Origin: Mobula hypostoma
Taxonomy: Eukaryota
Direction: 5' to 3'
NCBI RefSeq assembly: GCF_963921235.1
Contig: NC_086108.1
Location: forward strand, 80,664,001 to 80,728,000
Length of the DNA: 64,000 nt
Shown here: positions 1 through 64,000 of the stretch, piece after piece
How positions within the stretch are numbered: the stretch's first letter is position 1
Layout: each line of letters begins with the position of its first letter
Program-made: the position numbers and the translations under genes
The notes under the pieces: generated by a model
Seen by the model: the letters and a program-made list of their open reading frames with translations, nothing else
Databases searched by the model: none
What the model was told of the DNA's origin: nothing

Positions 1-520
1 GAGGTTGTAGGTGGCACCATGGAGCTCCTGCAGCACGTCCCCAGCACTAGCACAGGAGACAGGGAAACAGTAATAATCACAATATCAATGAACTCCCTCG
101 GTAACTAGAAGGGCCTGCAGTTCACTATTTAAAATGTGCGATGAGCTATGAGCGGTTACTACTGAGGTGTTCACACACCAGTGTTATTGACGTAGGCATG
201 CAGACCTCTTCCGTGGGCCTTACTGGAAGTCGCAGCATTTCTGTGCACCCGAAAGGAGATTAGGCCAACTGGGTGGATGGCCGGGTCCGGAGCAGTGTTC
301 TGGAGCCATGTTTCTGTCAGGACGAGTGTGCAGCATTCCCTCATCTCCCTCTTATTCAGTCACAGACACGGGTAATCCAGCTTATTTTCTAGCAATCACA
401 TATTAGCAAGTAGAATCATCAGGAACGTAGGCTTGCAGGGATCTGCTTTCATTTTCTCTCGAATACTGGTGCACTTACCGCAATTCTCTGTCCTCACGTC
501 CACTTCTCCGAGTACCTGGA
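1..520 (-). mobile_element. Decayed Rex1/Babar-type LINE, APE endonuclease region (runs off window edge)
   Basis: Minus-strand translation with stops and frameshifts gives ILLAN..LENKLD, LVLTETWL, YVNN and CRPF*LPREF, typical of Rex1/Babar ORF N-termini. Confidence 0.75.
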
Positions 521-2034
521 GTAAGCTGTGCCGCAGTGCTTAGGGCCCGCTCCTCCTCCTGTCCTCCTCAAGAAACCAGGTTCTTTCTCCCACCACTGCA
601 ATGCAATGCTCCATGGTCAGATTTCCCAGACTACTGCTGAGAAACACAACAAGAACAGGGCGCGTGGCCCCTCAACCCTGTGCGAGGCTTGCTGTTAAGA
701 TCATTTATTGTTTCTCATACAAAGACCTTTTTATTTCTAGAACCATCTCCAATGCAAGCAAATATTTCATTAAATAAGGACAACACAATCATCAATACTC
801 CAGGTTGGTCACATTAATGTCCTGTGAAGATCACATCACTCACAAAGGGTGCAAGTTCATAAACATTGACACTGTCCCTTGGCCTCTGCCTCCAATGATC
901 TGAGATGGCCATTCACCTCCTGCACAATACAGATCGACTTAGTCAGAGCAAGAGGCCTGCCTACAGTTAGACTGACATTCCCATTCAACTCACTGAGACA
1001 GAATGAATGGAAAGATATCTGACATCTCATTTGCCATTTACAATTGGAAGAAGATTGTTACAGAGATTAAACCTTTATAATCAATGTTACATGAATTCGT
1101 TCCAATATTGTATCAACCTCAAGATAATGCTCAGATACCGATGACAATGTATTTCCAAAGTAGCGAATGATTGACAGATCACCTTTAAACACAGATTTAA
1201 GGAGCCGGTGGAGCTGCTTGAATTTTTTCTCGTCCATCTGAGAACACAATACTTCTGTGCATGTCTCTCAAAAGAAGCATGTAAACTACATCTCTATTTT
1301 GCCCTCAGAATTAACAGGAGCTATTTGCAAAGTTGATAAGATTGTTACTTGCCTTTAATACTTTCCACAATGTGCTACTGATTTTTTTAAAAAGATGTTT
1401 TGAATAAAATGTACCAATTGATCAATTATGAACAAACACAGATGGTCTAGACAATTATACTTAGGATGCAGAATAAAGAATAAAAAATCTAAAATACAGG
1501 TAAATGCCACAACTTTGTCTAGTGCAAGAGGAGGGAAGCCAATTACCACAAGGTCTAAGTAAACCACAGCCTTTTATCTGATCATCGATATTACGAGAGA
1601 ATCAAAATTACAGTACTTAGGAAGAGAAAGGGAAAATGAATAAGAGAAAAGTACCAACAACTAAGAAGTTCTGTTGCATTAATTTTCCCCACCTACACAA
1701 AACAAATTTTAAAAATACAAGAATGAATCAAAATAATAACATTCTTCCCCCAACATGCATGAATAGGCATATTCTGCCGTCACTAATGCAAGAAAAGCAA
1801 ATGCAGAAAAAGAGGCCATTTTGTAATTTCAGTTTGCACTATTTTAAACCAAAACTGATGTCCCACTGCCTTCAAATGGTGTACAAACAGCAATGGGGGA
1901 TGCGAGGAAATTCAGAACATCTAGTTTAATTAGAAATCCTTTTACTCATCATAGGATATCCACAGTGCAGTGTAAATCAAGTTATACAATGGAACATCAG
2001 AATATACTCAGCAGTGTATCCATGGAATTAATTC

Positions 2035-2344
2035 TATTCATTTATTTAATGATGCAATGCAGACTAGGCCCTTCCAGCCCTTTGGGTAATGCTGCCCCAG
2101 CAACTCCTGACAAATCCAATTAGCCCTAACCTAATCACGGGACAATCTACAAAGACCGACTAACCTACCCAATACTGAACATCTTTTGACTGTGGGAGGA
2201 AACCGGAGCATCTGGGGAAAACCCACGTATTCCACAGGGAGGATGCACAAACTCCTTACAGACGGTGCTAGAACTGAACTCCAAACACCGGAATGCCCCA
2301 AGCTGTAATAGCATCTCGCTAACTGCGAAGCTATCATGACACCC
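2035..2344 (-). mobile_element. HE1/V-SINE-type tRNA-derived SINE
   Basis: Core gggaggaaaccggagcatctggggaaaacccacg (reverse complement of the V-SINE core), (TTTA)n-like tail at the left end; related copies at 14860-15174 and 51371-51720. Confidence 0.8.
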
Positions 2345-2822
2345 TAAAAAGAATAAAAATTAAAGTCGAAGAAATGAAATGCTTTTTCTCAAAATGCTTT
2401 GCTTGATTGGCAACAACAGGAACTAATTATATTATTTTATTCAGCATGTATTCATTCAGAGATACAGCACAAACTAGGCCCTTCCAGCCCTTCAAGCTGC
2501 ACAGCCAGCAACCCACCAATTTAGCTGTAGCCTGATTCATAAAAAACGTACAGATTAATTATATGATTTGTGTAATTTGACTGCAATTTTGACATTTGTT
2601 TGCTCTGGGAACATGGACTTAATGACAAAACTAATATTAAACCAGAAAACACTGATGCTGGAAATCAGTTAATGTCCTGCTAAAGGTCCCTAGCCCTGAA
2701 ATACTAACCATTTTGCTTTCCTCAGATGCTGTCTGACCTGCTGAACTTTCCCCCCCAATATTGTCTGTGTTTATTTAGCATTCTACCTTGCCCCAAATAC
2801 ATTGCTTGAAAAGCCATTATAC

Positions 2823-3330
2823 CAGACATCCCACTGTGCAAAAACTCATTTCAGGAAGGTAGCACCATCAATTTGCGGGAGACTCCCGGAACTTCCGGGA
2901 GAGGTGGGATGTCTGCAATAGAGTAGCTCCTTAGCAGCTAGCCAGCTAGTTTAAATAACGTTAGCTATGCTAATGAACAAATGACACCTGTTAAACTCAC
3001 CTCAACATGTCTTTTCCAGTCTTAACCCACCATGGGCAATAGAAAAGTCACTGTTGCAAACAGTGCAACGAGCACCACTGCCATTATTTTTTACCCCTAT
3101 TAGGCAGGGGTACACTTTAGTGTAGTCTGGGGTGATGTACGTTTTATATTTTCTTTTTCTGGAACACTCTGCCATGGTGCGCTCTCTCTCTCTCTCGTGG
3201 TCGCTCTCTCGCTCTCTCTCACTCTCAAAAAAATTGATTTCCGGGACATTGTATATAATTTGCAGGCATTAGGGAGCCACTATTAATATGCGGGAGACTC
3301 CCGAAACTTCTGGGAGAAGTGGGATGTCTG
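2823..3330. mobile_element. Non-autonomous DNA transposon (MITE-like), 13-bp TIRs, 6-bp TSD
   Basis: CAGACATCCCACT (2823-2835) and AGTGGGATGTCTG (3318-3330) are perfect inverted termini; TTATAC lies directly on both sides; internal (CT)n tract. Confidence 0.85.
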
Positions 3331-4557
3331 TTATACTGATGATAGTTAAGAGGCAAACCACATGGCAAATCTGGAGCCACTTTGGACAAGCCAGAAAAGG
3401 AAGCTGCGGTTTTATCCCTTATGATCATTACCGAATCATCTTTACAACATTCCACTAAATTCTTTTTCAACATTCCAGTGAGTTCAGAAGCACTACTAGC
3501 AGCATTCAATAGAGACTAGTTCTGTTATTTAGTTATTTAGTTCTGTTATTTAGTGATTTAGTAAATCACCACTATGTTCACTGATGTAAAGATAAAAGGT
3601 CGGCTTGTGAAATTGTGCTTATGGTAATTGAAGTAGAAGAAAGAACATGGGCTTACCTATCTCAGCTATATTCAGTCCATGAAGGCAAGGCAACTCAGGA
3701 AAATTTATTTCCACATGGCCTTACATTCTAGATTTTATTGACTATTAGATATGAGACTTTAAGATTTCTCTGATACACAGTAACTAATATTACTAAATTG
3801 TACATGATGAAATGAAGCATTGAGCTTGCAGTAGAATCAAAAGATGATACTATCGCGATGATATAAATAGTTATCCTAGTTTCCTGCAAAACCTACAATA
3901 ATTAGAGCCTGATATTTGTAGAACTGCTTTGAATGGTTGTCATGATTAACTCTGACTGAAGCTCTGACAACAGCTAGACGTAACCCACAACTTAAACACT
4001 AATAATGCAAAAATTCTCCTCAAGGATACATGCTTGAATTGAGCTCTGAAATGTTTGCTTGAGCCTAAGTGGGGGGAAAAATAAACAGCAAATGGAAGTT
4101 AGGAGGTGAACTGATGATAGCTATTAGAGCATACAGGCTGATGACAGGTATTAGAGTAGATAGAACTGTGCAAAAGCCTTAGGCACGTGTAAAAAGATAC
4201 TGTAAAGTGAAGATCCTTTAAAAAATAATGTAATGAGAAGTTTCTAAATATCAAAAAATACTATAAAGAGCAGTAAATAATAAAAAAATGAAACCAAATC
4301 AATATATCGTGTGACCACTCTTTGCCTTTAAGACAACATCAGTTCTCTAAGGTACACTGTCATGCAGTTTTATAATAAAATTGACTGGTAGGTTGTTCCA
4401 AACATCTTCTCCTCCCGACTTTGGCTGCCTCACTTTGCTCTGTCTCTCTAGATAATCCCAGGCAGCCTCGATGACATATCTGTTGCAGAACTCCTTGTTC
4501 TTCTTTTCACTGAAGGTGATTATTTATGACCTTGGCTGTGTTTTGGGGGTCATTATC

Positions 4558-5101
4558 TGTCCCAGGATACTGACGGACTTTTACCGCTGTACCATTGAGA
4601 GCATACTCACCAACTGCACCTCAGTGTGGTATGGCAATGGTCCCGTATCAGACCGCAAAGCACTCCAGCGTGTGGTGAAAACTGCCCAGCAGATTATCGG
4701 CACCCAATTGCCCACCATTGAGAACATCTACCATAAACACTGCCTGGGCAGGGCGAAAAGCATTATCAGGGATGCATCTCCCCTAACCATGGACTTTTTA
4801 CTCTCCTCCCATCCGGTAGGTGCTACAGGAGCCTCCATTCCCGCACCAGCAGGCACAGGAAGAGCTTTTTCCCTGAGTCTGCGACCCTGCTGAACCTCAC
4901 ATCACAGCGCTAAGCAGTATTGCATCCATATTGTCTCAGTACTTTTGTATTTGTGTGCTGTAGCACTTTCTTCATTCGCAGTTATTTTGTAAATAACACT
5001 ATTCTTTGCATTTCTGGTCAGATGCTAAATGCATTTCATTGGCTTTGTATCTGTACTCGGCACAATGACAATAAAGTTGGAACTGATCTAATCAAATCTA
5101 A
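4558..5101 (+). mobile_element. 5'-truncated Rex1/Babar-type LINE inserted in the Tc1 transposase
   Basis: FYRCTIESILT..WYGN..LQRVVKTAQ C-terminus, AATAAA and (AATCT)n tail; TCATTATC duplicated at 4550-4557 and 5102-5109. Confidence 0.88.
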
Positions 5102-5789
5102 TCATTATCCTGCTGTAGAATGAATTTGGGACTGATCAGACGCCTCCCTGATGGTTTTGCATGATGGATGAGAACCTGCTTGCACTTCGCAGCACTGAGG
5201 ATTCCATTAATTCTGATCAGATCACCAACTCCATTTTTAGAAATGCAGCCCCGAACCTGCAGGGAACCTCTGTCATGTTTCACTGTTAGTAGCAGACACT
5301 CATCCATGTAGTGCTCACAGACAAACTGCCTCCTGTTTGAGCCAGAAATTCCTAATTTTGGCTTGTCGGTCCAGAGCACATGCCGCCATTGTTCTGCATC
5401 CCAGTCCTTGGGTTTTTGTGTGCAGGTCAGTCTCTTGGCTTTGATTCCATTTCAGAGGAATGACTCTTCCATGAAGACCACTTCTGAGAAGACTTTTCTA
5501 GACCGCAGAGGGGTGTACTTGGGTTCCAGTGGTTTCTGTGAGTTCAGAGCTGACAGCAGTGGTGAACTTCTTCCAATTTAGAAGGGGCATCAGTTTGATG
5601 CATCTTCCATCTGATGCACTCAGTTTCCATGGCCGACCACTGTGTTTCTGGTCCTCGACCTGACCTGTTTCTTTGTGCTTCTTCAAAAGAACTCCTACAG
5701 CACAACTTGAAACTCCTGTCTGCTGCAAAACTTCTGCTTGGGAGAGACCTAACAGATGGAGGATGACACCCTGTGTCTTGTTGCTATGC

Positions 5790-6224
5790 CCATGGAAAAA
5801 GCGACGCAACAGACTTTTAACACCATAAATCAGCGAGTTGTTTTGCTATGTCTCCCCTCTTGCTGTGAAATGGGAACGCCTCTTTTTCCCTTATTAGGAT
5901 AGGAAGAGAGACAGCCTGTGTTATGTCAAATACCGGGTGAACGACTAGTCGTTGGGGTACTGCAAGTCTGAGTCTTTATTGATGCTTTGCTGCACGCTTG
6001 AGTGCTTGGTGGAGGGTGCTGATGCTTTTTTGCTGGTGGAGGAGTCATTATTTTGCTGCTGCTTGTGCGTGGGAAGGGGAGCTGGGGGGTGGGGTTGGGG
6101 TTCTAACATTTAACTGCCATTCATTCTTTGGGGCACTCCTCTGTTTTCATGGATGTTTGCAAAGAGAAAGAATTTCGGGATGTATGTTGTATAAATTTCC
6201 CTGACATTAAATGTACCTATTGAA
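5790..6224 (+). mobile_element. Non-coding SINE-like insertion within the Tc1 element
   Basis: Interrupts Tc1 just upstream of the transposase start. Its 3' end (gaatttcgggatgtatgttgtata...cattaaatgtacctattgaa) resembles the LINE-type tails at 36790-36870 and 47099-47160. Boundaries approximate. Confidence 0.55.
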
Positions 6225-6777
6225 GTAATCGTTTGTACTTTGCTTAATGAAATAGAAAAATTTCTCTAACATTTAATTTTTTGGAAAATGAATGTTTGGA
6301 AAATAAAATTTGCCCTTTTTTACTGACACACAAATGTAGAAGACAAAAACTAAACATCTAAAATATAATTTATATAAAAAAAATTCTAGAATCCTATGAC
6401 TTTAGCACAATACTGTACTTCTTAGGCAATCCTTTAGAATCAAGGATGACTTGTATGAATTCCCACAAGGCTCCTGCAGAGGAATTGCAAAGTTCAGCAC
6501 AGCTGGGACAGATGATGTTCGACTGGACAGTGCGGAGCTTGCTTCGGAGGTTCTGCACTCCTATCAGTGATCCATTCCATATGATCCTATTGTACAGATT
6601 CAAGATGTACAATGCCTTTAAAAAGCTTATGCTCCATTTCAGGATCCAAGGATTACCATGAGACTGTTCTTGTTTTCATGCATCATAGTCTCCTACCTGA
6701 TGGTAGAAATTCAAAGAGGACGCTGAATGGACGGATGGGATCCTTAATAATACTAAGGGTCCTGCGTATGCAGTGTT

Positions 6778-9700
6778 CAATAGACAATAGGTGCAGGAGT
6801 AGGCCATTCGGCCCTTCGACCCAGCACCGCCATTCACTGTGATCATGGCTGATCATCCACAGTCAGTACCCCGTTCCTGCCTTATCCCCATATCCCTTGA
6901 CTCCGCTATCTTTAAGAGCTCTATCTAACTCTTTCTTGAAAGCATCCAGAGAATTGGCCTCCACTGCCTTCTGAGGCAGAGCGTTCCACAGATCCACAAC
7001 TCTCTGGGTGAAAAAGTTTTTCCTCAACTCCGTTCTAAACGGCCTACCCCTTATTCTTAAACTGTGGCCTCTGGTTCTGGACTCCCCCAACATCGGGAAC
7101 ATGTTTCCTGCCTCTAGCGTGTCCAATCCCTTAATAATCTTATATGTTTCAATCAGATCCCCTCTCAGCCTTCTAAATTCCAGTGTATACAAGCCCAGTC
7201 GCTCCAATCTTTCAACATATGACAGTCCCGCCATCCCGGGAATTAACCTCGTGAACCTACGCTGCACTCCCTCCATAGCAAGAATGTCCTTCCTCAAATT
7301 TGGAGACCAAAACTGCACACAATACTCCAGGTGTGGTCTTACCAGGGCTCTGTACAACTGCAGAAGGACCTCTTTGCTCCTATACTCAACTCTCTTTGTT
7401 ATGAAGGCGAACATACCATTAGCTTTCTTCACAGCCTGCTGTACCTGCATGCTTACTTTCAGTGACTGATGAACAAGGACACCTAGATCTCATTGTACTT
7501 CCCCTCTTCCTAACTTGACACCATTCAGGTAGTAATCTGCCTTCCTGTTCTTGCCACCAGAGTGGATAACCTCACATTTATCCACATTAAACTGCATCTG
7601 CCATGCATCTGCCCACTCACCCAACCTGTCCAAGTCACCCTGCACTCTCATAACATCCTCCTCACATTTCACACTGCCACCCAGTTTTGCGTCATCTGCA
7701 AATTTGCAATGTTACTTTTAATCCCTTCATCTAAATCATTAATGTATATTGTAAATAGCTGCGGTCCCAGCACCGAGCCTTGCGGTACCCCACTAATCAC
7801 TGCCTGCCATTCTGAAAGGGACCAGTTAATCCCTGCTCTTTGTTTCCTGTCTGCCAACCAATTTTCTATCCATGTCAGTACCCTACCCCCAATACTACCA
7901 TGTGCTCTAATTTTGCCCACTAATCTCCTATGTGGAATCTTATCAAAGGCTTTCTGAAAGTCCAGGTACACTACATCCACTGGCTCTCCCTTGTCCATTT
8001 TCATAGTCACATCCTCAAAAAATTCCAGACGATTAGTCAACCATGATTTCCCCTTCGTAAATCCATGCTGACTCGGACCGATCCTGTTACTGCTATCCAA
8101 ATGTGCCACTATTTCATCTTTTATAATTGACTCCAGCAACTTCCCCACTACTGATGTCCGGCTAACTGGTCTATCATTCCTTGCTTTCTCTCTCCCTCCT
8201 TTCCTAAAAAGTGGGATAACATTAGCTACCCTCCAATCCGCAGGAACTGATCCTGAATCTATAGAACACTGGAAAATGATTACCAATGCGTCCACGATTT
8301 CTAGAGGCGCCTCCTTAAGTACCCTGGGATGCAGACTATCAGGCCCTAGAGATTTATCAGCCTTCAGTCCCATCAGTCTACCCAACATCATTTTCTGCCT
8401 AATGTGAATTTCCTTCAGTTCCTCCGTTACCCTAGGTCCTCCAGCCACTATTACATCTGAGAGATTGTTTGTGTCTTCCCTAGTCATAGTCATAGTCATA
8501 CTTTATTGATCCCAGGGGAAATTGGTTTTCGGTACAGTTGTACCATAAATAATTAAATACTAATAAAACCATAAATAATTAAATAGTAATATGTAAGTTA
8601 TGTTAGGAAATAAGTCCAGGACCAGCCTATTGGCTCAGCGTGTCTGACCCTCCAAGGGAGGAGTTGTAAAGTTTGATGGCCACAGGCAGGAATGACTTCC
8701 TATGATGCTCTGTGTTGCATCTCGGTGGAATGAGTCTCTGGCTGAATGTACTCCTGTGCCCACCCAGTACATTATGTAGTGGATGGGAGACATTGTCCAA
8801 GATGGCATGCAACTTGGACAGCATCCTCTTTTCAGACACCACCGTCAGAGAGTCCAGTTCCATCCCCACAACATCACTGGCCTTATGAATGAGTTTGTTG
8901 ATTCTGTTGGTGTCTGCTACCCTCAGCCTGCTGCCCCAGCACACAACAGCAAACATGATCGCACTGGCCACCACAGACTCGTAGAACATCCTCAGCATCG
9001 TCCGACAGATGTTAAAGTGAAGACAGATCCAAAGTACCTGTTCAACTTGTCTGCCATTTCCTTGTTCCCCATAATAATTTCACCCGTTTCTGTCCTCAAG
9101 GGCCCAACTTTGGTCTTAACTAATTTTTTCAACTTCACATACCTAAAGAAGCTTTTACTATCCTCCTTTATATTCTTGGCTAGCTTACCTTCGTACCTCA
9201 TCTTTTCTCCCCATATTGCCTTTTTAGTTATCTTCTGTTGCTCTTTAAAAGTTTCCCAATCCTCTGGCTTCCCGCTCATCTTTGCTATGTTATACTTCTT
9301 CTCTTTTATTTACTTCCCTTGTCAGCCACGGTCACCCCTTACTCCCCTTAGAATCTTTCTTCCTCTTTGGAATGAACTGATCTTGCAGCTTCTGTATTAT
9401 TCCCAGATATACCTGTCATTGCTCTTCCACTGTCATCCCTGCTAGGGTATCTTCCCATTCAACTTTGGCCAGCTCCTCCCTCATGGCTCCATAGTCCCCT
9501 TTGTTCAACTGTAATACTGACACTTCCAATTTTCCCTTCTCCCTCTCAAATTGTAGATTAAAACTTATCATATTATGGTCACTACCTCCTAATGGCTCCT
9601 TTACCTCGAGTTCCCTTATCAAATCCGGTTCATTTCACAACACTAAATCCAGAATTGCCTTCTCCTTATTAGGCTCTAGTCAAACTGCTCTAAGAATCCA

Positions 9701-10118
9701 TCTCGGAGGCACTCCACTAACTCCCTTTCTTGGGGTCCAGTACCAACCTGATTTTCCCAGTCTACCTGCATGTTGGAATTCCCCATAACAACCGTAGAAT
9801 TACCTTTGCAACATGCCAATTTTAACTCTTGATTCAACTTGCACCCTATATCCAGGCTACTGTTTGGGGGTCTGTAGATAACTCCCATTAGAGTCTATTT
9901 GCCCTTACAATTTCTCAGTTCTATCCATACTGACTCTACATCTCCTGTTTCTATGTCACTCCTTGCAAGGGACTGAATTTCATTCCTCACCAACAGAGCC
10001 ATCTCCCCCCCGCCCTTCTGCCCACCTGTCTGTCCTTTCGATAGGACGTATACCCTTGAATATTCATTTCCTAGTCCTGGTCCTCTTGCAGCCATGTCTC
10101 TGTTATTCCTACAACATC
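6778..10118 (-). mobile_element. CR1 LINE, 5'-truncated ORF2 (APE + RT), frameshifted
   Basis: ORFs 9676-9888 (YRPPNS), 7669-8499 (YLDFQKAFD, GVPQGSVLGP), 6863-7450 (RPHLEYCVQFWSP); (CTATTGT)n tail; interrupted at 8485-9015. Confidence 0.95.
8485..9015 (-). mobile_element. 5'-truncated Rex1/Babar-type LINE nested in CR1
   Basis: ORF 8627-8998 (FYESVVASAI..CWG..SFLPVAIKLYN), (TATGAC)n tail; removing it restores CR1 ccct-agt-gaagac, with AGT on both sides. Confidence 0.88.
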
Positions 10119-10127
10119 TGAGAAATG

Positions 10128-10535
10128 TCCCATCCATCCAGCATCCTCTTTGACATTCTACCATCAGGCAGGAGACTACAATGCATAAAAACAAGAACAG
10201 TCAGGATGAGAAGCAGTTTCTTCCCCCAGGCCATTAGGTTTCTGAACTCCTGGCTGCATCGTATTTGAAGTGTCACTGATTAATCTGTTCCATACCTTAT
10301 AATATTTAATATTAATGCACTTTAATTTGTTATTTATGTATGATTCATCTGTAGATTTCATCCTTACCTTCATAAGATGTTGTGTGTAATGTGTGTTATG
10401 TGTACTACTGTGCAGGTTCGGAAAAACGTCTTGTTTCTACAAACGTTTTGTATATACATTATATGGTTTATATAGTTATATACATTAATTACATGTATAT
10501 AGTTAAATGAAAACAAATTTGACTTGACTTGTCTT
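10128..10535 (+). mobile_element. Rex1/Babar-type LINE 3' end
   Basis: LPSGRR..SFFPQAIR motif, 3' UTR, (TTGAC)n tail; an inverted partner segment lies at 6662-6777. Confidence 0.75.
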
Positions 10536-10984
10536 GATTAGAGTCTGCCCAAGGAGCTTTTGAAGTTATCCGTAAATCTGCAACTGTGAAAGAACAAGAC
10601 CGGTTTGATCATCTGGTGTCAGACACTCAGAGATTGTGGACTGCTTGGTGTCACTGGTTGCATGTGAGCAGAACCCCAATGCTTAGGGAAGTCACTCAAG
10701 CTATCTTTCCGGTACTAGCAACAATTCTGTAACTAGAGTTGTTCTAAATGCATTTCCCTGCTATTAATATTTTAATATTATATAAAATCTTAAGGTTGCT
10801 TGTGATAAACTATAATGAATGTGAAAATATAACTCATTCTTTTGGTTAAGTGATAATTCTGAATCTCTCAATAACCCTCTCAAAGAAATGTGGAAGCTGC
10901 TTTCTCTGTCTCCAAACCCAGCTGAATTAACAGAAATGTGTTTATGACATTTTGGTGTGAGCCAGGACTTAATAGGAATGCTGT

Positions 10985-11410
10985 CAACTTGGAATCAGAA
11001 ATTTGGTTGTTTGAGATTGAAGCACAAAAGTATTTCATGATGCAGTACTGAAGAATTATAGTATTGCTGCTGTCAACTTCTTTCAGATGAAATATTAAGT
11101 TGAGACACCCACTGTCTATTCAGATGGAAGTAAAAGATCATAAATACAAGAGATTCTACAGATGCTGGATACCTTAAATAACACATACAAAATGACAGAG
11201 GAACTCAGCAAGTCATGCAGGATCTATGGAGAGGAATAAACAGTCTATCAAAGTCAAAGATCCCTTGTACTCTTGACCATATGGCTTCTGTTTGACATAT
11301 AAAGATCTGTTGTTATCTCCAGAAAACAGTTATTCTTTAACTAACGTTACTAAAATAAATAATTTGCAGATTGATTTTGTAGTGCCTTCTGTGTCCAAAT
11401 TGGCTGCCAA
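10985..11410 (+). mobile_element. Old DeuSINE (SacSINE1/AmnSINE1-like) remnant interrupted by a Penelope fragment
   Basis: cagtactga..tctttcagatga..ttcagatggaagtaaaagatc and caaattggctgcc resemble the DeuSINE consensus as recalled; Penelope end at about 11141-11250 with AAAGATC on both sides. Confidence 0.5.
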
Positions 11411-11599
11411 TATACAGGATTTGTTTTACAACAGGGTGCATTTTCATAGGTCAGTGGCGGCTAATTGTTTTGAGAGCATGTGCCCGAATTGACAATAATC
11501 ATTTAAGAAATTCTCTCACATACCATGGTAATTTTGAGCTGAGATTATCATTAACTTAGTAACAATAATTATGGACTCCTATGGACCCCTTGAAAGCTG

Positions 11600-11923
11600 A
11601 AGAGACTGGGCTATTGAATTGTTGAAAGGTGATTTTCAACTGGGAGGTCAGAGTAAGCTGTAGGCTTGAGGCCTGCCCTGGGGTTAAAGGACTTTGTATG
11701 CTCATGAATGGGAGGGAGGAACAGGGCTTGTTTTGCTGTTGTTTTGTTGTTTGTTCTGTTCTGAGTTACTCTGCCAAGCATTGTGGGCATGCTATGTTTG
11801 TTCCGGAATGTGTGGTGCCACTTGCAGGAAGCCCCCAGCACACCCTCTGGTATGTTGTTTGTTAATGCAAATGACACATTTCTCTGTACACTTGACAAAT
11901 GAACTTGAATACTGAATCTTGAA
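11600..11923 (+). mobile_element. SINE-like interspersed repeat
   Basis: gcattgtgggcatgctatgtt...aatgcaaatgacacattt...cttgaa tail; related segments at 13195-13350 (+) and 35610-35760 (-). Confidence 0.55.
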
Positions 11924-13029
11924 AGGATTAACTTTGTACTTAGTAAATGTATGGTCCATACAGTCTATAAATGCACGTATTGTTTGCTCTTTTTTGGCAT
12001 TTTTATGTCAAATCCACTGTATGATAAAAGCATTAACAATAAATCCGCAGGCTTGTGCGGACATCATTTCAAGACAGTTAACTGATTAGGTGCAACTTTC
12101 CTATCATGTTTAGCATTTTCTAATTTGTTTTGAAATCAAACTGACCTCACCTCAACACAAGACTAATAGACATAAAAATAACTTTTACATCAGCAACCCA
12201 CTCTGACCACATTTGTTTTCCATCTACTGCCTGTGGCCGGAACAATATTTATATTTTGCTGCATAATTTTAACTCTTTTACTTAAGCAATACAAAAATAG
12301 CATTATATGTTTTTTTTCCTTTTTTATCGTTGTTTTCTGTTATCACTATTTTAAGCAGTAAGCATTGACAGCAAGAGGGACGTAGTAACCTTTAACACAG
12401 TAAAGGATGTGTATGAATACAAACAGTTGCAATGACACTAATAACCAAACAAAATCCTTGCACAGCTATGTTAATTAAGAATCTGTCACTGATATAGTTC
12501 AAATTACTCTTAGCAATTTGTTCAATTCTTTTATCAATAGCTGCCATTACATAATTTGGCAAAGTTTCCATCTGGTGCAACTAATAATCCAGGAGTAAAC
12601 TATGCCAAAATAGTGCACGTTTTCAAGATGGGACTCCCTCCTCTCCAGTTCATAATTAATTTAATTTTGTATTATGTAAATATGGCATGAAACAGACCAA
12701 GACTAATTTTTAATTACTTTTGCTTTAAAAATCCTTCTTTTTAATCATTTAAGCATTTTTAATCACAATGTCAATTTCATGAATATCTCGATTTTAAATT
12801 ACTGTAACATAAAACACGATTGATAGTGTCCTTATGCCGCAAAACTTAACTTCCTAGAAGGACGTCCCAACAGTGTTAATTTATTCTGTGGGTGAAACTG
12901 GACTTGTTTGGAGAGCCCCTTGCTTCTGGACCAATCTTTCTAAAACTAACATAAAGTATTTCAGAATCTCAATAAGGACTTAATATAATATGTACATGAA
13001 ATTCCACCTCATTTTGGCTGGAATTCCAG

Positions 13030-13292
13030 TTAATGTAATGCTATTACTGTGCCAGCTGTAAGACCAGTGTTCAATTTCCACTGCTGTCTCTAAGGAGCTT
13101 GTAAGTATTCCCCATGATCGCATGTGTTTCCTCTAGGTGTTCCGGTTTCCTCCCACATTCCAAAAAAAAAGATGCAGGGGTTCGGGTCAGAGAACTGTGG
13201 GCATGCAATGTTATCACCAGAAGCATGACAACACTTGCACAATCCTTACTGATTCGACTTGATGCAAATGACTCATTTCACTGCATGTTTCA

Positions 13293-13329
<37 letters not shown>

Positions 13330-13350
13330 ACAAATAATGCTAATTTTTAA
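13030..13350 (+). mobile_element. tRNA-derived V-SINE-type element with (TA)n expansion
   Basis: B-box-like gttcaatttcc, core tgtttcctctaggtgttccggtttcctcccacattcc, (TA)n at about 13293-13318. Confidence 0.65.
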
Positions 13351-14072
13351 TCTATAATTAATCCATGTAAAAATTCCACCATAATCAGTTGAAACTTCTA
13401 TCTCTGGGGGAAAAAAATCACTGTTTCTGTAACTATGATGTTAAGGTTGTGGAATTCTTACCCAACGCTACCGGCAACGCAATTTCAAAGGCTCTTGGCC
13501 TTTCTAGAAAAGAAGAACCAACACCCACCCAAGGAAACTAGGCCAAGCAACAAATAATGAATTTAGTAAAATAATGAATTAAAATTGCTCCCATATGTAA
13601 GAACAAAAGAATGGGTAGAGGACTATCAAACATTTTTCTCCATTAGCTAAAATAGTTCGTTAAATCTTATTAATTCTCAAATGAGGGTTTATTTTCATAT
13701 CAACACCAACTGTGATCTCAACATTCAGGTTACCTATTTTTGTGTAGAAGTCATATCTAAACTTGCATTTAACCCTCAAATTCTACAAGCTGCTTCTAAC
13801 CATTCCTGCTGACCACATTAAAAGTCATGTAAGGGTATTATGTTTGTAAGTCCAAGTCAGAAAGAAATAACACAACTTCTTTCTTTTAATAGTACTTTCA
13901 GAGCTCAAAAGTACAACAGTCATCTAAAAAATCAGTGTCCCAAATCTTTATGAATAAAGGAAGCTAAAGTAGTCAATCATTCTTAAATTTTTATTTTCAA
14001 TTTATAGCTGAAATTTTGAACTCACAACTAATTTGGACTCTATCCCTTCAATTCTTTTCACCTTCAAATACA

Positions 14073-14672
14073 TTAGATTAGATTAGATTCAACTTTATTG
14101 TCATTACGCCGAGTACAGATACAAACTCAAAGAAATGCAGTTAGCATCTAACCGGAAATGCAAAGAATAGGGTTATTTACAAAATAACTGCGAATAAAAA
14201 GTAAGTGCTACAGCACACAAATATAAAAGTACTGAGACAGTACAATGTGGGTGCAATACAGCTTAGCGCTGTGATGTGAGGTTCAGCAGGGTCACAGCCT
14301 CAGGGAAGAAGCTCTTCCTGTGCCTGCTGGTGCGGGAGCGGAGGCTCCTGTAGTGCCTACCGGATGGGAGGAGAGTAAAACGTCTATGGTTAGGGTGAGA
14401 TGCATCCTTGATAATGCTTTTCGCTCTGCCCAGGCAGCATTTATGGTAGATGTTCTCAATAGTGGGCAATTGGGTGCTGATAATCCACTGGGCAGTTTTC
14501 ACCACACGCTGGAGTGCTTTGCGGCCCGATACGGGACAATTGCCATACCACACTGAGATGCTGTTGGTGAGTATGCTCTCAATGGTACAGCGGTAAAAGT
14601 CCATCAGTATCCTGGGACAGAGGTGAGCTTTCTTGATGCTCCGCAGGAAATAAAGGCACTGTTGCGCCTTTT
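14073..14672 (-). mobile_element. 5'-truncated Rex1/Babar-type LINE, same family as 4558-5101
   Basis: ORF 14263-14688 (KKAQQCLYFLR..FYRCTIESILT..SFFPEAVTLLN), (AATCT)n tail. Confidence 0.9.
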
Positions 14673-14859
14673 TAGTAGCAAATCTCAATAAGTAAACTTG
14701 AACAATTAAATATACCTACTATTCAAAAAGAAAAATAATTCCAGGACAAATATGATGTAATCTGATTGATTACTAATTGGAATTCAATTATACTTTGACC
14801 AAACAACTGATGTTCACACATTGACGCATAAATTTCTATATTTCCAGAGTAAACATTTT

Positions 14860-15174
14860 TTATTTGTTTGTTTATTTGTTTATTTACTTATTGGGTTACA
14901 GCATGGAACAGGCCCTTCCAGCCACTCCACCCAGCAATTCCCCAGGTTTAATCCAAGCCTAATTACAGGACAATTTACAATGACCTACTAATCTACCAAC
15001 CGGTATGTCTTTGGACTGTGGGAGGAAACTGGAGCACCTGGAGGAAACCCACGCAAACATGGGGAGAACGTATAATCTCCTTACAGGCAGTAGTGGAAAA
15101 TGAATCGGGGGTGGAAAATGAACCCGGGTCACTGGTACTGTAAAGCATTGTGCTAACCACTACGCTACTGTGCC
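14860..15174 (-). mobile_element. HE1/V-SINE-type SINE, near full length
   Basis: tRNA-like head ggcacagtagcgtagtggttagc...gggttcattttcc on the minus strand, V-core, (TAAA)n tail. Confidence 0.85.
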
Positions 15175-15729
15175 AATCTTTGATGTTTAGTTATAAATGC
15201 TTTTGCAGTTAAGTTCACTGCCAAATAAATAAGGTGCTGTAGAAAGCTGAATACTGATTTCCATGTTGTGATATTTTTACATAGCTAATACTTTATAGGT
15301 TTTTCCATATCGCCTTTAAAAGCATTGCCATTAGCTTATCAATCACTTCAATTACACATGATGCTAAGAGAAAGAATTAATTAAATCCTACTTCCTCAGT
15401 TCATCCAATTATAATCCTCAACATCTATGTTGTAGTGGTGTCTTCATTTCTCACTGCTAACTCTGCAAAACCTGTTGTCCTGTAAGCAAAACTCTATCTT
15501 CCCACAGTTCTCACTTCTTGGTGGGACTGTCTGCCAGATTGGTTCATTGGTCTTCAGTGCTTAAAGAAATGCAACAGGGTGCTGCCAGGTCTTTGCACCC
15601 TGACGAAAAGACAATCTGTATTGAACTGTATTTACCACTGGGGAGAAAAAGGACTACATTACCCACAAACAAGAGAAAATCTGTAGATTCTGGAAATCGG
15701 AGCAACACATACTCATTGCTGGAGGAACT

Positions 15730-16654
15730 TGCCAATGACACAAAGCTGGGTGGCAGTGTGAAATGTGAGGAGGATGTTATGAGAATGCAGGGTGACTTGG
15801 ACAGGCTGGGTGAGTGGGCAGTTGCATGGCAGATGCAGTTTAATGTGGATAAATGTGAGGTTATCCACTTTGGTAGTAAGAACAGGAAGGCAGATTATTA
15901 TCTAAATGGAGTCAAGTTAGGAAGAAGGGAAGTACAACGAGATCTAGGTGTTGTTGTACATCAGTCACTGAAAGCAAGCATGCAAGTACAGCAGGCTGTG
16001 AAGAAAGCTAATGGCATGCTGGCCTTCATAACAAGGGGAATTGAGTACAAGAGCAAAGAGGTCCTTCTGCAGCTGTACAGGGCCCTGGTGAGACCACACC
16101 TGGAGTACTGTGTGCAGTTTTGGTCTCCAAATTTGAGGAAGGACATTCTTGCTATTGAGGGAGTGCAGCGTAGGTTCACAAGGTTAATTCCCGGGATGGT
16201 GGGACTGTCATATGTCTAAAGATGGAGCGACTGGGCTTGTTTACTCTGGAATTTAGAAGGCTGAGGGGGATCTTATTGAAACATATAAGATTATTAAGGG
16301 ATTGGACATGCTGGAGGCAGGGAGCATGTTCCCGCTGATGGGTGAGTCCAGAACCAGAGGCTACAGTTTAAGAATAAGGGGTAGGCCACTTAGAATGGAG
16401 TTGAGGAAAAACTTTTTCACCCAGAGAGTGGCGGATATATGGAATTCTCTGCCCCAGAAGGCTGTGGAGGCCAAGTCTCTGGATGCTTTCAAGAAAGAGA
16501 TGGATAGAGCTCTTAAAGATAGCGGAATCAAAGGTTATGGGGATAAGGCAAGAACTGGATACTGATTGTGGATGATCAGCCATGATCACAGTGAATGGCG
16601 GTGTTGGCTCTAAGGGCCGAATGGCCTACTCCTGCACCTATTGTCTATTGTCTA
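15730..16654 (+). mobile_element. CR1 LINE 3' fragment, same subfamily as 6778-10118
   Basis: ANDTKLGG..RPHLEYCVQFWSP..KGYGDKARTGY; (CTATTGT)n tail. Confidence 0.95.
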
Positions 16655-17446
16655 CCCACATACACCTCGATCAAGCAAAGAGAAACTTTTTGGACAAGTT
16701 ATATACAAGTGTCTGTGTTTATTACCAACAACTCCTGCCTCAATTCGACATCACAGCTGCAAGACAAAAGAGTAAAAATTGTCAGGTGAGTGTTTTTGTG
16801 TCGAGACTGAATGCACTTTTATAGTATATCAAATTGTCTGTGCACAAACAAAATGAATTATTGTTTCAAGAAAAAAATGAACATGTTATAAACATGGTAG
16901 GCTGGTCGATTAGAACTGACAACATTGCATGCTGCTGGTAACATTTAAATGCAGAAGTACTTAAAGGGCAGGTGCACATTTGTTGAGCAAATAGCAGCAA
17001 TGTTTCTACATAATGATAGCTGATATCCTGATTCTGCACTGGAGGTTATAGTGAAGAAGCTGCACACAAGGAGGGAGATATTCTGTCTAGAAGGGATAAG
17101 ATGAATAGGTTAGAAGGCATTGAAAGGAGTGTGCAAGGTGAGTGAGATTTCAGCGCTAACTGCCTTCCCTTGGATTGCTGCTGGAGACGGAATAGGAGAG
17201 TGGTCTATCCCTGTGTGGCTCGCTGTGGCAAGGCGGGTAGGCTCTCTGCCTTGTGTGGTGTCCCTCTCTTTTGATAAATGTCAGTGGTATCTCAGAATGG
17301 TATTGTGGTTCTGCGTTTATGCATTGGACTATTGTGTTTATGCTTTGTGGACATTCTCAGACTAATGGTTTTTATATTCTGCATTTTTTATCACCTGTCC
17401 TTTTCTGTTTTGTTGTGCAAGGGGAGGGTGTTTGAAGGTTGATGTT

Positions 17447-20035
17447 AACCATATAACCATTACAGCATGGAAACAGGTCATCTCAGCCGTTCTAGTCCGT
17501 GCCGAACTCTTACTCTCACCTAGTCCCACCGACCTGCACTCAGCCCATAAACCTCCATTCCTTTCCTGTCCATATAGTTGTCCAATTTAACTTTAAACGA
17601 CAACATCGAACCTGCCTCAACCACTTCTGCTGGAAGCTCGTTCCACATAGCTACCACTCTCTGAGTAAAGAAGTTCCCCCACATGTTACCCCTAAACTTT
17701 TGCCCTTTAACTCTCAACTCATGTCCTCTTGTTTGAATCTCCCCCACTCTCAATGGAAAAAGCCTATCCACATCAACTCTATCGATTCCCCTCATAATTT
17801 TAAATACCTCTATCAAGTTCCCCCTCAACCTTTTACGTGCCAGAGAATAAAGACCCAACTTGTTCAACCTTTCTCTGTAACTCAGGTGATGAAACCCAGG
17901 TAACATTCTAGTAAATCTTCTCTGTACTCTCTCTATTTTGTTGACATCTTTCCTATAATTCTGTGACCAAAACTGTACACAATATTCCAAATCTGGCCTC
18001 ACCAATGCCTTGTACAATTTCAATATTACATCCCAACTCCTACACTCAATTGTCTGATTTATAAAGGCCAGCATACCAAAAGCTTTCTTCACCACCCTAT
18101 CCACATGAGATTTCACCTTCAGGGAACTATGCACCATTATTCCTAGATCCCTCTGTTCTACTGCATTCTTCAATGCCCTACCATTTACCATGTATGCCCT
18201 ATTTTGATTAGTCCTACCAAAATGTAGCACCTCACATTTATCAGCATTAAACTCCATCTGCTATCTTTCAGCCCACTCTTCTAACTGACCTAAATCTCTC
18301 TGCAAGCTTTGAAAACCTACTTCATTATCCACAACTCCACCTATCTTAGTATCATCTGCATACTTACTCATCCAATTTACCACCCCATCATCCAGATCAT
18401 TAATGACAAACAACATTGGACCCAGTACAGATCCCTGAGGCACACCATTAGTCACTGGCCTCCAATCTGGCAAACAGTTACCCACCACCACTCTCTGGCG
18501 TCTCCATCCAGCCACTGCTGAATCCATTTTACTATTTTAATATTAATACCTAACGATTGAACCTTCCTAACCAACCTTCCATGTGGGACCTTGTCAAAGG
18601 CCTTACTGAAGTCCATATAGATAACATCCACCGCTTTACCCTCGTCAGCTTTCCGAGTAACCTCTTCAAAAAATTCAATAAGATTTGTCAAACATGACCT
18701 TCCATGCACAAATGCATGTTGACTGTTCCTAATCAGTCCCTGTCTATTCAGATAATTATATATACAATCTCTAAGAATATTTTCCATTAATTTACCCACC
18801 ACTGACGTCAAACTCACAGGCCGATAATTGCTAGGTTTACTCTTAGAACCCTTTTTAAATAATGGAACAACATGAACAATATGCCAATTCTTTGGTACCA
18901 TCCCCGTTTCTAATGACATTTGAAATATTTCTGTCAGAGCCCCTGCTATTTCCACACTAACTTCCTCAAGGTCCTAGGGAATATCCTGTCAGGACCCAGA
19001 GACTTTATATTCCTTAAATGCTCTAGTACTTCCTCTTCTTTAATTATCATAGTTTCCATAACTTCCCTACCTGTTTCCCCTATCTTACACAATTCAATAT
19101 CCTTCTCCTTAGTGAATACTGAAGAAAAGAAATTGTTCAGAATCTCCCCCATCTCTTTTGGCTCCTCACATAGCTGTCCACTCTGATTCTCTAAGGGACC
19201 AATTTTATCCCTCACTATCCTTTTGCTATTAATATAACGGTAGAAACCCTTGGGATTTATTTTCATTTTACTTGCCAAAGCAACCTCATATCTTCTTTTA
19301 GCTTTTCTAATTTCTTTCTTAAGATTCTTTTTACATTCTTTATATTCCACGAGCACCTCATTTACTCCATGCTGCTTACATTTATTGCAGATATCTCCCT
19401 TTTTCCGAACCAAGTTTCCAATATCCCTTTAAAACCATGGCTCTCTCAAACTTTTAACCTTTCCTTTCAACCTAACAGGAACACCAAGATTTTGTACTCT
19501 CAAAATTTCACCTTTAAATGACCTCCATTTCTCAGTTACAGCCTTTCCATAAAACAAATTGTCCCAATCCACTCCTCTTAAGTCCTTTCGCATCTCCTCA
19601 AAGTTACCCTTTCTCCAATCAAAAATCTCCACCCTGGGTCCAGCCCTATCCTTCTCCATAATTATATTGAAACTAATAGCATTGTGATCACTGGACCTGA
19701 AGTGCTCCCCAAAACAAACCTCCATCACCTGACCTATCTCATTCCCTAACAGGAGATCCAACACTGCCCCTTTTCTCATTGGAACCTCTATGTATTGCTG
19801 CAAAAAACTATCCTGCACACATTTTACAAACTTCAAACCATCCAGCCCTTTTACAGTATGGGCTTCCCAGTCTACATGTGGAAAATTAAAATCTCCCACA
19901 ATCACAACTTTGTGCTTACTACAAATATCTGCTATCTCCTTACAAATTTGCTCCTCCAATTCTCGCTCCCCATTTGGTGGTCTATAATACACCCCCATAA
20001 GTGTTACTACACCTTTCCCATTCCTCAATTCCACC
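17447..20035 (-). mobile_element. CR1 LINE, 5'-truncated ORF2
   Basis: ORFs 19429-20124 (YYRPPN, GDFNFP, SDH), 18452-18955, 18261-18527 (YADD), 17520-18257; (ATATGGTT)n tail. Confidence 0.95.
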
Positions 20036-20640
20036 TGGAGGCTATCCAGACCTGTCCACCAGAGAAAGCAGGATCTCCCAGTGGGCACACATTTTAATTC
20101 CACGTCCCATTCCCATTCTGACATGTCTATCCACGGCCTTCTCTACTGTAAAGATGAAGCCACACTCAAGTTGTAGGAATGACACCTTATATTCTGTCTG
20201 GATAGCCTCCAACGTGATGGCATGAACACTGACTTCTCAAACTTCTGCTAATGCCCCACCTCCCCCTCGTACCCCATCCGTTATTTATTTATATACACAC
20301 ATTCTTTTTCTCTCTCTCCTTTTTCTCCCTCTGTCCCTCTCGCTATACCCCTTGCCCATCCTCTGGGTATTTTTCCCCCCTCCCCCTTTTCTTTCTCCCT
20401 AGGCCTCCTGTCCCAAGATCCTCTCATATCCCTTTTGCCAATCACCTGTCCAGCTCTTGGCTCCATCCTTCCCCCTCCTGTCTTCTCCTATCATTTTGGA
20501 TCTCCCCCTCCCCCTCCCACTTTCAAATCTCTTACTAGCTCTTCTTTCAGTTAGTCCTGACGAAGGGTCTCGGCCCGAAACGTCGGCTGTACCTCTTCCT
20601 AGAACTGCTGCCTGGCCTGCTGCGTTCACCAGCAAATTTT
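20036..20640 (+). mobile_element. Penelope-like element 3' part (GIY-YIG C-terminus + pLTR)
   Basis: DLPVGTHFN..HSHSDMSIHGL..EATLKL*E*HLIFCLDSLQRDGMN, pyrimidine-rich UTR, hammerhead motif at 20553-20588. Confidence 0.85.
20553..20588 (+). ncRNA. Minimal type I hammerhead ribozyme motif (Penelope pLTR)
   Basis: agtc-CTGACGA-a-ggg-tctcgg-ccc-GAAAC-GTC-ggct: core boxes, stem II, palindromic ACGT stem III, stem I agtc/ggct. Confidence 0.75.
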
Positions 20641-21009
20641 TTGGGTGTTATTTTAAAAGATCCTTCATTTGGATAAAGATGCAACTATACCATGAACACT
20701 TTGCACTACAATGGACTTTCTATTTTGTTCTTGCTCTAATTATGTTCTTCCTTACATAATTCATTTTTAATTTATATTTTTCCTCTGAATGTTGAGTCTC
20801 TAGCGCTATGTGCCTGTGACGCTACTAAAAGCAAGTTTTTCAAAGCACCTGTGAATACGTGTGTTTGTGCCCTTGACAATAAACTCAACGTTGTTGACTT
20901 TTGCTGACTCTTAGATATTCCTACAGCCCAAGGTGCCTTTCTACTTTGTTTAACCACACACAATGGAGAGGAGATTATGGGCAACAGAGAATCAGTTGGA
21001 ACCAGGAAT

Positions 21010-21422
21010 TCCCTATAGTTACCTCTGCACCAAAGGACGAGAAGATTTGAGGATGACAGGTAACTATCACTGAGAGAGATCCAAAAGATGATAGAAAACA
21101 TAGATAGAATGGACAGCTAGCATCTTCTTCCCAGGGCGGAAATGGCTAATACAAGAAGACATAATTATAATGGTGATTGGAGTAAAGTATAGTGGGATGT
21201 CAGAGGTAGTTTATTTTTTAACCTAGAGAGTGGAACACACTGCCAGAGATGTTAGTAGAAGCAGATACACCAGGGACATTTAAGAGATCATGAGATGGGC
21301 TCATGGATCAAAGAAAAATGAAGAGTTATATGGGAAAGAAGGGGTAGGCTGATTTTGGAGAACGATTAAAGGTCAGCACAACATTGTGGCCAAAGAGCCT
21401 GTACTCTGCCATATTGTTCAAT
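21010..21422 (+). mobile_element. Degenerate CR1 3' fragment
   Basis: CR1 ORF2 C-terminal and 3' UTR signatures (gcacaacattgtggccaaagagcctgtactctg). Confidence 0.7.
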
Positions 21423-22565
21423 GTCCTGAAGCACTAGGACAAGAGCCAAGGTATACTCCAACAAAGCCAAGAGCTGTGACTATGACAAGAGGGGCAATAG
21501 TTAAGGATGGCATATGCATAGGGCAATATCTTGCCTCTTCCAAGTTGTCACTGTTGAAATTTGCACCTCATTGGAAGGAAATAGGAATGTGGTGAATGGG
21601 CATAAAAGAAGCAGGAAATGTAGGTCTTCGTATGTCCTGAAAAGCTGCTCCAATCACGACGGTGCACTGCCCCCCACTGCCTCTGCTCCTCCTGCAGCTC
21701 TCTACCTTCATCACCATAGAGCTCTGCTTCAGCAAAACAGTTTTACACGAGACGGGTGTCCTAGAAACTCCTCTAACACTGATACATTACAGTATGACAC
21801 ATTAGGGCAGGGAGCAAGCAATCAGAATTCATGAATATACCGAGGAGCTAAAAGATAGAGTGAGCATGAGAAAAAGTGTGGAAGAGATGAAGTATGACTG
21901 CCATTGAATCTGGATAGATATAACAAGATTTTAAACCAACTTTCCTTTGTCACTGCCAAAGCATGCTGCCTGAGAAACCGATGGTGCTTGCGGAAACCAA
22001 CCATCTGCTCTGTTACTTATTCCCTTTCTCCTGCCAGGCGTTGTGGTGCCGTTCTTTCACACAAAATAAAACATTAGTTCCAGTCTCTTTTTCCTTTTCG
22101 ATTCCAATATCGGAATCTTCAATCAGTCCTTTAAAACAAGAGACAAACATGACAGAAGCCATCGCCTTACCTTACACCTGCATTCAGCACTCAGTGATTG
22201 GCACCACCCATAATCCAAGAGGGTGTTCCGTGTCAAAATGCAGTAGTGGCTACATGTAGGAACTTGGGCAGCTGAGTAAAATGAAACGGGAGACGTAGAC
22301 AGAGAGAAGGCCTGCATTCTACCCAGATGAAGACATCCAGGACTGCCTATTGCCACATGTGTGCCTTGTGTTAGAGGGTTGTTGCCCTCTTGGCTAATTG
22401 CTTCAGAATTCCTTTGGATTCCTAAATCCTCCCCCTTGTTAATTAAAATAATCTTCTCACAATAATTGCATGGAAAGTCAAGTGCAGTATATTCAACAGT
22501 GTGGTCTGAATAGACCAAACGTATTGCTTTGCTGCTGAACATTTCATCAAGTATAACTGTAGTGA

Positions 22566-23308
22566 CATAGAAACATAGAAACATATAAAATAGGTGCAGG
22601 AGTAGGCCATTCGGCCCTTTGAGTACGATCATGTCTGATCATCCAACTCAGAACCCTGTACCTGCCTTCTCTCCATACCCCTGATCCCTTTAGCCACAAG
22701 GGCTATATCTAACTCCCTCTTAAATATAGCCAATGAACTGGCCTCAACTGTTTCCTGTGGCAGAGAATTCCACAGATTCACCACTCTCTGTGTGAAGAAG
22801 TTTTTCCTCATCTCGGTCCTAAAAGGCTTCCCCTCTATCCTCAAACTGTGACCCCTCGTTCTGGACTTCCCCAACATTGGGAACAATCTTCCTGCATCTA
22901 CCCTGTCCAATCCCTTTAGAATTTTACACGTTTCAATCAGATCCCCCCTCAATCTTCTAAATTCCAATGAGTATAAGCCTAGTCAATCCAGTCTTTCATC
23001 ATATGAAAGTCCTGCCATCCTAGGAATCAATCTGGTGAACCTTCTTTGTACCCCCTCTATGGCAAGAATGTCTTTCCTCGGATTAGGGGATCAAAACTGC
23101 ACACAATACTCCAGGTGTGGTCTCACCAAGGAGGTAGCACCTCCCTGCTCCTGTACTCGAATCCTCTTGCTATGAATGCCAGCATACCATTTGCCTTTTT
23201 CACCGTCTGCTGTACCTGCATGCCCACTCTCAATGACTGGTGTACAATGACACCCAGGTCTCGTTGCACCTCCCCTTTTCCTAATCAGCCACCATTCAGA
23301 TAATAACC
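22566..23308 (-). mobile_element. CR1 LINE 3' fragment
   Basis: ORF 22629-22967 (EFRRLRGDLIE..RGHSLRI..FFTQRVV); CATAGAAA repeat tail. Confidence 0.92.
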
Positions 23309-23322
23309 TTGATACACTATAA

Positions 23323-23389
23323 CAGAGCTGTGCAAAAGTCTTAGGTACATAGATAGAGCGAGGCTGCCTAAGACTTTTACACTGTACTG
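23323..23389. mobile_element. 67-bp Tc1-derived hairpin MITE
   Basis: cagagctgtgcaaaagtcttagg...cctaagacttttacactgtactg followed by TA; TIR matches the Tc1 at 4161-6415. Confidence 0.8.
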
Positions 23390-23494
23390 TATATTGGTTT
23401 AAATAGGAAGGTGGTTGGGAAACAGAAATCAGAGTACTCAGCTCTGTATTAGCTCAGCAGTATTTAGTGTTATTTGGTAACTGAAAAGACAATA

Positions 23495-25717
23495 CACGTG
23501 CTAGAAAGTTTGTGAACCCTATAATGTTCTCTTTTTCGGCATAAATATGACATAAAATGTGATCAGATCATTACATGTCCTAAAACTAGATAAAGAGAAC
23601 CCAATTAAATAAATAACACAAAAACATTATACTCGTTCATTTCTTTATTGAGAAAAATGATCCAATATTACACATATTTGTTGGAAAAAAGTATGTGAAC
23701 CTCTAGGATTATCAGTTCATTTAAAGGGGAAATTAGAGTCAGGTATTTCAATCAATAGGATGACAATCAGCTGTGAGTGTGGGAGGCCTTGCCTAATTTA
23801 AAGAAGATAAACCTGGGTCTTCACTATCAAAGTCTGATCTTCAATGCACAGGTTTCCCCTGCACAGGAAGTGTGCCGTGCCTTGATCAAAGGAGATTTCT
23901 GAGGACCTCAGAAAAAAAAAGTCGATGCTCAGCAGGCTGGAAAAGGATGCAAAACCATTCCTAAAGAGTTTGGGCTCCACCAGTCCATAATCAGGCAGAT
24001 GGTGTACAAATGGAGGAAATTCAACTCTGTTGTTACTCTCCTCAGGAGTAGTTGACCGACAAAAATCACTCTGAGAGCAAGGTGTGTAATATTCCACGAG
24101 GTCACAAAGAACCCCAGGGTAACATCCAAGGAGCTAAAGGCCTCTCTTGCATCACTTTTCATGAGTCTACCATCAGGCAAGCACTGAACAATGTGCATGG
24201 CAGGATTGCAAGGAGAAGGCCACTTCTCTCCAACAAGAACATTGCTGCCCATCTAGAGTTTGCTAAAGACTACATGGATAAGCAAGAAGGCTATTGGAAG
24301 AATGTTCTGTGGACATATGAATCCAGAATAGAACTTTTTGGCTTAAAAGAGAAGCGTTTTGTTTGGCGAAAAGCAAACACTGCATTACAGTGTAAGAACC
24401 TCATCCCATCTGTGAAACCTGGTGGTGGCAGCGTCATGGTTTGGGCCTGCTTTGCTGCCTTGGGACCAGGACAGCATGCCATCATTGATTGAACTAGGAA
24501 CTCTAAATTGTACCAGCAACTTCTACAGGACAAAGTCACGGTATCCATCATGAACTGAAACTCAAGAGGAAGTGGGTCATGCAGCAAGACGACAGCCCTA
24601 AACACTCGTCATTCTACCAAAGAATGGTTAAAGCAGAAGAAGTTTCACGTTTTTGAATGGCCAGGTCAAAATCCTGACTTTAATCTTATAGAAATGTTGT
24701 GGAAGGACCTGAAGCAAGCAGTTCATGCAAGGAAGCCCACCAACATCCTAGAGTTGACACAGCTTTGTAAGAATGGCCTAAAATTCCTCCCAGCCAATGT
24801 GCAAGACTGACCAACATTTATCAGAAACATTTGGTTGAAGTTATTGCTGTACAAGGGGGTCACACCAGTTACTGAAAGCAAAGGTTCACATACTACTTCC
24901 AACAAATACATGTGTAGGGTTCTCAGTAATATTAACTGTAATGTTAACTGTTAACTGCTAATTATAAAATGGCTTCTCTGAAGTGTAATAATGAAATGGC
25001 TTCTTTGTAATATTAACTATGAGGTAACATTCTCTGTAGCTGAAATGTTTGGGTTATAGTTATAGATAACGGAGGAACTAACCAATGGAAGCTATGTTAT
25101 TCTATCTGTATGTGCTGGAACCTGGGACAGTGCGCGGGCTTTTCGGGAGGAGAAGCGAAGAGGAAGGACATGCTGGACGCACTCTGGTCGACCACCGTGG
25201 TTGATCCCAGGCGGCAGGTCAAGGAGGTCAGAGGAGATCGAATGGTGGAAAGAAGACCCCGTCAATTGAGCTCCAACGGTTGTGCACAAAGTGGTTGAAC
25301 TCTGATAAGTTTGGTGCCTTTTACTTTCCTTTTATATTGTATCTATTAATTACATAGTTCCAGTAAGATTTATAAAGTGTAATCTGTAAGTCGTACATTG
25401 TGTGCTATCTGATATTTGATGTGTGAGTTTGTACCAGGGTGCATTACACAGCAAATATGCAAACGTGAGACATGGTTTGGCGGGTGGACGGGGATTCCCC
25501 TAGATAAACATGAGCCGATAGCCCTGAGCATTACACATGTATTATTGGATTATTTTTCTCAATAAATAAATGAACAAGTACAATCTTTTTGTGTTATTTA
25601 TTGTGTTCTCTTTACCTAATTTTAGGACTTAGGTGAAGATCTGATCACATTCTAGGTCAGGTCATATTTATGCAGAAAGAGAAAATTCTAAATGTTTCAA
25701 ACTTTCTAGCGCCTCTG
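23495..25717 (+). mobile_element. Tc1-family (DD34E, long IR/DR-type TIR) transposon, full length but inactivated
   Basis: About 200-bp inverted termini starting gtgctagaaagtttgtgaacc. Transposase at about 23877-24875: SKEISEDLR..HGRIARRRP..VLWTYE..QQDDSPKH..DFNLIEMLW, with stops and frameshifts. Confidence 0.92.
24913..25535. mobile_element. Solo LTR inserted in the right TIR of Tc1
   Basis: TGTA...TACA termini; CATG duplicated at 24909-24912 and 25536-25539; removal restores the TIR; non-coding. Confidence 0.8.
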
Positions 25718-25721
25718 TTTA

Positions 25722-25788
25722 CAGTACTGTGCAAAAGTCCTAGGCACCTATATGTAGCTAGGGTGCCTAAGACTTTTGCACAGCCCTG
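25722..25788. mobile_element. 67-bp Tc1-derived hairpin MITE
   Basis: TA|cagtactgtgcaaaagtcctaggcacc...ggtgcctaagacttttgcacagccctg|TA. Confidence 0.88.
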
Positions 25789-28142
25789 TAGACTATGCTT
25801 TTCTTGACATCAGCCATGCTCACTAATCCTTACATCTTCCTGACGATGCATTGACCCAAGTCCAAGTCAATGTCCCTTCCAAAGGCAAAATTCTAAGTTA
25901 TACAGCAAATTATAAGGAATCTTGGCATTAGCACAGAACTAGACTGGACAGTACTTCAGAGCTGTTATGCCAGCAATTGCTTGTCTCAGATGCCTTGCTA
26001 CTACTCTGCTCTCTTGAACTCAGCATTCTGTATTCGTACCAAGATTCCTAAAAGGAATCATGAGATAGGCGGCCAGAAAATTGATTCTATTCCCAAACAG
26101 CTTATTGTCTGTATAAAGCAAACCATTATATGGTGCCATATGAAAGGATCTTTGGCCTCTTCCACAAGGGTATTGGAAGCACAGTCTTTGAACAGTTCGA
26201 GGGCAGAGCAAGACACATGGTTAATGAGCAAGGGGGCTAAAGGTTATTGTGGGTAGAAAGGAATGTGCAGTTGAGGTTATAATCAAATTTTATTAATTAG
26301 TGTGGCTGATGAATTGAGGATGTGACCTTTCAGGCACACAAGGATTTGCCTCTTAATAAAAAGGCCTTCATTTAGGGATGGTTTATTTGAATAAGCCCTT
26401 TGTTTCTTGTGGGTGACTGCCTTGGGCTCTTACAATGCCTGCACTTTCTGGCAGGTTATCACCACTGGTCATAAAATAAATACAGCTACTTTGAATATTG
26501 TCATGCTTGTTTTGGGACCAGAAGAGTACTTTAATCACGATGGCACAGAAGGCTACAGGCCAAATGGAGGAAAATGGGATTGGTTGAGTATTCAATGGTC
26601 ACTATGGACATAATGGTCTAAAAAGCCCAGTTCTGTGCTTCATGAATCAATGAAGAAATATACAAAGGAAAAACGACAATTCCAGTCTCTAGTCCCAAGC
26701 TACTATATTTTGGCGACAATATTTATAAATATTCCTTATTCATTTTCAGATTTTCCATTTTGCTTTACCATATACAAGAAAAGTTCAATCAGCATCATCA
26801 GCATTTTTTGCACCTCATCCATGGTGAATATTTAGGAAAATGAGGGAAGGAAAGCAGTTTATTCAGCTCCTTAAATCTACTACATCTAAATAGCTGTAAT
26901 GAATATTTTAAACTAAGTCACATTTTAAATACCATATATATTCAAATGTAACACCAGCATTGACATTTTGTAAAAATAAGGAATATCAACTTAACTCAGC
27001 TGTAACCATTCTCTTTCTAGATTTCTTTGCCAAATTTATGTACAGATTCTTCTTAATGTCCTCTTTTTCTTAAAAAAAAAGTCCAAAACTGAAATAAAAA
27101 GCTACTCGAGGAACTGGATAATAAAGTAAAACTGGAATAAGAATGAACAATGTAAGAACAATGGAGTAGAAGAAGACATTTTTTCAAAAGGTTTTAAATC
27201 AGTAGCAATAATATCACACCCAGTCAAGGATAAGAATGAAGAAGAACTTGTTTAAAGGCCAACAATCCATTACTATCACTGGGATGGTTGGAAAATCTAC
27301 TAGTCTTTTCCATGAGCAAAGTAGCACTCTGGGCTATTAAACATTCCAGAGAAGATACTGATATTGGTTTATTATTGTCACCTGTACCCAAGATTCAGTG
27401 AAAAGCTTATCCTGCATATTGTTTATACGGATCAAGTCATTATACAGTGCATGAATTAATCAGGTCCCCACTTATGCCAAGCAAACACCAGAGCTGTTCT
27501 TTCTGCTCCAGGCAGAACTATGGCAGCTGAGCTTGGAAGGGAAACTAGATGGTAATTGTTGTGTATTTAATATTTCAGTAGTATTTGAGTAATATTGCAA
27601 ACATATTGTTTGATTTAGCATTCTTGTTCATTTAAAAATTCATTATGGCTTACATGCAAAAATAAGTGAATTGTGTATGTCATGATGCTACCACTTGATA
27701 CATATGCGCCTTGCTTAAAATAAAGAACAAACTCAAGACTCTCATCTCTTGGTTCCTTGTTTTGTTTTCAATTAATTTTAACGTTTTCGAGTTACAAAAC
27801 ATAACAGTAGTTTAAAACGAACCTGAGATGACTTGTGGAAGCTCAGAGAGAAGTTTGAATTTAAAAGCACAGCACTGAATGCTTCGGAAGGGAAGGCACA
27901 ATCGGGGAAAAAGGCAGAAAGCGGAAGAATTCACGGGTTCATAAACAGGGAGTGCTGGGTGATAACAATCATTAAAAAAAAAGAACAAAAATGGCTGGCA
28001 CATCGGAAAGATTGATGCGTTCCATTACACAACAGATGACTGGAGTTTGTATACTGAGCGAATGGAGCAGTATTTTAAAGCAAATGGAATAGCCAATGAG
28101 AAATGAATACCAGTTTTGCTGAGTGCACTGGATTTAAAGGTA

Positions 28143-28722
28143 CAGGTTTCCCCCGCTATCCAAAGGTAGAGAGTTCCTATGAAACCATTCGTAAGCCGAA
28201 ATGGCGTAAAGCGAAGAAGCAGTTACCATTAATTTATATGGGAAAACTTTTTGAGCGTTCCCAGACCCAAAAAGTAACCAACCAAATCATACCAAATTGC
28301 ACATAAAACCTGAAATAACACTAACGTAGTAAAAGCAGGAATGATATGATAAATACACAGCCTATATAAAGTAGAAATAATGTATGTACAGTGTAGTTTC
28401 ACTTAACAGAATCGGGAAGTTTGAGCCAAAATTGATTTGTTGAAAAAAAAATCGGCACATACACGCATGCGCACGTCATGCACTTGCAAGTAGATATACA
28501 TCATGCATGCACACGTACACACATCACGCATGCGCACACACCTGCCTGCGCAAGGCTTCATGGTCATGGTAGTCTTTCTCGGGGTAAACACAAGTTTAAA
28601 GTGAGCGTCCTTTTTCATAAAAGTGAAAATCCTTTTTCAGTTAACGAAAACAGGCACTAATGTAGGTCGTTCGTAAAAGCGAAACGTTGTAAAGAGAACG
28701 TTCGGAAAGCGGGGGACACCTG
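28143..28722. mobile_element. Non-autonomous Tigger/pogo element (Tigger6-like) in Gypsy gag
   Basis: TA|caggtttcccccgct...agcgggggacacctg|TA; removal restores gag L-K-V-Y-S. Family name from recall. Confidence 0.85.
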
Positions 28723-29445
28723 TATACAGCTTGCTTCAGAGTTTGACTGCTCCAACCAAACCAGCAGAAATTAGCTTTGCTGATATCATGAAAGTAATGC
28801 AGGAATATTTCGAATGGAAACCATTGTTGATTGGAGAACACGTTAGATTTCAGAAGCAGAATCAAAAGGAAGGGGATTACATTTCAGTGTCATGTGGCTG
28901 AACTTCAGAAATTGTCTGAGCATTGTCAATTGGGTATTATGCTTAACAATGCACTGAGAGATCATTTAGTTTGTGGAACTTTACAAAAAAAAACATTCAA
29001 AAAATGCTCCTAACTGAAGTACAACTTGCATTTAAAGGAGCAGTTGAAATAGCAGTGTCAATGAAATCAGAAGACAGAGATGCAATTGAGTTACAGTCCG
29101 AAATGAAAGTAAGCATAATCAAAATTTTAATGGCTAAGCAGAAACCAGCCTACTCAAACAAATTTTGTTATCATTGTGGTAGAGGCTCACATACACAAGA
29201 CCAATGCAGGTTTATAGTTGAAACTTGCAGAAAATGCAACAACGTAGGTCATGAACAAAGGGCATGTCAGGCAGACAAAAATAAATGTACTGCACTGGGA
29301 AGATAAAAAGATAAAATGTCAAGTGGCAGTTTCAAAAAGAGCATTAATCTGCATGCTGTTGATGAAATATCTGATAATGATGACAGTGGCATAAGAATGG
29401 GTATCCTTGAGATTTACCATATGAAAACTAACAAAGGACAAGCAA

Positions 29446-29990
29446 ACAACAGGAATTCTGCAGATGCTGGAAATTCAAGCAACATACATCAAAGTTGCTG
29501 GTGAACGCAGCAGGCCAGGCAGCATCTATAGGAAGAGGCGCAGTCGACGTTTCAGGCCGAGACCCTTCGTCAGGACTAACTGAAGGAAGAGTGAGTAAGG
29601 GATTTGAAAGCTGGAGGGGGAGGGGGAGATGCAAAATGATAGAAGACAGGAGGGGGAGGGATGGAGCCGACAGCTGGACAGGTGATAGGCAAAAGGGATA
29701 CGAGAGGATCATGGGACAGGAGGTCCGGGAAGAAAGACGGGGTGGGGGGTGACCCAGAGGATGGGCAAGAGGTATATTCAGAGGGACAGAGGGAGAAAAA
29801 GGAGAGTGAGAGAAAGAATGTGTGCATTAAAAAGAGTAACAGATGGGGTACGAGGGGGAGGTGGGGCCTAGCGGAAGTTAGAGAAGTCGATGTTCATGCC
29901 ATCAGGTTGGAGGCTACCCAGACGGAATATAAGGTGTTGTTCCTCCAACCTGAGTGTGGCTTCATCTTTACAGTAGAGGAGGCCGTGGAT
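29446..29990 (-). mobile_element. Penelope-like element 3' part inserted in Gypsy
   Basis: HGLLYCKDEATLRLEEQHLIFRLGSLQPDGMN on the minus strand; AAGCAA at 29440-29445 and 29991-29996; very similar to 20036-20640. Confidence 0.88.
29542..29577 (-). ncRNA. Minimal type I hammerhead ribozyme motif
   Basis: Minus strand: agtc-CTGACGA-agg-gtctcgg-cct-GAAAC-GTC-gact; perfect 4-bp stem I. Confidence 0.78.
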
Positions 29991-30552
29991 AAGCAATATA
30001 GCTTACATCAGAAGTGAACAGCAAATTAATTAAAATGGAATTGGACACTGGCTCAGCTGTTTCTGTCATTTACAAAATGAGCTTGAATGGCATTTCATAA
30101 GTGCATGCTTCGGTTAAAGAGAAAACTAAGACCAGCATCTCTCATCCCCTTGTTTTACTTTCAATTAGCTTTTATTTTTTTGGAATTATAAAACATACCA
30201 GTAATTGTAGTGCTCTGACTTCTGCCCCGGTATTACCAATCAGGATAGCTTTAGTCAAAATAAGTCTACCATTCAGTCATTCAACTATCGAGGCAACTGA
30301 AATTAAATTGATTACATGCTTGTGCAAACAAGTGCTTCAAGATTCAAGATATCAAAGCTGAAGTGATAATGACATAAAAATCAAAATAATAAATTCAAAT
30401 TTATATCAACAACTTAGATAATCATTCAACAGAAGAATGCAGGGATAAGCATCTACTCTTACTTCCAGGCAATGGACTAATACAAATACGAATTGAAATT
30501 TCTAATTCCTGACAATCAAAGGCAATGCACATCAATAGAAACTGAGACTTAC

Positions 30553-30612
30553 CTGCAATGCTTCACAGGCAGATTCTACCGTAAGTGTGCTGCTGATATA
30601 ATCCACGCACAG
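30553..30612 (-). CDS. BTBD19: Internal coding exon (60 nt, phase 0-0) of a BTB/BACK-domain protein, BTBD19-like
   Basis: Minus strand reads tttatttttcAG|CTGTGCGTGGATTATATCAGCAGCACACTTACGGTAGAATCTGCCTGTGAAGCATTGCAG|GTaagt: strong acceptor and donor, open frame LCVDYISSTLTVESACEALQ. This matches the 20-aa LC...CEALQ segment of human BTBD19 as I recall it (LCLQFVVKVLDVDLVCEALQ). No neighbouring exons found by eye. Confidence 0.8.
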
Positions 30613-30919
30613 CTGAAAAATAAACCTATGGTTAACAGACAAAACATTTGAAGTAAGTGATTTTACAACAGTAAAGTTTCAGCAGCGGAATGTTTTGTTG
30701 GATGGGAGAATCATATACATAAAAGAAGAGTTGCTGAAAGAAGTTTCTGTGTGTGAAATCATGCCTCACAAATTCAAATGAGTTTTTTGAAAAGCTGACC
30801 AACAAGGTGATGAGTAGATATTGTCCACATGGATTTAACAAGGCCTTTGACAAGGCTATGATAGTCTTGTTTGGAAGGTTAGATCACATAGCATAACGTG
30901 AGATTACATAAATCACATG

Positions 30920-31429
30920 TCGGTCCACAGCCTCCTCTTGTGCCAAGATGAGGCCACACTCAAGGTGGAGGCACAACAACTTATATTCTATGTGGGTAGC
31001 CTCCAACCTGACAGCATGAACATTGATTTCTCCTTCCAGTAAATTTTTTTCCCCTGTCCCCCCCCCCTTCTTTTATTCGCCACTCTGGCCCCTTGCGTCT
31101 TCTCACCTGCCTATTACCTCCCCCTGGGTCACCTACTTCCCTTTCTCCAATAGTCTACTCTCCTCTCCTATCAGATTCCTTCTTCTCCAGCCCTTCATCT
31201 TTCCCACCCACCTGGCAATAACTATCACTTTTTAGCTAGCCACCTTCCCCTCCCTCCACCTTTTTTATTCTGGAGTCTTCCCCCTTCCTTTTCAGTCCTC
31301 AGGAAGCATCCCAGCCCAAACATCGTCTGTTTATTCATTTCCATAGATGCTGCCTGACCTCCAGAGTTCCTCCAGCATTTTGTGTGCGTTGCTTTGGGTT
31401 TCCAGCATCTGCAGAATTTCTTGTGTTTA
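30920..31429 (+). mobile_element. Penelope-like element 3' part
   Basis: EATLKVEAQQLIFYVGSLQPDSMN, pLTR with decayed hammerhead near 31295-31330; AGATTACA at 30901-30908 and 31430-31437. Confidence 0.8.
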
Positions 31430-31738
31430 AGATTACACAGTGTCCAGGATGAGCTAAGCCAAAAGGATATAAAGTTTACTTGGTGGAAGCAGTCATGGGG
31501 TGGTAGTAGAGTGCTGCTATTTGGATTGAACGCTTTTGACCTGTAGTGTATCACAGGATTGGTGTTGGGTCCCCTGTTGTTTGTCATATATATTAATAAT
31601 CTGGATAAGAATCTAAATGTCATGGTTGGTAAGTTTCTGGAAGATCCCTGAAAGTGGCGACACAGGTAGAAAATGCTGAAGGAGACATTTACTACACTGC
31701 CCTTCATTGGTCAAGGCACTGAGTACAAGAGTTGGGAC

Positions 31739-33560
31739 CATAAGACCGTAAGGTATAGGAGCAGAATTAGGCCAGTTGGTCCATTGAGTCTGCTCCACCA
31801 TCATGGCTGATTCAAAGTTCCTCTCAGTCCTTCTCCCCATATCCTTTCACGTCCTGACCAATCAAGAACTATCAAGCTCTGCCTTAAATATACATTAATA
31901 CTTGGCCTCCACAGCTGTCTGTGGCAAAGTATTCCACATATTCACCACTCTCTGGCTAAAGAAATCCCTCCTGATCTCCGTACTAAAAGGATGCCCCTCT
32001 ATTCTGAGGTGTGCCCTTTGGTCTTTGACTCTCTCCACATCCACTCCATCGAGGCCTTTCATCATTTGATATGTTTCAATGAGGCCACTTCTCATTCTTC
32101 TGAATTTTAGTGAATACAGGTCCAGAGCCATCAAACACTCTTCACATGACAAGCCATTCAATCCTGGAATCATTTTCGTAAACCTCCTTTGACCCCTCTC
32201 CTGTTTCAGCACATCCTTTCTAAGGGGCCCAAACCTGCTCACAATACTCCCAGTGAGGCCTCACCAGTGCTTTATAAATATTACAGTCCTTGCTTTTATA
32301 TTCTAGTCCTCTTGAAATAAATGCTAACATTGCATTTGCCTTCCTCACGAAAGATTCAACCTGCAAATTAACCTTTAGAGAATCCTGCACAAGGACTCCC
32401 AAGTCCCTTTCCACCTCATTTTTTCATATTTAGTCGCCATTTAGAAAATAGTCAACCTTATTATTTCTTCTACCAAAGTGCATGACCATTCACTTCCCAA
32501 CACTGTATCCCATCTGCATTTTCTTTGTCCATTCTCGTAATCTGTTTATGTCCTTCTGTTGCCTCTCTATTCCTCAAAACTACCTGCCCCTCCACCTATC
32601 TTCATATTGTCTGTAAACTTTGCAACCAAGCCATCAATTCCATCATCCAAATCATTGGCATATAATGTAAGAAGAACTGGTACCAACACAGATCCCTTTG
32701 GAGCACCACTAACCTCCGGCAGACAACCAGAAGAGGCTCCCTTTATTCCCACTCTTTGCCTCCTGCCAATCAGCCACAGCTTTATCCATGCTAGAATATT
32801 TCCTGTATAACCATGGGTTCATAGTTTGTTAAGCAGCCTCATGTGTGGTACCTTGTCAAAGGCTTTCTGAAAATCCAAGCACATTAACCAATTCTCCTTT
32901 GGCTATCCTGCTTGTTATTTCTTCAAAGAATTTCAACAGATTTTTCAGGTAAGAGTTTTCCTCGAGGAATTTTAAACTGCTTATTTTAAACTGTGCCTCC
33001 AAGTACTCTGAGACCTCATCCTTAATAATTGACTCTAACATCTTCCCAACTTCTGAGGTTAGGCTAATTGGTCTATAGTTTCCTTTCTTCTGCCTCTCTC
33101 CTTCTTCTGTCTCTCTCCTTTCTTGAAGAGTGGAGTGACATTTTCAATTTTCCAGCATTCCAGAACCATTCCAGAATCTAATGATTCTTGAAAGATCATT
33201 ACTAATGCCTCTATGATCTCTTCAGCCACCTCTTTCAGAACCCTGGGGTGTACACCTTCTGCTCCAGGTGACTTATTTATCTTCAAACCTTTCAGTTTCC
33301 CAAGAATCTTCTGTCTAGTTAGGGTAACTTTACACACTTCATGCCCTCTCACACCTGGAACTTCCACCGTACTGCTAGTGTCTTCCGTAGTGAAGACCTA
33401 TGTAAAGTACTTATTCAGTTCGTCTGCCATTTCCTTATCCCCCATTACGACATTTCTAGCATTGCTTTCCAGCAGTCTGATATCCACACTCAGCTCACTT
33501 TTATACTTCATGTACCCGAAGAAATTTGGTATCGTAAGTATCTGAAGAAAATTTTGGTAT
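31739..33560 (-). mobile_element. CR1 LINE, 5'-truncated, nested in older CR1
   Basis: ORFs 33059-33367, 32567-32752, 32220-32414, 31895-32242; GGAC on both sides; CCATAAGA-like tail. Confidence 0.9.
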
Positions 33561-34164
33561 GGACGTCATGCTACAGGTGTAAAGGACTTTGGAGTATTGT
33601 GTGCAGCTCTGGTCACCATGTTACAGGAAGGAAGTGATTAAGCCAGAGTGGCTTCAGAAAAAATTCTCATGGATGTTGCTAGGATTGGATAGGCTGTGAC
33701 TGTTTTCCATGGAGTGAAGGGGGCTGAGGAGTGACCTTATGGAGGTGTATAACATCGTGAGAGGCATAGGTAGGGTGAATGATCAGTCTTTTTCCCAGGT
33801 TAGTGGAGTATAAAACTAGAGCATACAAGCTTAAGATGAGAGGGTAAAATTTCAAAAGGGATCTGAGGGGCAAGTTTTATTCCCCACACAGGGAGCAGTG
33901 GGTAGGTGGAACAAAGGAAGTGGTAGAGGCAGAAAAAGACATTTTATTCAGACTCATGGATAGGAAAGGTTTGGAGGGATTCGAGCTAAATGTAGGCAAA
34001 TGGGATTAGCTCAGGTAGGCAGCTTGGTCAGCAAAGATACATCAGGCCAAAAGACTGGTCGCCACGGTATCTCTCTCCCTGCTCCAATCTTATTCCAGGC
34101 TTTGGTATTTTACACAGTGGCCCATACAATTCTAACGAGTTCAACAACTTCTAACCAAGGTAAC

Positions 34165-34512
34165 AAGAACCTTAATGAGTGGCATTGATCGTGTGGATAG
34201 TCAGAGGCTTTTTCCCCAGGGCTGAAATGGTTGCCACAAAAGGACACAGGCTTAAGGTGCTGGGAAGTAGGTACAGAGGAGTTGTCAGGGGTAAGTTTTT
34301 TTACGCAGAGAGTGGCGAGTGCGTGGAATGGGCTGCCCACAACGGTGATGGAGACGGATACGACAGGGTCTTTTAAGAGACTTCTGGATAGGTACATGGA
34401 GCTTAGAAAAATAGAGGGCTATGGGTAAGCCTAGTAATTTCTAAGGTAAGGGACATGTTCGGCACAACTTTGTGGGCCGAAGGGCTGGTATTGTGCTGTA
34501 GGTATTCTATAT
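34165..34512 (+). mobile_element. CR1 3' fragment, same subfamily as 60127-64000
   Basis: FFTQRVASAWNGLP..FKRLLDRYME; shared 3' UTR. Confidence 0.85.
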
Positions 34513-36439
34513 TTCTAAGTAATATATTACAGATATAGAGGGTGGTTAAAAGCTGGAATGCACTGCCTGTGTGGGTGGTGGGGGCAGTTTCTTTCAACAT
34601 TTAATAAGTATTTATTTGAGTAGTTGAATTGCCAAGGCATTGAAGGCTCTGGATCAAGTGCTGGTCAATATCGATATGTTCTTAATTATCTACATGGACG
34701 TAGTGAGCTCAAGGGCTTTGATACTGATAAATATTTTAATACTATTACCTATTTAACAAAAATAATCTTGTAAAAGCTTATAACAGGCCCTTTGGCCTAA
34801 TGCATTTGTGCCAACTAAGCTGTCCACCTGAGCTGGTCCCATTTGCCTGTATTCGGCCTGAATCCCTCTAAACCTTTCCTATAACTCTATCACTAAATAA
34901 ATGTCAGATGTCTTTAAAAAAAAGCAGCAAAAAGCAATAATGCACAAAAAAATCTTAGGACTGACTAACACTGATCTCTAATAGTGATAACTGATTCAGT
35001 AACACTCTGTTCTCAGGGTGGTATCTCTGTAAATCTAGCTAAACAACTGCATCACTTCATCATATAAGTTGCAGAGAAACTAAAGGTAGAGGACTAACAA
35101 GTGTTTGGACGGGCTGTAGAATTTAGTAACTTCATTTTACTCCAACTGTTAATTTCAACTGACAAGCTTTCTCAATAGATATTTGCGTACAATCTCTACA
35201 TATTAAATGTCATTTTACATCACAATTTGAATGAGTAAACATTCCAGATACACACCTAGAGAGCTGCTTTCAATTATCAAATGCTTTGCAGGAGAATTTT
35301 CTTTGGCACAGTTCAGCTATCTACCACAGCATACATAAGATCACTGATAGAATGCATATATCAGATATATCTTTGGTATGTCTGGTAAATACATTTCATC
35401 AGGGATCATTGGAGGAAGTTGCCACATGATTAGTTTGTGCTTGCATCAAGATATGCAACTCTAATCTGCAACCCACCTACCCGATCATAAATGAAAATCA
35501 AATAAAAATTGTTGACGTTGGAAATCTGAAATAAAAATAGCAAAATGATACAAGCACTTTAACTTCCATTCCCACTCCCACTCGGTGACCTCCGGCAAAA
35601 AGACCCAGATTCAGTTTCAAATTTACTTATTACATGTACATCAAAACATAAAGTGAAGTGTGTTGCTTGCAATAACAACCAAAACATCCAAGGATGTACT
35701 GGGTACTATGCCAACATAGCATACCAACAGCTGAACAACAAAACATGAAAACAACAATAACAGAACAAAGCAAGCCTCTTTCCCACCTCTTCATACACAC
35801 AGACAGACCTTCAAGCCCAGGGCAGGCCGCCTCTGCGTCTCCAGTCCTTCAGTCCTTGCCCTGCACTCTCAGATTCACAGACAATGGGCCTTCAACCTCC
35901 AGTCCCTAAGCCGGACTCACTAACTCAACATTAAGGCCTCTACCTCCAGATTTGCCGACTTCGGTCTTTGGCATTTTGAGCTCTATACTTTGACTTCTGG
36001 GTCTGTCCTCTGGACTTCACCCATTTCTGAGGATTGACCCCATGACTTGCCAATCAAGGGTTTGACCCATCACAAGCAAGAATAATAACGCCTCATCTCG
36101 GCACATGACAACCTTTCAGTCTCGTTATCAAATTCTCCAGCGCCAGGCAATTTGTTTTCTCAATCTGTACCAGAACTCCCCATTTCTTTTGTTACCTGTG
36201 ATAATGACTCAGTTTTACTCCTTTAGGTCAGTCTGACCTGTTGGGCATATCCACAGCCCAACACATAACCCAGATAAAGAAGCATAATCACTGTTGAAGT
36301 GTCCCCAGTAACCTATCTGAACAGACAAGACATTCCTATGGCAATCCCTACCTTACCTATTCCCTAAGTCCCATCCATTCCTCCCACCAACTACTCTACA
36401 AGTTAAAATAAACTATTCTGCTCTTTCTTTTAAACACTG

Positions 36440-36870
36440 AGCTGGACAGATAGAAAAGGCTGTATGTCGGGACCGGAGGCAAAGGTCAAGGTGGTTCTGT
36501 TCGCTGCTCCACAACACTTACTCCGCTCTCCGTGACACTGCGGCTATGGCAGTGGCCTGCTCCGGGTTTCGGTCTGCAAGCTCTGCTTTGTTCTGCTGTT
36601 TGATGAACTGTGGCTGAGGCTCTGGGCTTCGTGTCTATGGACTCTCTTTAGTTCTGAATGTTGTTGCTTGCTTTTATTGTTTGGCATGATTTGTGGTTAT
36701 TTTGCCCTCTCTCTCTCTCTCTCTCTCTCTGTGCATTGGATGTTTGTTAACCTTTTTTAATAGGTTCTTTTAGGTTTCTCGTTTTCCAGCTGCCTGTAAG
36801 AAGATGAATCTCAAGGTAGTATAATTTATACACACTTTGATAATAAATGTTCTTTGAACTTTCAACTTTC
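36440..36870 (+). mobile_element. SINE-like element with LINE-type tail and (CT)n tract
   Basis: 3' end gaatctcaaggtagtata...ctttgataataaatgttctttgaacttt matches the tail of the Rex/Babar LINE at 47099-47160. Confidence 0.55.
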
Positions 36871-37339
36871 TTCTAGTGAAGCTTTAACTGTGTTTCTCTT
36901 TCCACAGATGCTGTCCGGCCAGTTGAGCACATCCAGCAATTTTTTTATTCCACAGATGCTGATGCTACCCAGTTTGAAAGCATATGGTGCATTCATATTT
37001 CCAAAGCTACAGACCCAATGCTGGTAAATGGGATTAGTATAGTTAGATCATCATGGCTGGCATGAACATGGTAAACCAAAGAGCCAATTTCTGTGCTGTA
37101 GGACTCTATGATTTAATTGTAGGTACATCTGAAACAGGTTATTTCCACTAACAATTAAAGAAACAAACAGCAACACCATGGCCAAACACCATTATCAGTT
37201 TGTTGTAATTTTCAGCCAAGGATACACTGATTAGTCTGATTAGTCACTGGTCTGCAAATCTACAGGAAAGAGTCAATTAAAAATAAGGCAACCTAAGGCA
37301 CATCCAAAATAAAACCATAAAGCTTCTTTTAAGATTTGC

Positions 37340-37468
37340 AAACACGAGGAAATCTGCAGATGCTGAAAGTTCAAGCAACACACACAAAATGCTGGTGGAG
37401 CACAGCAGGCCAGACAGCATCCATAGGAAGAAGCACAGTCGACGTTTCGGGCCGAGACCCTTCGTCAG
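37340..37468 (-). mobile_element. Short Penelope pLTR insertion starting at the hammerhead core
   Basis: GATTTGC at 37333-37339 and 37469-37475; minus strand CTGACGA-agggtctcggccc-GAAAC-GTC-gact. Confidence 0.85.
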
Positions 37469-37593
37469 GATTTGCTTTGGCTATTGCATCTTACCAATGC
37501 TCACAGGAGTTTTCTAACGTTTAACAGGCAGGTGAGTACCATATCTGTTCCCATTTCAGACCTGCATCTCACAAATGAATTTACTGAACTATA

Positions 37594-37824
37594 AATGAAC
37601 CAGCCTGGAGAATTAAGGCAAGTTATGGAGGTCACATTCAGCAAGGTGGAAGGCCAACAGAAGAGAGGAAGGCAGCCAATCAGATGGATGGACACAATAA
37701 AGACAGCCATGAATGCAACACTATCTACACTGAGCTGCCTTTGTAAGGATCAAAACTCATTGAGGGCAACTATCCATAGGGTCGCCATGAGTCAATGATG
37801 ACCTGAAGGCACGAAACAACAACA
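37594..37824 (+). mobile_element. RTE/BovB-like LINE 3' end
   Basis: KVEGQQKRGRQPIRWMDTI..ATIHRVAMS followed by a (CAA)n tail. Confidence 0.75.
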
Positions 37825-38169
37825 TGGGGGACTTTGTGACGGTGTGGCAAGTGGAACATGCGAGTTTAATTAATAATTCAACTGCTGGAGTGTGATGTGA
37901 GGATGAATGCTATACTGCTATGTCTGAAAATAATTGGCCAATGGTGCTATGGTTAAAGATGGCTTATGCAAATTTCCCAGCATGCCCTTGAAATACAGTA
38001 TGACAGGGAGAATGAGTTAAGCACAAGCAAAGGAGAATAATCAAGTAAAGGTGAGGAGGAGTTTAAAGGGAGGTTGTATCTACTGACTTTGTTTAGGGGA
38101 AATAGCCTACACCAATTTCAGGTGTCCGTACGTCTGTGAAGATGCCATCTCTAAAAAAAAAACACTTAA

Positions 38170-39008
38170 AATTACGAAAGGATCTAGAACAACTAAGAAA
38201 GTGGGCAAGGAATGGTAAATAGAATTTAATTCAAACATGTCTGAAGTGTTTGGGAAGTTCAGCCAGAATAGGACTTGCACATCGAATGGCAGAGCTCTGG
38301 AGAGTGTACTAGTAGGGCACTTGTACCTAGAGGTGCAGGTATAGAGCTCCCTGGAAGTGGCAAGATAGGTAGACAGGCAGCTGAAGAAGGTGTTTGACAT
38401 ACATGCCTTCAACATGCTGATGTCAATCAGGGCACTGAGTACAAGAGTGGGGGACTTCAGGCTACAGCTGTACACAATGTTAGCAAGACCAGATTTGGAA
38501 TATTGTGCACAGTTCTGATCTCCAAGCTATAGGAAAGATGTTGCGCTGGAAAGGTTGCAGAAAAGAGACTCAGGGACATTACTGGGACAAGAGAGCTTGA
38601 ATTATAAGCAGAGACAGGACAGGCTGGATTTTTATTTCTGAGACTAAGAGGCAGGGAGATTGTCTTTTAAAAAATGATTTTTCTTCCATTTAAAATTATG
38701 AGGGTCACCAACAGGATGAAGAGTCATGGTCTTTCTTCCAGGGTAGAAGAGTCTAAAAATAGAGAGCATAGATTTACTGTGAGAGGGTGAAATTTTAACA
38801 GGGATTTGAGGAAAACTTTTTCACAGAGGACGATGGGAATTGGGAACAAGCTACTAATGGTAGAGGAGAGTACAATTGCAATGGTTAAATTTAGACAGGT
38901 ATATGAATAGGAAAGGTTTAGAGGGATATGGGTCCCTGATAAACAACCTGGATAGCATGGACAAGATGGGCTGAAGAACCCATTTCAATGCTGTACAGCT
39001 CTATAACT
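38170..39008 (+). mobile_element. Degenerate CR1 3' region
   Basis: RPDLEYCAQF*SP motif near 38490-38525, CR1-type 3' UTR. Confidence 0.75.
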
Positions 39009-39717
39009 CAGTGAAACCTACCAGTTGCAACCACACGACAACTCCAGAGTTTGAAAAAACTAGGTTGTCAGTGGGTACCAAAGTGACTGCGATAATGAAT
39101 GGTTATACTTCAGGCATATTCCAGACTGGGGTTCAAGATATCTGGAACAGTACGCAGTTTACATTCCCAAGCTCGAGCCTCAGCAACACCTGCCCCTGTG
39201 ATTGGAGGCACAGCTCGGATATTGTCGTTGCCTGTTTTTTTTATTCTTTCTACAGTACCTTGTACTGCAAACCTGTTGGCATTAACCTTTGATATCCTCT
39301 CATTGAACAGAAAATGAAATACCTCTTGGAAAAGATTAAACAGTCTTCGTATGTACTATCTAGCCTCAAATCACAATAACACTACAATTAAAAGAAGAAA
39401 TGTTTCTGCTTTGCACTCATGATTACAGTGGAACACACTCCTTTAAGGTCGATCATTCAATTAAAGTCTGTCATTTGAGCAATATAAACCATGCAATTTG
39501 TGGGTATATAAGCGTCAAGATGAAGGGTTATGGTAAAAGCCTTAAGCACAGATGAGCTGAGTTGAAACAGATTGACATAATTTCAACCCATAAAAGGCAA
39601 CAGCCACATTCTTTTCACAACAAAATCTTATTTAGTAATCAGAGGTAATTGCTTCCCTCCTATAATGTATTTTGACTAAATACAGAAGAGCCCTTACACT
39701 TGCAAACCAAGATATTT

Positions 39718-40308
39718 TGCAAGACTTTACAAAGCACTGGTGAGGCCTCACTTGGAATATTGTGAGCAGCTTGGCCCCCTTGTTCTAGAAAGGATGTGCT
39801 GAAACTAGAGAAGGTTCAAAGGAGGTTCACAGAAATGATTCCAGGATTGAAAGTCTTGTCGTATCTTGTCGTATGAAGAGTGTTTGATGGCTCTGGGCCT
39901 GTATTCACTAGAATTCAGAAGAATGAGGGGTGACCTCATTGAAACCTATTGAATGGTGAAAGGTCTTGATAGAGTGGATGTGAAGAGGATGTTTCCTATG
40001 GTGGGAAACCATAGGGCATAGCCTCAGATTAGAGGGGCGTCCTTTTAGAACAGAGATGAGGAGGAACTTCTCTAACCACAGAGTGGTGAATTTGTGGAAT
40101 TCTTTGCCTCAGGAAGCTGTGGAGGCCAAATCTTTATGTATACTTAAGGCAGAGTTTGATAGATTATGGATTGGTTGGGGCATGAAAGCGTACAGGGAAA
40201 AGGCAGGAGATTGCGGCTGAGAGGAATGTTGGATCAGTCATGATGAAATGGCAAGCAGAGTCGATGGGCCAAAAGGCCTAACTCTGATCCTATATCTTAT
40301 GGTCTTAC
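39718..40308 (+). mobile_element. CR1 3' fragment
   Basis: YKALVRPHLEYCEQ..EFRRMRGDLIE; tcttatggtctt tail. Confidence 0.85.
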
Positions 40309-41192
40309 AAGTTATCAAATTATTCACCACATTAAATACAATATTGGTAACCCAGAGTTTAAGCAAATATGCTTATTGTTCATCAGTTAAAATTCCCCTA
40401 TCACTGTGCTTAAAACTGCAATTTAAAGTAATAAATATATGAAATACTGTAATCATGTCCAAAAGTATTAAGGACATGGTTAAGGGTAACTGATGCAGAG
40501 GCAACAATAGGTGATTGACCCAAGAGGATCTTACAGTAGATGGAAAATAAGGTTAGAAATTCACAACTACCAAATCAACCGGAAGAGAAAACAGATTAGT
40601 ATCTCTCACAAAATCATGAGAACCAGTGATAGTAATTGCACAAGAAGAATACTAAATTCCAGTTCATCAGCAAAAGATGCATTATCCTGATTTTAAATAT
40701 TACTAGGTCAAAATAGATTCTACTTTTTTTCTAACATTTAAACAAAACTTAAAATTACAGCTCATTTCTTCAGCTCTATTTTCTCATTTTTGCATTTAAT
40801 CAAAATGTTTCTTTGTTTTATTTTTCAAATTGAATTGGCTTATGTCCATTTTGCATAAAATCTCATTTCATGCTGCATCCACAGACTAAAACACTCGTCA
40901 GGTTCTTGCGCCTTTCAGTGTCTTCCGTCTCTTGGCATTTGAACAATGTTCATCCAAAAAGAATTCACATTAAATATAGTTTCCTTTTAGGATATGGACT
41001 TTAGTCCTTCATTGCACATTGCATATGCATAACTCCTTCAAAGCATGCACCACCACCCATATCTTGCTACATTGCACATCCAAATTGGCAGTCATGTAAA
41101 TGCTAGTTCTACCAGTGTATAATCTGCCATAACTTATGCCAAGGAGTTGTAGGAAGCAACTATTTACCTGCCAATGTTACATTCTTGGAATA

Positions 41193-41361
41193 CATACAAC
41201 GTGCTGGGAGAGCTTAGCAGGTCAGGACTGATGAAGAGTCTTGGCCCAAAATGTCAACTGTTTATTCCCATCCACAGACGCTGCCTGACCTGCTGAGCTC
41301 CTCCAGCACATTTTGTATATTGCTCTAGATTTCCAGCATCTGCAGTACCTCTTGTGTTTAT
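41193..41361 (+). mobile_element. Short Penelope pLTR insertion with inverted 5' segment
   Basis: ATTCTTGGAATA at 41181-41192 and 41362-41373; 41194-41226 is inverted relative to 41284-41318. Confidence 0.82.
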
Positions 41362-41374
41362 ATTCTTGGAATAT

Positions 41375-43110
41375 TTTCAATATAAAGAAATATTTCAAAG
41401 GGAGGATGAGGCAAGCATGGAACGTCAAAGACAGCATAAATGCTAAAGAGAGGACATACAATGTAGCAAAAATTAGTGGGAAGGTAGCGGATTGGGAAGC
41501 TTTTAAAAAAATTAAATTAAAAAAAGCCATAAAGAGGGAAAAGGCAAAAAATGAAGGTAAGCTAGCCCATAATATAAAAGAGGATACAAGAAAAATTTCA
41601 AACATAAAGAGTAAGGGAGAGATGAGAGTAGATATCAGACCACTGAAAAATGAGGGTGAAGAGGTAGTAATGGGGGATAAAGAAATGCTGGATGAACCAA
41701 ATAAGTAGCTTGCATCAGCCTTCACTGTGAAAATTGCTAGCAGAAAGCCAGAAAATACAAGTGTGCCAGAAAAGCTGAGAGGTCTGAAGGTAGGTAAGTC
41801 ACCTGGACCAGATGGACTACATATCAGGATTCTGGAAGAGGTAGCTAAAGAGACCGTGGAGGCACTAGTAATGATCTTTCAAGAATCGCTAGATTATGAA
41901 ACAATTCCTGAGGACTGGAAAAGATCAAATGTCACTCACTCAAGGCAAATCTTGCCTGACAAATCTGTTGGAATTCTTTGAGGGAATAACGGGCACGATA
42001 GACAAAGGAGAGTCAGTGGATGCTGTTAGTCTGGATTTTCAGAAGGCCTTTGACAAGGTGCCACACGAGGTTGCTGGATAGACGACCGGCTGACTGGCAG
42101 GAGGCAAAGAGTGGGAATAAAAAGAGCTCCCTCTGGTTGGGTGCCGGTGATTTAGTGGTGTGCCACAGGAGCAGGTGTCGGGAATGTTTTTTTATCACGT
42201 TATAAGTCAGTGACTTGGACGAAGGAATTGATGGCTTTGTGGAAGGCAGTACTGAAGAAGCAGGGAAGCTGCAGAGGATTTAGACATATTGGGGAAATTG
42301 GCAAAGTGGCAGATGGATTATAGTGTAGGGAAGTGCATGGTCATGCAAGTTGTGGAAGGAATAAGGGTGTAAGTTATTTCTATATCGGGAAAAATCAAAA
42401 ATTAGAGGTGCAAAAAGACTTGGAAGTCCTTGTTGCAGGATTCCCAAAGTGTAACTTGCAGATTGAGTCAGTGGTAAGGAAGACAATTGCATTGTTAGCA
42501 TTCATTTCCAGAGGACTAGAGTACAAAGATGCAATGCTGAGGCTTTATAATGCTTTGGTCAGACTGCACTTGGTGTATTGTGAACAGCTTAAGCCCCTTA
42601 CGTAAGAAAAGATGTGCACTGTCATTGGAGAGGGTCCAGAAGAGATTCATGGGAATGATCCCAGCAATGAAAGGGTTAATATATGAGGAGCCTGTAATGG
42701 TTCTGGACCGGTACTCACTGGAGCTTAGAAGAATGAGGGAGGATCTTATTGAAACCTATTGAACACTGGAAGGCCAAGATAGAGTGGATGTGGAGAGGAT
42801 GCTTCCTGTAGTTTAGAGCCAGGGGGCATGCCCAAAACTGAGGGATGCCCATTTAGAACAGAGGTGATGAAAAATTTCTTTAGCCAGAGGTTGGTGGATC
42901 TGTAGAAGCTATTGCCAGAGACTGCTGTGCAGGCCAAGCCACTGTGTATATTTAAGGCGGAGATGATACGATTTTGATTAATCAGGGTGTCAAAGGTTAC
43001 GGGGAGAAGGCAGGAGAATGGGGTTAAGAGGAGTGATAAATCAGCCATTACAGAATGGCAGGGCAGAATCGATAGGCCGAATGGCCTGATTCCTCTCCCA
43101 CGTCCAATGG
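41375..43110 (+). mobile_element. CR1 LINE, truncated and deleted
   Basis: ORFs 41727-41981 (KSPGPDGLH), 41896-42081 (LDFQKAFDKVPH), 42333-42762. Confidence 0.9.
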
Positions 43111-44983
43111 TAAAATGAGAAAAATAAACAAGTTTCAAAAATAAATAATCAATTTTCAAAAAGAAATAATGAATTTTAGAAGTAAAACACTTTCTGAAGT
43201 CACTGATTCATTGTAGGATATGGTCCCAAAAGTCTAACTCAAGTGGATTCTTATATATGAACTGTGACAGCTTGAGTTGGCATCACATTTAAATCCAGCT
43301 GTTATTATGGATTCAATTCCATGCCTAACTACTCTCCTATGAGATTTCTCGCAGAACGCTCTCTGATTCAACTCTCATTTTTGGCTTCCAGGATATTTAT
43401 CAGTTTCAACAGCCCCATAACAGTGGCTGGATACAATACTGTACTTGCATTTAACTTAATTATTTTCTTAATGGGGTGAATTAGTTTTGAAATATTGAAT
43501 GAACTACACAAGGGAACAAAATAATGTTACTAGAATGTTTTATAATCAGCACAGTCATGATGGGAAACATGCAGGTAATCACTGTTGAAAAGGAAGAAGA
43601 TAATCAGGGTGCTGATGGGAGACACAAGAAGTGTTGGAGGAACTCAGCAATCAGGCAGCATCTATGTTGGGAAATAAACAGTCGATGCTTTGGGCTGAGA
43701 CACTTTGTCAGACTATGTTGATGGGAGAAATCTTAGTAATAAAACGATTTAAGCAATATCAATCAAGTTTAATTAGGCTATTCTTTCATTCGAATTCCTC
43801 TGCAACATGACTGCTGCAAAGTTGCCACCATGCTTTGCTCCAGTTGTTAATGTTCCATTATTTCTTTTACAAAAACCAGATTGGATTGTTTTCATTTTTA
43901 TTCAGATCCAAACATTATTTTAACAGAATTATAAAGCAAGCAGTATTTAGTAGTACATGATTTCAGAGATAAATAAAAAGGTTTGTCTTGGAAATATATG
44001 CTATCATTGTTTTAGCTGTGATATTGGGTGGAGCAAGTACCAAGCAGAGAAAGATTCCTATCGGGAGTATCTGATTATACAATGGATTAAGCAAGAGCCA
44101 AAATAGGTTACATTGCCTCATTCAAAGTTTCATGAACAGTATACGCTTAACTAGGGGTGGAGGAAAGGAAACTGAGGGAATGCGTAGATTGCAAGGTGAT
44201 TAAACATATTGGTGCAGAGCATTTAGGAATTAACAGAATGGGGAAAAAACATTTGAATCCTCAAATATTAATAATAAATAATACTCTTTTGTACCCCTTA
44301 AAAATTTACTGAATTTGGGCTGAATGTGAACAGTTAACTCTACACATTAATTGTTCTCTTCCTGAAGCAATTAACCAAATGGTCATTCAACTTCCCTCTT
44401 CTAAGCTTTAATTTATACTTCTGATTATGGAATTTGTGCTTACTTTAAAGAAATGTGGGGGTTATTTTATTTAAAACTTCAAAAAACCTAATTTATGACC
44501 TAGCATAAATATTCTCTGTCACGCACCGATAGTCCAAATAGCTTAACCTTCCTTTGTACTCACGCGAAGCCAGATACCCCTTAGTAATGGGCTGATTTCA
44601 GCTGTTTATAATTCTCCCATTTGGGAATATATGATAACCACAAGAGATTCTAAAGATGCTGGAAATCTTAAGCAACACACACTAATTTCCGAAGTAACCC
44701 AATCCAATTAAGTCAAATTTCATTACTAGATGGCTCTCTAAATCAAAGCTTATGCTACTCTTTATGTGTGATATCCTACCACAAAAAAAACTAATTCAAT
44801 GTAGACACGATTTTGATTAAATGGAAAAAGAAGCTTCTGTCATTTAAAAATAATTTAAGTCGGGGGTGGGGGGCACAGAAGGTGAATTTCTACAGGAGAT
44901 GCTTTATTCTCCAAACAAAATTTCTGCAAAGAGCCACATAATTCCACAGACCTTTGTTTAAAATTAGGAAAGCCACTGTAGAA

Positions 44984-45682
44984 CGTAGATTTGGGGATCG
45001 CTTTGTTGAACACCTCTGCTCCATCTGCAAAAAGTGGTATTTCCTGGTGGTCAACCATCTTAATGCCTATCCCCATTCCCATTCTAACACATCTATTCAT
45101 GGCCTCCTCTTCCCATTCTGGCAAGTCAGTCCATGGCCTCCTCTTCTATCACAATGAGGCCACTCTCAGATTGGAGGAACAATACCTCATATTCTGTCTA
45201 GGCAGCCTCCAACCTGATGGTATGATCATGAATTTCAACATCTGGTATTTCCCCACCCGTTCTACTTCCCTCTTCTTCAATTCCCCACTCTGGCCACCTA
45301 CCTCTTCTCCTCACCTGCCTTCACTTCTCCCTGGTGCCCTTCCTCCTTCCCTTTCTCCCATGGTCCACTTTCCTCTCCTATCAGATTCCTTTTTCTCAAA
45401 CCCTTTACCTTTTCCAACTATCACCTCCCAGCTTTGTACTTCCTTCCCCCACTCTCACATCTCCTGGCTTCACCCATCTTTAAACCTGCCCTCCATGCGC
45501 TTTCACTACCTTCTTATTCTGGCATCTTCCCCCTTCCTTTCCAGTCCTGAAGAAGGGTCTCGACCCTAAACATCAACTGTTTATCCACTTCCATAGATGC
45601 TGCCTGGACCTGCTGAATTCCTCCAGCATTTTGTATTTGTTGCTTTGGATTTCCAGCATCCGAAGAATCTCTTGTATTTACG
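44984..45682 (+). mobile_element. Penelope-like element 3' part with 13-bp TSD
   Basis: RRFGDRFVEHL..EATLRLEEQYLIFCLGSLQPDGM; AGCCACTGTAGAA at 44971-44983 and 45683-45695; decayed hammerhead near 45543-45580. Confidence 0.88.
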
Positions 45683-46000
45683 AGCCACTGTAGAAACACC
45701 CTCTTATAAAATTAGTCTGCTGCCCTACTTTCCTAAATTGCTATTTCTGGCCCTTGCGAACACCAGATATCATTACTCATTTTCATCATAATTTCATGTC
45801 CAAGTATTGCTGAATATTACTAAAATCTGACATTTATGGTTTAAAAGACTTTAATGTGGTGTGAATTGCCTTCTCACTTATTTGCTAAATTATTCTTGCA
45901 TATGCATATACTTATTTTTTGAATAATACATACACGCATAGCCTGGCTTTTACTTTGTTCTATTGAAATATCATATGTTTATAAGGCCTTGTGAACATTA

Positions 46001-47016
46001 CACTGGACAACAAAGATTTTGCTTCCTGAATACCTTCAGGTGATCTTATGAGTTTTGGGCTACTGATCATGAAAATCACCATGAAATTTCCCTATCACGC
46101 ACCATTTTTTGAAATCACTTATGTTTATTATTTCAATTCATAATTTAAGTCAATTAAAATGTTGCCTACAATGTAAGCTGGAAAGTTTCCTATCTTGTCC
46201 AGGCATGCTTGGGCATGCTTAGGCAGCATGGCTGCTGCATGGCAGGACAGGTTTTAGTAATAATTATTGGGTTCAGGACTGTAAGGATGGAATTTGCTAT
46301 CACCAGGCACAAAAATTTCTATGAAGGATTTTGATATCTGAGACAGATGCTTCCCAAAATAACTGATGCCAAGATTAAGGAAAGCAATTTTGCTGGTCCA
46401 CCAATCAAGCAGGTCATCAATAACAGGCAATTTGAAGAATTTCTAGTGGGACCGGAGAAAATCACATGGAAGGCATTCAAGCAAGTTGTTGAAATTTTTC
46501 TCGGCATCTACAGAGCACCAAACTACATGCAGCTGGTTGAAAGCATGCTTCAAGCATATAAAACCATGAAAAAATGCAACATGTCACTAAAGATTCATTT
46601 TCTGCATTCCCATTTAGACTTCTTCCCTGCAAATCTTGGTGCTGTCAGTGACGAGCATGCTGAAAGGTTTCACCAGGACATTGTGGTCATGGAGAAAAGA
46701 TACCAGGGCAAATGGAATCCATTAATGCTGGCGAATTATTGTTGGACACTTAAGCGAGAAGCCTCAGACACTGAGTACAAACGAAATTCATTAACAAAAT
46801 ATTTTTAACTTAGTTGAACTTAGTTGATGCAAAGCATCAGCACCATTATGCAATTAAACACATTATATCCAATAAAAGTTAATTTGTTGTTTCTCCAAAT
46901 TCCTAACATGATACAAGTAGTCTGAAATTATATTTGTGTTCATCTTCAAGCAGTCTAACGTAAACAAAAAAAAATTCTGAGGAAGCAAAACTTTTGATAA
47001 AATTTGCTGTCCAGTG
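46001..47016 (+). mobile_element. Chapaev3 (CMC) DNA transposon, internally deleted
   Basis: TTA|CACTGGACAACAAA...TTTGCTGTCCAGTG|TTA; ORF 46347-46808 with MSLKIHFLHSHLDFFP..SDEHAERFHQDI..RYQG..YCW, the Chapaev3 transposase C-terminus. Confidence 0.88.
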
Positions 47017-47098
47017 TTATCAGTCATACATTACTCAGGAGAGAGTGCTCAGACAACATCACTCAGGAGAAATTGGAAGCACTTCTGAGAGCCATCCC

Positions 47099-48890
47099 AA
47101 AAGTAAATTTATTATCAAAGTACATACATGTCACCATAAACAACCCTAAGATTCATTTTCAATAATACTCAATAAATCCATAATAGAATAATAAACCATA
47201 ACAGAATCATTGAAAGACTGCACCAATTTGAGATAATAACTGTTCTTGAACCTGATGGTGAGAGTCTTGAGGTTCCTGTGCCTTTTCCCGATGGTATATC
47301 CAGGGTGGTGGGGATCCCTGATAATGGATGTGCTACTTTTGATGGTTCCACTACTTTTTGTAGGATTTTCCATTCAAGGGCATTGGTGCTCCCATACCAG
47401 GCACTGATGCAGCCAGTCAGCATACTCTCCACTATACATCAATAGTTGTTTGTCAAAGTTTTAGATGTCATACCAAAACTCCTAAGGAAGCAGAGGCACT
47501 GCTTTGCTTTCTTCGCAACTGCACTTACATACAATGCCCAGGACAGGTTCTCCAAAAAAAACCACCAAGGAATTTAAAGTTGCTGACCCTCTCCACCTCT
47601 GATCCTCCAGTGAGGACTGGCTCATCCACCTCTGGTTTCCTCCTCCTGAAGTCAATAATCAGCTCCTTGGTCTTGCTGACATTGAGGAAGAGGTTGGTGT
47701 TAAGCCCACTCAGCCAGATTTTCAATCTCCCTCCTATATAATGATCCGTCACCACCTTTGATACAGGCTACAACAGTGACGTTGTCAACAAACTTGAATA
47801 TGGCATTGGAGCTGTGCTTAGTCACTCAGTCATAAATGGAAAGCAAGTAGATCAGTGGGCTAAGCACACAGCCTTGTGGTGCACCTGTGCTGATAGAGAT
47901 CGTGGAGGAGACGTTGTTGTCAATCCAAACTAACTGGAGTCTGCATGTGAGGAAATAGAGGATACAATTGCACAAGGGCAATTTAAGGTCAAGGTTTTGA
48001 AGCTTTCTGATTAGTTTTGAGGGATGATGGTATTGAATGCAGAGCTGTATTTGACAAAGAGTTTCCTGATGTATGCATCTTGCTGTCCAGATTTTCCAGG
48101 GTTGCGTGAAGAGCCAACAAGATGGCATCTGCTGTGGACCTGTTGCTCCGGTAGGCAAAATGCAGCAGATCCAAGTTACTTGTCAGGCGAGAATTGACAT
48201 GTTTCATCACCGTGGATGTAAATGCTACTGGCTGATAGTTACTGAGGGAGGTTACCACGTTCTTTTTGGGCACCAGTATAACTGAAGCCTGCTTGAATTA
48301 GTAGGGTACCTCAGACTGCCAAAGTGGAAGATTAAAGATCTCAGTGACAACTCCAACCAATTGATCATCACAGGTCTTTAGCACTTGGCCAGGTATCCCG
48401 CCTGGGCCAGGTGCTTTTTGTGGGTTCATCCTCCTGAAGGCTGCTTCCACGTCGGCCTCAGAGACAGAAATCACAGGATCATCAGAGGCTGAGGGATTTT
48501 GTAATGGTTCCTTCATGTTTTGATGGGGTCATCTGGAAGTGAAGCACTGAAGTCCACCTTTGATGGCTGATTTTACTGTGGTAGCATTCACCACAACCAT
48601 CAAGCATCCTTCGTTAATTCAAGTTTCTTCTGGAATTGCCACTTCACCTGTGAGATGGGTTTCCGGAGATCATACCTGGACCCCTTGTAACTCTCTTTGT
48701 CAATAGACTTAATTTCCTCTGATCTGGCCCTCAGCAGATTGCAGATCTCATGGTTCATCCAGGGCTTCTGGTTGGGGAAGGACTCTGGATGATTTTGTCA
48801 AGACACACTCTTCCACAACTGTTTCAATAAAGTTCATGAGAACCATGATGCATTCATTCAGATCCACAGATAAGTCCTTGAACACAGATT
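47099..48890 (-). mobile_element. Rex1/Babar-type LINE, RT region, decayed
   Basis: KAPGPGGIPG, YQPVAFTSTVMK, FAYRSNRSTADAI, TGAPQGCVLSPL, LNVSKTKELIIDFRR; AATAAA-containing tail. Confidence 0.9.
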
Positions 48891-51370
48891 ATTAGTAGTA
48901 ATTGATGACTCGTATCTCAGCTATTTCATAGTTCAAGTCAAATTTCAACTTATGAAAAATATGAGGTGTATACAGAAGCTGACTTACACAGATGGAAGAT
49001 TTTAGGACAAGCCGAGACACATTTAACTGGAGAAAATCTGGAATGCTTTCAAGCTACATCAATAATCTCAACAGAACAAATTATTTATCTTTCTTCCCAT
49101 TTTTCCTCTCAAAAGTGCTATAATAAGTTTCAAGAAGAACCATCAATCTCCAAGGAGCACCCTTCTGTATTGATGCTCATGATCAGGCATTAAGCTCTGT
49201 AGGACTGTGGATCAGGTTTTGTTAGAACTGAGATATATTGAATAAGGCAGTCAGCAAACACCTCTAATAATGTTGCTGAAATGGCTTCTAAAAAACTGCT
49301 GAAATCTGCAAAACTTCCCTAATTATAGTGTGCCATGAACACGACTCAGTAAATTAGTTGGTTTAACTGCAACAGATATATCAATTCTACATTACCTGTT
49401 AAAGTAATATGCTTGTTTTTGTTAAATACAAAACAGCATGATGTGCTACATTTAACATTTGGAATGGGAGCATTTCTTGCCATTCTTTTCAATACAGCTT
49501 CTCATTAGCTCTTCAGAAATGGTTCCTGCAACTCCCAAAATAGACGAACAGCTCTTATTAAAAAGGCAATCAGATCAGCTGCCAGAGGAATGTTCATATG
49601 ATAGAGGTGTAAAGTTCAAAGAAAAAAATTGCAATTATTTGTGCCTCTAGATTTAGCAATCTTAAAATCCCAGCTGCATATTAATACGAAATTATGCTCT
49701 TGCTTTGCACTGTAAGGAACAAACTGACAAGGTATTAATGAATTTCAATAGAACAAGACTGTATTACAGATATCATTTCACTTTTTTTCCCTAATCACTC
49801 CTGCACTAATGTGATATTGTTATTTTAATTGGATGGGCAAAAATAAAACAATAAAACATCTGAATGTTTTCAAACTGCGAATTGTTCTCCTGGAAGGCCT
49901 TTGACTGACTTCTGCCACATCATCAAGCAAAAAGAAATGCAACAATAATATTCTTACTCGAATCATAAATTATTTCCACTTTTCATCAACATTACAGAAG
50001 ATCAATAAATCACAGGTTGCCCAAAACACCTCTTCATGCAGCAGGCTGTCTTGAATAACACATCATTGCCTTTGCAATCATAACTGCAAAGCTGGTTAGA
50101 GAAGCAAAGAATTTCTGGTAAAAATAATCACATATATCACAATCTGTAAATAATAATTTTACACTTGGGATCAGTTGAAGATTTGAAAACACATATTCTA
50201 TGGAAATTCTGAAATGTGTTCAGGCTTTCATAACCACTAGATGAATGCCAGCAATCCATTGGGATTATTTTGGCTTTAGAAGCCTTTGAATCTAATTATG
50301 AAATAAAATGATAACATGAATTTGAATTAAAATTATTTTCTTTATCCTGTAAACTTAGAAACATGGAATCCAGAAATGGGTCTGGAAGCCACTAGGAGAG
50401 ATAAAGAAATTGTAAGGTTTTAGAATTAGAGGATTTGGCGTGTTGATATAAAGAAATGGTCTGCAGATTCAATTATCCGTGCTTCCAACGCACGCTTCTC
50501 CCTTTTCCAAATTTGGATGACTCTGGTCATATTGCTTTCAGATCTGTATGGATAAAAAATTTATACCTATTCCCTCAAGCATGAGATTTTCAGCCAGATA
50601 GATGACCTTTTAATTTATAGGTGAGTCATACATGTTCCAGTGCCTTGCTCAAAGAAGGTCACTGCCGGCTGTCTGATAGCAAGTCTCTGCTTGCCTTTTA
50701 ACATTGTTTTATTATGTGCAATAGGGAGGAAGCTGAAAAATGGAAAGTAATTTTTTTCACAAGAATAAAAAGGAAAAAAATGTTCAGCTTAGGAAAAGGG
50801 TCAAAGTTATTTTTCTCTCCCATGATAAAATAAATGAGCATGAATCTATTGCCTCATATTTGATATAAAGCAGAATTCAAGGGCAAGTACTTGGGTGCTT
50901 CAGCTGCTGTGAGGACCTATAATATTACAGAAGCAATTAAAATCTGTGAAAATTCCTGGAGACCATGACTTATTGAAGGTCACAACGCAGACAAAAGGAA
51001 TCTCCAAACATTTTGAAACTGCTGAAGGATTGTTCAAGATCACAGAGCGGTGCACCTCATCAAACAGTACTGCTGACAGACAGGCCTGCTGAGAGCTGCA
51101 CCTTCACTCAACTTTGTTGACCTTGCAGTGAGACAACACCACAGACTTGAGTCAGAGACCTACTGTCAGCTTTTACTCTGTTGCTCTTCCTAATATGGAT
51201 GCAATCTATGGAACTGATGCACATTAATGCCTCTATCATATATCTCTCTGGAAATTATTTATTGTGCAGCAGAAAGTAACATGAAGCAAAAAAAATACCC
51301 TAGGAGTCTGGTCATCCCAGATCAAACTTTTCACAAGTTTGCTTATATAATTTGTAGGTTAAGTAAAATA

Positions 51371-51720
51371 TGTTATTTATTTATATAGAGGTACAAGACA
51401 GAACAGGCCCTGCCGGCCCCAGTGAGCCACAGCACCCAGCAACCCACCCTTTTTTTTAAAAAAAATACTTTATTTTCATAATTTTCAAAAAACAATAAAA
51501 TCAACAAGAACATATAAGCTCAGACATGTGGGAGAATAAAATGAGCAAAAAAAAGGGAAAAAAAGGACATAACATTAGAGGGATGCCTATTGTACAGAGT
51601 GCAACACACCTATTTAACACTAGTCTAATCACAGGAAAATTTACAAGGACCAATTAACTGACTGATTGGTATATTTTAGGACTGTGGGAGGAAACCAGAG
51701 CAACCAGAGTAAACCTGGAG
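51371..51720 (-). mobile_element. HE1/V-SINE remnant carrying a 152-bp poly(A)-type insertion (51449-51600)
   Basis: SINE tail and V-core present; insert flanked by GCAACCCACC/GCAACACACC. Confidence 0.7.
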
Positions 51721-53309
51721 GGTAGGAAACTCTGCACCGCCCTGCACATCGACTGCTTATGCACTGCACTGAAATATTCGCTGATGCTTTCTTCCAAGAC
51801 TTTCAACTGTAAGCTGTGGAATTTGTACAATTTATGGTTTCATGCCAGCTTTTTTTCTGGCTCTGCAGGCAGTATCCAATCCATGTAACATCTGCACCCA
51901 AAGACAAAGTTTGCAGTCTTTATTTCAAACATAAACATACCGTAATAAAAATCTAAAGATTTATTCAAAAGCAAGGTCCTAGATTTTGGTCACTTCCTTC
52001 TGATTCACTAACTCACAGATGAAAAGTAAGCAGTGTGGTAAAGTGGTCCAGGGGGACCATTGAAAAATACTGAGCAGACACAAGCTTGCATGTGTGATGC
52101 CTGACTAATAGCAGCCACAGCTTTAATTCTCAGTGGGTCATCCCTTATTTATACAAGAGAGATATACAAGAAGATTAATTTTGCAAATATTATAGTGCTG
52201 CCAGTATCACCGAAACTTGGCAGCTGTAAACATTGCAGAATTAACAAAGTAAAAGCCATTGAAATACCACACCCAATCACAATGTCAGCAATTAAGAGGT
52301 CCTGAAGCACTAAAACACCAAGGAACAAAACACCATTTCTCTAATTTGCATTCCAATTTCTAACCAGTTTTGAAACTAACTATACAACAGAGAACAAGGC
52401 AGATGGGCATCTAGAGAAAAGTTAGCAGATGACTTTAATTAAACAGCGGTTGCATTATAAGACAGAGTGCTTTGAGGTGCGTTCTGCATCCAAGAAATTG
52501 TTTCACATCCAGTCAACGTAAGAAGACTGCACTCTAAAATTTGCGGTAGGTTAAACAATTTTGGCCACCCGAAAGGAAATGCCTAACATTTCTTGCAGTT
52601 ACATACATTCAATTACACAAGCATTTAGTGTTGCACCCAGTGATCCACTCACTATATCTCTAAAAATAACACAAGAAGCAGGCAGCAGAGAGTTTAGGTA
52701 CTATCCTCGTGGAGCTAAGATTTAACTTTAGTTCTCCCCTAACAAATTGGACAGCTTCCCTGCAATTCATTAGCAAATAATTTTATAAATTTGGCTCCTT
52801 TTCAAGTCCTTTTATTCAAGTTCACAATAAAAGGCATATTCCTTCAACAGTTTCACATCTCTCCTGGATGTCGCAAATAGCGACAAAGAGATGTAAAACT
52901 GACCAACAATTTGCACAGGAAAAGGCTTCCAGTTCTTTTTTCTCCCCTCATCCCCATTCTCCATTACCAAAATCAGCAATATTGCTATCTCTGTTATCTG
53001 TGAATTGCGAACTGGTGGTTTGTATAATGTTGCTTCATTATTCCAAAAAGAATTTGAAAATACAAAATATTACGTTCAATGTTAAAATAGATTTATATCT
53101 CAAATATAAAATAAATTTTTTGAACTCTTTCTATAGAGAGCTCAGTCTTAAGTTAATGCTGAAGACAATGTTGGAGCAAAACTTTACTTTTAACAAAGCT
53201 CTATTCAGCATCTGTACTGGTAATGTAGAATATTACCTTTATTTAAAATCCTTATCTAAGTATATAATTATCTTGATGCATCTCAGCATAGATAATACAA
53301 AGCTATTCA

Positions 53310-53822
53310 TTATTGAGGTTCCGCAGCAGGCCGGCACCGCCAGCATCCACGCATTACTCAGTCACAGATGCCTGAGATGGTTGGGCCGTGTCAAACGGAC
53401 GGACCAGGGACACTTTCCCAAGGACATGCTGCAGGATGAGCTGAGTGAAGGTTACCGCCCACGAGGAAGACCATGCCTCCGTTACAGGGATGTCTGCAAG
53501 TGAGACGTGAAGCTGACGGGCATCGGCCTGAACACATGGGAGGAAACAGTCGAAGACCAGACAGCACGGAGGGTCGCAGTCAAAAGCACGGTACACTGTA
53601 CTGAGATAGCAGGGACCTACATGCTCATCAACGAGAGAGGCAGAAGAAAAGCCAGAGCACCTTCCTCCGTCACCTGCAGCCACTGTGAACGAGACTGTCA
53701 CTCTAGAGTGGGGCTCTACAGCCACTGCAGAGAGTGCAAATAGCCCCAAGTCTACAAGACTAAGAACCATCAGAGAAGTGTCACACCATCAACTCTCGAG
53801 ACATAAGGATGCCAGTGATGAC
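53310..53822 (+). mobile_element. RTE-clade LINE 3' end
   Basis: LRWLGRVKR..PKDMLQDEL..RPRGRPCLRYRD and terminal CSHCERDCHSRVGLYSH zinc finger. Confidence 0.88.
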
Positions 53823-53827
53823 AATTA

Positions 53828-54103
53828 GTTATAGGAGCAGAATTAAGCTATTTGGTCCATCAAGTCCACTCCACCAGTTGATCATGGCTGATTTTTTTTT
53901 CTCTCTGAAACTCAACCTTCTACCTTCTTCCCCTGTAACCTTTGACTTGGCCTCCACAGCCAACCGTAGCAATGAATTCCAGATACACTATTCTCTGGCT
54001 GAAAAAATTCCTCCTCATCCCTGCACTAAAGGGGTGCCCTTCGGTCTCCGACTTTCCCACGTTTGGGGAAATCCTTTCCACATCCACTCTGTCTAGGCCT
54101 ATC
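53828..54103 (-). mobile_element. Deleted CR1 3' fragment
   Basis: GLDRVDVER..MRRNFFSQR; CR1 3' UTR. Confidence 0.7.
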
Positions 54104-54202
54104 ACATAATGTTAAAAATGATAAAATAATTGAACAAACGCACAAACAGTAGGAAATATAATGACTCTGGAAGACACCGCTATCGGTGATTTATTATCCT
54201 GA

Positions 54203-54766
54203 GCAAAACACACAAAATGCTGGAGGAACGCTGGAGGAACTCTGCAGGCCAGACAGCACCTGTGGAAAGAGGTTAAAACAGTCGATGTTTCAGGCCAAGA
54301 CCCTTCATCAGGACTGGAAAGGAAGGGGAGAAGTCGGAGTAAGAAGGTGGGGGGATGGGAGGAAGGAGTACAAGGTGGCAGGTGATAGGTGAAACCGGGA
54401 AGTGGGGGGGGGGGTGAAGTAAAGAGCTGGGAAGATGATTAGTGAAAGGGCTGGAAAAGGGGAAATTTAATAGGAGAGGGTAGAAGACCATGGAAGAATG
54501 GGAAGGGGAAGGAGCACCAAAGGGAAGTGTTGGGCAGGTAAGGAGATAAGCGAAGAGAGGGAAACAGGAATGAGGAATGGTGAAGGAGAGGAGGGGAGGC
54601 TGCAGACTGACAAATCGGAACTGGAATGAGAAGCAGATTCCATGGTTGATGGTCTCCTCTAATACCATGATGAGGCCACACTCAGGTTGGAGGAACAAAC
54701 CTTATATTCTGTCTTAGTAACCTCCAACCTGATGGCATGAATATTGATTTCTCAAACTTCTGGTAA
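54203..54766. mobile_element. Penelope-like element with internal inversion
   Basis: 54203-54600 is pLTR/UTR on the minus strand with hammerhead core at 54279-54316 (CTGATGA..GAAAC-ATC). 54640-54766 is the GIY-YIG C-terminus on the plus strand. Confidence 0.78.
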
Positions 54767-55014
54767 TGGAACAAGTAGGAGATGGTGAGCCTTCCACCAT
54801 GTTTCTCATACTTGAATGTTTCCTGCCTTTCAAAGTCTGAACAGTACTTTTTTTCGTCAGAGAATTCTTTTTTTGATATTAACTCCAGTGATCTCCAAAG
54901 TCACTCAATTACTCAAGTAGTTTTATGGCTACCAGAACCAATGTGTCACTGTTTTTAAAATATTTTTCACAGTAACTGATTCTTCAATAGTATTTTATAC
55001 CGGGCACTGGTGTA

Positions 55015-57248
55015 CATAGAACATTGAACACAGAACATAGAATAGTACAGCACAGTACAGGCTCTTCAGCCCACAACGTTGTGCCGACCTTCAAACCCCG
55101 CCTCCCATATAAGCCCCCAACTTAAATTCCTCCATATACCTGTCTAATAGTCTCTTAAACGTCACTAGTGTATCTGCCTCCACCACTGACTCAGGCAGTG
55201 CATTCCATTCACCAACCACTCTCTGAGTAAAAAACCTTCCTCTAATATCCCCCTTGAACTTCCCACCCCCTACCTTAAAGCCATGTCCTCCTGTACTGAG
55301 CAGTGGTGCCCTGGGGAAGAGGCACTGGCTGTCCACTCTATCTATTCCTCTTATTATCTTGTACACCTCTATCATGTCTCCTCTCATCCTCCTTCTCTCC
55401 AAACAGTAAAGCCCTAGCTCCCTTAATCTCTGATCATAATGCATACTCTCTAAACCAGGCAGCATCCTGGTAAATCTCCTCTGTACCCTTTCCAATGCTT
55501 CCACATCCTTCCTATAGTGAGGCGACCAGAACTGGACACAGTTCTCCAAGTGTGGCCTAACCAGAGTTCTATAGAGCTGCATCATTACATCACAACTCTT
55601 AAACTCTATCCCTCGACTTATGAAAGCTAACACCCCATAAGCTTCCTTAACTACCCTATCCACCTGTGAGGCAACTTTCAGGGATCTGTGGACATGTACC
55701 CCCAGATCCCTCTGCTCCTCCACACTACCAAGTATCCTGCCATTTACTTTGTACTCTGCCTTGGAGTTTGGTCTTCCAAAGTGTACCACCTCACACTTTT
55801 CCGGGTTGGACTCCATCTGCCACTTCTCAGCCCACTTCTACATTCTATCAATATTTCTCTGCAATCTTTGACAATCCTCTACACTATCTACAACACCACC
55901 AACCTTTGTGTCATCTGCAAACTTGCCAACCCACCCTTCTACCCCCACATCCAGGTCGTTAATAAAAATCACGAAAAGTAAAGGTCCCAGAACAGATCCT
56001 TGTGGGACACCACTAGTCACAACCCTCCAATCTAAATGTGCTCCCTCCACCACAACCCTCTGCCTTCTGCAGGCAAGCCAATTCTGAATCCACCTGGACA
56101 AACTTCCCTGGATCCCATGCCTTCTGACTTTCTGAATAAGCCTACCATGTGGAACCTTGTCAAATGCCTTACTAAAATCCATATAGATCACATCCACTGC
56201 ACTACCCTCATCTATATGTCTGGTCACCTCCTCAAAGTACTCTATCAGGCTTGTTAGACATGATCTGCCCGTCACAAAGCCATGCTGACTGTCCCTGACC
56301 AGACCATGATTCCCTAAATGCCCAGAGATCCTATCTCTAAGAATCTTTTCCAAAAGCTTTCCCACCACAGACATAAGACTCACTGCTCTATAATTACCCG
56401 GACTATCCCTACTACCTTTTTTGAACAAGGGGACAACATTCGCCTCCCTCCAATCCTCCGGTACCATTCCCGTGGACAACGAGGACATAAAGATCCTAGT
56501 CAGAGGCTCAGCAATCTCTTCCCTTGCCTCATGGAGCAGCCTAGGGAATATTCCGTCAAGCCCCGGGGACTTATCCATCTTAATGTATTTTAACAACTCC
56601 AACATCTCCTCTCCCTTAATATCAACATGCTCCAGAACATCAGCCTCACTCATATTGTCCTCACCATCATCAAGTTCCCTCCCATTGGTGAATACTGAAG
56701 AGAAGTATTCATTGAGGGCCTCGCTCACTTCCACAGCCTCCAGGCACACCTTCCCACCTTCATCTCTAATCGGTCCTACCTTCACTCCTGTCATCCTTTT
56801 TTTCTTCACATAATTGAAGAATGCTTTGGGGTTTTCATTTACCCTACTCGCCAAGGCCTTCTCATGCCCCCTTCTTGCTCTTCTCAGCCCCTTCTTAAGC
56901 TCCTTTCTTGCTTCCCTCTATTCCTCAATAGACCCATCTGATCCTTGCTTCCTCGACCTCATGTATGCTGCCTTCTTCCACCTGACTCGATTTTCCACCT
57001 CACTTGTCACCCATGGTTCCTTCACCCTACCTTCTTTATCTTCCTCACTGGGACAAATTTATCCCTGACATCCTGCAAGAGATCTCCAAACATCAACCAC
57101 ATGTCCATAGTACATTTCCCTGCAAAAACATCATCCCAATTCACACCCGCAAGTTCTAGCCTTATAGCCTCATAATTTGCCCTTCCCCACTTAAAAATTT
57201 TTCTGTCCTCTCTGATTCTATCCTTTTCCATGATAATGCTAAAGGCCA
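55015..57248 (-). mobile_element. CR1 LINE, relatively intact 5'-truncated ORF2
   Basis: ORFs 55838-56854 (full RT core, FADD), 55091-55816 and 57022-57267; CATAGAA repeat tail. Confidence 0.95.
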
Positions 57249-58357
57249 TAGGCACAAGCTTCATCAATAAAAAAACATTTACTTAGAACATCTCACTCAG
57301 CAATTTTCAGTAATGCCATTTAAACCTTCAATGCAATTTCAACATATTTCAACAGCAGTTATTAGCATCAGCCACATCATTAGTAAAACTACAAAGAGCA
57401 GGAAAAAACATCTATTTATAATTTCTCCCAGTAAGTGATAAAAGTGCTAATTACAGCTTAGCAAAGCCAGACAGATTGAAAGCTTGAAGATCTTCAACCA
57501 AATTATTTCATCTGACCCAGACTAATGGTAAAAACGTGCTATGTGTAACAATCACCCAAGGATTTCTGATTCGCTTATTACCGCTATGTGTGTTAGCACA
57601 ATTCAAACACAAGAAAGCAGAAAACAAAAGTTACATTAGAAATAGTAAAAAATAAAAATCTGAATGAACATCAGAAAATAAGGAAACTTTTTCTGTCACT
57701 ATAAATGATTAACAGGGATTAACAGCATGAGGAAGAAAGCACAAGTTTGAATAGAAAGTGGAGGGAAAAAAAGTAATAGAATTTGTCCTGAGAGTAACAT
57801 GTGAAATGAAGTGCAGAATTGGTTTATGATCCACCTGCCTCTTGTTCACTTTGGCTAACAGCAATATTGATGCTACTACATCAGCAAACTTTGTATTCAT
57901 GCCCTGTTCCCGTAGTTCAACCACAGGTCCACAATATTGAGATTTGGGCATTGAACCCTTACAGGTTCTGTGTTTTAGATAAGAAGGCAATAAAGCAAAT
58001 CTCCAGCTGCATCCATAGCACATCTTCCTAATGTTCAGTTCAATATTTATTCTTCAGCCAAGAATACTGAACAGAGAAACACGGATTATCTTGTTAAATA
58101 CTTTAAATCCATTGATCAGACCACACTGTACAAAAACTCTCTGCCATCTCTGCCTAGTCTTCAATGGTACTTCGTTGCCTTTGGGGTCGCTTGAATAGGA
58201 AAGGCATTGTGTCAAAGCAAGTTTTTTTACTTCGTTTGTAAATAACTATGACGAGCACCAGAGATGGTGTTGGTGTAGACAATTCCCCCTAACTTTTCAA
58301 AATCGCAAAAGATACAAGGTTCAAGAGGGGAAATGGGAAGCATATCCATGAAGTGAA

Positions 58358-58359
<2 letters not shown>

Positions 58360-58397
<38 letters not shown>
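58360..58397. repeat. (CA)n microsatellite
   Basis: Uninterrupted CA run. Confidence 0.95.
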
Positions 58398-58399
<2 letters not shown>

Positions 58400-59579
58400 A
58401 ATAAATAACTGTTCTGGAAAGATGAAAGTTTAACCTCTTGACTCTTTGCTTTGATCTTAGTCACATCAGTAAGTGGGTAATGGTTGTTATCCAGAGAAAC
58501 CCATCTGTTGTCAATTGCAAAATGAATGATCACTTCAGAAATCCTCTCATGTTGTGAGAAAATGCCTTTTACAAGCTCTACTTGAATGAATGTTTCCTAT
58601 GAAAACAATTAGATCACACTGTCAACAAAAAGCATCACCTTGCGCAATTTCCTGCTCTTGGAATATTTTTTCTGAATGACTGTTCCCCTGCTCAAAATGT
58701 GCAAGTTAATTTTTCAACATTAATTCAGTTCTTTCCTGGTCATTTCATTGTACTGTACAAGGCTAGAAAATACTTTCACCACCTACCAATAATTGAGCAG
58801 AAATATTGAATCCCAAGTAACATGAATACATTTGAAAGAGATATGTATATGAGTGTAACTATAATATCATCATGCACATTCCGTAGTGTGTGTTGGCATT
58901 CCAAGATCTCCAATGTGAATTGTCCACACAGCAAGAACAAAAACTGGGAAGTGATAAAGAGAATTTGGATCATGTTTTGATACTGGAGTGACAGGAATAT
59001 TGATTATAATGCAGCAGATGTCAACTTTCAGTCCCAGTTAGGAACCAACCAAGCACTTACACATTGATGTAATTAACAAGTTTATATTCTCTAGTCAATT
59101 AAAGGTTGCCTCAGGAATCAAATAAGGTCAAGTTTGATAATATAGGCCAGATTTGCTCCTTTGAACATAATCAACCTTTTTAATAACTCAAAAATATAAA
59201 CCTGGAGGCTACACAACATTAAAAACACTTCATTTCCACAGCAGAATACACAGAAGTAAGGAGAAAGTCCATTCAATCTCTTTCACTACTATTTATTCAT
59301 CTGTCAATGCAAATGATTCTATTGTATAAACAATATAGAAACCCACTGGTGTTCAGGCTGCACATGAACCTCTTCCTCTCCATCTTCTTCTAAATCTATC
59401 TGGTTATCTTTTCCTTTCTCCTTTATGTGCGTACCCGATCTAATCTTCTATAAATCTACGTTTCAATCAATTCCCCAACATTATGAACAATGTTAAAGGC
59501 ATTCCCTCTGAATCTCCTACCAGATGTCTCAGTGACTCTCTTATATTGCTGGTCCCTTCTCTCTAAGTGGAAACACGTC

Positions 59580-59865
59580 CATCATTAAAGATCCTCTCCA
59601 ACCGGGAGATGCCCTCTTTGCATTACTATCATTGGGGAGGAGATACAAGAGCCTGCAGAAAAACATTCAATGTTTTAAGAAGGCTTCCTCCCCTTTGCCA
59701 TCTAGTTTACAAATTGTGTATGAAGCTTTGACCTCTACCTCACAATGTCTTTTGCAAGACTCATGTATTTTGTAATTTGTGGTATTTTTATGTCTTACAC
59801 TATACTACTGCTGCAAAATAACACATTTTATTACCTTTGTCAGTGATAATAACCCTCATTCTGTT
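59580..59865 (+). mobile_element. Old Rex1/Babar-type 3' remnant
   Basis: IIKDPLQPGDALFALLSLGRRYKSL motif; gtcagtgataataa tail. Confidence 0.6.
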
Positions 59866-60126
59866 GCTCTTAAAGCCACTCTTTCAAAACCTATCATCTT
59901 ACAGATCTCCATTACCTCACAGCAAAAGAGAAACAAAATTGACTTTACCTTTCATAGCCTCTTTATTACATTTTACGATACGTACAGAACTGTGAACAAT
60001 ATTCTTTCCATGGTCTTACCAAAGTTCAGCAATAACTTCTCCACTGAAGTAAACCCTTCTGCTAGATTTTCTTCCTTTATCTGGACTTGCAACATTTAAG
60101 ACTGATGCAATTGTGCTCTGATATTC

Positions 60127-63100
60127 ATAGAAACTTAGAAAACCTACAGCACACTACAGGCCCTTCGGCCCACAATGTTGTGCCGAACATGTATTTACTT
60201 TAGAAATTACCTCGGGTTACCCATAGCCCTCTATTTCACTAAGCTCCATGTACCTGTCCAAGTGCCTCTTAAAAGACCCTATTGTATTCGCCTCCACCAC
60301 CGTCACCAGCAGCCCATTCCATGCACTCACGAGTCTCTGCATACAATCTTACCCCTGACATCTCCTCTGTACCTACTTCCAAGCACCTTAAAACCATGCC
60401 CTCATGTGTTAGCCACTTCAGTCCTGGGGAAAAGCCTCTGACTATCCACACGATCAAGGCCTCTCATCATCTTATACACCTCTATCAGGTCACCTCTCAT
60501 CTTACGTCACTCCAAGGAGAACAGGCTGAGTTCACTCAACCTATTCATATAAGGCATGCTCCCCAATCCAAGCAACGTTCTTGTAAATCCAGTCGTCACA
60601 CTTTCTATAGCTTCCACATCTTTCCTGTAGTGAGGTGACCAGAACTGAGCATAGTACTCCAGGTGAGGTCTGACCAGGGTCCTATATAACTATAACATTA
60701 CCTCTCGGCTCTTGAACTCAATCCCACGGTTGATGAAGGCCAATACGCTGTATGCCTTCTTAACCACACAGTCAACCTGCGCAGCAACTTTGAGTGCCGG
60801 ATGGACTTGGACCCCAAGATCCCTCTGATCCTCCACACTGCCAAGAGACTTACCATTAATATTATATTCTGCCATCATATTTGACCTACCAAAATGAACC
60901 ACCTCATACTTATCTGGGTTGAACTCCATCTGCCACATCTCAGCCCAGTTTTGCATCCTATCGATGTCCCACTGTAACCTCGGACAGCCCTCCACACTAT
61001 CCACAACACCTCCAACCTTTGAGTCATCAGCAAATTTACTAACCCATCTCTCCACTTCCTCAACCAGGTCATTTATAAAAATCACAAAGAACAGGGGTCC
61101 CAGAACAGTTTCCTGAGGCACATCACTGGTCACCAACCTCCATGCAGAATATGACCCATCTACAAACACTTCTTGCCTTCTGTATGCAAGCCAGTTCCGG
61201 ATCCACAAAGCAATGTCCCCTTGGATCCCATGCCTCCTTAATTTCTCAATAAGCCTTACATGGCCTTATCCATATGCTGAAATCCACATACAGTCAGCCC
61301 TCCGTACCCACGGATACCAAATTCTGCGGATGCTCAAGTCTGGTATATAAAATGGTGTAGTATTTGTATATAACCCACACACATCCTCCCGTATACTTTA
61401 AATCATCGCTAGATTTCTTATAATACCTAAAACAACGTAAATGCTATGTAAATCGTTGTTATACTGTATTGTTTAGGGAATAATGACAAGAAAAAAAGTC
61501 TGTACATGTTCAGCACAGACCCAACCATCGTAGCTCTTCTGGGAACGCTGGTTCAGCCAATGCCGATTCTCCCGTGATCTTTAAGTTCTTGAGGCTGTAG
61601 CGCTTTACCTAGCTAGCCAGCCATCCCTTACTAACCTTAAACTCCTTCCTCTCGCTCATAACACAAGTAGCGAACAAACGAGACGCGAGACGGACAATGC
61701 TCAAACAATGAGTAATACTTTTAATCATCTCTAGATTACAGTACTTTACACTCCCTCTTAGACTTTGAGGAATTGCTTTGACCACTTAATTGCTTTTTAG
61801 GAGCCATTTTTTAACAGAAACAAAGGGTGCACACAACACAAGTAGCAACCGAACGAGTGCTGGACAGAGAACTTCCGGGGGTTTTTTTTTTCGATCCCGA
61901 TCCGTGGTTGGTTGAATTCGCGGATGCGGAACCTACGGATACGAAGGGCCGACTGTACACTACATCTTCTGCGCTACCTTCACCAATATGTTTAGTCACA
62001 TCCTCAAAAAATTTAATCAGGCTCATGAGGCACGACCTGCCTTTGACAAAGCCATGCTGAATATTCCTAATCATATTATGCCTCTCCAATTGTTCATAAA
62101 TCCTGCCTCTCAGGATCTTCTCCATCAACTTACCAACCACTGAAGTAAGACTCACTGGTCGATAATTTACTGGGCTCTTTCTACTTCTTTCCTTAAATAA
62201 GGGAACAACATCCACAACCCTCCAATCCTCCGGAACTTCTCCTGTCCATATTGATGATGTAAAGATCATTGCCAGAGGCTCAGCAATCTCTTCTCTCGCC
62301 TACCACAGTAGCCTGGGGTACATCTCATCTAGTTCCGGTGACACATCCAACTTGATGCTTTCCAAAAGCTCCAGCACATCCTCTTTCTTAATGTCTATAT
62401 GCTCAAGCTTTTCAGTCCGCTGTACATCATCTCTACAATCGCCAAGGTCCTTTTCCGTAGTGAATACTGAAGCAAAGTATTCATTAAATACCTCCACTAC
62501 CTCCTCCGGTTCCATACACACTTTTCCCACTGTCACACTTGATTGGTCCTGTTCTCTCACATCTTCTCCTTTTGCTCTTCACATACTTGTAGAATGCTTT
62601 GGGGTTTTCCTTAATCCTGCTCGCCAAGACCTTCTCATGTCTCCTTCTGGCTCTCCTAATTTCATTCTTAAGTTCCTTCCTGCTAGCCTTATAATTTTCT
62701 AGATCTCTATCATTACTTAGTTTTTTGAACCTTTCGTAAGCTTTTCTTTTCTTCTTGACGAGATTTACAACAGCCTTTGTACTCCACGGTTCCTGTACCC
62801 TACCATCCTTTCCCTGTCTCACTGGAACGTACATGTGCAGAATGCCATGCAAGTATCCCCTGAAGATTTGCCACATTTCTGCCATACACTTCCCCTGAGA
62901 ACTTCTGTTCCCAATTTATGCTTCTAAGTTCCTGCTTGATAGCTTCATATTTCCCCTTACTCCAAGTAAACGCTTTGCTAACTTGTTTGTTCCTATCCCT
63001 CTCCAATGTTACGGTAAAGGAGATTGAATTATAATCACTATCTCCTAAATGCTCTCCCACTGAGAGACCTGACACCTGACCAGTTTCATTTCCCAATACC

Positions 63101-64000
63101 AGATCAAGTACAGCCTCTCCTCTTATAGGTTTATCTACATACTGTGTCAGGAAACCTTCCTGAACACACCTAACAAACTCCACCCCATCTAAACCCCTTG
63201 CTCTAGGGAGACGCCAATCAATATTGGGGAAATTCAAATCCCCCATCACGACAACCCTGCTATTACTGCACCGTTCCAGAATCTGTCTCCCTATCTGCTC
63301 CTCAATGTCCCTGTTACTATTGGGTGGTCTATAAAAACTCCCAGTAGAGTTATTGACCTCTTCCTGTTTGTAACTTACACCCACAGAGATTCAGTAGACA
63401 ATCCCTCCATGACTTCCTCCTTTTCTGCAGCTGTGACACTATCTCTGATCAACAGTGCCATGCCCCACCTCCCTCCCTGTCCTGTCCTTTCTGAAACATC
63501 TAAAGCCTGGCACTCTAAGTAGCCATTCCTGCCCCTGAGCCATCCAAATCTCTGTAATGGCCACAACATCATAGCTCCATGATCCACTCTCTAAGCTCAT
63601 TCGCTTTGTTCACGATGCTTCTTGCATTAAAACAGACACATCTCAAGCCAGCAGTCTGAGCTCATCCCTTCTCTATCACCTGCCTAACCTCCCTCTCACA
63701 CTGCCTACAAGCTTTCTCTATTTGTGAACCAACAGCCCCTTCCTCCGACTCTTCAGTTCGGTTCCCACCCCCCAGCTATTCTAGTTGAAACTCTTCCCAA
63801 TAGCCTTAGCAAACCTCCCTGCCAGGATATTGGTCCCCCTCGGATTTAAGTGCATACCGTCCTTTTTGTACAGGTCACGCCTGCCCCAAAAGAGGTCCCA
63901 ATGATCCAGAAATCTGAATCCCTGCCCCCCGCTTCAATCCCTCAGCCACGCATTTATCCTCCATCTCACCCTATTCCTATACTCACTGTCGCGTGGCACA
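60127..64000 (-). mobile_element. Long CR1 LINE: ORF1 C-terminus plus decayed ORF2, runs off window edge
   Basis: ORF1 end at 63781-64000 (RINAWL..FRFLDHW..KDGMHLN, SGNH esterase type); ORF2 start CFNARSIVNK near 63640; YRPPNS; FADD in 60690-61208. Confidence 0.95.
61291..61955. mobile_element. Non-autonomous Tigger element (MER2-like) inserted in CR1 RT
   Basis: TA|cagtcagccctccgta...tacgaagggccgactg|TA; removal restores CR1 EDVVYVDF. Confidence 0.9.

What the first reader, a model, noticed from the sequence alone, without database searches (positions are those of the whole stretch)
61291..61955. Tigger MITE closely resembling mammalian MER2 in a cartilaginous-fish genome
Seen: TA-flanked TIR element. 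Recalled: the non-coding block 61311-61530 (cggataccaa..gctcaagtc..tttaaatcatc..gtttagggaataatgacaagaaaaaaagtctgtacatgttcag) and the right end (gatccgtggttggttgaattcgcggatgcggaacc..gggccgactg) read almost like the eutherian MER2 consensus. Inference: such non-coding similarity is hard to explain by vertical descent and suggests horizontal transfer. The extra middle (about 61530-61880) may come from a longer parent element.
Basis: partly seen in the sequence, partly recalled or inferred. Interest (0 to 1): 0.72.

Follow-up and report, generated by a model that had tools for sequence, protein, structure and literature searches.

The report
Rearranged Tigger transposon copy in ray
A dead, shortened and reshuffled cut-and-paste jumping gene sits inside an older repeat of what is likely a ray genome; its enzyme scraps group with those of a skink and whipworms, so the family likely jumped between distant animals, but its proposed match to the human repeat MER2 is only recalled and was not measured.

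Summary
The element is real: 665 bp, TA on both sides, inverted ends matching at 16/19, inserted into a CR1 reverse-transcriptase frame. It is not a plain MITE. Other diverged copies with the same joints occur in all 4 runs laid, from 4 coded organisms. The scraps match a Mobula protein (21/23) and intact unnamed DD32D Tigger/pogo transposases. These group with skink and Trichuris proteins (98/98), not with the named mammalian Tigger proteins. That supports horizontal movement of the lineage, though paralogy is not excluded. The headline MER2 likeness was not computed, because no tool supplied a MER2 sequence; my recall agrees with it. Tigger transfer between placental mammals and sharks is already reported at family level (PMC9219625), for elements with other ends. 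The scan has noted this family many times in this genome and in arthropods (21 notes). Verdict: new member of a known kind, useful as a lead to MER2's likely parent.

The parts
61289..61290 (.). TA target-site duplication, left
61291..61309 (-). Terminal inverted repeat at the parent's 3' end (16/19 to the other end)
61310..61521 (-). Non-coding 3' arm of the parent; MER2-like by recall only, likeness not computed
   Evidence: no transposase hit here
61522..61656 (-). Transposase scrap 2, codons about 131-179 (end of the HTH_Tnp_Tc5 domain); one stop and a gap of about 4 codons
   Evidence: 36/49 to P0186, E 2e-13; 34/45 to P0001
61658..61713 (-). Second copy of part of the parent's 5' non-coding leader
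   Evidence: D1, 83% over 29; tables 5 and 7: family contigs link this piece to the start-codon region
61714..61742 (-). Joint piece, a short second copy of a stretch of the 3' arm (61393-61415 matches 61715-61737 at 21/23)
   Evidence: family contigs leave the window sequence at 61713 and 61743 (table 7)
61739..61807 (-). Transposase scrap 1, start codon and codons 1-23
   Evidence: 21/23 to Mobula P0001; 20/23 to P0186, 19/23 to P0007
61808..61936 (-). 5' non-coding leader of the parent; its outer part is MER2-like by recall only
61937..61955 (-). Terminal inverted repeat at the parent's 5' end
61956..61957 (.). TA target-site duplication, right
60121..63390 (-). Host element: decayed CR1-type LINE ORF2, split by the insertion (CR1 label recalled; RVT_1 tested; outer limits approximate)
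   Evidence: (RVT_1 hits on both flanks, E 1e-8 and 1.4e-5)

Best explanation
This is a dead, internally deleted and reshuffled copy of a Tigger/pogo DNA transposon, inserted at a TA in an older LINE, and its parent lineage likely entered rays by horizontal transfer and is probably the same lineage that left MER2 in placental mammals. Shown: TA duplication, inverted ends, two transposase scraps, loss of all three catalytic aspartates, and other diverged copies with the same joints in four organisms. Inferred: the mosaic arose from a full-length parent (about 610 codons, DD32D) by abortive gap repair with template switches, which would explain why pieces of its own arms sit at the deletion joints. 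The derivative was then spread in trans by the parent's transposase, which binds the ends through its CENP-B-type helix-turn-helix domains and cuts and pastes into TA. Inferred, weaker: the parent moved between rays, a lizard and whipworms. Recalled, untested: the non-coding arms are MER2-like, which would add placental mammals as another, separately invaded host.
For: Anatomy and empty site. Scraps: 21/23 to Mobula P0001, 36/49 to P0186. Intact relatives P0007 and P0186, 607 and 611 aa, D194-D308-D341. Middle laid on 4 of 23 listed runs: 609, 536, 365 and 125 contigs; listed contigs with 7-14 other letters bridge the joint at 61657 in all 4 runs, the one at 61713 in 3 and the one at 61743 in 1 (table 8, which shows 32 of 1649 pieces). 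The window copy differs from the majority letter at 11 of 276 places in each run. Tree: ray lineage + skink P0073 + four Trichuris rows form one clade at 98/98 (19 rows); same grouping. Identity to P0007: skink 75%, Trichuris 64-68% for the six rows in that clade that cover the catalytic region, elephant 65%, dugong 61%, coelacanth 52%. [quoted passage not shown] MER2 is 345 bp, 8,377 human entries, median divergence 18.5%, active around the placental radiation (PMC1914374, passages and supplement rows).
Against: The MER2 match was not computed. No named mammalian protein lies in the ray clade; elephant, dugong and opossum proteins form part of the sister clade, and holding rays with elephant and dugong is rejected (p-AU 2e-5). 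Transposon trees also clash with host trees through old paralogy and loss, so the AU rejections do not prove transfer; rows and groups were chosen after seeing the first tree. Elephant (65%) is about as close to P0007 as the whipworm proteins are. No DNA of a parent was obtained, so there is no synonymous-site test and no host-gene control. P0007 and P0186 are unnamed; they are tied to rays only by likeness to Mobula and Hemitrygon. The copy cannot be dated: the shark rate found is per generation.
Confidence: 0.72

Rival explanations
1. The lineage did move horizontally among rays, lizards and worms, but it is only a cousin of MER2; the likeness is limited to the ends and recall overstates it.
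For: No MER2 sequence was compared. Named mammalian relatives are in the sister clade. Tigger ends are alike across families (PMC9219625 Table S1, part read).
Against: The non-coding arms are of the right order of size for a 345-bp element. Distant Tiggers share no DNA likeness with the window: 0 hits in 77 loci, so long non-coding likeness, if real, is not generic.
Confidence: 0.14
2. Vertical descent: an old Tigger lineage was present in early jawed vertebrates or earlier, persisted, and was lost patchily; slow shark evolution keeps it looking young.
For: Sharks mutate slowly, 7e-10 per base per generation (PMC10587355, passages). 75% protein identity between ray-type and skink proteins is not clearly above ordinary orthologues (my knowledge; not tested).
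Against: Nematode proteins nest with the ray-skink group to the exclusion of other vertebrate Tiggers (98/98; p-AU 1e-13). Human MER2 amplified near the placental radiation. Neutral evolution of DNA transposons within hosts (PMC7070016) makes long vertical survival with conserved non-coding arms unlikely.
Confidence: 0.1
3. Contamination or mis-assembly: mammalian DNA in a fish assembly.
For: Only the recalled likeness to a human repeat.
Against: Clean TA-duplicating insertion in a native LINE; scraps closest to Mobula and Hemitrygon proteins; hundreds of diverged contigs in 4 of 4 runs.
Confidence: 0.01

Closest known systems
MER2 (345 bp) and MER2B (336 bp), human non-autonomous Mariner-class repeats (Repbase list, PMC5753468; RepeatMasker family MER2_type, PMC1914374 supplements)
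   Same: Non-autonomous, pogo/Tigger type; arms recalled as alike (not computed); earlier unchecked notes report 330-345 bp forms of the family in this genome.
   Different: This copy is 665 bp, keeps about 70 codons of transposase and duplicated arm pieces, and lies in a likely ray genome. No autonomous partner of MER2 is named in the passages read.
Tigger family of pogo transposons (Diaby et al. 2022, PMC9219625), including five chondrichthyan elements and transfers inferred between Eutheria and two sharks
   Same: TA duplication, short inverted ends, CENP-B-type HTH domains plus DDE_1, DD32D inside the stated DD29-36D range; patchy spread.
   Different: None of the five chondrichthyan entries has these ends; the terminal motif and the protein start were not found in the supplement. 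Trichuris and Tiliqua are absent from it. 'Tigger' is polyphyletic according to PMC7325037.
TIGD1-like protein of Tiliqua scincoides (P0073) and Trichuris suis/muris HTH-CENPB/DDE-1 proteins (P0057, P0190, P0104)
   Same: Same clade as the ray parent (98/98); 75% and 64-68% identity to P0007.
   Different: Proteins only; whether their DNA ends match the ray element or MER2 was not seen.

Membership tests
pogo/Tigger DNA transposons | TA target-site duplication | tested here: met
   empty site restores the LINE frame
pogo/Tigger DNA transposons | Short terminal inverted repeats (about 20 bp; 8-33 in PMC9219625) | tested here: met
   16/19, chance 0.05 per 64 kb
pogo/Tigger DNA transposons | Transposase with CENP-B-type HTH domains and a DD29-36D catalytic triad | tested here: met
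   Met by the inferred parent P0007 (PF04218, PF03221, PF03184; DD32D). The window copy keeps only HTH-region scraps.
MITE (strict sense) | No coding capacity or transposase remnant | tested here: not met
   Two transposase scraps; better called a non-autonomous deletion derivative
MITE (strict sense) | Amplified as many copies of one structure | tested here: inconclusive
   Diverged contigs bridge the same joints in several runs, but no listed piece spans the whole middle and contig counts are not copy numbers
MER2/MER2B | High DNA identity to the MER2 or MER2B consensus along the non-coding arms | not testable with these tools
   No MER2 sequence came from any call; recall only
MER2/MER2B | Length of 345 or 336 bp without transposase sequence | tested here: not met
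   665 bp with coding scraps; at most a longer relative
Horizontally transferred transposon | Element tree incongruent with host tree | tested here: met
   protein tree only, paralogy not excluded
Horizontally transferred transposon | Element divergence below host-gene synonymous divergence | not testable with these tools
   No parent DNA and no host orthologues obtained
Horizontally transferred transposon | Patchy taxonomic distribution | tested here: inconclusive
   Named members of the clade: two rays, one skink, two whipworms. Protein databases miss dead elements, and run organisms are coded.

The most novel reading that the evidence does not exclude
The DD32D transposase represented by P0007/P0186 is the lost autonomous parent of MER2, one of the common DNA-transposon fossils of the human genome. 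One near-identical element invaded rays and early placental mammals within a short span, with gut-dwelling whipworm lineages in the transfer network. Manta/devil rays also spliced its DNA-binding domain onto a GTF2IRD2-like gene. An intact natural enzyme would make MER2 mobilisation directly testable.
Probability: 0.45. Interest if true: 0.55.

Novelty: new member of a known kind. Interest (0 to 1): 0.33.

Why it matters
Transfers that involve mammals are rare: 24 of 975 events involved mammals or birds in PMC7070016. A ray-mammal case resting on non-coding identity would be a clean addition, and the coding scraps kept in rays would name the enzyme behind thousands of human MER2 copies. The kind of event is known, including Tigger between sharks and placentals (PMC9219625), and this copy is one of many already noted by the scan, so it adds anatomy and a parent candidate rather than a new phenomenon.

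Tried and rejected
No genome held, so no genome-wide consensus or copy count. No second copy of the element in the window. The 23-aa scrap alone found nothing in Pfam or PDB. Parent DNA not found: metagenome scan gave 77 distant loci (best full-length matches 32-44% protein identity) with no DNA match to the window at E<=0.01; viral contigs 0 of 21 candidates; prokaryote genome contigs 0 of 160. Rfam on 61530-61960: 0 matches. Ages printed (21-66 My) are rejected: they used assumed per-year rates, and the shark figure is per generation. The careful mixture-model tree and its AU test did not finish; the AU values come from a 19-row LG+G4 tree. Pace and Feschotte 2007 is not held. Paper searches for a printed link of MER2 to sharks or rays found none: MER2+Tigger+horizontal transfer, 1 paper; Tigger+horizontal+shark+transposon, 5; terminal motif+transposon, 1 unrelated; MER2+eutherian+age, 2; MER2B+MER2, 1; Trichuris+transposon terms, 15 of 124 listed. 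Repbase, Dfam and subscription journals were not searched, so an entry may exist there. Earlier-note searches by relatives, by P0007 and for the GTF2IRD2 fusion returned nothing.

Full report
1. Observation. The stretch 61291-61955 (665 bp) has TA directly outside both ends, and its first 19 bases match the reverse complement of its last 19 at 16 places. A scan for TA-flanked inverted ends of at least 16/19 within 100-1500 bp found 4 in the window and 2 in 40 Markov sequences of the same length. Both flanks encode reverse transcriptase (Pfam RVT_1, E 1e-8 and 1.4e-5). With the element and one TA removed, the frame runs on and matches another LINE copy in the window, 71.6% over 405 bases. So this is a true cut-and-paste insertion into a LINE (CR1 type by recall). 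There is no second copy in the window, and no whole genome is held.

2. The middle is parent sequence. Earlier notes on this genome mentioned transposase fragments in copies of similar length, which sent me back to the six-frame reading. The minus strand has a start codon at 61807 and 23 codons, MAPKKQLSGQSNSSKSKRECKVL. A protein search with this region returned 1 hit among 2 candidates, a Mobula RefSeq model P0001, 21/23 identical at its N-terminus, where Pfam finds CENP-B_N and HTH_Tnp_Tc5. Searching with that part gave 66 proteins, led by the unnamed full-length transposase P0007 (607 aa, 89%) and a Hemitrygon fragment (84%); P0007's cluster also holds P0186 (611 aa). tblastn of P0186 against the window shows a second scrap, codons 131-179 at 61656-61522 (36/49, E 2e-13, one stop and a short gap). 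P0007 has aspartates at 194, 308 and 341, a DD32D triad, within the DD29-36D range given for Tigger (PMC9219625, first 3 of 7 parts read). The window copy lacks codons 24-130 and everything after about 180, so it cannot move itself.

3. Anatomy, in the parent's direction: 5' end, leader, codons 1-23, a 29-base piece that repeats part of the 3' arm (21/23), a 56-base second copy of the leader, codons 131-179, 3' arm, 3' end. I laid the middle (61530-61880) on 4 of the 23 runs listed, from four coded organisms and four studies: 609, 536, 365 and 125 contigs lay on it. Loose ends leave the window sequence at 61657, 61713 and 61743, and read by eye those at 61657 and 61743 continue the transposase frame as in P0001, so longer forms exist. 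Among the 32 pieces shown of 1649, contigs with 7-14 other letters also bridge these joints (61657 in all 4 runs, 61713 in 3, 61743 in 1), so the mosaic is not unique to this copy and likely spread as a subfamily. No listed piece spans the whole middle. The window copy differs from the majority letter at 11 of 276 places in each run, indels not counted (from 12 candidate places); most minority variants are C>T or G>A at CpG. Deletion with copies of the element's own arms at the joints fits abortive gap repair with template switching, known from cut-and-paste elements (my knowledge; inferred here). Whether the arms occur in the same runs was not measured.

4. Relatives and transfer. P0007 found 520 proteins at E<=1e-60, 120 listed. 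Closest named: skink Tiliqua 75%, Trichuris 64-68% for most rows, elephant 65%, opossum 61%, dugong 61%, lizards and turtles 55-60%, coelacanth 52%. I chose 61 of 192 proteins, dropped 6 doubled or gappy rows and built a 55-row quick tree, a 29-row quick mixture tree (careful run unfinished) and a 19-row careful tree. All place rays, P0007/P0186, the skink and Trichuris in one clade (99; 97; 98/98), with elephant, dugong, opossum and two lizards in the sister clade. AU tests reject a vertebrate-only grouping (p 1e-13), rays with elephant and dugong (2e-5) and skink with the other two lizards (1e-11). These groups were named after I had seen the first tree, and old paralogy gives the same pattern, so this is moderate support. 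It gains weight from the finding that DNA transposons evolve neutrally inside a host and are conserved only through transfer (PMC7070016, abstract and passages). It says nothing direct about mammals: no named mammalian protein is in the ray clade. That is expected if MER2's parent left no annotated protein, but it is not support.

5. MER2. From papers: MER2 and MER2B are Mariner-class human repeats (PMC5753468, passages), 345 and 336 bp, with 8,377 and 2,224 human entries at median divergence 18.5% and 19.2%, and MER2 was active around the split of placental orders (PMC1914374, passages and supplement rows). No call supplied their sequence, so the likeness is unmeasured. As a control, 77 loci of distant Tiggers show no DNA match to the window, so long non-coding likeness would not be generic. 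Earlier agent notes report about 95% for the ends and short forms in this genome and in arthropods; they are unchecked and I do not count them as evidence. The copy cannot be dated here because the measured shark rate is per generation (PMC10587355, passages).

6. What is known. Diaby et al. infer Tigger transfers between Eutheria and two sharks. Their five chondrichthyan elements have other ends, and this family's terminal motif and protein start were not found in their supplement (part 5 of 137 read, rest searched). Dupeyron et al. note that 'Tigger' is polyphyletic (PMC7325037, passages). PMC3525145 and PMC6887750 (passages) do not treat MER2. My searches found no paper linking MER2 to rays or naming its parent; Repbase, Dfam and subscription journals lay outside them, and bioRxiv supplements were closed.

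7. Verdict. A real, dead Tigger derivative whose parent enzyme can be named and whose lineage likely moved between distant animals (0.72 for the whole reading, including the MER2 link). It works like any non-autonomous pogo element; it is not MER2 itself (length and content differ) but probably a longer relative. New member of a known kind, seen many times by this scan. Interest 0.33; 0.55 if the MER2-parent link is confirmed by one alignment.

Noticed in passing
P0001-P0005 (RefSeq XP_062887396.1 named Mobula, and XP_0720993xx from a second assembly): Predicted GTF2IRD2-like proteins begin with this family's DNA-binding region (CENP-B_N + HTH_Tnp_Tc5, about 185 aa, open frame) in two assemblies; 95% identical between them in the Tigger part, 98.5% in the rest; one of 6 isoforms lacks it. 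Possible exonisation of the transposase domain; predicted models only.
   Followed up: partly
P0008, P0073 (Tiliqua), P0077 (Loxodonta), P0093/P0094 (lacertids), P0019-P0021 (Equus): Related Tigger domains recur in predicted fusions with host domains (SCAN PF02023, KRAB PF01352, nucleoside diphosphate kinase PF00334).
   Followed up: no
window 28143-28722: A second TA-flanked element of 580 bp with 17/19 inverted ends starting CAGG, likely another non-autonomous Tigger-type family.
   Followed up: no
window 33963-34879 and 29930-30983: Two more TA-flanked inverted pairs (18/19, 16/19); probably opposite-facing fragments of dispersed repeats.
   Followed up: no
window 5101-5845 (-) and 23932-24608: Decayed frames that read like Tc1-type transposases (recalled; the one frame scanned, 5101-5451, gave no Pfam hit).
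   Followed up: no
window 61562: A G>C variant is a minority in run X1 (8%) but 41-70% in the other three runs, hinting at different subfamily mixes among the four organisms.
   Followed up: no
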